64,000 nt of DNA, taken from Dimorphilus gyrociliatus. Lineage: Eukaryota; Animalia; Annelida. Each line of letters opens with the position of its first letter. Within the stretch, counting starts at the first letter, position 1. The notes below the pieces were generated by a model. It did no database searches, was not told the DNA's origin, and worked only from the letters and a program-made list of their open reading frames with translations. The stretch is taken from positions 1,612,968-1,676,967 of the forward strand of contig CAJFCJ010000009.1 of the NCBI GenBank assembly GCA_904063045.1, written 5' to 3'. Shown one piece after another: positions 1-64,000 of this stretch. A program made the translations under genes and the position numbers.

Positions 1-3000
1 CCACTAGTAGCTGAGGCAATTCGACCAGCTACGCACGATCTACATTTATCAGCTCCAGAGGCACTACACGTTTTACATCCAGCAGTACATGCTTTAAAAA
101 GAGTTTTACTTTTAGTAATAGCCTAACGAGTTTCTTATGAAGTTCTACCTGAACAGGTGTTTCCATCGAGAAAAAATCCATCGTTACATTGACCAGCGTT
201 ACACTGGCTAGCAGTTGTACATTGCTTAGCTTTGCAGTTGGAGTCGCAAGCTTAAAAATTGCATTTAGTGTAATTAATATAAATCATAATTTTATTGCGT
301 TGGAAAATTTTTGGATTTACTTACCAATACACATCTTTGAAGAACTATCATAACCTTGAGGTGATGGACAATAAGCGGCTCCGTCACATTTTCCTACTCC
401 TTCTACTGAACATTTCGTGCAGCCAGTTTGACAAGCTTCGCAGGCCCTTGTTGATGGATTCATTGCATAACCAGCAGTACACTTTCCATCATCACATTTA
501 TTATTTCCTCTAATGTCACAATTGTTGCAATTGGTTTCACAAGCTATATTATTAAATTTAAAACTTATTTAACGGGTAATCAATATAAACTTTATAACTT
601 ACGAACGCAACTTGTATCACTAGCTCTCTGGAATTTTGGTTTACAGGTTGTACATTTAGCTTTATCAGCTTGACAGTCACCACAGTTTGTGACATCGCAG
701 GCTAAAACATTTGAAAAGTAGTTAATTATTTTTGTAGTACAAAAGCTAAAAAAATTAAAATACGTTCGCAAGTAAAATCACTCTTTCTTCTGTATCCAAG
801 CTGGCATTTACCAATATCGCATTTTCCCACTCCATTTGCTTCGCAAATATCACAGCCACCAGAACAGGCTTCACATGTATGATCGGATTTGTACCTTTTT
901 GTAATAATACATTTATTTTTGTCGCATTTTCCAGCTCCTCCACTTGCTCCTTGGGTAGCACATTGACCTGATTCACAACTTGCATGGCATGCTGTTTGGG
1001 TTATACAATAAAATGAAATAGTGCTACTAAATTTAACTTCTGGAATAGAAATCGGCTGTCTTACCAACGCATGTTTGGTCGCTGGTTTTGTACACATAGG
1101 GAGATGAACATTGTCCTGCATTACATTTATTTTCCGCGGTACACTGACCAGAGTTACAGTTAGTATCACAAACTGAAAAATAGAAGCTTTTGTTAACAGT
1201 ATTCACAAGTTTGATATACGAAATTACCTTTGCAGGTGCTGGTACCAGAATCAAAGAAGGTATTTCCAATACACTGACCAGACATACATTTTCCAGCCTC
1301 AGTACATCTTGAACAATGAGTGGCTTGACAAGCTGAACAGGTTTGGGAACCCGAAACATATGCGTATCCATTTTCACATCCGTCAGAATCACATTTTGTT
1401 CCACTGCTGATGGTGTTGCATTTTAGGCAGTTGCTACTACATCCGATGCAGGTTAAACCATCACTACTCCTTCTAAAACGCTGAGCACAACCTCTATCCA
1501 GACATTTTCCAGTTGTATCGCATTTAATACAGTTACTTGGACAAGCAACACAAGCTCCGGAATTATAAGCATATCCATGTTTACATTTGTTAGAATCACA
1601 GGTAGCAGCCGATTCGTCAGAATTCATGGAACATCTAGCGCAACCTGCAGGACATGCAAAGCAACTCCTGTCTCTCTTTTGTGTGTATCCCGGTTTGCAT
1701 CCTCCTGGTTTGCATTCAGTATTATCTGTTCCAGTAACTTGTGTACAGTGATCACAATTACTTGGACAAGCCAAACAAATCAGATTATTGTCTTTAACTT
1801 GATATCCCAATTTACATTTATCACATTTCGCAGCACCCAAAGAAGCGCAAGTTTCACAGTTGGCTCTATCTGCGCATTCATCACAGGCCGTATTGTCAGC
1901 TTTCTTTTTGTAACCGGGCAGACAAGTATCGCATTTGCCTGGTCCATTCGTAGCACAGGTCAGGCAGTTTGAGGTGCAAGCTTCGCATAATTTTGTTCCA
2001 GAATTTTGTTTAAATCCACTAAGGCATGTATCACATTTACCTCCACCAGCAGTCGTGCAAGATGCGCAATTCGACGAACATGCGACACAAAGACCATTTG
2101 ATTTAGCAAATTTGGCATTACATGTTTGACAAACTGTCTTGGCAACAGTTTGATCAACAGTTATGGTACAAGAATTACAGTTGTCGGGACATTCTAAAGG
2201 TGAATGACGTAATCATTAATTTAATCAAGTAATAAAATAGTAATTTTATAAACTTACTATGGCAGACGTTAGTTCCGGTTCGTTTCACATAACCACTAGA
2301 ACAGGTAGAACAAATAACTCTACCTCCACTAAGGGAACAGTCGCTACAACCAGGTGGACAGGCGATACATTTTTTTGCCGAAATTTTGTGATGATTTGCT
2401 ACACAAGTTTGACAAGTTTGCGTACTTCCATCCGTTGTACAGGTAAGACAATTACTTGGGCAAGCTCTACAAGTTCCATCAGTATGTCTTACATATCCTT
2501 GATTACACTGACCAGTATTACATTTGGCTGAATTCGCTGTTGTGTCAAAGACACATTGACCAGATTTACAATTGGAGCACACTGAGGAAGAATTAAAAGC
2601 ATTATTAGTTAAAATTGATTCTGAAACGAGTGTAAAATTCTTCCAACTAGATCTTACAGTGGCATGTTTTATCTGTGGTTTTCATGGCGTAAGTTGATTT
2701 ACATTCAATGCATGTAACTGTTGAACCAGATTTTGTACAAGCTAGACAACCAGATGGGCACGCTGTCAGAGAAAGAAGATATAATTAGATATTTTTAGAA
2801 TACTTTTTATTTAATCTTACATGTGCATCGTCCGTTACTTTCTCTATAGTAACCAGGATCGCATTGTTGATTCATACATTTGGATTGACCATCGATTATT
2901 TCGCACATTTTGCAGTTTGAAGGACAATCAACACAACCAGATTTATCGGCATTCACGGTCTTCTTTGAAGCGCAAACAGCGCACTTGATCAAGTATTCTT

Positions 3001-4827
3001 TATCAGCATAGCAATATGTACAACCAGAAGGACATTCTGGACATGTGCCATCATCTCCTTTGTAGGCTGATCCCGCTGAGCATTTATTCCATAAACATTT
3101 TGTTGTTGTACCATCGTCAGTGCATTCTGTACATCTATCAGGGCATTCTGGAAAAAACGAGATAGGTTTATCAAAGATTTGTTATTGAAGACGAAGAGAT
3201 CGTACTGTAACATTTTCCATCACTGGATCGAACAGCAAAACCAGATTTACAGCTAGAAGATTTGCATTTAGTTATACCAGAAGTATAAGTACAAGAGACG
3301 CAGTTTGGTGGGCAAATATGGCATGTTCCTGATGCCGAATTCCAGGCGTATCCGGTTCTACAGCCGGCAGATTTACAAACAACTTTTCCATTTATTATTT
3401 CACAGCTCAAACAATTATCAGGACAGACTAAAACAAAAAATGAAGTCTTTAGAATTATTTTTCTAATGGAATAACTATGAACACTTACAATCGCAAGTCT
3501 TCATTTGTACTATTTCATAATAGGTTCTACATTTGGTACATGTTGTAGTTGTTCCCGCAGCGTCTACTGTGCATGTTAAGCAATTTGGTTTACATGCAAC
3601 ACAACCACTTTTATCAGTTTTAACTCCATAACCATTTACGCAATCGGTACAAGTTGCTGTACCAGTATTACCAGCATCAGAACAAGCGTCTGATTTACAA
3701 CCAGCTGGGCATACAGTACAACTCTTTTTGTTACCAGGAATAACATAACCACTTGAGCATTTGGTACAGAATTCGGGAGCACTATTATCAGACTTGATAT
3801 CACATTCCATGCAAGCTGAAGAAATACTTGAACATGCAAGACAATCAGTTTTATCTGGTTTTAAACCGTAAGCAGAAACGCAGGCGGAACATTCTGCTAC
3901 ACCATTGCTGTCAGAATCGGCACATTTCGAACATTTTGAAGGACAATCTGCAATATAAAAAGAACTAACTCATTGACTTGTAAATTATGAAATATATTAG
4001 TATAAATGTAAAAAAGAAAATGATAATATTAACTCACCTACGCAACCACTTTTATCTCCTTTTAAACCTTTTGAAGAGATACATACTTCACATCTATCTG
4101 CGGTTCCGTCATTATTCTCATCAGAGCAGGTTGTACATCCGGGCATTGGTGTTCCGCAAGCTAAAACGCATATTTGTTTAATAATTCAAATTCATTAAAA
4201 GTATTAAACTTTTATTAGTCATAAATAGCAAATGATAGACTTACGGACGCAATCCGTTTTGTCTTTTTTCATGCCATGTACGGCTATACAAGTAAGACAT
4301 TCTGGTGTTCCATCATTATTTTTGTCCTCACAGGTGGCGCAATTGGTTGGGCACTCTAATGAGAGGATAATAGTTTATAGGTTAATAATTAATTATTGTA
4401 AGAGATATTAATCATCACTTTGACAAGTTTTATCCGAATCTTTCAACCAGTAGCCTGTAATGCATGTTTTACATTCCGTTTTATCGCCTTCCGTATTATT
4501 GCAAATTGCACATTTATCAGCGCATGCTGAAAGTGAAGCAATTAATTAATATCCAAAAAAATTGTTTAGAAAGTTTACTTACGTAAACATTTAACTCTTG
4601 TATTAGCAATCACATATCCAGCTGGACAAACTTTACATACTAGCCCAGTATCGCTACATGTATCGCAATTTTTTATAGCCGTGCAAGCTAGAATAAAGAA
4701 AATCAGAGTTAAAAATTTATAGAATATAGGTAAAGGGTAACTTACTTCCTGCGCCTGTTGTAGCTGCTTCAATTTCTATGAAATTTAGCAGGATACAGCA
4801 GACTCCCGCAATTAATTTAAAATTCAT
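1..4827 (-). CDS. Secreted cysteine-rich protein with many furin-like (CxxC...C) repeats; multi-exon; 3' end runs off the left edge of the window
   Basis: Exon 1 (ATG 4827 to donor at 4745) reads MNFKLIAGVCCILLNFIEIEAATTGAG, a signal-peptide-like sequence. Later exons (ORFs 3475-3810, 3171-3410, 2807-2992, 2175-2582, 1193-1840, 1033-1404 etc.) repeat ACPxxCxxC...CxxGY units. The frame is still open at base 1 (ACTAGCKTCSASGADKCRSCVAG). Confidence 0.8.
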
Positions 4828-4892
4828 ACTCCTGTTTTCCAATTTGTTGAAGTTAACTTTATTTCTTTAATTTCTGAAAAGATAGAAGATTA

Positions 4893-6560
4893 TTGAATAG
4901 AATTTCCATAGAAATTCATCTATTTATACGAGCATTATTATATAAATATATTCAGAAGGTATACAGACATGATATGAATAAATCGCTAAAGTTTTATCAA
5001 TATCAATGTTATAAGTGGCGGATGTTTCTAAGCTCTTTATATCGATTCATTATGCATTCAAGCATCAAAGAGGAGCATTTTAACACATAAACATATATAT
5101 ATAGAGCATCTAGAGCGCACATTACATGTCGAGTTGTTTGTTCACATCTTATAAGCTGCACTATTCTATCTTGAAACGTTTGAACTGAAGGTCTTAGTTT
5201 ACTTTTCAAGTTTTTTTTTTTAATCTCCTCTTGAATATTAATGAGTTTCTTTAACTAAAAACAAAGATATTGGCAATATTGATGGAGAAAATATATAAAT
5301 CTTCTCTCTAGGCTTTTTACTTTAATATTTTGAATATTAAAAAGAATTAAACTATTAAAAAAGTATTTAATAAAAGTATTTTAATTGATAAAGAATAATA
5401 AACTTTAACAATTGAAACTTACGAATTAGATTCTTTCTCGGTTAGTTTATGAATTATTTTTAAAACGGAAAGTTCTATGCCTTCTTTTTCAAGATAATGT
5501 TCGATTAGACGTTCTTCAACGAAAGGCAAATGTTGATTGGCCGTTGCAGAATGTAGTGCTGTACCTTTTGAATCCACTCTAATGTTGTCTTGACAACGAA
5601 TGATACAACGCTAATATAATTTCCAAATCGATGATCAATGATCGATTTAGAATGAAAGAAAACTTGCTATTGGAAGAGTCGGATTGAATAGAGTACCCAT
5701 GAATTTTAAATGCCGTTCAAGCCCTTGTTCAAACAGAACTACTGAACCAATTAAATTTTGTCAAATTGACAATATATGAAGAAAGATTAGAATTCAATAA
5801 TAACTTATCTATAGTTTTATAATTTTGGTTCTCAATATTTAATCAATTTATAAACAAATGATAAAAATTGATTATAAACCCTCAAAGGCATTTCAAAATG
5901 AACTATTACCAAGCATATTGTCATAACAACTCTAAACATATAGATTTCCCTAATTAAAGTTGTTTTGCAGTTTTGTAGTTGTTTTTTTGTTGGATTTCTT
6001 TTTTTATTTTGTCTTATTTAACCTAGAGGAAATTCAATAAACTGTAATAAAGCTTTTTATAAAAATTTATCTCAATCTCTCTATCTCTTTATGCTTTCTT
6101 ATTCTATGGTAAATTTAACTAAAACGAAACAACTTATAAAGCAATCTTTCATTTTAAATGAGTGTCAATTGAGATTTGTTTAATCAGAATGGAATGAAAA
6201 AATTTCTCCATCAATCTCTTTTCTTTATTAAACCTTTTGAATAAACTTGATTGGTTATATAGAATGATTGAATTTTTGCAGTGTTGTAACCAATAAAACA
6301 ATCGACTTTTTTCTTTCCAGCCCTTTTCAAGCTATATTCGCAGCAAAGGGTAATTAATTTAGGTATTGTTCCGTTACCCTAACAACATCTAACATTAGTA
6401 TAAATAAATATCAACATAGCATTAGAAACAGTAGCTCTTGCACAATGCCGCTCATTAGAATTTTATCTAGAACTTTCGCGATAAATATATTATCTAATTA
6501 TAAAGAATTCCTAATACAGGAGAGAGAAAGGTGAAGAACGTATCTTCTAAAGTTCAAAAA
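4893..6560 (+). pseudogene. Possible decayed coding fragments of unknown family
   Basis: Patches of higher GC keep protein-like frames broken by stops, e.g. ~5475-5820 LCLLFQDNVRLDVLQRKANVDWPLQNVVLYLLNPL*CCLDNE*YNANIISKSMINDRFRMKENLLLEESD*IEYP*ILNAVQALVQTELLNQL and ~6418-6483 ALETVALAQCRSLEFYLELSR*. No family recognised; strand not certain. Confidence 0.2.
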
Positions 6561-7954
6561 CCTATATTTCTTCCTTTCTTCAACAGTTCACTTATTATGA
6601 AAATTTTCCCTTTTTTTCCTACATTTCCTGTGATAAATCATCGCTTATCTTTATATATCTTCAATATATTCTATGGACATTAAATTTATCAAAACGTAAT
6701 AAATCCTAAATAAATATTAATTAATCTGTAATTTTTTTAAATAAAAGATATATTTCAACTTTAAAAAATGCAAAAAGTTCTAGAACTATCAACTAGATGC
6801 AGTACATTTATATGTTACATTAATTTCCAATAAAATTACGCAATTCTCTATTGCAGTTGTCAATGCAAAAACAGCAAGATATGTATTAATATATATATAT
6901 ATATATGCAGTATATATATCTCTTTACATTCGAAAAAAAAGATTAATTTATGGAAATGGATTATGCTGTATATAACACTGCATTTGTAATTATGACGAAT
7001 TTATTATAATAGAGTTTTTTTCTTCTATTTCATCGAATTCTAGGCCCAATCTGGAAATTTTGAATGAATAATTTAAATATTGGAGTGAATGTGATAAATT
7101 AAAATTTTTATATCCTTCTTCTCACATTTATAATTCTTTCTTTTTATTTCTTATATTGTTGTTACTAGTTTAATCATTACTTAGTTATATTTTAGGTAGG
7201 CCTATAAAAACTACGTATACTGTTTGGTATTATTATTAAACCAAAATGAATTTAGTTTTTGTCTTAGAGACGATAAATAAGATATAATAGTTTTATGAAT
7301 AGATTTTAAAGCTTATGTTTATTGTTATATGAAAGAGTATAACAATACGATTCGTTTCAACATGAAGAAGAGTTATTATTAAATAATTATGAGGTAAAAA
7401 TCTATGATTATGAATAATGAAAATAAAAGGAATCTTTATATATTGAAATGAATATTTTCCCCTTATTAATGAAATTCTTTGAAATCTATGTGTAATACCA
7501 TTATAGGGTTGTACTAATAGTTTTTATCTGAAATTTTGCTCTATATATTATTAGTTTTTTTATAACTTCAGTGTAAAGTCTGTACCGAAGTATCATTAAA
7601 CCAAATCTACGTAATAGATAAATCAAGATTTGCATTAAAATATCTATTGGTATTTCTTTGTTATACTTAGGAAAATGGTAAAAAAAAAAGAGGTCATTTA
7701 ATTTTTAACATCAATAATTTGTATTTTAAAGATGTTCATGTTTTGATTTCTTTTAAAAAAAAATCTGTGATTAGATGAGGTAACTAAAAAAAATGTACTT
7801 TAAAATGGACGTCTTCAGTCATAATAAAATGAGCAAATCTGGCTAAATATGGCAATTTTCCGATATTAGACTTTCGATGAATTATTTGAGATTTTAGACT
7901 GTTGGGATAATATGAAAATTTTCTTTTTATAAAAACAAAAGATTTATAAACGAA

Positions 7955-10738
7955 TCAATCATTTACCTTTAACAAATCGACAAAATCGACACCAACATTA
8001 TGCGGATCTAGACAAAAGTCTTGAGCGTAAACAACTTGTAACCTATGCTTTAGTAAATACGGTCCCCATTGCTTGCTAGGTCTAAAAGAACTTCCTATAT
8101 CCTAAAAAAAGAAAGATAAGATAATATCTTATTCTTTATAAATCAATCATTAAAAAATTTACTTTTTTTAAAAGATTCTGTACCAGTTTAAAAGCACCAT
8201 AACCAATTAGAACTAAACCTCCAGATATTGCTATTAACCATCCTAAAACTTCCGACCATTTAGGATAATAGTAGTCAAGGCGAAAGAATGATTCGTACTA
8301 AAATATAACAAAAACTATTTAACTATCTTCTGACGAAGTATCTTATGAATTATTTAACCTCTACAGCTTCAAAAACAAACACAAAGATAGCGGAGATTGG
8401 TGTAATAACACCCCAGGTAATAATCCACCAATATTTAGAGCAAGACCAATTACATATAAAGCAAACTTTCTTAGATCCTATCATAAGTCCAACGTCCTCG
8501 GTGAATCTAGTTACGCCTGTTAAATGTTATAAATGTGTTGTATAATTTGTTTTAAGGTATTTTATATAATGACAAACCATAAATGTAAACAATAGAAATA
8601 CACTCCAGGAAGCATAGAATATATTTAATCCAATTTTTTGTAAAGATATCCAATAGATACGTCAAGTATAGACCACCCTATTTGAAAACAAAGGGAGATA
8701 AAAATAGCGTCTATTAATAATTTGGAAAGTTTTTATTTGTCCTCTTTTTCCATAGTTATGTTATTTAACTAATTACTTTACCAACTTACATTGCAACACA
8801 AAGGTAATCCCAACAAGAAAAATATAAAACAAAGGCCAAATGATAACCTTATATTTCTTTTTCGAAAGTAATTTGGATTTAGATCGTATAAGGAACTTTT
8901 TATTGAATTAACATAGGCTAAGCTAGTATCTATACCAAGAAATAAAATCAATAGGAACAAAACCGAAGTCCACGAAGCTGATGCAGGAATGTAAGAAATT
9001 ATAAATGGTACGACTATAAATAGGAAGTCAATTGAGTGTTCCAGAAGGAAAACATCGTCAGTGCTATCAACTGCCAACCTCAACGCTTCCCCAAAAAAAG
9101 AAAATACTGTCAAGCCACACAATATTGAAAATATATGATTGGTTAGGGTAACAAGAATTGTATCCCTGTTAAAAGGTGAATTTTTCAATTGAATATATCA
9201 ATTCTACAAACGTGTTTTTATACTTTAACGTCTCATTATGAAATCGATTAAAACTAGCCAAAGTTATAAGTGTACCCTCGCAAAGTCCAAGAGAAAATAT
9301 TGTTTGCTTCACCGAATCAACCCAAATTTCAGATCCAAGTAATTGATTAATATTAAACTAAAAAGATGAAAGTATAAGTATAATTATTCAAATTATTAAT
9401 AGATTTATAGGTCAAATCACCTCATCATACAAGACTTTTAATCCTTCTTCTCGACCTTTCAACAAAAGACCTCGTAACAGTAACGATAAAAGCAAAGTAC
9501 ATTTTGCAAAATTTGTAAAGTAGACAATCTTTTAAAGATAATAAAGGCAATATTATATATTAGTTCTGTGAGGTTTTAACTTAGAAAGCTACCTTTCCAT
9601 AATACTTCATCCCTTTAATTATTGCTAAAAAAGATAGAATCCATAAAATTCCACTACAGACAGCTAATTCCCATTGGATTGTTCCAAATTTGTTCATATC
9701 GTAGTCTGTCGATTTTGTCAACCTTGAATAAAAGAATTCTTCAGTTGGAAGAGTCCATTTAAACTAAATTGGAAGGATAAAGATCTATTAAAAAGATATT
9801 ATTACTAGAAAATATTACTGTACAATATGAGAATCATGAGAAATATTATAGACGCTTTTGTCAAGATCTCCTAAAGGAACTGAATGATATAATTTAGTTT
9901 CCCCACCGAAGGTTAAATTTCTTGATCCGTAACAACGACCATTGGCAAGATTGACTGAAGTATTATACATTGCTTTGACTGTTTCATTTAGGCATAATTT
10001 GGCTTCATCTTTCATAATTAAAAGAATACAATCTACAAAAGATCAAATAAGTGACAAGCGTTTAAATGTTGGAAATTGTTAAAGAAAAGATAAAGAAAAA
10101 GAGAGTTACGTGGTGTATTCCATTCATTATCGCATCTTGTCCATTTTGACTCTGATCTATAAACTATACTATATCCAAAATACCAAAGTCCCCATGTAAT
10201 AATACTCATATAATATATTGATGTTATGCAGAGTAACATAATCATACAGAAACCAACACCTGTCAAAAATTTTTATACAAGATATTTTTTAAGATATCGT
10301 GAAAGAATATTAGTAGTAGAACCTTTCATGATCGGTAAGTAAGTCCAACAAGTCAGCATACTACTACTAGTAAACTGACCTAAATTTAATTCCAAGTAGA
10401 ACATAGGAATACCCACGAATATTAAGGACACGCAATACGTAATAAGAAATGCAACTACAATAATTATATATATTGAGAGAGAACTTATGTTAATGTTTAA
10501 TTATTATTGAAGATACTAACATCCACCATGTTTGTAGCACATATAAGGAAACTGCCAAATATTACCTAAACCAATAACACATCCTATTGCAGCTAAAACA
10601 AAATCTGCTCTTCCAATCCAATTTCCCCTTTCTTCATTCTCTTCGAGAGAAAAATCTTGTTTTTCAGTGTCTTGTAAACTTTTAATTGGATGTTTTGTTT
10701 GCTAATAGTATAGTAATAATAGTATATACTACAGACAT
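7955..10738 (-). CDS. SLC6 / neurotransmitter:sodium symporter family transporter (divergent), multi-exon
   Basis: TM1 ERGNWIGRADFVLAAIGCVIGLGNIWQFPYMCYKHGG; EL2 WTRCDNEWNT; TM6 WVDSVKQTIFSLGLCEG; TM8 LFLGIDTS; TM10 GGLYLTYLLD; C-terminal RPSKQWGP...VND* with the stop at 7955. The start codon is tentative. Confidence 0.88.
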
Positions 10739-11240
10739 GTATATATAATACGCAACAATTAACGGACAGACTTTACACTCACTATATCCCGTATTTTATT
10801 TTTTGCAGCATTATAAGACTTTTTATCAGTCATCTTTATCCTTTCAAATCAAACTGTAAATCGCAGTACAAATATTTAATACTTGATATTGAAATTTATG
10901 ATACTAGGAATCTAATGCATAAATATACCGGTCTGAAAATATAATTTAAATAACAGAGGAAAGTGTCAAACAACTAAAGATTTAATATAATGCATTGTAA
11001 AAATATATGTTAATGTCCTTAGAATTTATTAAAGAAATAAGGTTTTTATAAATATTTATTCGAGTAGTCCATCCTCTTTGCATACTTTTGATAGTAAACA
11101 AGTTTAAGAAAGTAATAAATCTAAAAGTGTCATTCCTTAGACACAAAATTTCTCTTCCAAGTAAAACGCATTTATGTTTTAAAGTTAAATTCATAAAGAA
11201 GAGTTTCGAATACAGAGTTATTTTATACTGTATATACATC

Positions 11241-11278
11241 ATATATATATACAGTATATATATATATATATATATATA
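11241..11278. repeat. (TA)n microsatellite interrupted by CAG
   Basis: Sequence is (AT)5-ACAG-(TA)12. Confidence 0.9.
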
Positions 11279-11501
11279 TTAACATACCAATAGGAGAAGA
11301 TATGTAAAGCCTGTACGATTAAACAATCTGTTTGAACGTTATAGTTTTGTATAAACATGTCTATATTGTGATGTTTTTAATACACATGTTTAGAATTCAA
11401 ATTCAAATGAAAAGTAATGGGTTGATTTATTGAAAATTTCCTCCATTGAATTGTATTATTAAAGAATATTGCAATTGAATAAGAGGCCTTTATCTATCTC
11501 T

Positions 11502-13811
11502 ATGAAACTTAATAATATTCCAAAGATAAAAAGTTCAATTGATTTAACTTCCGGCGAAGATAGTTCAGAAGAAATTATAGATTTATGGAATATGCGTATT
11601 AAATTTGGAAAGGAAACTAATCAAGTCGAAGAATTTTTACAAAATTTAGCGCAACATTCAAAATCTATTGTCGTTGGTATCAATCGGTTAAAAGAAAATT
11701 TTAATTCGCTAATTACATGCTACGAAGGTCCAAGTATGCTGAATAATACGTGTGATATGTATAACTCTGAAAACTTTCAAGTTGAGTCAACTTTAAAAGA
11801 AGATCTAAATCCATTATTTTCGAATTACAAGAACATTGTTGAACAGCTTGAAAACATCAATTTACAACGTAGTAACCTTCTTTGTGAATTAAGCCAATTT
11901 TTCTCAAAAGAGAGAGGTCTAAAAGAAGTGTCTTCTTATAGGCCAATTGATACAACCAATTTTACAATAAACTACATATCATTCAAGCAATGTTTACAAA
12001 AATTGTCAAACATTAGCTCTCATTTTGACTATCTTAAAGATCAACTCTATTTACAAACAACCGTAGATCTCGATAAAAGATTACATAACAAAAAAGACAA
12101 TAGTCCTAAGAAAAAAAATTGGGAATTACAGATTCAAGAAATGAAAGATATCATTGTCCGCATTCCACATAGTAAAGAGAACGATGAACTGCAAATGAAA
12201 TTAAATCAGATTGAAAAATTCCTAGTCGAAAACAATGAAATATTGAAAGGACAATTGTTAGAATTAGAATTTCTTAGAAAAATAGAAAGTAAACGGAACG
12301 AATTAAATAACGATTTGTTAGACGATAGAGACAATCAATTAAAGAATAAATTACTATTACTCAATACATCGAAATATCAAATTAAGACTTTAAATCGTCT
12401 AGTAATTAAATGGAAGAGACTATTCGATAAACGCAACGAGATTATCAGTTCATTATTAAAGGATAGAGAGGAACTTCTTAATCAAATTAAATTAAATAAT
12501 TTTATACCCGATTATTCAAAATTAAGCGAATTTAGAGAGTTAAAAGAATTATCTAATACAAAAGATGATTATTATCAACAATACTATACAAATAATTTAA
12601 TAGATAAGAGTAAAACAAACGAATTGGATAGATGTAGATATGAGAGGGATCGTTTAAGAAAGGAAATTGAAATTAGATTACCAATAACAAACGAAACTTT
12701 AGTACAATTAAGAAATATTATAAAGAAATTACATAATAGGCTCTCGTCCAAATCGAAGATGCTACTATCAAAAAGAAAAGCTAAAAAGAGATTAAGTCAA
12801 GCCGAAACTACTTTAATCGTTGATACACTAAAGAATTTAGAGAAATCTTGCAACATTCTCACTGATTCTAATACAACTCAACATCCCAAATTATCAGAGG
12901 ATAAAATAAGTACGAATACATTAAATAGTCCAACAAATGCAAATATTATTGAAGGTCATCAAATGACAAAAATACAAAGGTATTACGAAGAGAATTTTAG
13001 TAATGATATTGAAAAGAATACTGAGAATAACAGTTTTATTGAAATTCAATCAAAATTTCAATGTTTAAGAGAACATTTCGAAATTCTTTACGATTTAGTT
13101 GAAACTAATGATTTATTGGATAGCACTACACTTTTTACTTTTGAACAAGTTCGTGAACTACAAACCAGTTCCAATGTCATAAAATATCAAATAGACAAAG
13201 CCGAAGAAAAGAGAACAAGTTTTTTTGAGAATATATCGAAGGTCGTCGAAAAAGAGACGACAGGCCTATTCCCGCCCACAGAATTAGAATACTTACAGTC
13301 GCACGCTTTAACTTACTCTTTCGAATTAGTAAATTGTTTAACTAGTCTTATTTCTAATCAGAATAAAAGATTATTAATTCAAGAGAATTATATACAACTA
13401 CTTGAGAAACAAATATTAAAAGGGGAAAACAAAATAACTACTAGTTTAACAAGGCTTGATAAACCAGAATTAAAATGTATGGAACAAGATATAAAGCAGG
13501 ATACTCATACTTCAATAAACAGTCAGATGAGTACTAGACAGAGTAATAGACAGAGTAATAGACCGAGTTCCCAATGTTTTATAATGAATAAATCGGAGAT
13601 CATTAGCGAAACAATTGATACGTCATTTGAAAATTACAGCATTTATAATAAAATTAATAATGAAAAAAAGAAGGTCAAAAGACGCAAAAAAAGTACCAGT
13701 AAGAGGACGACGGAAACTATTAAACCATATAAAATGGGGACATTTTTAAAAAATAAGAAAGCCTATAAAAAATTTCGTAAAATTTCACTATTAAAAAAGA
13801 AATCTGTCTGA
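11502..13811 (+). CDS. Intronless coiled-coil protein (~770 aa) with a basic C-terminal tail; function unknown
   Basis: A 2.3-kb uninterrupted ORF in very AT-rich DNA, far longer than chance would give. First ATG is at 11502 (the ORF track starts at an upstream TTG). It has heptad-like L/E/K/N-rich helices and a tail KKKVKRRKKSTSKR...KKKSV*. Confidence 0.75.
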   Translation: MKLNNIPKIKSSIDLTSGEDSSEEIIDLWNMRIKFGKETNQVEEFLQNLAQHSKSIVVGINRLKENFNSLITCYEGPSMLNNTCDMYNSENFQVESTLKEDLNPLFSNYKNIVEQLENINLQRSNLLCELSQFFSKERGLKEVSSYRPIDTTNFTINYISFKQCLQKLSNISSHFDYLKDQLYLQTTVDLDKRLHNKKDNSPKKKNWELQIQEMKDIIVRIPHSKENDELQMKLNQIEKFLVENNEILKGQLLELEFLRKIESKRNELNNDLLDDRDNQLKNKLLLLNTSKYQIKTLNRLVIKWKRLFDKRNEIISSLLKDREELLNQIKLNNFIPDYSKLSEFRELKELSNTKDDYYQQYYTNNLIDKSKTNELDRCRYERDRLRKEIEIRLPITNETLVQLRNIIKKLHNRLSSKSKMLLSKRKAKKRLSQAETTLIVDTLKNLEKSCNILTDSNTTQHPKLSEDKISTNTLNSPTNANIIEGHQMTKIQRYYEENFSNDIEKNTENNSFIEIQSKFQCLREHFEILYDLVETNDLLDSTTLFTFEQVRELQTSSNVIKYQIDKAEEKRTSFFENISKVVEKETTGLFPPTELEYLQSHALTYSFELVNCLTSLISNQNKRLLIQENYIQLLEKQILKGENKITTSLTRLDKPELKCMEQDIKQDTHTSINSQMSTRQSNRQSNRPSSQCFIMNKSEIISETIDTSFENYSIYNKINNEKKKVKRRKKSTSKRTTETIKPYKMGTFLKNKKAYKKFRKISLLKKKSV

Positions 13812-14097
13812 AACTGATAGAGCCTAACTGTATAATTGTCATTCAATAGATGAACAACTTTCAAAGAACAGTTTACATTGCCCTCCTTTCGAAATAATCA
13901 ATCATTTATGTTATTTGCTATTCAAAAAGCGGAAGCTTTCATAGTGTATAGATCTTTATACACTGATCAGTATCTGCGTGCAATGAAACCTATCCTATCT
14001 ATGATATAAAATATTCAAGCATATTAAAGTTATAATAATTTATTATAAACAATAAAAAACATGAACATATGAATAACAATCCTCTTATTTCTTTCTA

Positions 14098-15716
14098 TTA
14101 TGAAAGTGAGTATATTTGATCCACTCCCTTTAAATGAATCTTTACAGTGAGCGATCTGGGATTCTTTTTGCCTTTTAAACATTCTAATGTTCCGCTTATT
14201 TCCTCATGTTCTTTAACTTCTATAGGATGTTTAAGAAAGAATACAGTGTGCTTCCAATGAGTCCCTTTTTCAAATGGAGACGTTGAAAGTCTCACAGGTT
14301 TGGGCATCTTAAAATCTACATCAAAATAAGCACACAAAGCATGAACTGTTGTTGAATGTTGACAAGTGAGCTTAAACAGTGACTTGAATTCTGTATCTTT
14401 TATGCTACATTCATTTAAATTGAGTGAAATTAGTTCACTCTCATCAGATACGATTGAGGTTTTCTTTACAAAATCTACTAGAGCTTCTCCTAACTCTTGT
14501 TTTCGTAGACACGACATTCGAAATCCATAAACATCATCCCAAAATGTAATATGTCTTTTGTAGAGCTCCTCGTCCGTCATAGCCATAATTTTCAAGGTAC
14601 AAATGTTTGGCAGCATAATACCGTCACTTTTCAAATACTTGTCCCTGGCGTATAGAACACTATCTAACATGGATTCAAAGAAAAGAAAGTAGCCCATCCA
14701 TTCCGAAACAATTACGTCCACTTTCTCTTCGGGTAGCTGAATATTTTCTAATCGTCCTTTTATTTGATGAATCTTATCTTCAAGCTTATTTTCTCGAATA
14801 ATATCTAAACTTTCGTAATAAATATCTGACATTTCGACGGCATATACTTTCTTTGCTCCTGCCTTTGCGCAAAACATCGAGAGAATACCTGTACCACTGC
14901 CTACGTCAAGGATTAACTTATCAGCTAAAGTTTCTTCATTAAGGCAGATAGCTTCTTTGTATCTTAAAGTTCTGACAGTATCTTGTAACATTTCTCTATG
15001 AATTCCAAAATGTGAATAGGAATCTATGTAAGGGGAATCTTCATCATCTTTAAGACTTTTGACAGTTGGTAATTCAGCAGTCTAAAAATTATTAAATGGA
15101 TAAATGCCAAATGTAAAAAGTATATAGTACAAAGTTACCTCCACAGTCGAACTAAACAAATTTTTGGCTGTTTCCTGTAGTCTATGTAAATCTTCTACAA
15201 CTTTTTTCAACTCATCCTCGCTTCTCTCTGCTCTCTGTTCTGCTAACTTTAATTTTTCTTCTAGTGTTAGCTCATCAGTTAATAAACTATTTTCATCTTC
15301 TTCTATATCCCATTGAAGAAGTTCATCATCTTCTATCACCGGTTTTAAATATTTATCATCTTTCCAGGCATTATGGGATAAAGAAAAAACTTTTTTAGCA
15401 TCAGGTTTCTGTATTTTATGACAACTATGTATGTATTGCTAAAGCTATGAATGCTGAAAAAATTAGAAAATACCGTAATTCGGATAAAGTTCACAAATTT
15501 AATAAAGTCAAAGTAAGAGAATTTTAAATCTCTGACAAATTTTTCAACATGGAAGTCGTGTGTGTCAATTGAATGTTGAAAAAAATCCACATACGACTTA
15601 AAATGCTCTTCACAAAAGAGACATAGAACGTTTACTGAAATCAACTCTTCCTCATACGTCTCATTGTCTCCTTCCGAATCGGAGCTATCTCCAACATGAA
15701 GCTTCTCAGTACTCAT
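14098..15716 (-). CDS. PRMT3: Protein arginine N-methyltransferase 3 (type I PRMT with N-terminal C2H2 zinc finger), 3 coding exons (15716-15474, 15408-15139, 15081-14098)
   Basis: Zinc finger CLFCEEHFKSYVDFFQHSIDTH; YLKPVIEDDELLQWD; SY-SHFGIHREMLQD; motif I ILDVGSGTGILS; double-E loop SEWMGYFLFFESML; THW loop THWKHT. Confidence 0.92.
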
Positions 15717-16112
15717 GCTTTTCTACGAAGCCAGAAATCCCTACGAAAATAGAGTAATTTTTGTCTATCAGTTAACACTTTATGAAAAATGGACAACATA
15801 TTCATTACTATTTTAGTGTTCAAATAAACTAAAGCAATTTACAGCAAATTTTCAAAAATTATATAAAACCAACAAACAAATATCAACCTTTAGTATTTCC
15901 AACGTGACTGATATCACTCAAAAGGTAGTAAGTAGTGCCATCTATAGGTAATTGATTAACCAAAAATACTGACAATAGATAATTCCTTTAAAAAATTGAC
16001 ATTATAAATACATTTTCACAAATAGTGCAGACAGTTGAGTTGAAAAAGATTTCACTAGTAAAAAGTTACATCACAATTACCATGTATCGTCTTATATTAC
16101 CAAAAGGCCAAC

Positions 16113-16170
16113 CAAAAGTTGTCCAACCGGTCAGCAATCCTGCTTTTTCAAAACTTCGCGAAATTTCTCC
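16113..16170 (+). promoter_or_regulatory. Degenerate orphan copy of the 187-aa sHSP promoter, retaining a 3-unit HSE (TTCgcGAAatTTC, 16155-16167)
   Basis: Ungapped 48/58 identity, counted by eye, to 18042-18099. The CCAAT box is mutated to CCGGT and the downstream TATA is absent. Confidence 0.75.
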
Positions 16171-16479
16171 AAACACTCTCAAAAAATTTCGCTTCTTCCG
16201 ATTATGTGGCATTTAAGAAAATTTATAACCTTTAGGAAGATAACAAAAAACTCTAAAATTTCGATAAAATAAAAAAAAAATTCTACGAAACTTACAAATA
16301 CTAGATCACTGAAAAACCGAAAAGCAGAAGAAGTTATATTAAAAGTTCCATCAATTTATTTGTAATACATATTAAATACAATAAGTGAAAATATGCATTA
16401 AAACTTAAACACATTCATATAATAAAAACAAAAAAAACACAAATTTAAAGTTTAAAGAATTTTCCCCCATTCAAAAAGA

Positions 16480-17610
16480 TTATTCTACAATTTCGAAATC
16501 TTCATTCTTTTTACTCTCCGATTCATTCTCTTCTAATTCCTCATTCTTTCCTTTGTTGCCGAGGCTTTTTTCTTCTTTTTCAATCAATTTTTCATTTCTT
16601 TTCAAAGAGTCAACTTTATCATTATTTTCACCCTTTCTAGTTTCTGTATCCTTCGTGGTGATTATTAACATTTCATTGTCATCTAAAAGTGAGACAATAT
16701 CTTCCTCCTTAAGATCTACTGGCTTTGCGAAACGTCTCCATATTTTCTTTGAACATTTTATTCCATCTTCTTCAATAATAGCAGATCCAGTAACTTCAAT
16801 ACTATTACCTTTAACTTTAACACTTAAATCGTCAATATTAAAATGTTTCAAATCAATAGTTTTATAGAATGAAGGTTTTTTATCAACTTTCTCTTCTTCC
16901 TTCGAAACAATTTTGTCTATGACTTTTTCATCACTTTCATCTTTTGTTTCTACTTTTGAGCAATTTTCTTCATTACATTTTTCTTTTGAACAACAACGGC
17001 TTGTAGGCATTTCATTTGAATAGCATCCATCTTCAGATCCCTCTACAGATTTCTCATTAGAACATCTTTCTTTTTTATCAGTAATTCCGTCTTTTTCTTC
17101 AACAGTTTTTGTTGTAATCGTTAAAATTCCATCATCGTTTAATGATGATTGAATATCATTTGGTGAGATATTATCAGGTAGGTTGATTTGACGCCAAAAC
17201 TGTCTTCCATTATAAAATCCTTCTCCTTCTTTAGTTGATTTACCGAAAATTTCTACACTTCCGTTTATGACTCTAACTTTCAATTCTGATGGATGAAAAT
17301 CTTTCACATCAAAAGTATGATGAAAAGATTCCGCTTCCTTCTTTACAGTTTTGTCACACTTTTCTTTATCAAGTGTTGTACATTGCTGCTTTCCGCAACG
17401 TTTCACGTTTACTTTAGAAGAATTATTTGAGAAAGGAAAAACAAAACTACTTGGCGACCTTCTACAGAAACTTCTTCTCGAAAATGGAGGCAGATAATTG
17501 GTTGAACCAAGTATTGATACTAAATCTTCGTTGTCCAAAGAACAACCAAATGTAGGACCAAACCACGAATTTTGATTGTATGACTGATTAGGTGAAATAA
17601 AAATTGCCAT
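16480..17610 (-). CDS. Small heat-shock protein with two tandem alpha-crystallin domains (376 aa), copy A; intronless
   Basis: ACD1 SFHHTFDVKDFHPSELKVRVINGSVEIFGK...FWRQINLPDNISPNDIQSSLNDDGILTI; ACD2 SFYKTIDLKHFNIDDLSVKVKGNSIEVTG...IWRRFAKPVDLKEEDIVSLLDDNEMLII. HSE and TATA lie upstream. Confidence 0.9.
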   Translation of the reverse strand: MAIFISPNQSYNQNSWFGPTFGCSLDNEDLVSILGSTNYLPPFSRRSFCRRSPSSFVFPFSNNSSKVNVKRCGKQQCTTLDKEKCDKTVKKEAESFHHTFDVKDFHPSELKVRVINGSVEIFGKSTKEGEGFYNGRQFWRQINLPDNISPNDIQSSLNDDGILTITTKTVEEKDGITDKKERCSNEKSVEGSEDGCYSNEMPTSRCCSKEKCNEENCSKVETKDESDEKVIDKIVSKEEEKVDKKPSFYKTIDLKHFNIDDLSVKVKGNSIEVTGSAIIEEDGIKCSKKIWRRFAKPVDLKEEDIVSLLDDNEMLIITTKDTETRKGENNDKVDSLKRNEKLIEKEEKSLGNKGKNEELEENESESKKNEDFEIVE

Positions 17611-18208
17611 CTTCTTTGTAATTTCTTCTTTAAATTTCCAAAATTAATTTGTCGTTGTATCAAACTTCAAAAGTGTTGACTTTTCTCTTCTGAGTTTAGT
17701 CGAGTTATGATATTTGTCCAAAAATTTCTACCCTTTTTATATGAAACGAAGAGTTAAACGAGAATATTCTTCACATTTCTGGAAATTTCTCAACTTATCT
17801 AGAATACTATAGATGGCGCTCTTTGTGTTATGTGTTGTATTCTTAAGTTAACAAACATTGTTTTCTGATCAATATATCATTATTATTATCTCAATTGAAC
17901 TTCAAATCACAAAAATATAGTTTAAAATTGGAGTGGAAGATTTCAGATTTTATGAAACAGTCTATGGAATAATTGTAAACGTGATGCAAGTCACGTATAC
18001 TATTTACGTTACTATTTTCCATTTGATTACAACGAAACTTTCAAAAGTGTTCCAGCCAATCAGCAATCGTGTTTATTCGAAACTTCTCGAAATTTCTCCG
18101 ATCGACGTTACGACTATATAAACTCTTTCAATTTTCCGTTATTCATTCTCCTCTTCGGTAGCAACAACTACAGATCGAAGTTGAACACTCTTTGCATTCT
18201 CAACAACC
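17611..18208. promoter_or_regulatory. Bidirectional heat-shock promoter (left arm)
   Basis: For the leftward gene: TATA (reverse complement ATATAAAAAG, ~17733-17742) and in-register HSE units GAA17762, TTC17767, TTC17777, GAA17782, TTC17787. For the rightward gene: CCAAT 18056-18060, a perfect 4-unit HSE GAAacTTCtcGAAatTTC 18079-18096 and TATATAAA ~18115-18122. AGATGGCGCT is at 17811. Confidence 0.85.
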
Positions 18209-18772
18209 ATGTCCTTCAGACACTTGCCGGTTATGCGTCTTCCTAGTCCTTCTTGGGATCTTTGGCCATCTAGAAATGACGACTGGTTTCACAATCGTTG
18301 GTCGGACTGGATGACTAATATGCAAAGAACATTCGATGCTATGGACGAAGATTTTAGACAAATTAGCAGAGCTTTCGATAATCATATGGAACAAACTCAT
18401 AGAAGTGTTCTTGGTAGTCATACTGAAACTGATTTACCAGCTAATGTTGGATGGAAACTGGTCGACGATAAAGAAAAGAATCAGCGAAAACTGCATCTTG
18501 ATTTACCAGTGAAAAATTATGAACCTGAGGAAATCAAAGTTACAGTTGAAGGTGGAACTTTAACGATTAAAGCAACTCATCAACACGAAAAAGATGGAGA
18601 GAAAGTTTTTAGAGAGTGTGTTCGAAAGTTCACATTGCCAAAAGGGGTTAAAGAAGAAGATTTGAAATGTAATTTGAATGCCGACGGTCGTCTATCTGTC
18701 GAAGCCGTTGCTCCAGCTGCTATTTCGGATGGAGAGAAAGTAATACCAATCCAGTATGAAAAGTCAAAGTAA
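18209..18772 (+). CDS. Canonical small heat-shock protein (HSP20 / alpha-crystallin family, 187 aa), copy 1; intronless
   Basis: W/F/D-rich N-terminus; ACD LHLDLPVKNYEPEEIKVTVEGGTLTIKATH...RECVRKFTLPKGV...LKCNLNADGRLSVEA; C-terminal IXI motif (VIPIQ). Confidence 0.93.
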   Translation: MSFRHLPVMRLPSPSWDLWPSRNDDWFHNRWSDWMTNMQRTFDAMDEDFRQISRAFDNHMEQTHRSVLGSHTETDLPANVGWKLVDDKEKNQRKLHLDLPVKNYEPEEIKVTVEGGTLTIKATHQHEKDGEKVFRECVRKFTLPKGVKEEDLKCNLNADGRLSVEAVAPAAISDGEKVIPIQYEKSK

Positions 18773-19254
18773 ACGAAAACTTTCTTCATCAACTTGTCTC
18801 GTAGTTATTATTTCTATATAGATATTGTTCATTGATTAAACTATTAACCTTTAGTTAGAAAACTCACCATAGATTTGTGTATGTTATCTTTTCTACTCCA
18901 TAAAATATTAAGAAAGTGTTTGTATAAAAGTTTCTTTAAAAGTATTGAGATATTTACGAAAGATTTTCAGTAAACGATAAGTTTCGAAATTAATGTGGTG
19001 TCTTTCCTATTATGTATAATCATTGCCTGCCTCAGCAATAAAAACATTTTCATATTCGTATGAAAGGTCAATGTAATAATTTTTTCTTCGGTTCTACTAG
19101 ATATTCACAATGTTTGAAATGTGATAAGTAAACTGCTTAAACACTTGATTATTTTCTGAATATGTTTATATTTAAAATCAAAAGATAGTTAATAAATCTC
19201 TCGATAGGTTGTGGAATTATAAGGACGTAACCAATACCTGAATACCTGTATACC

Positions 19255-20747
19255 TCAGTAGATATAAGGAAATATCTTGTAGGGTACTATTTCGCAGTAC
19301 TTATCCCAGTCGCTGCCATATTTTTTCCGACAATTCTTTTCATCTCTTTCGAATCGACTTATTAAGAGACCAAGAAAATATATTGGATAAAAGTAAGCTA
19401 TTAAGCAAGTTCCGGATGGAAGAGACCAAGATAAACTCATTAAGAGGTCTCCCATGTAATTAGGGTGGCGAGAAATTCCCCAAAATCCTGATACTAATAA
19501 TTTTTTACCAGATTTTGTAGTCATAGTTTTTAAATCTATGAGATAGGAGATGATAAAACATCCGTTAAATTATATTTTACGCAAGGTACTTACGAGCTAT
19601 TGACGGGTCGTTTGGGTTTGTTCTAAATTTGTTTTTCTGATTGTTCGAACCTCTAAAAATTGCAAAACCAACTAGAAAAGCAGCAAGGAAGAGGATCATG
19701 GCAAATATATTCCAATGTTGTGGATGTTCTAATAAATAGCGTGCTTGTAAAGTGTAAAGAAATGGTACCCAGCATAAGTCACCAAAGCTGAGCATGTAGC
19801 CGAAACCTTCATCGGTAATATCCATTGTAGACAATATTGCTGGCTAAAAATATTTTTCACACTTTATTGTACAATCAATTTTTTGAAGTTACCTCATTAA
19901 CAAGAGCATCTATGACATAGATACTATGTCCTAATATAACAAAAGCAAGAGACCAAGTAAATGTACCTCTTTCAAAACTTAGAAAGAGAAAAGACAAATT
20001 TAGAATAAGCCATCCAATTAAACCTGGCCTTAATTCGCATACAAATTTTAAATCAATTTCAAAAATACGAGGGTTAAGCTCCCTACCCATCCAGAAGTTG
20101 AAAATCTCTGAATTTGTGTTGCCATGTTCAGCAAGATACTTTTCATTTACTTGAAAAGATTTAACAAAAAGAAAAATACTGAAAAAAGTAACAAGTATTT
20201 TATATTAATATATAAATATGCTTTAAATTAATGATTTATTTTAATATTCTAAAATTTTCAAACCTTAGTAGGGCACTTAAGACAAAAGCTGCAAATGCTA
20301 ACTGATTGAAATGTTCATGAATCCATTTAAATGATCCTCCACTTATCCAATACAGTAAAAATATTACTAAACTAACAGCTAAGGCATATAGCGAATTGCA
20401 ACGATACTCTAGCTGTTTATTATTTAGTTGTTTTATAGGTAAACCTTTATGTATTGCACCTATTGGAAGTTTAGAAACTATCAAGTGTAAAATGAACCAA
20501 GAAAATACAATTTTAAACGCATTTCCATCGATTAAGGAATACAATGAAGGAATTGTAACTTTCTCAAAAATAGAACATTTATCCTGTTAATATTTAAGAT
20601 AAGTTATATTTCAGACTTTTGCAAAACAAAAAATACCGGATTGCATGTTAGATTAAGATAAAATACAGCGAGAGGCAAACCAAGAACCAATACACAAGCT
20701 CCTAATGTTCCCCCAAACTCAGTTGGTCTCTTACGTTCTGACACCAT
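19255..20747 (-). CDS. TM7SF2: Delta(14)-sterol reductase (ERG24 / TM7SF2 / LBR C-terminal family), multi-exon
   Basis: [16 protein letters not shown] start at 20747; GRELNPRI; [10 protein letters not shown]; [26 protein letters not shown]; [12 protein letters not shown]; [18 protein letters not shown]; [25 protein letters not shown]. There is no Tudor/RS N-terminus, so it is TM7SF2-like rather than full-length LBR. Confidence 0.9.
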
Positions 20748-21428
20748 ATTTCTCAACTGTCTGACAAAAAATATATCGTTCGATTTACCGAACTATGAAC
20801 CTCAGACAGAAATGTCGTCTGCAAAAAACAACTAGCTATTTCCAACGCCATCTGGAGAAATATGTGTAGACTAATAATTTCAAAAATACTCAATCTTAAT
20901 ATTTTAAAATTAATTCTCTCAAAGCTCGTACTTTTCTCTTTCTCGCGATGTAGAAGTGATGTCTCTTTAAACAAGGCAATAGAAAAATTTCGAATAAAAT
21001 GTTCAATACATTTTCTTAAAAATATCTTAAAATGTTAAATGAAAAAAGACAATGCGTTACTGTCGAATAAGTGTTGGACTGCCGAAGAAAGCAACAACTG
21101 CATCAAACCATTATTTTTAAATATATCGATTAAATTTTTACTAAATATAAACATCATACCACAATAAAAAATTTCCAAAGGAAACATTTATCTCCTTAAT
21201 GAAAAATCTTAAAACTCACAAAAACGAAATATTTAATTAGTTTTCCTTTATTTTAAAAGCTTCAAAGCAAGAAAGGCAAATCCAAAATACATCAAATATT
21301 TAAATATTATCAATAAACACAAAAAGAATAAGTGAAAATATAGGATAAAAACTTAAACACATTCATATAATAAAAACAAAAAAAAACACAAATTTAAAGT
21401 TTAAAGAATTTTCCCCCATTCAAAAAGA

Positions 21429-22559
21429 TTATTCTACAATTTCGAAATCTTCATTCTTTTTACTCTCCGATTCATTCTCTTCTAATTCCTCATTCTTTCC
21501 TTTGTTGCCGAGGCTTTTTTCTTCTTTTTCAATCAATTTTTCATTTCTTTTCAAAGAGTCAACTTTATCATTATTTTCACCCTTTCTAGTTTCTGTATCC
21601 TTCGTGGTGATTATTAACATTTCATTGTCATCTAAAAGTGAGACAATATCTTCCTCCTTAAGATCTACTGGCTTTGCGAAACGTCTCCATATTTTCTTTG
21701 AACATTTTATTCCATCTTCTTCAATAATAGCAGATCCAGTAACTTCAATACTATTACCTTTAACTTTAACACTTAAATCGTCAATATTAAAATGTTTCAA
21801 ATCAATAGTTTTATAGAATGAAGGTTTTTTATCAACTTTCTCTTCTTCCTTCGAAACAATTTTGTCTATGACTTTTTCATCACTTTCATCTTTTGTTTCT
21901 ACTTTTGAGCAATTTTCTTCATTACATTTTTCTTTTGAACAACAACGGCTTGTAGGCATTTCATTTGAATAGCATCCATCTTCAGATCCCTCTACAGATT
22001 TCTCATTAGAACATCTTTCTTTTTTATCAGTAATTCCGTCTTTTTCTTCAACAGTTTTTGTTGTAATCGTTAAAATTCCATCATCGTTTAATGATGATTG
22101 AATATCATTTGGTGAGATATTATCAGGTAGGTTGATTTGACGCCAAAACTGTCTTCCATTATAAAATCCTTCTCCTTCTTTAGTTGATTTACCGAAAATT
22201 TCTACACTTCCGTTTATGACTCTAACTTTCAATTCTGATGGATGAAAATCTTTCACATCAAAAGTATGATGAAAAGATTCCGCTTCCTTCTTTACAGTTT
22301 TGTCACACTTTTCTTTATCAAGTGTTGTACATTGCTGCTTTCCGCAACGTTTCACGTTTACTTTAGAAGAATTATTTGAGAAAGGAAAAACAAAACTACT
22401 TGGCGACCTTCTACAGAAACTTCTTCTCGAAAATGGAGGCAGATAATTGGTTGAACCAAGTATTGATACTAAATCTTCATCATCCAAAGAACAACCAAAT
22501 GTAGGACCAAACCACGAATTTTGATTGTATGTCTGATTAGGTGAAATAAAAATTGCCAT
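21429..22559 (-). CDS. Tandem alpha-crystallin-domain sHSP (376 aa), copy B
   Basis: Translation is identical to copies A and C except S10T and N27D. Confidence 0.9.
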   Translation of the reverse strand: MAIFISPNQTYNQNSWFGPTFGCSLDDEDLVSILGSTNYLPPFSRRSFCRRSPSSFVFPFSNNSSKVNVKRCGKQQCTTLDKEKCDKTVKKEAESFHHTFDVKDFHPSELKVRVINGSVEIFGKSTKEGEGFYNGRQFWRQINLPDNISPNDIQSSLNDDGILTITTKTVEEKDGITDKKERCSNEKSVEGSEDGCYSNEMPTSRCCSKEKCNEENCSKVETKDESDEKVIDKIVSKEEEKVDKKPSFYKTIDLKHFNIDDLSVKVKGNSIEVTGSAIIEEDGIKCSKKIWRRFAKPVDLKEEDIVSLLDDNEMLIITTKDTETRKGENNDKVDSLKRNEKLIEKEEKSLGNKGKNEELEENESESKKNEDFEIVE

Positions 22560-22824
22560 CTTTGTAATTTCTTCTTTAAATTTCCAAAATTAATTTGTCG
22601 TTGTATCAAACTTCAAAAGTGTTGACTTTTCTCTTCTGAGTTTAGTCGAGTTATGATTTTGGTCCAAAAATTTCTACACTTTTTATATGAAACGAAGAGT
22701 CATACGAGAAAATTCTTCACATTTCTGGAAATTTCTCAACTTATCTAGAATAATATAGATGGCGCTTTTTGTGTTATTTGTTGTATTCGTAAGTTAAAAA
22801 ACATTGTATTTCTGATCAATATAT
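22560..22824 (-). promoter_or_regulatory. Diverged heat-shock promoter of copy B
   Basis: HSE units GAA22708, TTC22713, TTC22723, GAA22728, TTC22733, the TATA (~22681-22688) and AGATGGCGCT (22757-22766) are all retained while neighbouring bases differ from copies A and C. Confidence 0.8.
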
Positions 22825-22954
22825 ATTTTTTAAACGTTATAACAACGTAAAATTTGACGGCGTAGTTGAGGCGATAGTATTTGTTTTTTTAATTTAGAAA
22901 ACCGAGTTCAAATAACGGGAAAGTTTCATTTATGAAAATAATATAATATAAAAG

Positions 22955-23700
22955 AATGACAGAATGTGGAAAATGTTCTAGATCTTCTAGAAAATGCTAC
23001 TAATGATGATTATTCACTTGTTACATCAGAAATAGTGCGAAATTTACGGAAAATAGATTGTTTTTATGTTCCTTCATGAAGAAATATGTGCAAAAGAGTG
23101 CATTGAGTGTGAAGCTATCCGGAAAGGTTGAAAATCTGATGCTAATATGTTTTTCTGTAAATGTAAAAGGATGTGAGTGTTTAGTTAGAGAGAAAAATTT
23201 AGAACACAAGACTGGATAGAATCCATATTAATTAGATGTTATTTAAAGTAATCCAGCAGTGAATTACTTAGTAAAAATCAAAGAGTCACATATCTGCAAT
23301 TTGCAAAGTGTCAAGCACTTCGACATTTTGGTCATGCTACATATCATAATTGTTTTCTTGAAGATGGAAGTATGCAAATATCACATATTGACATGTCGAC
23401 CAACAGCATTAAATACTCCTCTAAATGTAGGAATACTTAAAGTAGAGAATACAAAATGGAGACCGATAATAGAAACTTTAATTCCCATTAACCTGGTTAT
23501 CTTTACTATTCAAAAGATAGACTTATTAAATACACACTACATAACTGGACCAACCCTCATGAAACAAAAGCGCCATACTTGTATTGACGGCTTGAGGGTG
23601 TCCAACACTAATCTTTTAATAAAAATTTTACAACAATCTATAAAAATAAAGAAAGCTTAGAAGAAAATTCAATCAAATGCGAAGCCATCAACTGATTGAC
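22955..23700 (+). pseudogene. Possible decayed coding fragment in the palindrome loop
   Basis: Protein-like frames broken by frameshifts and stops: ENVLDLLENATNDDYSLVTSEIVRNLRKI / VFMFLHEEICAKECIECEAIRKG*KSDANMFFCKCK / RVTYLQFAKCQALRHFGHATYHNCFLEDG. Family not recognised. Confidence 0.2.
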
Positions 23701-24235
23701 TATTTTACTTCAGTTTTAATAAAATTGTCCTCGTTATATGCAAATCTAACTACTACTTTTCATATCAAATGCGTACAAAGTATACGAGATGAATTCTTTG
23801 AATAAAAAAGAAAGCTTTCAAATTAAGATGTACATTTGAATTTTTAAAAAAATGCTCTGCTAACATAGATAACTTTTGCAAAGACGCCTTCCTTTTTAAT
23901 GAAAGATCAATTGAAACGCATTTCGTTTTTTGACGTTTTTATCACGTTTTGACAACGGAAAACTTTTATTCAAAACCCAAAGCTATGATTATACATAATA
24001 AGAAAGACACCACATTAATTTCGAAACTTATCGTTTACTGAAAATCTTTCGTAAATATCTCAATACTTTTAAAGAAACTTTTATACAAACACTTTCTTAA
24101 TATTTTATGGAGTAGAAAAGATAACATACACAAATCTATGGTGAGTTTTCTAACTAAAGGTTAATAGTTTAATCAATGAACAATATCTATATAGAAATAA
24201 TAACTACGAGACAAGTTGATGAAGAAAGTTTTCGT

Positions 24236-24799
24236 TTACTTTGACTTTTCATACTGGATTGGTATTACTTTCTCTCCATCCGAAATAGCAGCTGGAGCAA
24301 CGGCTTCGACAGATAGACGACCGTCGGCATTCAAATTACATTTCAAATCTTCTTCTTTAACCCCTTTTGGCAATGTGAACTTTCGAACACACTCTCTAAA
24401 AACTTTCTCTCCATCTTTTTCGTGTTGATGAGTTGCTTTAATCGTTAAAGTTCCACCTTCAACTGTAACTTTGATTTCCTCAGGTTCATAATTTTTCACT
24501 GGTAAATCAAGATGCAGTTTTCGCTGATTCTTTTCTTTATCGTCGACCAGTTTCCATCCAACATTAGCTGGTAAATCAGTTTCAGTATGACTACCAAGAA
24601 CACTTCTATGAGTTTGTTCCATATGATTATCGAAAGCTCTGCTAATTTGTCTAAAATCTTCGTCCATAGCATCGAATGTTCTTTGCATATTAGTCATCCA
24701 GTCCGACCAACGATTGTGAAACCAGTCGTCATTTCTAGATGGCCAAAGATCCCAAGAAGGACTAGGAAGACGCATAACCGGCAAGTGTCTGAAGGACAT
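24236..24799 (-). CDS. Canonical sHSP (187 aa), copy 2
   Basis: Translation is identical to 18209-18772. Confidence 0.93.
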   Translation of the reverse strand: MSFRHLPVMRLPSPSWDLWPSRNDDWFHNRWSDWMTNMQRTFDAMDEDFRQISRAFDNHMEQTHRSVLGSHTETDLPANVGWKLVDDKEKNQRKLHLDLPVKNYEPEEIKVTVEGGTLTIKATHQHEKDGEKVFRECVRKFTLPKGVKEEDLKCNLNADGRLSVEAVAPAAISDGEKVIPIQYEKSK

Positions 24800-25397
24800 G
24801 GTTGTTGAGAATGCAAAGAGTGTTCAACTTCGATCTGTAGTTGTTGCTACCGAAGAGGAGAATGAATAACGGAAAATTGAAAGAGTTTATATAGTCGTAA
24901 CGTCGATCGGAGAAATTTCGAGAAGTTTCGAATAAACACGATTGCTGATTGGCTGGAACACTTTTGAAAGTTTCGTTGTAATCAAATGGAAAATAGTAAC
25001 GTAAATAGTATACGTGACTTGCATCACGTTTACAATTATTCCATAGACTGTTTCATAAAATCTGAAATCTTCCACTCCAATTTTAAACTATATTTTTGTG
25101 ATTTGAAGTTCAATTGAGATAATAATAATGATATATTGATCAGAAAACAATGTTTGTTAACTTAAGAATACAACACATAACACAAAGAGCGCCATCTATA
25201 GTATTCTAGATAAGTTGAGAAATTTCCAGAAATGTGAAGAATATTCTCGTTTAACTCTTCGTTTCATATAAAAAGGGTAGAAATTTTTGGACAAATATCA
25301 TAACTCGACTAAACTCAGAAGAGAAAAGTCAACACTTTTGAAGTTTGATACAACGACAAATTAATTTTGGAAATTTAAAGAAGAAATTACAAAGAAG
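24800..25397. promoter_or_regulatory. Bidirectional heat-shock promoter (right arm)
   Basis: Mirror image of 17611-18208; HSE GAA24912, TTC24917, GAA24922, TTC24927; AGCGCCATCT at 25188-25197. Confidence 0.85.
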
Positions 25398-26528
25398 ATG
25401 GCAATTTTTATTTCACCTAATCAGTCATACAATCAAAATTCGTGGTTTGGTCCTACATTTGGTTGTTCTTTGGACAACGAAGATTTAGTATCAATACTTG
25501 GTTCAACCAATTATCTGCCTCCATTTTCGAGAAGAAGTTTCTGTAGAAGGTCGCCAAGTAGTTTTGTTTTTCCTTTCTCAAATAATTCTTCTAAAGTAAA
25601 CGTGAAACGTTGCGGAAAGCAGCAATGTACAACACTTGATAAAGAAAAGTGTGACAAAACTGTAAAGAAGGAAGCGGAATCTTTTCATCATACTTTTGAT
25701 GTGAAAGATTTTCATCCATCAGAATTGAAAGTTAGAGTCATAAACGGAAGTGTAGAAATTTTCGGTAAATCAACTAAAGAAGGAGAAGGATTTTATAATG
25801 GAAGACAGTTTTGGCGTCAAATCAACCTACCTGATAATATCTCACCAAATGATATTCAATCATCATTAAACGATGATGGAATTTTAACGATTACAACAAA
25901 AACTGTTGAAGAAAAAGACGGAATTACTGATAAAAAAGAAAGATGTTCTAATGAGAAATCTGTAGAGGGATCTGAAGATGGATGCTATTCAAATGAAATG
26001 CCTACAAGCCGTTGTTGTTCAAAAGAAAAATGTAATGAAGAAAATTGCTCAAAAGTAGAAACAAAAGATGAAAGTGATGAAAAAGTCATAGACAAAATTG
26101 TTTCGAAGGAAGAAGAGAAAGTTGATAAAAAACCTTCATTCTATAAAACTATTGATTTGAAACATTTTAATATTGACGATTTAAGTGTTAAAGTTAAAGG
26201 TAATAGTATTGAAGTTACTGGATCTGCTATTATTGAAGAAGATGGAATAAAATGTTCAAAGAAAATATGGAGACGTTTCGCAAAGCCAGTAGATCTTAAG
26301 GAGGAAGATATTGTCTCACTTTTAGATGACAATGAAATGTTAATAATCACCACGAAGGATACAGAAACTAGAAAGGGTGAAAATAATGATAAAGTTGACT
26401 CTTTGAAAAGAAATGAAAAATTGATTGAAAAAGAAGAAAAAAGCCTCGGCAACAAAGGAAAGAATGAGGAATTAGAAGAGAATGAATCGGAGAGTAAAAA
26501 GAATGAAGATTTCGAAATTGTAGAATAA
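25398..26528 (+). CDS. Tandem alpha-crystallin-domain sHSP (376 aa), copy C
   Basis: Translation is identical to copy A; AATAAA at 26687-26692. Confidence 0.9.
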   Translation: MAIFISPNQSYNQNSWFGPTFGCSLDNEDLVSILGSTNYLPPFSRRSFCRRSPSSFVFPFSNNSSKVNVKRCGKQQCTTLDKEKCDKTVKKEAESFHHTFDVKDFHPSELKVRVINGSVEIFGKSTKEGEGFYNGRQFWRQINLPDNISPNDIQSSLNDDGILTITTKTVEEKDGITDKKERCSNEKSVEGSEDGCYSNEMPTSRCCSKEKCNEENCSKVETKDESDEKVIDKIVSKEEEKVDKKPSFYKTIDLKHFNIDDLSVKVKGNSIEVTGSAIIEEDGIKCSKKIWRRFAKPVDLKEEDIVSLLDDNEMLIITTKDTETRKGENNDKVDSLKRNEKLIEKEEKSLGNKGKNEELEENESESKKNEDFEIVE

Positions 26529-27949
26529 TCTTTTTGAATGGGGGAAAATTCTTTAAACTTTAAATTTGTGTTTTTTTTTGTTTTTATTATATGAATGTGT
26601 TTAAGTTTTTATCCTATATTTTCACTTATTCTTTTTGTGTTGATTGATAATATTTAAAACACTTATTGTATTCAATATCTATTACAAATAAATTGATGGA
26701 ACTTTTAATATAACTTCTTCTGCTTTTCGGTTTTTCAGTGGTCTAGTATTTGTAAGTTTCGTAGAATTGGACTCTTTTATTCGGAGGTAGAGCTTTAACG
26801 AAATTCGAGAGTTTTTTGTTATCTTCCCAAAGGTTAAAAGTTTTTTCAAGTGACAAAACAGTAAAGAAAGCAAAGTATTTTTAAAATCGTGATTTTGTCT
26901 TATAGCATTTACTATTTTTAAACGAGCGCCTTTGTGCTTGGCAGAAAAGGAGGGTTTTTTTAACAGATGATTGAAAAAGTATTATTTTATTGGTGAAAGT
27001 GATGTAAGGAAATCTGTTTTTTTATTTAGGTCACTGTAACATAAATTCAAGATAATTTATCAATGGTTTTGAGCATAGAAATTCTAACTTGTATGGACAA
27101 GCATTGATTTTATACTAGTCTGTGTAATTTATCGACGGATTAGCTAATGCTAAGGTAGTAATAAATCATTTTATGAAGTCGTTAAAAGAGATGAAATATA
27201 AAAGAGTATGGCAAGAAGTTAGAATAGTTTCTCTGAAATGATTGCTCTTTATGTAATCACTAAGCATATCGATTTTCAATTATATTCTCAAAATTGCACA
27301 ACATATTGAATTGACGATGAGAAGAATTGTTTGTGTTTTTTCTTTTATTTTCCTTAATAATGCTAGCGAAATAGAGGTCATGTTTATTTGAATTTCTCGA
27401 ACAATGGATATCTTAAAAAATCTGAAGTATAATAAACATAGATTGAGTACTACGATATGTCTTATATACGCGAAGTTGTCTTTGTTTGTAGAGTTAAGAT
27501 TTAAGCGTATGCTTTGTTAATGTTTAAAAATCTACATATAATATTTTAGTAATTGTAAGGATGATAATTAATATGGCAAGAGAAGGGTTTAATTTGTTAA
27601 TCAAAGTAATTAGTTTCGTAATATTTGCTGAATATCAAATAAAATCTTCATATTTTGTATAATGTTCGCATTTTCACTAGTCTCGTAAATATGTCTATGA
27701 CATTTTGTACGCTAGATAAATCTTTCTTCTACTTCTCAGTAATTCTATTAACCTTTTCATTTATAAGATTAGTTCTTTTCAAGGTTAAGTAAGGGTATAA
27801 ATTTGACAAGGAAAAGTTTTTTTTTAAGTACAGTATTCTTTTTTTTTAAATGATTTGGTTAGTTGTATTGTGCAATGGTCCTTCAGAAACAATATAAATA
27901 AAGAAATTGATGGAGTAAAATGGAAATATATAATATAAATTGCGTTAAT

Positions 27950-29427
27950 TTATTTAGCACGTGAGAGATATTCTATCTTTGTGTTTGATCTAGAGCTTGG
28001 AAAGGGATTGGGTGCCAAGCTTGATAAATAAGCATTTTGAGCGGGCATACCAGGAGAATGAGACGCGAAAAATTCTGATGCAAACTCAATTACGTCATCA
28101 GGTTTCCGGAGGAGTAGGAACTGTAGGAAATCAGCAAGTAATGCTTTTACTTCTGGATGATCTTTCATATAAACTGCATGATCGGCTTTCAATTCTTCTT
28201 TTCGGTCAAGGAATTTAGAATACAATTGCATATCTTCTCGCCAATTGAGCTCTTTCTTGTCGAACTTAGGCTTTTCCATTTCTTCATCTATTGAAAGTTG
28301 TAAATTTAATAATACTTTAAACTGGAATATGTCGAGAGAAAGAAAACAAGAAAAATAATTCTCTTTAACCTTCTTCAATAGTTTCTGGAACTAGTAAAAG
28401 CTTCATTGTGACTGGGCTGCCGACTTGAACCCTTGATGTCATGTGACCATCCTTCATATAATAAGTTTGCCAGGTAGTAGGGAGATCATTAAGGGCAGTT
28501 ATGGTTCTCTCCACGCCAACAACTTGTAATTCTGCACCATCAACTATTTGAATTCTGTCATCTAATTTTTTATAGGAAACAGAGCAGAGATTAGCTTCAG
28601 CGTCGAAGGCAATAATTTCAAAATTTTCTGGAAGGCCATATTTTACAAGTATTCTTTGAAGTAGTAAGTTACTTCCTTCGGAAACAAAACCACCCATTTC
28701 CTCATCTTTATATGTTCTTACAGATCTTTGAACGTCCTAATAAACAATTAATGTAAAGAAAGATTTGAATATAGATTATTATTTGGAGAAGAATACATAC
28801 TCCTGCTTGTCGAATAACACGATTAACAACGTAAACACTTCCTTCTTTTGAGATAATCGTTTTCCTGTCAAGAGGATGATTTTCTAATTTTACATATTCA
28901 TGATGATGTTGCTCTAAAGTATTTAATGCAGAATCAACATAAGTTGTAATTGACGTTCCGCATGGTACACCATCAATAGCTCCATGACTATTGGCATGGA
29001 CTAAGTAGCATTTGGCCCCTGATTTCTGAGCAGCTTGAATACTTATTGAAAATTCACCAACTTCTTTACCAGCATCCGATACCGTTACGAGTTTATCCTC
29101 AAATAGTATAGACTTGAAATAATCTTCATCTATGTTTTATCGTAATCGTACATGTATAATTAGTTTAATAACAATCTAGTTTTTATAATGAAATGACCTT
29201 ACTCACCAATATTTGTGAAAAAAGCTTTAGCACTTTCACTTAATTTTGGAATATTCTCTGCAGTTTGTTGTAGGTCTTGGCTAGCTGTCTCAACTGATGT
29301 TGCAGTTGCAGCACTGCGATTGCTAAAACGAAATTAAAGGATTTAACAAAAAATAGCTAATAAATTAATTCGATACAAGAGTCAGCGAGAAAAAATCCTA
29401 CTACCTTGCTTCTGTAAAGGCACTCAT
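27950..29427 (-). CDS. CATIP: Ciliogenesis-associated TTC17-interacting protein-like, multi-exon
   Basis: ATG at 29427 (MSAFTEAR); LFEDKLVTVSDAGKEVGEFSI; HANSHGAIDGVPCGTSI; GGFVSEGSNLLLQRIL; WQTYYMKDGHMTSRVQVGSPV; RIIa-like C-terminal DHPEVKALLADFLQFLLLRKPDDV. Confidence 0.82.
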
Positions 29428-30118
29428 GCCTTTTTTATCAATATCGGAGTATGTCAATCAAATTAAGTAACACGTCTCCGTTATTTTGTCGATCTTCAAA
29501 AACAGAACACTTTCTAATATATAATATGGCGTTAGTTGTCAAGACGACGAATTACTTTATTCACACTTTAGATGGCGCTATAACTTGTTATCGAAAATTT
29601 GTTAGATAAGGAAAGTTCTGGATGCCGGATAATAACCAGCAATAGAGGCAATAAAAAATCTAACTTTTTTTAAAGTAGAGAGTGTATCGTCTTTTATTTT
29701 CAAGTTTGCGACTGTTTTTAGTTTGCAAATCTAGAACAGAACTCATTGTAGATAAAACTATCCAAAAGTAAATGTATTTTTTTATGCGTGATTGTGTTGA
29801 TGTTGGCACGAAACAACATTACCCTGGATTGATCAAGCACTGTAGATTAACCAATAACCACTTTTGAAGAACATTGATTTGCAACAACAAGATGGCGCTG
29901 TACTTTATAAGCCTCATGAATATTCACGAACCATTTCACGAGTTGGTGGAAAGTAAACAATTCGCCGTAAGTTGGAGCTCGTATCCCATCTTTTTTAAAA
30001 TGGCGGGTAAAGTGTGATAGAAGCCGTTTCGGGAAAAACTTTTTAATATATTACTGATTTCCAACTCTCATCAACTGTTTCTCATGCTTACGTTTATTTT
30101 GGAAGTTCTGTCTATGAA
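29428..30118. promoter_or_regulatory. Shared intergenic region of the head-to-head CATIP / USP24 pair
   Basis: 691 bp between divergent ATGs, with AGATGGCGCT at 29570 and 29890 and a YY1-like AAAATGGCGG at 29997-30006. Confidence 0.6.
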
Positions 30119-33100
30119 ATGAATTGTGTGTTAGAGGAAAATGTCCGGCAGCTGCTTGACATGGGCTTTCCATGTGAAAGTTCTATACGAGAAGCTCTTA
30201 AAAAAGCTCATAATGATTTAAATCAAGCTGTCATGATTCTAACTGGAGAAGATTTGATACCAATGGACGATGTCGAAATCCAGGAAGTACAGAAAAACTC
30301 GGAACATGACGCTTTTCCATTAAACACTCTTCCCTCGCCTCCACCGTCCTACGACGATGTTGTTCCTGACGGCGTGCAGGTTTTTATTAAAATAATATAA
30401 TAAATACGTCTTTTGTGCAAGTTTCTCTTTTACTGCGACAGTATATCGACGAGCAAGATCCAACTGCAAACATCTTAATAGAAAATAGTGACCCGGAAGC
30501 CGAAGTTTTTCCAGCTACGCATCTTTATGAATTGGAAGGAAGGGTATTTACTGAACAGTGGAATATTCCGTATAAAAAAGATGAATCCTTGGCAAAATGT
30601 TTACTTGCATCGACAAGATTTGCTCAAAACAGTTAGCTTTTGATAAATTTTTCTTTTCTCAAAAGTATAATTTCTTCTTTTTATTTAAATAGATCACTTG
30701 GAAATTGATGAAAATTGTGAAAGATTTGTTAGTCGTGTAATGATGGAGAGTTTTGATAAGGTAATTCACTAAATACAACTTATTATTAACTTAGCTTAAT
30801 TTATAAAAATCAAAATTTTTTTAGCTATTGTATTGTAATGCTGTTAGAAAATGGAGTTTAGAAACGCAAATTGGTGTGTATAATATGTGTACATTCTTCA
30901 TTGATCTCGCAACAGCAAGATTACAACACCCCAACTTAAATACATCTATTATGTCGACTTTAGCGAAAGTAAGATTTTTCTTTATTTTTTTTAAATTTAA
31001 TTTTAATTGGCTAATGAAATATTTTATTTTATTCAAAAATAAAAATAGGTTTTAGATCAAAATTGTGAATTTCACTTGAAAAATAAGACAATTGATGATT
31101 GTCATTTAAAAAATGAGAATAAGAAATACGAAGAACTCTTTAGTAAACAACCGTTCGCACTTTTTCAAGTAAGATCATTTTCTATCCTTAATATTTATGT
31201 GTTAATTTTTAATTAATATAATTTATATAGTATAAATCTTGTGATGGCTGGCCAAATCGGACATGTGAAGATTTTCTAATGTTATCAAATTTGATAAACC
31301 GAGTAAGTTATTATTTATATTTAAATTGTAAACACTAAAATAATTGGTTTTAATTTTTATACATTAATTAGTTTGGTAAGCAAGAAGGATTTCAAAATAT
31401 GTTAGAACATATGCGGTCCGAAGATTTAGATATTTTAGTAAGTTTACTTTTCAACTCGAAGCTAATTTTTAAATTAATAATTAATTTGTATCATATTTTT
31501 ATAATTTCTTCATTTCTTTTTATAGCATATGGAACTTCTACTTGCACCTTTAGCTAAATGCTGTCAAAAATTAAACTTGAACGTAGTTAAACCTATTGTT
31601 AAAGAAGCGATGGAAAGGGTACAAGCTTTACTTGCAAGTTTAACTAATGAACATTTGAAAGAAAAGGTGATTATTTTATTGAAGATAGTTTTTTATAGAA
31701 TAATGAATTTTTTTTTACTATTCCATAGGGCATAAATGTTGCTTTTCAATGCCTTGAAAGTTGCAAAATATTAGCTACACGATTTTACCCTGGTAAAGAA
31801 GACGAAGTTGATAATACTCGCTTAAGACTTGTGCTAAGAATGCTCAAGTCCGTTCATTTTAATGCCAAAATGAATGCTTTAAGAGAGGTTTGTATTAATT
31901 AACATTACTTTTCCAAGTTTCCACTTAATTATAATATATCTATATATATATTGAATTTTTTAACAGTTAACAAAGCTTATTCAAGAAAACATTAGTTCTG
32001 AAACACATATGACCAGTATACCACCAAACAAAATAAAAATATGGCTGGTTGATAATAAAGTTCTTAGCTTAGCCTTTGAAGGAAATATCGACCAATTACA
32101 ATATTGTGAAAAAATGAAAGCTGTTATTGAATTTTTAGGAAATTCTCTAACAGATCAAGAACTAACTAGAATCTGGGATTTACAACAAGGCAGAAGCGGA
32201 TATATTATTGACAACATCCATCATTTAATAGCTGCTGCTGCAGTAAATTTTACTCCTGACCTAATGGAACATTTACGAAAGCTAATAAATAAGGTATGCA
32301 CTCTTTTTTTTGAAAAGCGAGTTTTATTTAAATTTATTGTAACAGAGCTGGATTCATGAAAAGGAGAGAATGAGAGAGAAAATTTTGAATCTCGTTGGCG
32401 CCATTGGGCGAGAAACTAAAGTAGAAAGTACAAAGGCTATGATATTAGATTTATTATGGCAATGGGCTCATCTACCGAAAATAGCTAATCATTTAGTTGA
32501 AAGAGCAGCTTCTTTACATTGTCAAATCCTTAGCGATCATCACACGAGGCAAAAGCTTAAATCTAATTACATTCATAAGTGTTTGGAGGATGTGAAACGA
32601 GTAAGTACTCTAAAATGTGTTTAATTTTGTCTTTTCAACTGTTTTTGTTATTATTTTCAAAGGGCGAGTGGGTCTATCCAGCTCTTCGTCAAATCCTTCA
32701 CATAGCAGAGAGTATGGTTAAACTTACAAGAATTGAGAAGGTAATATCATATTTTTTATTGCCGTTCAATTAGAAAACTTTAACAGTTTCTTTCTGTTTC
32801 TTTTATAGGGCTTAATCAATGAATACAAGAATGGAGACATTTTAAAGATTATCTGTAATAGTCTCATCAAATTTCATGCAAAGTCAACTGAAAATTCATT
32901 AAGTTTAAATGAGAATACTTTAGTAGATGGTCGATACGAACATCGTTTGGTTAGTATTTATAAACAGATTAACTGACTACAATTTGACGACATTTTGCCT
33001 TTAATAGTATGTTACCTCTCACTTGAAATTGTTAAATTTCATCTTGGAAGAAGGAAAAATGTATTTACCTTTTGATAGAGCAAAGGATATTTGGCGTTGT

Positions 33101-36100
33101 TTAGTTAAGTCTGGTGCCTGTGAATGGGATAAAGAGGTTAGATTTTCATTTTTATTATAGTATTACTATATCAACATTTATACTTGTATTTTATTAAATT
33201 AAAGACGTGTTATGAATGGTTTAAAAATGGAATAACTGATTTGGAAACTACACACAAGTCGCAACTACTTCAAACTCATATTGTTAAAATTGAAGCTGGA
33301 AAGTTGAGTTTTAAAGGTTTTGATTGTTTTAAAGAATATTTTCTGCAAGTAAATAAGGATGAGCATAATTTTAAACAGCAAAGTAAATCTTGGGTAAGTT
33401 TGAATACTAACTGCTAAAAGAGTAATTAAATTTTGTTCTAATATCAGGTTGTTGAATATCAAGATATGATATGTAAAGACTATTTGTGGGATATATGTCT
33501 GAACACTCTGGATGATTCTATACTTAACGCTGCTCTCCAATTGCTTATAGACGTGTCTTATTGCAATCTTACGGCAAAACTTAAGTCTAAGCCCAAACTG
33601 TTACATCCAAGATTCATGGAAAACTGCTGGGATCGTTTGAGAGTAAGAATATATAGTTGTTGTATTCTGAAATATTTCAGTATTCCATGTTTATTTATTT
33701 TTAACTAGCTTGCTGGCGTCACCTTAAAATCTGGATCTGTATTAGAGCTTATAACATCAACCACTCAAATATCAGCCGCATTAACTTTGAGAAACGCTGT
33801 TTCGTTGAAAGTATCGTAAGTTTTGATAAAGTTTTAATCTGTTTTATAGAAATACATATGGTATTTTTCTTTTTAGTCCAATCACTTGCCTTCACGTTGA
33901 GCGGATTTTATTAATTGCTGAAGAATATATAAAAGCGGTTGAAGAGTCCTTCACCGGTGAAAGAACATATACCCCACATGGAGCCTCCTATTACGGCTGT
34001 CCTCTTAATGTCATTTGCAATCTTGAAAATCGGGAAGATTTCGTCGTACAAGTAAATTTATTCTTTTTTCTATTTGGTTAATTTTAACGTCAAGTTTTAA
34101 TTAAATAATTTTCTCTCCTATTCAAGGTCCATGCAAATGAGACTATTGGTGAATTTAGACAAAAAATTGTTGACAAATTAGCTGTTAAGATGGAGCAAAT
34201 ACATCTAACAACGAATAGAGCAACTGTTCGTATATTAAAATAAACTTTAAAGTTTTATCACACTAAAGTGATTTTTTCATTTTTTTGAAAATCTAGTTAC
34301 AATTAAGTAAAGATCAACGACTTTTGAATCATCTGGATTTTGCTGATGGACAAATAGTGAATGTCAAAATTAATAGTGTGGCAGTTGCACCGTTTTGGGT
34401 AAGAATAGCTTTTATGTTTTATATAAATTATAATTTATATTCTATATCATTTTTCTTCATCTGATTGTCATTCTATCAACTTAATTTATTTCTTTAATTG
34501 AAATTCTACATTAGAAAAAAGATTTTAACAACTTATTTAAAAGCAACAAGGATAGATATTTCTATAAAATGGTAAATTATCATTTTAATGTATGGCCTTA
34601 AAAATCTTATTTACTTTCAAAAAAGAAATTAATAGAAAGGAAATAAAAACAGATTATTTACCAAGAATATTTACTTTTATTTATTTCATAAATCATTTAT
34701 TCTTATATTTACTAAAACATTTGGGTTTGTACTTGTTTATATAAATACATTATATTTATTTGTAGAAGTCTAATTTTTGCTACTTACTCACCTTAGTAAT
34801 GAAATTTTATAATTGTTATCATTAATAGATATTTAATAGTTTCGACAAGGCTCTAATTTTCTGATCTTATCATTTTTTATTAAAAATTATCATTGTTGCA
34901 TGATATTTAATTAATAACTTTTTCCTCTGCAAAAATTTCATATTCAATATTTTTATTCTTTTAGGATTCAGCCGCAAAACTAGTCGATTGTGACGAAATT
35001 TGTCTTCCTGGAGTACTAATTTCGCAGGATCCATCTGTTTTTGAAGCTCTATATAAGCTAGCCAACAGCGACAATAGAAAGTCTGTTTAATTTTTCTAAA
35101 TAGAAGTTAACTTAATTTTGATAATATTTTTACATAGGATTGCACGTCGAGCTAATAATCTGCTTAAGCTAATCCCAACTGATCCTTCTGTTCTGGAAAT
35201 GTTGGATACAGTTAGTCATTCATCTGTAGTAATGGACACTTCTCAAATGTCTGAAAAGGAAATTGATGAGAAGGATAAATCTTCAGCTGATACATTTAAA
35301 AAATTGTTTGACTTGAAAGCAGAAAATATGTCTTGTTATCGTCTACTTTATAATCTAGAGGTAGTTTATTATTTAATAATATTTATATTTCATTTTGATC
35401 CCATAAATTATTTTCTTCTAGGCCGTTAGTAGCAAGTTGTTACCAACTGCTAAAGATGCAACTATATTACAAAATGCCGATATGTTTTGTGAATCATTTT
35501 TAAATATTGGAGGTGTTCGATGCCTTGTTCATATACTCCAATCAGATTCTATACCGGCTGATGCTGATTATGAAGTACGACAAGGATGCTATATTATAAC
35601 ATTGCAACTACTCAAGTAATGAATTAAATTTAAATGTATAAATGATCATTGTTTAAAAACTTTGTATCTTTTAAAGGTTTTTGTTGAATGGAAATAATTT
35701 TTCTGAGGACGAAAAGGAGTTGTCAACTTTTGCAAGAGATAGAAAAAGTGAAATCGCCTCTAGTTTCGTTCAAAAAATGAACATTACGGATTTTGTTAAT
35801 ATGTTGGAGTGTTTAATGAGAGTGTCATGGGCTGCTGCTGCGGGTAGATTAAGTTTAGCAACAACTGCACAGACAGTAAAAGAATACGGAAGTAGAGGAC
35901 GACAAAGTTCAACTAGTAGTACGGCAAGCTCTGGAAGCGATGCAGATATCACAAATTTACGAGCAGGGGTTTGCTTTAGACAGCCTGGTTTGTATTAGCT
36001 ATCAAACACATTTTTATTTGGTAAATAAATATTGAATTATATTTCCAGACATATCGGCCAATGATGCAATTATAGCTCAAGAAGCACTAGAATTACTAGT

Positions 36101-39100
36101 GACCTGCCTAAGACTCAGAAGCTGTTTGTTAGGTGAATAATTAAAAATTTTAATTTCATATTTACTTAATTATTATACTAAATTTTCATTTTTTTTTATA
36201 GCTTCATTTTATAGTTTGAAAGCCGTTACCGACTATATCATTGAGATGCTTATTGGTTGCTCTATGCAACAAGTGAGACAAAATGCCTGTAAATGGTTTT
36301 TTATACTAAGCCAAATTGACGCTGGTCCGGAAGGTGGTCATCAACAATCAGCTAAGCAATTTATCTTACAGGTAAACTTTATTAAAAGTCGATATAATTA
36401 CATTTTTATCATTGTTACTTCATCATTTATTCAGGTTCTTTTACGAGCTCACCTTCCATTTTGGATTGCTGCCAGTAGTACAAGGGGTTCTAGTCAAAAG
36501 AAGCTTGCTCAGTGTGATGAATTTTTTGAATTGTTATCTCAAGTTTTATACGGATTATCAAGTAAAAAAATAATATTTTATCAAAAAATAGCTATTAGAT
36601 TTAATGTCTTTCTCCTTACTTTCGAACAGGTAAAGAGCAATTTTCTCTGAATATGACAGTATCTTTAAGACTTCAGAGTGAAATTGATTGGATACTAAAT
36701 TTTACTTCTAGTTGTGAAAATTCAGAAATTCAAAAATTGGATAATAAGTTGATATCTGGGCACTTGAATTTAATACGGACATTACTTACTTGCGAAGGGG
36801 TTAACAAAAGAGAAACCGGACAGAAACTTATTAAATTCTTAATTAATAATTTCCTATTTCCTGCATCAAAGCTCATATTATCATCCCCGTCAAAATATTC
36901 TATTAAAAGTGATTCGGAGTATATGCCGGTGTAAGTGTTATTAAATTGACCTATTTATAATTCGACAATTTATTTATCGTATTTACTTTTCACGTTAGAT
37001 GCTCAACAAATCAGTCACGTAGCGCCGCCTATAATCTGTTAATTGAATTAGCTAAAGATTCATTTGAAAACTTTTGTCAAATAAAATGTTTACTAATTCA
37101 ATTACATCATACTCCTCAATCTAGTGATATGTTAGATGAATGGAACGTTAGTATATTCTCCTATTTTTAAATTGATAATTACTTTTAAAGCCTACTCTAT
37201 CTTACATCTTTCACAGTATATGCCAATGGTACAAGGTAGAACGCCTTGTGGTTATGTTGGCCTAAAGAATGGCGGGGCTACTTGTTATATGAATTCAGTT
37301 TTACAACAATTATTCATGATACCTAATGCTGCAGAATCTATTTCGTCAATTGACGATGAAGAAGTCAATAAGGAGAGCATATTACCTGAATTGCAGCATA
37401 TAATAGGCCATTTAACGCACTCGAAATTGCAATATTATTCACCTGAAGGTTTTTGGGAAAAGTTCAAATTATGGGGCAGAACCGTTAACGTAAGAGAACA
37501 ACAGGATGCGTTTGATTTTTTTACTGCACTCTCTGATCAATTAGATGACGCCTTGAAGGTTTTTAAGATACTTTTTTTTTCCTTCATCTCTTTATATAAA
37601 CGTGTGATTTTAATTTTAGAAAATGGGAAGAACAGAAATCTTCAAGAAGAAAATGGGTGGGGAATTCAGCGATCAAAAAATTTGTCAAGATTGCCCACAT
37701 AAATATGAAAGAAATGAACCTTTTCTATCACTCAGCGTTACAGTTAAAAATGCAAGTTTGCAAGATTCATTACAACAGTTCGTTAAGGGCGAGTTGCTGG
37801 AAGGCGATAATGCGTATTATTGTGAAAAATGTGGCGAGAAGGTAAATTTAAGTACCCGATGCATAGTCCTCGAGGTTTTTTCTTTCCTATTTTCAAACTG
37901 AAATCTATTTGCAGCGTAATGCGGTAAAACGAATGTGCATTAAGACTTTACCGAATCTCTTAGTTATTCAATTAAAAAGATTCGATTACGATTGGGAGAG
38001 AAATAGAGCTTTAAAATTTGATGATTATTTCCGATTTCCAAAAGTTCTCGACATGGAGCCTTATACAACCGAAGGCGTTTTAAAAAGGGAACAATTAAAC
38101 TCTAGCGATACGTCTATGGACATAAGCGAATATGATGAAACCGAATCAGGTATAACGTTTGGAGAATGTACGGAAAGTTCTGCCATAAATTACGAACTGG
38201 CGGGTGTTGTAGTTCATAGCGGTCAAGCAAACGCGGGTCATTATTACTCTTTTATAAGAGAGAGACGCAGCGGTTTGGATTTTGTTAGAAATCGAAATCG
38301 ATGGTTTAAATTTAACGATAAAGACGTCGAAGAGGTAGATATGAATGAAGACTTTTTGGAGAGTGAATGCTTCGGTGGAACTTATATCCATAAAAATGGT
38401 ACTTTTCAAGAGGATAGAGTACGTTATTGGAATGCTTATTTGTTATTCTACGAAAGAGTATTTGAAGATGAAGGCTCACCCGTTATTGTGCCGAAAAAGT
38501 CGAAAATCGTTGTATTATCGCCGGACAAAAGAAAGAGTAGTAGTTCGCCAGTAAAAAATAATACAAATTCGAATACGAAAAGGAGAAGCGATAGTTTTGT
38601 AGAACTGACAGAGCTTATACATAAAGGTGAAAAGAAGAGATTATTCTGCGATCTAATGCCAGCTAAAGTATCTCAGGTAATACTAATTTAATAATTCAAA
38701 TTGTAAACTAATAAAATTCATGATAAATCATACTATTGTTTTGAACAGATAATAAGACACGATAATCTAAAATTCTTAAAGAATAGAGATGTTTACGATA
38801 AATGCTATTTTGACTTTATTTACAATTTAGTAAATGAAATTTTCGTAAGTATTAAAAGAGAAGAACGTAATTGTTTTTTCACAATTGAAAGTTGATTTTA
38901 TTCTTTAAATAGAAAACTGCAAAACGTATGGAAAATCAAGAAAATCAAATATATAGGGAATGTCTTAAATTATCGGTTCATTTCTTGTATAATACCTATT
39001 TTAGAACGAAGAAAAACTTGCGAATTTGCACGGAAGACTGGAAATGTTTACTTGAGAATATATTTAGCGCTAGTAAATCATCGTGTACTTGGATGGGTGA

Positions 39101-41020
39101 ATTCTTAACTAACGATACGGATAGATATTTAACGTAATAATTTAAATATTTCTCTTTTATATAAATAATCTTATTTTATTATTTTATAGACCTTTCCTAT
39201 TAAAATGCCCAAGTTCGGATACAAGGCAAATGTATTCAAAAATATTACAGCATTTCGTTTGCTGTTGGTTCAAGCACTCATTGCCATCAATTCAAAGTCA
39301 TTTGGCAATTTTACTTCAAAATATATTAAATCTTTTGGACAAAGAAGTACTAACGCACGCAAAAAATGCTTCAGCTTATTTTGACTTTCTATTCTCTTTT
39401 GTGTCAAATGGAACGAAAGCTTGCTCGTTACTCCATCAGTATGGCGCTCTTAATAAATTAGTTTCCTTTCTTATGGGAGACGCATTATCATCTCCTACGT
39501 TACATAATGGAATTGTAAGTAAAATGAGCAATTTATTTTCGGTACATTTAATTTATAATCGCCCATCGCTTTAGCCATTTTATCGTTATACCATTTTTTT
39601 TAGCCTCCTCTATCGCCTTCTTCGCCTTCCTCACGAACTCGCCGATGGAGTTCAATTCAAGTTAGAGATTTCGAGTATTTGCATTGTATTATTGCTATCA
39701 TTGTTTTACATTACGATGTCCAACCCTATCAAACAGAAGGTCAGTACATCAATTGCAATATAGATTTTTAAAATAACTGTCTAAATTTTTTTTTTTTTTC
39801 TATTTAAAATAAACACAGAAACATCTGGAAAGCAGTATTTTCCATTAAAGACAGCAAAACCACTATTAAGAATGGGTAAAGATATTGTCCAAATAGTATT
39901 TGAAAAACATTCTTCAATATTTATATATGAGGTATTAAAATAGAACTTTCTTTCTTTCTTTTATTTATTTAACTTTGAACATTCTAATATTTATTTCTTT
40001 TATAATTTTTCAACATTTTTTGTTTTTAATTCAGATGTTGATGGGTTTGAAAGATGTTGATCAGGCAGAAAAGGATATAAGAAACATGTTATTATATTGC
40101 TCGTTTTGTAACAAAAACTTTTGGGATAAATTGATGATGCACCTTTTGGTAAGGAGAATTGTTGGAGAGATTTATTATAATTTTTCTTTTTTTATATCTA
40201 TATATATATAGAAACTTCTTTCTGAGGCACCTGTAAATGAATTGAAAAGATTGCTAGTATTATTAGAACACTTGATGAAATTAAAGGACAATTTACAAAT
40301 TGAGAGAATAGTACGCGCACTTGAAGGTTGTGAACCAAAGTATGCCGGAGTATTATCTATAATGAAGGATCATCATGTATCGGAGCCTCGGAGAACTTAT
40401 CAATTAATCAAATGCATAAGTAGGGTGGCTGACGAATGTTATGTTATCCGAAATCAAGTTCAAAATGTTATTCCAAAGTGGCATTGGGCAGTCAATTGGT
40501 TAAAACAAAAGGTTAGAATAATTTACCTACTTATTTTGTTATGTTGCACAACAAAATGTTTATTCTCGTATTAACTCGTTTGTTTCTTTATGCAGATGAG
40601 CAATAAATCATTTGGTGTACTTAGTAATCCTGTAGATTCAAATGAAATGGGTACAGCACGCTCATTTCAAAGAACAGTTAGTGCTCAGGTAAGAATAAAT
40701 AGAAACGCTTTAAACAAACAAACATATAAATAATAAACATTGTCATTTCGATTTCAACCAATCGATGATTATATCAAAAAAAATCGTTTTTTTTCCAGCA
40801 TACTTTAGAGGGTGCCACAGCACTTTTAGAAAGTATTAACGATTGTTCGGATATGGAAGTAAATGATGACGATACAATACCACTAAGCTCACAGAATACA
40901 ATAAGCTCTCTAGATGAAGATAAAGATACAGTAGTACCAATAGGTAGGTATCCATTTATTCATTTTAACTAAGCGTATAAATTATTTAAAATATATTCAG
41001 GTTCTGAAGATTTGGATTGA
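30119..41020 (+). CDS. USP24: Ubiquitin carboxyl-terminal hydrolase 24-like (USP9/24/34 group) with N-terminal UBA domain; ~11 kb, many exons
   Basis: UBA ENVRQLLDMGFPCESSIREALKKAHNDLNQAV; FPATHLYELEGRVFTEQWNIPYKKDESL; Cys box GYVGLKNGGATCYMNSVLQQLF; QQDAFDFF; His box GVVVHSGQANAGHYYSFI; WFKFND; final exon SEDLD* with the stop at 41018-41020. The UBA domain favours USP24 over USP9X. Confidence 0.88.
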
Positions 41021-41574
41021 GTAACGTATTAAATTCTCAGGAAATTTTGGCTCCTGTTTTGTTTTTATGTATAAAGATAAAATAACTACTATTAATCACT
41101 ACAACAACCTTAAAACAAACTACAGCTACTTCTACTCACTGTTTTTTTACGTTCTATGCATAAAAAGGATTGCTTCTTTTCGTGAAACATTTCGTCAACT
41201 ACTCTGTATTTATATACGCTTGTAAATAAGTTTGCAATATGCATATTATATATATATTTATATATATATAGTATGTATAGGTGTATATGTGTATATAAAT
41301 ATGGTTTTTAGGTCAATTTCCTTTTCACTTTTGTGAATATTTGCTTTTTGTTAAACCTTAATATTCAAGAAAAACAAGAAAAATCAACCCAAAAAAAAAA
41401 CAACTTGAAACTGAACTGCATACTTGTAAAATAATGTTTTACCGGTTTTTTTTAATATTAAAATAATTATTAATGATTATTAATATGAAATTATGAAATA
41501 AGCTGTGTAAAGTTATTTTTTTTTTTTTAAAAAAAAGATTAAAATGGTAATTTGCTTTCCTTGATATATAAGAA

Positions 41575-41582
41575 TATATACA

Positions 41583-41615
<33 letters not shown>
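41575..41615. repeat. (TA)n microsatellite preceded by TACAG, in the USP24/TTBK 3' region
   Basis: TATATA-CAG-(TA)16. Confidence 0.9.
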
Positions 41616-41616
<1 letters not shown>

Positions 41617-42030
41617 CAGAATATTTAGGATATGTATAGTATAATCCTTTGTGTATACTTTAAAAATGCAATTGCTTTTTTTTTTATTCATTTTTTATTA
41701 TCATTTTATTACTTTTTATTTTCTTCTTTTTCTTAAAGTTCTTTTTTTAAGTAAAACTTTCAGTTGAATTAATCTTTTTTAAAAGCATAAATTTCGAGGT
41801 GTTTAAGAAATAAAGAGAAACTACAAAAGTTTTATGTAAGTATGATAGTTTGTTTGATAGGTAGTGAGAAAACGAGTGAGAGAGAGAAATGGGCAGGAAA
41901 AAAGATGTATTGATTTGTTTTTCTTTAGTTACATAGACAAGATATTTTCGTTTTTTCTATCTAGTGAAGAGATGCTTGAAAGATAAACTATTCATGCATC
42001 ATTGTTATTAATGCAATCGTTCTCAATGGC

Positions 42031-43263
<1,233 letters not shown>

Positions 43264-43927
43264 TCATATCCTTATTTATATTTTATACAACACTTCTACT
43301 TGTATTATTTAAATAATCGTATTTATATTTATCTTGTTTTGTTTTCTTTTTTTTTTAAATTCTCTATTGTCAATGACAACTCATCCATTCCTATTTTTTA
43401 TGTGGCCTAATTATCTAATTACGGATTATCTTGTTGCACAAGTTTATCTGTGGTTCATTGAAGTATTATGGTCGTCTAATTGCCAATAGGAGTGCGTCGA
43501 TGTTAACAATTTAATCCCAAATGACAAATCCAAGTTCTCGTAAATAATGAAAGATAATGAGAAAGTCATTCGTTATCACTTTTTCTCTAATTTTAATATT
43601 CTCTGATGGAAATCAATAAACTCTGGCTGAGCGAGAGAAAAGTTAGTTTTTAGTATCGCATTTCTAGTTGCTTTTTATTTAATCGTATATTTACAGATGA
43701 TCTTTATAAATAACTTCTCTTTTAGTATTGACAAGTTTATCAATTAAATTTTTTATTCTAGAGCATCGTATAAAAAAAAACACCTATACAGTATTACTTC
43801 GCAAAAAAAAACAAAATCACCAAAATTGTGTGATTGAGCATCGTTAAAACGCGTCAACAGTACATCTAGTAAAATTCTGTAAAACCTTCAAACATCCGAT
43901 GCATATTTGCAGAAAATCGTGTGTACG

Positions 43928-44056
43928 ATATATATATATATATATATATGAATATATATATATGCATACATAATTATACATATACATATATAAATATATA
44001 TAAATATACATATACAGCAAGTAGTTATGTATATATATATTTATTTATATATATAA
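43928..44056. repeat. AT/ATAC low-complexity tract downstream of PKN
   Basis: (AT)11 followed by degenerate AT/ATAC units. It explains the spurious ORF 43921-44196. Confidence 0.85.
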
Positions 44057-44089
44057 ATCAGTTTTTTTTTTGCTATACTATTGAGCCGT

Positions 44090-48858
<4,769 letters not shown>

Positions 48859-49229
48859 GTTTCTGCTCAAATGATCCGCAACGAGATGATTATGACTAAG
48901 TTGTCAAATCAGACACGAAATTTAATTCCATAGATACGAAGGATATATCACTAATTCACAAAGGCAATAAGCTCCTTTAATTTATGGTACTGTCAGAAAA
49001 TGTTGCGGAATTTCGTCGAAATTAACAAGTCTGCCAAGTACAAAAGTTTTGGAACGTCACGTGACAAACGTCAACCAATAAATGACACGCTTACGGGGGC
49101 TAATGAAACATTCTTAATAATTGGTTCGTTGAGTATGTGTAGCAGACGTCTTTGAGATAGATTTGAATGGTCTCAACTCCATCCTCGATTGAACAATTAT
49201 AATATACATATATTTCAAGTAAACTTTAA
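48859..49229. promoter_or_regulatory. Short bidirectional promoter between PKN and MUS81
   Basis: 371 bp between divergent ATGs; palindromic E-box GTCACGTGAC 49056-49065 and CCAAT 49075-49079. Confidence 0.55.
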
Positions 49230-52106
49230 ATGTCTCAACAATTTAAAAAAAAAATAAACCCTAGCCCGAATCCACTTTTTTATCAATGGATTTATGAAAT
49301 GAAACAAGATGCAGTTGCAAAAGGTTGTAAAACTGCGTTTGCGTACGAAAAGGTTATATTTTCGTTCAGTTCTTTTTTGTGCGAATTATAACCAAAGTTT
49401 TAAATTGACCGATTAGGCTTTAAGAAGTCTCAGAAAGTATCCTTTAGTTTTGGAATCAGGAGCCGAATGTAAAATCTTGGATGGTTTTGGTTTGTAGTAA
49501 CTTTACTATCAGGATTTATTATTTTTTATTGCTTTTTGGAACAGGTAGTAAAATTTGTAAAGTACTTGACGAAAAGCTTGCGGACTATGTATCAATCTAT
49601 GGAACAAAAAAGCCGATTGACGGAATTATAACGGCTTCTTACACAATTGGATCGATATCGAGAAAGAGAACTCGCACTAATCCTTCTTATCAGGCAGGCA
49701 CAAGTGATAAAGATAAGAAGGAAGTTGGCGAAATCTTAACTATTGAAGCTAACTTGCCTAACGCAAAAGATACTGAAGATATAAGAGACAAATCTTCAAA
49801 CGATGTGAAGAAAGTAAAACATACCTCATCTGACAAACAATATATTCCTCAAAAAGGATCAGGCGCTTACGCAATATTACTTACCTTATACAACGAATCT
49901 AAGGTTAATAATAGCACAAAATTATATTTTTGAACACCCACTACGAATGACTGTCATAAAATGATAATTAAAAGTGATCTTTTTATATAGCCGAAACAAT
50001 TAGCACAATATTTAATAACCTAATCATACGCCTCTGTATTTATTTAATCTAACAAGTTTTGTAATCCTAAAGAAATAGGCTTAAAAAGCTTTTTCCTCCA
50101 GAAAACTGAATTTCCAGGCTTCCTAAAGAAGGATGAATTAATTGAAAAGGCTCAACCATTATCAACTAAATCATTTATTAGTGTAAATATCTAATTCTTA
50201 ACAAAATTCTTATTATATGGTGGTTTTTTTCCAGTCTGAAAATAGTTCTAGATATACATCATGGTCGTCGATGTCTACTCTTATCTCAAAGAATCTCGTT
50301 GAAAAATTCTCCAATCCAGCGAAATATAAATTAACCGATGCTGGAAAATCTCTTGCTTCAACAATGAACAACTCTTCTGGGGATGATAATTTCGCTAGTC
50401 CATCTTCACTTTCTCCTGCAAAATTTTCGGAAATATCTAATGAATACGAAGATTTTGTTTCACCTATAAGAAATCCAAATTTAAAATCATCTTGTATATC
50501 ATCCAACTCTTTCGACATATCTTCGAATATAAACAACTTTTCATCTACTCCCTTGAACGACGACAAACTCGTGTCAATTTCTCCTGAAAAGTTATCGGAC
50601 AATGACGAGATACAATTTCTTGGGGAAACGTTGAATAGCAGTAAAGGTCACACATCTATACCAATAACAGAAGATATTGAAGTAGTTTGCGTTGAAGACT
50701 GTAAGAAAATTGAAAAAACACGATCTTTTGCTTTTTCCGATTCGGATTCCGATGATTTGCCTGATCTAGATGTATTTATTAAAAGAAAAATTGATAAAAA
50801 CGCCTGTAAAAAACCATCAAAGTCTACAGAAGAAATTTCGTATCACGAGTCATCTTCTTTGGATAGCTATACGAAATTTAATGATAGACAGAAACAAAAC
50901 AGTCCAAAGATAGATGAGTTAAAAATAGTGGAAAGTTCTAAACGTAACCCACTAAAAACTTCATCTTTCACTGATGATTTGGAACCGAAACGGCCTGTGC
51001 AAATATCCGAAACACCACTATTCACGCTAAGACCAAACGAATTTGAAATTATTCTTATAGTTGATAATAGCGAACATTACGGGTAAGTGTTCCAATTTCT
51101 TATCAAATATTTTACCAACGATCTATTCGTTTCCACTAGAAACCAAAAGGAAACTGTTGTAAAGTATCTTGATAGACATAGGATAAGAACGGAATTAAGG
51201 AGCTTGAATGTTGGTGATTTCTTGTGGATAGCTAGAGAGAAAGGTGAGCCAAGAAGGGAAATTGTCCTAGATTATATTATTGAACGGAAACGTATGGACG
51301 ATCTTGCAAAGAGTATCTGCGATGGACGTTATAGAGAACAGAAAGTACAGATTTTTCAATATACTAATTTCTTCAAACTCGTATTAGCTCTTTTTTTTAT
51401 TAAAAGTTTCGCCTTCGTAACTGCGGGATAAGGAATTGTATATACGTAATTGAAGAATATGGATCATCAGCACATTATAGCCTTAATGAAGATGCTTTAA
51501 AACAAGCAATCACCAATACAGAAGTAATTGATAAATTTTTTGTCAAATACACAAAGAATTTAGATGATACGGGCATTTATATATCAGCTATGACTAGATA
51601 TCTACAATCTATGTATTCGGTAAGTGTAGAGATCGGTAAATCTTGTATATTTTCATATTAATATTGCTATTTCAGTCAAAGTTTCTCATAGCCCATTCAA
51701 AGAAATACGTTGAAGCTAACTGTAGTAAATACGATGATAGCGAAGTTTGTCTAATGAATTATAATGAATTTAACGAATTTTCTTTAAAAACTAAACCTTT
51801 GACTATAAAGGAAATGTTTGCTAAACAACTATTACAATTGCATAGTGTTACACCCGAGAAGGCTTTAGCTATTGTTGAAACATTTTCAACCCCTTATAAA
51901 TTTATTAAAACAATTAAATCGTCAAAAAGTGATAAAGAAATTGAAGATATGATATCAAAAATCAAATTTGGTCCAACAAATCGGTAAGTATTTAAAGAAT
52001 TCCTAGTTTATTTGTAATTTATTCATTCAATTATCATCTCTACAGCTGTATAGGAAAATCAATTGCAACTCAACTAAGAATCATTTATACTCACCAATCA
52101 GGTTAA
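49230..52106 (+). CDS. MUS81: Crossover-junction endonuclease MUS81, multi-exon
   Basis: N-terminal HhH PNPLFYQWI...ALRSLRKYPL...ILDGFG; winged helix YIPQKGSGAYAILL; ERCC4 nuclease LNVGDFLW...LDYIIERKRMDDLAKSICDGRYREQK; C-terminal HhH IGKSIA; stop at 52104-52106. Confidence 0.93.
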
Positions 52107-52339
52107 TAAATATTTTACTCCTATTCAAATTTTTAACAAACCTGGTAGGTATATTTTAAAAATAGCCGTGAAATTATTCAAAGGGGTTTTTTTTTGCCCA
52201 TTCAAAATAGATGAATATAGATTTTATAATGAACCATTGTTGTTATTCTTCTTCGTTCAAGAAAGATTTTTAATAGAGAAATATTTCAAAAAAAAAAAAT
52301 AATTGAAAATTTATTGAGAATAAGCATCTTTAATAATCT

Positions 52340-52371
<32 letters not shown>

Positions 52372-52437
52372 AAATTCTAATCTAAAGATAAAATTGACAA
52401 TTTGAACTGATATTTATTACATAAATTATTTCTTTAC

Positions 52438-55400
52438 TTATGCGTAATAGTTTGGAGATACAAGTAATTCTGTTAAACTGTTAATTTGATCATCGGAGAA
52501 ACGTTGTTTATGATCCTGCCAATTGTCATGATGGGTTCTTTTAAAACTAGTTAATGTTTGCTTAACTGTTCCCTGAATAGGCTGAGGATCATCTGCATGT
52601 TTTGATACTTCCATGAGAATATCAGGCACAAACGTTGGTACATCGTAAGGAGAAGCCAAAATACAAGCACTTAAAGCTAATATACCTGCATGTCTCTTTC
52701 TTATTTTTTCTTGAGCAACTGGCTCTAGCCTGGCTGTTCCTTGAGCTGTTTTTTTCCTTTTTATACTCGTTTTAGCCAGTTTTATAAATTGTTCCTAAAA
52801 AATTATAATCAATTATTAATAAATAAATTAAACGTTTAAGTTTTAAAAGAATAATACAATTAAGTCTTCTGTTATATCAATGTATCCGCAATGGAAAAAT
52901 CCGCACAACACTTTTGCCGATTTCTCTCGAACTTCCAATTGTATATCTGACAAGCATTGAATAACCGTTGATCGAACTATATCTCTAACATCGTCTTTTG
53001 GAAAGAGGAAGAATAGATTATTGAATACAGCCGTTTCACAAAAATGTAATAAATGCCGGCGTCCTTTCCATGATTTTGTTGAACAAATCTAAAATAAATT
53101 AATGTCATTAATTGTCTTCTTATCAGTTAAAGATAATTTTATATACTTGATTTATAATGCTTTTAAAAGGTTCAATAGTACTTTCGTACATTTCAACAAT
53201 AGACATAAAAGAAATGCATAGTCGACATTTTTCTTGCAATTCATCATCGTCGGTATAGTTTTGTAATGCATTTATCTGAAATAATCAGACTTATTAATGA
53301 TATCTGTCTTGTGTAATTTAAATTTTAATATAATAGATTACTTACAAAGGGAATCAATGGATAATATTTTTCAATATCTAATTTTAAATTTGTTACTATT
53401 GTAACATCAATCCAATGTAGTACTGTTCGTCGATGAAAAGAATAAGAAAAATATATTGTTCCCTTCTTGGATAGAATTTTACGTTAAATACCTGTTTTAC
53501 TTAATAGAATAACTTCATCCTTCTTTTCAACTATACCATTTGCTGAAGATTTAATTTTTTCCATTGGTATTGCTTCCCTATCTATATTCATAGGTTTGGG
53601 TTCGTTCTGAATTGGCTTTAAGTTACTCGTTGATTCTGATTCTTCACTATCATCTTTTTCTTCGGTTTCTTTAACCAAACGTTTCATATGAGGCAGAATA
53701 AAGTTGACAAACTCTTCAACTTTAGGTTGATTATTTTCGGGTGAGTTCTTGAATCGAATATCATTAAAAAAAATACTCTGAAGGCAACTTGCCATTCTAT
53801 CTCTAACGTTCTTATAGTTATAGGCCAACTGCTTCTTAAAATGATCAAGAAGTTTATTAAGCAGGAAAGGAATCCTCCATTCCTGTTGCTGAAGAGCTCC
53901 TTGAAGACAATACAATCTGGTAACATCAACTGAAGATCCACTTTCTCCACTAATTGGATTATCAATAAGAAAATCAAAAAGCGGTTTTAATTTTCTTGGA
54001 TCTCTGCTCTCCGAAGCGGTGGCAATGCAATAACCCCAAATACATTTTGATTCCTCTATAGAAGTATTTAATAAAGCTGACCTAAGCAAAGGTATAACAC
54101 GTGCCCACATTTGTTTAACTTGTTCATATGGCCAATGTTTTGAACCTCTCATAAGAGCGCAGATTATTTCTGCGGCACATCGGTGAGAATAATAGCGAGT
54201 TTTAGGATTGCTATCAGCAACGTATGCTTCAATTTTATCACTAAATAACTCATAGAGAGACCATCCAAAATTACGGAATAAACCCTTAAATAAGAAATAG
54301 TACTTGGATCTAAACTTTTCCTTATTCTTTGAATCCTCCAAAGTTAATAAACTGCATAATTTATCAACGTATTCTTTGTTACAGAAAGCCTGGTAAATAA
54401 TTTTTTCTTCCTCTTTTAACTCATCTATTGCTCTATTTGTGGAAGGCTGTTCTTTTGGTGGTTGATAAACTTTAAAGGGTTTCGGCCATGTGTAATAACC
54501 CCAATGAGTTTTTTCCACAAATATAGTATTATTATATGTCTCTTCATCAACCAAAACATCGCTATCATCATATAGCAGCCATTTATTATCTGGTCTCTCA
54601 CCCGGTATAATATAATTTATTGATTTTGGAGGTTTGCAATTAGCAACTTGGTAGGGGTCAATATCCATGGTTAAATGTTTACGTTTTTGCTGTTGTAGTA
54701 TTGATTGTAAAGCATCAATTGATATCTATAATCAGAATAAAAAAAGTGAATAACCAGTAATACTAGATAAATTCGATCTAAAACATACTCTTCTAATATA
54801 GATAACATCGTGTAGAGAGTTGTCAATGAAGGTTTGTACAACAGAAGCAGGAGCACGATAGTCATTTCGTAAAAGCAATGACAGCATTTCAAGTGCCATT
54901 TGTAAGAATTTCCAGTGTAATTTTTTTGTTTGAATACGCTCCACAATATCGTTTAGTAATTTTTCGTAAGAACTATAAAATAACATAACATATTAATTAA
55001 ATAAAGAAATTAATAACATTTAGATTTTACACTCTATTGGCATCGTTTTGCTCCTGCGATTCCATTTTACCCTTGGATATTTCTGCCAAAGAAACATTCT
55101 CCAAAGATGGATGTGGTTGAGTCTTATCGACCCAAAACTGTTCTGCAGCTGTTCTGGCTTGATCTGAGATCTGAGAGTTATATAATAATCATTAACATCA
55201 TTAATTTTCGTAATATATTTAATAACGAACATAAATTCCTAATGGCATTGTCGAAACATGCTTGTGCAATTTATTTAGTATCTTCTCTATAACTTTTAAT
55301 ATAGAAGGTTTCTCCGAGTGTTGTGCTTCAATCAAAGCTGGCCAAATTTTTCCAATTGCCTTAAAATTATGCTTATAAATCAACGATTGTTCTCTTTCAC

Positions 55401-58400
55401 CCAAAATACAATAAAGCGCTCCCTGTAAATTGTATACATTTGTATGATTTTATAAAAATGCAAACAATTTTGATTAAACCTTAAATTGATGATGACTTAT
55501 ATCATTATTATCCTTCAAACAATCGATAATATCATCTACAACAAGTCTGTAAACATAACTGAAGTGCTTGAATATTGAATAAAGATGTTGTTGAGCTCTC
55601 ATTCGAACGCTACTATAACGACTAACTGACAATTTAAAAATGTCATCTAATAGCCCCTTGTGCATTGTAGTAAAAACTCTCTCAGAACGATGCAAAACTC
55701 TTAACTACAAAACAAAACAATATTTTTTCATAAAGAGCAATGTAAAATCGAATTATACAATCTAACCTCATGTTGGAGTTGAGCTCTTTGAGCTAGAACA
55801 GCTCTAGCATGAGCTTTCTTTCCTAACAGTTTATTTTGTAGAATATTTTTTACAGTTTTCCAACTTTTCCAATATGCTAAGTATTGATCATCTTTTTTAC
55901 CCATATGTGACATGAGATCATTCATAACCTATAAAAAGTTAGAATTTGAATTTTTCATATTAAAAAAGAAATTGACTATATTCACATTAAGGCAAGTCAA
56001 AACAGTCTTTGTATCATCTTCATTATTTTGGCTGCTCAATAAATGAGCAATAAGGGGACGAATAGACTTATAGATTAATAATCGGGGATTTTCACCATCA
56101 AGGAGAATACTCTGCGAAGAAGTCGTACATGAACATTGAAGAGATTTCATTTCAACTCGAGTAGTGACACTTTAAAAAAGTAAATACTATGCCTCTTTTC
56201 AAAACAGTTAATGCTGTCTACTTACTATCCAGTAATCTTCTCATCTTCCCACATATCTAAGCATGTTCCAGCTCCACTTATGCATTTACTAATTATATTG
56301 ACTGTCTGCAGTAGTTCCTCTCTCTCAAGAATACTTTTCTGGCTTACATGTTTGTCAATTTTAGCTAATTGAGGTAGAAGAAAAAGCTTCAAAACTTCCA
56401 CAACAGTTTCCTTTTCCTCTTCGGATGGTATATGCCAAACTAACTTTAAATTATTGAGATCACCAGGCTTTCCCCAATCCTAATTGAGAATATAAGTTTT
56501 AGATGAAGAGAAATTTCGAAATTTAATTTAACAGAATGCTTACTCTGATCGGTAGATAGTCTTCAATTGGCTGATTCCAGTCTTCAGGAGTTGATCGGAA
56601 GTCGTTTGTGTAAATACGAGTTAAAGCTTTGAGCAACTCCAACAATAAATTGGAAGATAATTCCCTAACTGCCAAACACTTAGAAAATAAAGTACATTCC
56701 AAAATTGTAATCAAATCATTTTTATAAGGCAGTAAACTATTTCCATTGCAACGTATCAACTAAAAACATTAAAAGTTTACGATGTCTTTCCAATTTGGAT
56801 ATTAAACGTTTCTTTATTTACCTCTGATAAAATTCTAAGATTCCACAACAACGTACTATCGGTTCCTTCTTCTTGAGCAAAATTATCGTCTAAAAGTAGA
56901 GTATATAAAATACTTATTTAAATTTATTAGGTACACCTTTTTATACAAACTTTGAACATGTTGTTTAATTATTCTGGCACAATGATTGAAAAATTTATTC
57001 AAAACCAGTTCTGGTTGAATTTCGGACACTGCTCGACAAAGATCGGCAGCATATCGACCAGCTACATTAATTTCAAAACAGTTGTTGCTTACAAAATTAA
57101 ACAATTTATCCAAAACTAGCTGAAATTTGCAATTATTTTATTTTATTATTAATAAAAGTTAGAGTTTATATAGCTTACCTTATAAATTGGTAAAGAACAT
57201 TGTTGAACAATGACAATAAAAGTAGATGCTAGCCCCATTTCAATAATAGTTTCGTCAGCACTCATTTTGTCATCATTTCCTAAAGCAGCGTCAGTTCTGC
57301 CATGTTCTTGAACAGAATTTTCAATCAACAAAAAAATTCGATCCATAAATTGGAGGACAAAATCTTCGAACTCCATTGTCAGTCGACAAACTTCTTTCTC
57401 AGTCTCTGTCAAATCTGTTCTTGTTTCCAAAGCTTTGGAACAATCAACAATTGGTACTAAACAGCACAGAGTAGAGACCATTTGCATAGTTGTAATTGTT
57501 TTTTTCAAATCATTTGGATCGATACCAGGTATACACATATTTAAGAGGCGTAGTACATGAGTTGGTCCTTCTGGATAATGTTTTGGATAACTGAGCATCG
57601 ACCCTGAAACCTGACCTACTGCTTTCATCAAGGGTATTAATCTATGAGGTTCATTCAAATTTGTCAGTGCTTCGTAAGTCCTTTTATCAACAGAAAAAGT
57701 GAGATATAATTAAGTCCCTACAGAAAAATTAATTGTAAAATACTTACATATCAATTAGAGGAGGTATAACAATTTCAGGTCGAAGCTTTGCCAAATGTTG
57801 AAGGCAACCAGTAGTCTCTATTATACCAAATTTGCTAAATATAGCTTGCAGCACAATGGGTTTTAATATATTGACAAATTCTGTAATTTCTTCATCAGTA
57901 AGTTTGGCACTTTCTTTCGTATACATGGTCCAATCGCTTTTCTTGTATCGTTCTCTAATAGAATTAATTAAAAACTTATGAATGTTTACTGACAAAAGTT
58001 ACTATTTTATGTAAACTTATGAATAGATATATGTAATTAATTTGATAAAGGGAAAACATTTATACCTATGAACTCGATCGACCATATTAACCGCTAATTT
58101 GTTAATAAATAGAAGTAGTTTATCCTGTATAATTACATAGTTTTCATATTAATGCTGAATAGTGATGTACAAATGTAAACTTACGCTCCATTTACCATTA
58201 TTTGACGGATGATAGAAGCTTTGTAAGGCAACAAAGATCTTTCTGATATGTTCCAAAGTTGAAGAACCATTGCCCTTTTTAGGAGATAACAGATTTCTCA
58301 AACAAGTTCTAATTTTTTTTATATTTTTATCTATATAGGAATAAACTTACTATCATTGCTATAATCCACCTGGATGTCATATTTACATCTGATGCCCTAT

Positions 58401-59720
58401 CGACTCGACTGCTACCTGTGTAAGTTTTGTCTGCTAACGGCAATTGGAAACTTCCTAGCGTTCGAGTAAAAATCTGTTTTTTTTTTATCAAATTATAACG
58501 TTATTCTAGACAATTCAGATTTAAAATATTAATATTACTGTTGGGATGTATATATTCCAATCAATATAACCAATATTATGAAATGCCAAGCGTGATAGAA
58601 TGCTTCTTAAATACTTAAAAAAAGAAATTATATCAGAAAAGAATCATTTTTGTTTTAATTTGGATAAAATAATTTACTTTTTCATATCGAATTTCTGCCC
58701 TAAGTGTCAAGTAAAATTCCATAAACTCCTCAAACCAAATTCTATAGAGAATATTATTGTTATTATGATTAAGATTATCTTTGAATTTTTCAAGTAAAGT
58801 ATACTCTGAAAAAAACATACTTAAATCCCTGGTCATGATAGTTTGGTGGAAGATTTACTGGAAGAAATAAATCCAACAGAAAGAGAGCAGTGGTCATTTT
58901 TACATCAAACATACAAAGATACGGCCGACATTCGTCCAGTAATTCTTGGGTACAATTAGATGGAAAATATCTATTTAATTTAAAAGGAGAATATATAATA
59001 GACAACAGAATTATTATATTTTTTATCTAAAACTTACAATCTGGCATTGACGATTAAACTTTTCAAAGTTGCTTTTATGTTACTGTAGAATATCAATATG
59101 TGAATCCCTTTTGTTTATTTTTATTTATTAGAAACTATTAATCTTACTCGGGTTGTAGTAATAATCCATGTCCTTCCATTTTTGACTCATAAACTTTATA
59201 CATTAATTTAAATAGAGGCCTCCATTCCAGCACCAAATCCTCTCTAGTTAACAATGTTTTCTTTCTATTTGTGTCAAACTATTGTTAATCAAAATATTTT
59301 GAAAATTTGATATACATACGCTAAGAGAGTCGTAAGAATTCGAGAAATCCTCTGGACCATAGAAAGATTCAGATCATCTATAAGGATTGCTTCATAAAAT
59401 AAATTTATAAATTTTATGTGATCCTCTTTGGAGAACTTGAATCCATAGAGACGAATATACCTAAAATGTTTAAAGGACTATCTAAATATGCAATTATAGT
59501 CATTTTTTAATCACGTTTTTAGTTGAACCATCCAGTGTCCAAGACCTATCGAATCTCCCAGCTGAACTGCTCTTCCAATATTTGCTTTAATTTCGCTTAA
59601 ATTCTCATTCGATTCCTTGTCAATAACATCTGAATATGGTAGTATTTTGCAATAAGGATTCTCTCTTTGGGGTTCGAAACCGAGAGCGTTCAATCTATCC
59701 TTATTGCTTTCGCTAGTCAT
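52438..59720 (-). CDS. PSME4: Proteasome activator complex subunit 4 (PA200/Blm10), many exons
   Basis: ATG at 59720 (MTSESNKDRLNALGFEPQRENPYCKILPY); CIPGIDPNDLKKT; HWGYYTWPK; ALMRGSKHW; SPYDVPTFVP; FKRTHHDNW; C-terminal HbYX motif SPNYYA*. Confidence 0.93.
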
Positions 59721-60892
59721 CGTTGCTCCTTTGAAAAATGTCCAATTATACACACGATGAGTCTTTCTTTGAGAAAATTGTTGTTTTTATAGATACGGAA
59801 ACCATAGAGGATTACATTTTTTTTTTTTGAAATTTTAAGTTTGCTTTTAAGTAGATTAATTTAATGAATTAATAATTATAAAGGTATTTATAATAAAAAT
59901 TTTCATACTTGTAAATAAGCTAATAGAATATCTATTTTTAAAGTGCAGAAGTTATGATATAGTAGAACCGTATCTTGGAAGATCTTATTTTTTGTTATTT
60001 TTCGTAATTTTTTATTTATTAAATTATATTTAGAGAATACTTCATTAACTAATATAATTAAACTAAATAGAGAATAATAAAGCAAAAAAGAAATTGATAA
60101 ATTCCGGAAACGGAAATAGAGTCAAAGTTACGCGGCTTTTTAAAAATATGAATATAGCATATGTGATGTCTTATTTAACAAATTATTTAGGAAAAAAACA
60201 AATTATAAACTTACGTTATTTTATGTTAATAATTACCATTTTTAGCGGGAAACAAGAATTTTTTATCACATAAAAAAGTACCCGGATAAATGTGTAATTT
60301 AAAAGAAAGTCCTGAAATATGACACGGATTAAAAACTTTTCAAAGCCTTGTCTTTTTATTCCCTATTTACAATGGTAACACCCTATCTATAATAGAAAAT
60401 ATCTTTCAGCCTATAAAGAGACTAACATATAGTATATTATATTGCTAGAATAAACAAATACATACTAATAGTACAAGGAAACATCCCCCCCCCCCCAAAT
60501 CATGCACAAAAGGGGGATATGATATAAAAAATATAGCTATATACGTATAAAACAAGTAGAGCAAAATATCTAAATGAAATACTACTACGAATTAATAAAA
60601 GCATATACATATATATATACTATATACAATCTAATAAGAATGACCTGTTTAAGGCTAACGCTTCAATTGTAAAACGTTAAAGAACATTAATATCTATAAT
60701 GGACCCTCCTTTTTTAAAGGAAGATAAATTTTATTATTCTCATTTGCGTAATAAATCAATATATCTTTGCCCACGATTTTCATTATAAGACTCCAATACG
60801 TGTTAGAACTATAAAAGGCCTATGTACAAAAGTGATTTCAATACGAAACCAATTGATGCGTGAATGTAATCATTTTACTTGTTAAAATTGCT

Positions 60893-62640
60893 ATGGCCTG
60901 TGAGTAGATTTTCATATAATTGCAATTGTTTTAGTTGCTTCTTAAAATTTTTAATAGGAGCTTATAATATCTTATAATATTCGATAATATAATAGATTGA
61001 ATTTTTGTTTACACATTGTGCCATTTTCTATATAAACACTATATTAAAAAAAACTGCTTCGTGTTCAACTGATTATAATTTGAATTGCGGTTCCTTTTTC
61101 AGCTTTAAGCTCAATTATTTTTGGAAGAAACTACTTGACAAATAGTGTTTTACTCTTCCTTTGCGTTTTGGCTTTTATCTATGTTGTGCTTATGAGAAAA
61201 CCATCATTGAACAATAGCCCTTTTGACGATATAACCAATTTCGAAGCAGAGATTGAAAATCCTAAACATGCTCGAGTTGTTGCCTATAAACACAGAAATA
61301 GAATTGAAGATAAGAAATTAACAGAAACTACTTCTATAGATGAGTCAGTGGCTCCTCCAATAGCTGAGAAGAAGAATGTTGAACACTACAGAGAAATTTG
61401 GCTGTGGGCAGATGCTAAGATCACTAGAGATGATTTAATACCAGGAGATGAAGCGGGTGTTGATGTTGTTCTCAATGCTTTGGCAACCGCTCCTATTACG
61501 CACGTTGGATTGTTAGATATCGGTAGTTATGAAAGTGGTACTTCTCAGAAATGGATTATATTCTTAGAAGGCGGTCAACAAGCTATGATGAAGCTTGTTT
61601 GGTAAGTAATTAATCTTCCCTACCCCATTGAGGTCTTATTTTAAGAGTAACATTAATAGGCAACCAGAAGAGAAAGGTTTCGAAAAAAGAGATGGTGCTT
61701 GCAACTTTGGCTTCGAATCACCGACAAGCGAAATAGCAGCTTTTCACTTACATAGAATACTAGATTTTCATAATACTCCCTATGTTACTGGAAGAAAAGT
61801 AAAATTGTCGGATATTCAAGCTGTCTCCTCGCCCCAAGTCAACAAACAATTCGTTCGAAAAGGTTAAATAATCATTAAACTCTTTTGCTTGTCAAAATAA
61901 TGATGATATTATTTTTTTAATTAGGTGAAAAATTATGCGTTGTCGGAGGATGTTACTATTGTAAGGGTGAAACGACGCTTTGTCCATCAGATGGTATCGT
62001 AGAAGTATCTATAGCCTATTGGGTACACAGGCATTTAAAATTATATACTTTTCCACCAAAGTATATGCCTTTTTCAACACCAAGAAGAGATGAGTTTGTT
62101 TTTTTTTCGTACAATATTTTTTAAAGAAATTATTAATTATCTCTTCCCTCCTTGTTATTCAGGTGGTCAAAATATGGCTTTAATAATGATACATATTGCA
62201 AAGAAGTCAGAAAAATACCTCCATATAGTTCCGATTGGTATTATCACGACCTTTTTGATTTTAGTTTGGTCGACACAATAATGCATCATTACGATAGCAA
62301 ACACTACGTTATTCATGACCATTCTAAAGCTCATGGTTTAACCGTAAGATTGGATCATGGAAGAACTTTTTGTTCTTTATCTTTAGACGAATACGATGTA
62401 TTTTTAGTACCAATAACACAATGTTGTAAAATTCGTAAGAAAACTTGGAAAACTATTGAAAATTTTGAAGAAGGAGATATATCTAATAGGTTGAAGCAAT
62501 CACTTAAAACTGATCCAATTGCTCCAATTCTTTTGGATGCATGGTATCCAGTTATAGAAAGAAGATTAAAGAAAATTAAAGAAGTAATAACAAAATGTGC
62601 AGATGCCAATGGTTGGGATAACGTTTTAGTAACTGCATAA
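60893..62640 (+). CDS. FAM20-family secretory-pathway kinase (FAM20C/B-like, divergent), type II membrane protein, multi-exon
   Basis: A tiny first exon ATG GCC T|gtgagt (60893-60899) joins in frame to the exon at 61103, giving MASLSSIIFGRNYLTNSVLLFLCVLAFIYVVLM (TM anchor). Motifs: SGTSQKWIIFLEGGQQAMMK; SEIAAFHLHRILDF; CVVGGCYYC...LCP; DTIMHHYDSKHY; RLDHGRTF; CCKIRKKT; DPIAPIL. Confidence 0.8.
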
Positions 62641-62986
62641 TATTTTATTAATATTCCGATTTTAATAAATTTTTTGTTTTAATGTAATTAGATTTACTGT
62701 CTATCTTTTTTAAGTCAATTGCTGCAATATTATACAGTATATGTAAATTTTGTCGGATATGTAATATTAGTGTAAACGAAAATCTTTACCAAATCTACAT
62801 CCTGAATATCATGGCCCTCATACATGTAAAGTCCTATTTTTTTTTCTATGAATAGAAAATAAAATGAATTGATTGAAAATTTTGAATTGATATCTTCTGA
62901 TTTGTTCTCATATCTTATTTCTTTTCTTTTTTAATAGAAAGCATAACAATAACAATAGAAATTTTTCGTATAAAACGAATATTTTC

Positions 62987-63938
62987 TCAAAATGCTGAAA
63001 ATGTCTCTTGTAGATGTTCCATTTTCTTTCTTGAATCGCCAAATATTGTATTATATATTCCAGGACATATATATTCCGATCTAGCTAATACTATATAAAA
63101 ATCTCCAGGCTTATTCAGATCCAAAATGTCTCTTAACATTCTCCAATCGACCTTTTCGCCTCTAAAATAAAATAAGACGAGATCAGTTTAATAAAAGTGG
63201 ACTTAACCTTTAACATAGAGATATTAATAATAATTGGATAGCACTTACTTCATATCCTTAATTAATTTAACCAGAGTAACCGATTTTAAGTCTAAAACAC
63301 CTATGAAATTTTCGATATGTCTCTTCCTAATTGATTCGACCTCAGATAAAGTACTCATCTTTACGAAAACAGATAAACATATAATAATATATTTATGCTG
63401 TATATACAAACATTAAATATATAAAATACCTCTGTTAAAAATTGAGTAACAAGAGTCTCTTCTTCGCGGCATTTAGCGAGCTCTAACCTTTTGAATAAAT
63501 GAATCAGATATACTACTGATAAAGAATTTATACCTTATTTAATTATATAATTAATCATATTATGAATATCTATACTTACTTATCAATAAAAACTGTCTCG
63601 TGCAGATTGAAGTTTTCCCACAGTGCTATTGCTTCTGCTTTAGCCACAGCTTGATGAGTTCCCTTAAACTTTTCAAATAAAAATGTAGTACTAACAGTCT
63701 TCGTTTGTAGGTCTATGATTGCTCTTGGTTCATCAGACGCATATATATTAATTAACAGCGAATTTGACTTGAAATTATTCTAGAAATTAAACAGAAAAAA
63801 AACGATTGAATATTAAATGATTAGAAGCTTATCGATTTAACTTACTTTATCAATAATTATACCCTGTAGAGATATATCTGGTGTAAAAGTATTCTTTATT
63901 AATGTTGTTGCAGTTTTTCTTCTATTTTCACTCATCAT
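62987..63938 (-). CDS. Unidentified spliced protein; may continue beyond the right edge
   Basis: Five phase-compatible exons read MMSENRRKTATTLIKNTFTPDISLQGIIIDK / NNFKSNSLLINIY...WENFNLHETVFIDK / LELAKCREEETLVTQFLTE / MSTLSEVESIRKRHIENF...DMK / GEKVDWRMLRDILDL...QETFSAF*. No family recognised; the third acceptor is uncertain. Confidence 0.55.
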
Positions 63939-64000
63939 ACTACTTAAAGTATGTAGAAACTATATTTTATATATATATATAAAAAAATTATTAAGTTTTG

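Follow-up and report, generated by a model that had tools for sequence, protein, structure and literature searches.

A mirrored divergent sHSP gene pair in the annelid Dimorphilus gyrociliatus, probably homogenised by gene conversion

The inverted hsp70 pair at 87A of Drosophila is near-identical through conversion between its copies. Closer in layout to the locus reported here is hsp-16.1/hsp-16.48 of Caenorhabditis elegans (Russnak & Candido 1985; re-analysed in PMC1803023 and PMC3966223), a divergent sHSP pair with HSE promoters that also exists as an inverted duplicate. Its two arms do not differ in either coding or intergenic DNA, and gene conversion has been proposed as the cause (PMC1803023, PMC3966223). 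In the same nematode, the inverted heat-inducible chaperone genes F44E5.4 and F44E5.5 of the hsp70 family are near-identical through conversion (PMC1803023). The palindromes of the human and ape Y chromosome have arms more than 99.9% identical by intrachromosomal conversion, and inversion of their spacer is possible (Rozen et al. 2003, as cited in PMC1803023). Two-domain ('dimeric') sHSPs have already been described in annelids and other Spiralia (de la Fuente & Novo 2022, PMC9075518; Eisenia fetida, PMC13226371); a term search of these two papers found no mention of Dimorphilus, of an inverted arrangement or of gene conversion.

The window analysed here is a stretch of 64,000 nucleotides from Dimorphilus gyrociliatus, a tiny marine annelid worm (contig CAJFCJ010000009.1, positions 1,612,968 to 1,676,967). 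It harbors a two-gene sHSP module that is present twice, as a left arm (L) and a right arm (R) in mirror image. In our judgement this is probably a genuine inverted duplication of a heat-shock module, the interiors of which were homogenised by conversion.

Gene content and promoters of the locus

The features of the locus are collected in Table 1. A preliminary description had placed the inverted arms at 16226-19024 and 23986-26838; the arms are real, and exact alignment refined their limits to 16218-19026 and 26844-23982. Each arm carries one gene for a 376-aa and one for a 187-aa protein. The 376-aa protein has two HSP20/alpha-crystallin domains (residues 89-174 and 243-329, approximately) and matches PF00011 in two stretches with 78.5 bits, against a cut-off of 20.8 bits that each domain exceeded separately in a genome scan. 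The 187-aa protein scores 50.2 bits and its gene is also intronless. By these matches both genes encode sHSPs, and the 376-aa protein is of the two-domain ('dimeric') spiralian type. Two-domain paralogues are found elsewhere in the genome (C6, C32, C5 and C28). A word search with the whole 376-aa protein and with residues 1-180 gave, apart from the query, only a weak mantis-shrimp match. An exact-match look-up with the 187-aa protein gave no entry.

The loop between the arms measures 4,955 bp. As had been claimed, it is gene-bearing: it holds the multi-exon ERG4/ERG24 gene and, in addition, a third, partial copy of the module (M), made up of the 376-aa gene and a separate HSE promoter. The locus thus has the 376-aa gene three times and the 187-aa gene twice. 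Copy M is direct with respect to L and inverted with respect to R, and differs from both at 4 of the first 81 CDS bases, with the protein changes S10T and N27D. Neither an Rfam scan nor a tRNA scan gave a match in the window.

Table 1. Features of the Dimorphilus gyrociliatus sHSP locus, in window positions
Feature	Position	Strand	Basis or remark
Left arm (L) of the inverted repeat	16218-19026		alignment: 99.8% to 26630-23982 over 2,649 columns
Site of 37-bp deletion in L	16380-16381		37 bp retained in R (26667-26631)
L core with zero differences from R (R 26577-24002)	16431-19006		2,576 bp, alignment and permutation
376-aa sHSP gene, copy L, intronless	16480-17610	-	ORF; PF00011 E 4.7e-22, 2 stretches
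Divergent promoter of L, 598 bp	17611-18208		motif search
Elements of the L 376-aa gene	HSE 17777-17789; TATA ~17735	-	motif search
Elements of the L 187-aa gene	CCAAT 18056; four-unit HSE 18079-18096; TATA 18115		motif search
187-aa sHSP gene, copy L, one alpha-crystallin domain	18209-18772	+	ORF; PF00011 E 3e-13
ERG4/ERG24-family sterol reductase gene, at least 5 exons, convergent with L 187-aa gene	19255-20756	-	profile match
Third copy (M) of 376-aa gene unit: 3' UTR, CDS and ~270 bp of promoter	21291-22832		self-alignment
376-aa sHSP gene, copy M	21429-22559	-	ORF
HSE of copy M	22723-22735		motif search
Spacer, unique, no recognisable gene, single-copy in genome	22833-23981		genome search
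Right arm (R) of the inverted repeat	23982-26844		alignment of arms
187-aa sHSP gene, copy R	24236-24799	-	ORF
Divergent promoter of R	24800-25397		HSEs 24912-24929 and 25219-25231
376-aa sHSP gene, copy R	25398-26528	+	ORF

An HSE promoter had been proposed to lie between the divergent genes, and HSE arrays were indeed found in the promoters of both arms. In L, the four-unit HSE precedes the TATA of the 187-aa gene by 19 bp and a gap of about 35 bp separates the three-unit HSE from the minus-strand TATA, so that at least three alternating nGAAn/nTTCn units stand close upstream of TATA, the arrangement used to recognise HSF genes. Across the window the three-unit pattern has 9 matches, compared with about 1.4-1.6 expected. 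CCAAT, HSE and TATA are kept in one relative (L025) despite coding DNA that is only 73% identical. From these promoter motifs, both genes of each arm are predicted to be HSF-induced under heat or proteotoxic stress.

Contigs of relatives bear on the age of the module. One, from L025, has a 184-aa sHSP gene convergent with ERG4/ERG24. That of a second relative has a head-to-head pair of 376 aa and 185 aa, the former an HSP20 protein and the latter the orthologue of the 187-aa protein, followed by a cut minus-strand ORF at the place expected for ERG4/ERG24. Since the relatives keep the gene pair, the ERG4/ERG24 neighbour or both, the module is old. Coding DNA of the relatives is about 71-73% identical, and non-coding DNA can be aligned only at a few promoter motifs. 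No second arm was seen in contigs of two relatives that cross the point of the inner arm edge, which is weak evidence, the contigs being short with one copy visible. The ends of the L025 contig were considered as repeat boundaries, as its first base is 338 bp before the ATG and the homology of M ends at 328 bp. This was rejected: a contig from a second sample, encoding the same protein, reaches 701 bp upstream, and the ends reflect coverage.

Identity among the three copies

The core shared by L and R shows no difference over 2,576 bp (2,583 bp with an alternative placement of a 1-bp indel within an A-run). It includes the 598-bp promoter, part of each 3' UTR and, in all, about 880 bp of non-coding DNA. 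Every synonymous site of the 1,695 coding bases is identical. The preliminary description had reported identical arm proteins, matching promoter and 3' sequence, and decay at the arm ends with a 37-bp indel. All of this holds in the exact arm alignment: both proteins are identical between L and R, the match of non-coding DNA runs through the whole core, and the core is not as diverged as its margins (0 differences in 2,576 bp versus 5-7%).

The outer stretch of L beyond the 99.8% block, out to 16218, is 86% identical to R. The outer 213 bp contain 14 substitutions and 5 indels, the 37-bp indel among them, with identity of about 97% over 16279-16380 and about 85% over 16218-16278. The outer edge of the L core is marked by 1-bp indels at 16430 and 16395 and by substitutions at 16396 and 16399; at the inner edge there are substitutions at 19007 and 19024, and homology ends at 19026/23982. 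In R, the 37-bp segment is flanked by an 8-bp direct repeat (AATAAGTG). Most of the segment is also present in M, where it is clear from 21299, its first 8 or so bases being a poor match.

Comparison with M revealed a mosaic. Over 16381-16430, M equals R and not L, the two sharing five states against L, most of the 37-bp segment included. All three copies are identical over 16431-17529 (1,099 bp). Over 17530-17881, L equals R and not M; these 352 bp, next to the 1,099-bp identical run, hold 17 substitutions and 2 indels between M and L (about 5%). Divergence of the margins amounts to about 6.6% for L-R and about 4.8% for M. For L-R, with 21 difference events in 2,809 aligned bases, the longest identical run in 200,000 random permutations was 1,528 bp, short of the 2,576 bp observed. 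With 200,000 permutations for each pair, the observed run was not reached for M-L or M-R either. Divergence is significantly uneven by permutation, and the three-way mosaic is the kind of trace that gene conversion leaves.

Probable gene conversion and alternative explanations

A zero-difference core beside margins diverged by 5-7% cannot be produced by a single duplication that evolves at one rate. Together with the independent three-copy mosaic, this supports the earlier proposal of an older duplication homogenised by conversion over that of a recent copy. At least two gene-conversion tracts would best explain the L/M/R mosaic. The duplication, or duplications, would date back far enough for edges that escaped conversion to have diverged by about 5-7%, and the interiors of the copies would later have been made identical by non-reciprocal recombination. 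Two past events would suffice, an R-M tract (at least 1,178 bp) and an L-R tract (at least 2,576 bp); the edges would have been spared because a tract needs homology on both sides. Tracts of at least 1.2 kb and 2.6 kb look to us long for single conversion events, and overlapping multiple events or a double crossover would leave the same pattern. The outcome may be a higher, matched dosage of two stress chaperones with the same sequence across copies. Crossing-over is possible between any two copies: between L and R it would invert the 5-kb loop, between M and R it would invert about 2.3 kb, and between L and M it would delete or duplicate the 187-aa gene and the ERG4/ERG24 gene.

The locus could also derive from a single recent complex duplication, for example by replication template switching, in which R and M were copied from L. 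The cores would then be young and the margins would hold errors of low-fidelity synthesis, with no conversion. The diverged tracts do sit at the edges of the duplicated segments in both comparisons, the 37-bp indel carries an 8-bp microhomology signature, and the similar divergence of the L-R and M margins fits one origin. However, the clusters usual at such junctions are far sparser than those observed here, where 213 bp hold 14 substitutions and 5 indels and 352 bp hold 17 and 2. Furthermore, M agrees with R at five states in which L differs, although it is L that holds the ancestral position by ERG4/ERG24. Independent copying errors would not be shared by M and R, so the mosaic still needs transfer between copies, and we regard a conversion-free origin of this kind as improbable. 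Strong purifying selection alone, acting on old copies without any exchange, was also considered: the coding sequence and the HSE promoters are functional and constrained, and promoter motifs are kept across species. But identity extends to all synonymous sites and to the non-coding bases of the core, while between species the promoter keeps short motifs only and coding DNA is 73% identical. With zero synonymous and non-coding differences, selection as sole cause was rejected, and we give it next to no probability.

Copy number and exact identity rest on one published consensus (PacBio RS II, Quiver, Pilon, HaploMerger2). A mis-joined haplotype, a fold-back chimera or repeats equalised by short-read polishing therefore has to be weighed: there is a single assembly, Pilon was used with short-insert Illumina reads, HaploMerger2 was applied, and spurious palindromes are known from other assemblies. 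Against this, the arms have different unique outer flanks, enclose a 5-kb gene-holding loop and lie within a contig (1.63 Mb into 2.69 Mb), whereas the fold-back type gives loop-less palindromes at contig ends. The genome search found unique genes on both flanks, a single-copy spacer and right flank, and, in the 77.9-Mb assembly, neither other copies of the locus nor a spare haplotig of it. The reads came from a PacBio library of 20 kb with size selection at 5 kb, and many of them would therefore be expected to exceed one 2.8-kb arm. Finally, differences at 16396, 16399, 17530-17533 and 19007 survive directly beside identical tracts, which argues against a general loss of differences through polishing. 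We consider an assembly artefact unlikely and assign it a very low probability. A transposable-element origin was rejected, the spacer and right flank being single-copy and a sensitive self-BLAST empty. No further sHSP or hsp70 genes in inverted pairs were found by the genome scan; in D. gyrociliatus the two hsp70 genes of the pair stand in direct tandem.

Significance and comparison with known systems

In its broadest form, our reading would make the palindromic layout a recurrent, selected arrangement of heat-shock genes at which nematodes and annelids arrived separately. Conversion between arms would then keep the sequence and dosage of the two- and one-domain partners in step, and populations would vary in the orientation of the ERG4/ERG24 loop and in L-M copy number. 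This is speculative and, to us, rather unlikely. Knowledge of sHSPs or of gene conversion in general is unchanged by the Dimorphilus locus. Its interest is as a compact 10.6-kb system in which conversion can be studied for repeats of either orientation, inverted or direct, in a small spiralian that can be cultured inbred. Because L, M and R have different 3' UTRs, RNA-seq should be able to tell the expression of the copies apart.

The 376-aa protein resembles the dimeric sHSPs of annelids in having two tandem alpha-crystallin domains and a variable linker. The locus shares with the Y palindromes inverted arms around a unique spacer and, probably, arm-to-arm conversion, but the latter span tens of kb to Mb and carry testis genes, whereas the Dimorphilus locus is of kb scale, carries stress genes and has no known sex linkage. 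In Drosophila 87A and in F44E5.4/F44E5.5 two copies of one gene face each other, whereas in Dimorphilus a two-gene module is mirrored.

The likening to C. elegans hsp-16 made in the preliminary description is apt. In both, a divergent sHSP pair is repeated in inverted arms on either side of a unique spacer, identity runs through non-coding DNA, and conversion has been proposed for the nematode (PMC1803023, PMC3966223). The Dimorphilus arms are longer (2.8 kb versus 1.9 kb), and the spacer is 4,955 bp with ERG4/ERG24 and a third sHSP copy, compared with 414-416 bp of unique DNA in C. elegans. Unlike in hsp-16, one partner is a two-domain sHSP. The two loci belong to different phyla and different sHSP lineages, which points to separate origins; the earlier term 'independently evolved' is reasonable, given spiralian-type sHSPs and, as a weak indication, the relatives' contigs without a second arm. 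The locus would thus be a second clean case, in another phylum, of the classic hsp-16 layout, a mirrored divergent sHSP pair kept identical. It goes beyond the nematode locus in its diverged, preserved margins and its three-copy mosaic, which together map conversion tracts to within a few bases.

Inverted arms, loop and third copy

Self-BLAST of the window and an inverted-repeat search placed the left arm (L) at 16218-19026 and the right arm (R) at 26844-23982, refining the preliminary description, whose coordinates (16226-19024 and 23986-26838) were correct. Each arm carries two divergently transcribed, intronless ORFs for small heat-shock proteins (sHSPs), one of 376 aa with two HSP20/alpha-crystallin domains (approximately aa 89-174 and 243-329) and one of 187 aa with a single such domain. 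Base-by-base alignment of the arms found no difference over 16431-19006 (2,576 bp, or 2,583 bp under an alternative placement of a 1-bp indel in an A-run). The identical proteins, the decay of identity at the arm ends and the 37-bp indel described earlier were all recovered; on the outer side identity is lost stepwise, and on the loop side homology ends sharply at 19026/23982; in both arms the polyadenylation signal AATAAAA follows within a few bases. An 8-bp direct repeat, AATAAGTG, bounds the 37-bp segment in R, so L probably lost it by microhomology-mediated deletion.

The loop between the arms (4,955 bp) contains a sterol reductase gene, a spacer of 1,149 bp, which occurs once in the genome and has no recognisable gene, and M, a third copy of the 376-aa gene unit, with its own heat-shock element (HSE, at 22723) and TATA box. 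The preliminary description of the palindrome makes no mention of M. No additional copies were found anywhere in the genome.

Features of the sHSP palindrome and differences between its arms (window positions)
Feature	Position	Strand or orientation	Remark
L-R outer differences	16218-16278		9 substitutions and 2 indels; alignment breaks down beyond
L-R outer differences	16279-16380		3 substitutions
L-R outer difference	16380		37-bp indel
L-R outer differences	16395, 16430		1-bp indels
L-R outer differences	16396, 16399		substitutions
L-R loop-side differences	19007, 19024		substitutions
ATG, 376-aa gene, copy L	17610	opposite to 187-aa gene
TATA box, 376-aa gene	~17735	opposite to 187-aa gene
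HSE, 376-aa gene promoter	17777-17789	opposite to 187-aa gene	three units
CCAAT box, 187-aa gene promoter	18056
HSE, 187-aa gene promoter	18079-18096		perfect, four units
TATA box, 187-aa gene	18115
ATG, 187-aa gene, copy L	18209
ERG4/ERG24-family sterol reductase gene	19255-20756	minus	multi-exon; in loop
M, third copy of 376-aa gene unit	21291-22832	direct to L, inverted to R	in loop

Three-way mosaic and probable gene conversion

Three-way alignment gave a mosaic. In L 16381-16430, where two substitutions and two 1-bp indels separate L from R, M has the R state at each of them, and M shares most of R's 37-bp segment (clearly from M 21299; over the first ~8 bases the match is poor). The next 1,099 bp (16431-17529) are the same in L, M and R and comprise codons 28-376 together with the beginning of the 3' UTR. 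From 17530 to 17881 L and R still agree, and M is set apart from both by 17 substitutions and 2 indels (~4.8%). Four of these substitutions lie within the first 81 bases of the coding sequence and produce S10T and N27D.

In 200,000 permutations that redistributed the observed difference events at random over each pairwise alignment, no identical run was as long as the real one for L-R (2,576 of 2,809 aligned bp; longest permuted run 1,528 bp), M-L (1,099 of 1,501 bp; longest 783 bp) or M-R (1,178 of 1,530 bp). Selection was rejected as the cause, because the identical tracts include all synonymous sites and ~880 bp of non-coding DNA. The mosaic and the permutation test thus support the earlier reading of a palindrome homogenised by gene conversion. 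Two non-reciprocal transfers would suffice. The R-M transfer would have covered 1,178 bp or more and the L-R transfer 2,576 bp or more, and a series of overlapping transfers would leave the same pattern. Divergence of the unconverted edges (small counts) is similar, ~6.6% at the L-R outer margin and ~4.8% at the 5' end of M, consistent with copies that may be of similar age. Loop inversion and ongoing homogenisation are predictions for this locus.

The assembly (77.9 Mb in 349 contigs; published as ~78 Mb in ~350 scaffolds) was built with PacBio RS II reads, PBcR, Quiver, Pilon and HaploMerger2 (PMC7854359). Neither a fold-back chimera nor a mis-joined haplotype nor polishing that made the copies alike fits the locus, since the palindrome lies 1.63 Mb inside a 2.69-Mb contig, between unique flanking genes (PRMT3-like on the left, CATIP/RIIa-like on the right), its arms enclose a unique gene-bearing loop, and single-base differences persist right beside identical tracts. 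The palindrome is thus unlikely to be an assembly artefact, with a small residual doubt.

Promoters and other sHSP genes

Two separate heat-shock promoters occupy the 598-bp intergenic region; by eye, extra GAA/TTC units adjoin the HSE at 17777-17789. The three-unit HSE pattern has 9 matches in the window against ~1.5 expected, and five of the window's seven arrays sit in sHSP promoters. We infer that the sHSP genes of the arms are heat-induced. A near-palindromic motif (AAACGTGA...GTCACGT) lies 5' of the CCAAT box at ~17979-17996 and is kept at ~120-137 of L025, a contig from a relative (Logan run SRR23372231); it might act as an additional regulatory site in the 187-aa gene promoters of both species. 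Directly outside L, and ~400 bp 5' of the PRMT3-like gene, a 58-nt element (16113-16170) is 83% identical to the CCAAT-to-HSE core of the 187-aa gene promoter, with an apparently degraded CCAAT; its positions 16155-16167 form a three-unit HSE. Nothing comparable lies outside R. The element may be left over from an older partial duplication, or it may be a heat-shock enhancer that was borrowed.

Elsewhere in the window there is a three-unit HSE (29918-29930) ~190 bp upstream of a plus-strand UBA-domain ORF (30119-30400), and a plus-strand, intronless, Lys/Asn/Glu-rich ORF of 780 aa (11469-13811) without a Pfam match. The only self-match besides the sHSP copies is an exact 35-bp direct repeat (11245-11279 and 41574-41608, 30 kb apart).

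The mirrored arrangement occurs only at this locus in the genome (G000), and other sHSP genes are dispersed. Contig C6 harbors a 311-aa paralogue (G000:C6:4358792-4359652; L023 7787-8722) that has two alpha-crystallin domains, and an HSE lies ~135 bp 5' of the ATG; contigs C32, C5 and C28 carry more candidate two-domain genes. The 187-aa gene has a 216-aa paralogue (49% identity) on contig C7, where the 10 kb inspected contained no perfect three-unit HSE. Two HSP70 genes (G000:C6:1016958-1023897) lie ~5 kb apart in direct tandem, each broken into two ORFs in a six-frame scan.

Relatives and known palindromes

For the 187-aa protein, a word search gave two orthologues (72-73% identity; 81% to each other) in Logan assemblies of relatives. 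In L025 a 184-aa gene and an ERG4/ERG24 gene converge, matching exactly the arrangement at L's inner junction. The CCAAT, HSE and TATA elements of the promoter are kept, with coding DNA only 71-73% identical. A 3.1-kb contig of ERR14224706 has a 376-aa HSP20 gene head-to-head with a 185-aa gene, and next to this pair a minus-strand ORF that is cut. Thus the two-gene module and its ERG4/ERG24 neighbour, seen as two pieces on different contigs, look older than the split from both relatives. Both contigs continue unbroken past the position matching the inner edge of the arm, a weak hint that these relatives are without an identical second arm.

Homogenisation likewise occurs in inverted hsp70 pairs of Drosophila and C. 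elegans and in Y-chromosome palindromes. Among known systems the C. elegans hsp-16.1/hsp-16.48 locus comes closest: a divergent sHSP pair is duplicated there as a perfect inverted repeat with a spacer of ~415 bp, and suspicion of gene conversion goes back a long way (Russnak & Candido 1985, as described in PMC1803023 and PMC3966223). Two-domain sHSPs are already reported as common among annelids (PMC9075518, PMC13226371). The D. gyrociliatus locus is a neat example that would not surprise a specialist, and it could be used as a small model of inter-repeat conversion. It differs from the known palindromes in its phylum, in a module combining a two-domain with a one-domain gene, in its large, gene-bearing loop, and in the third copy M, whose mosaic maps the tracts.
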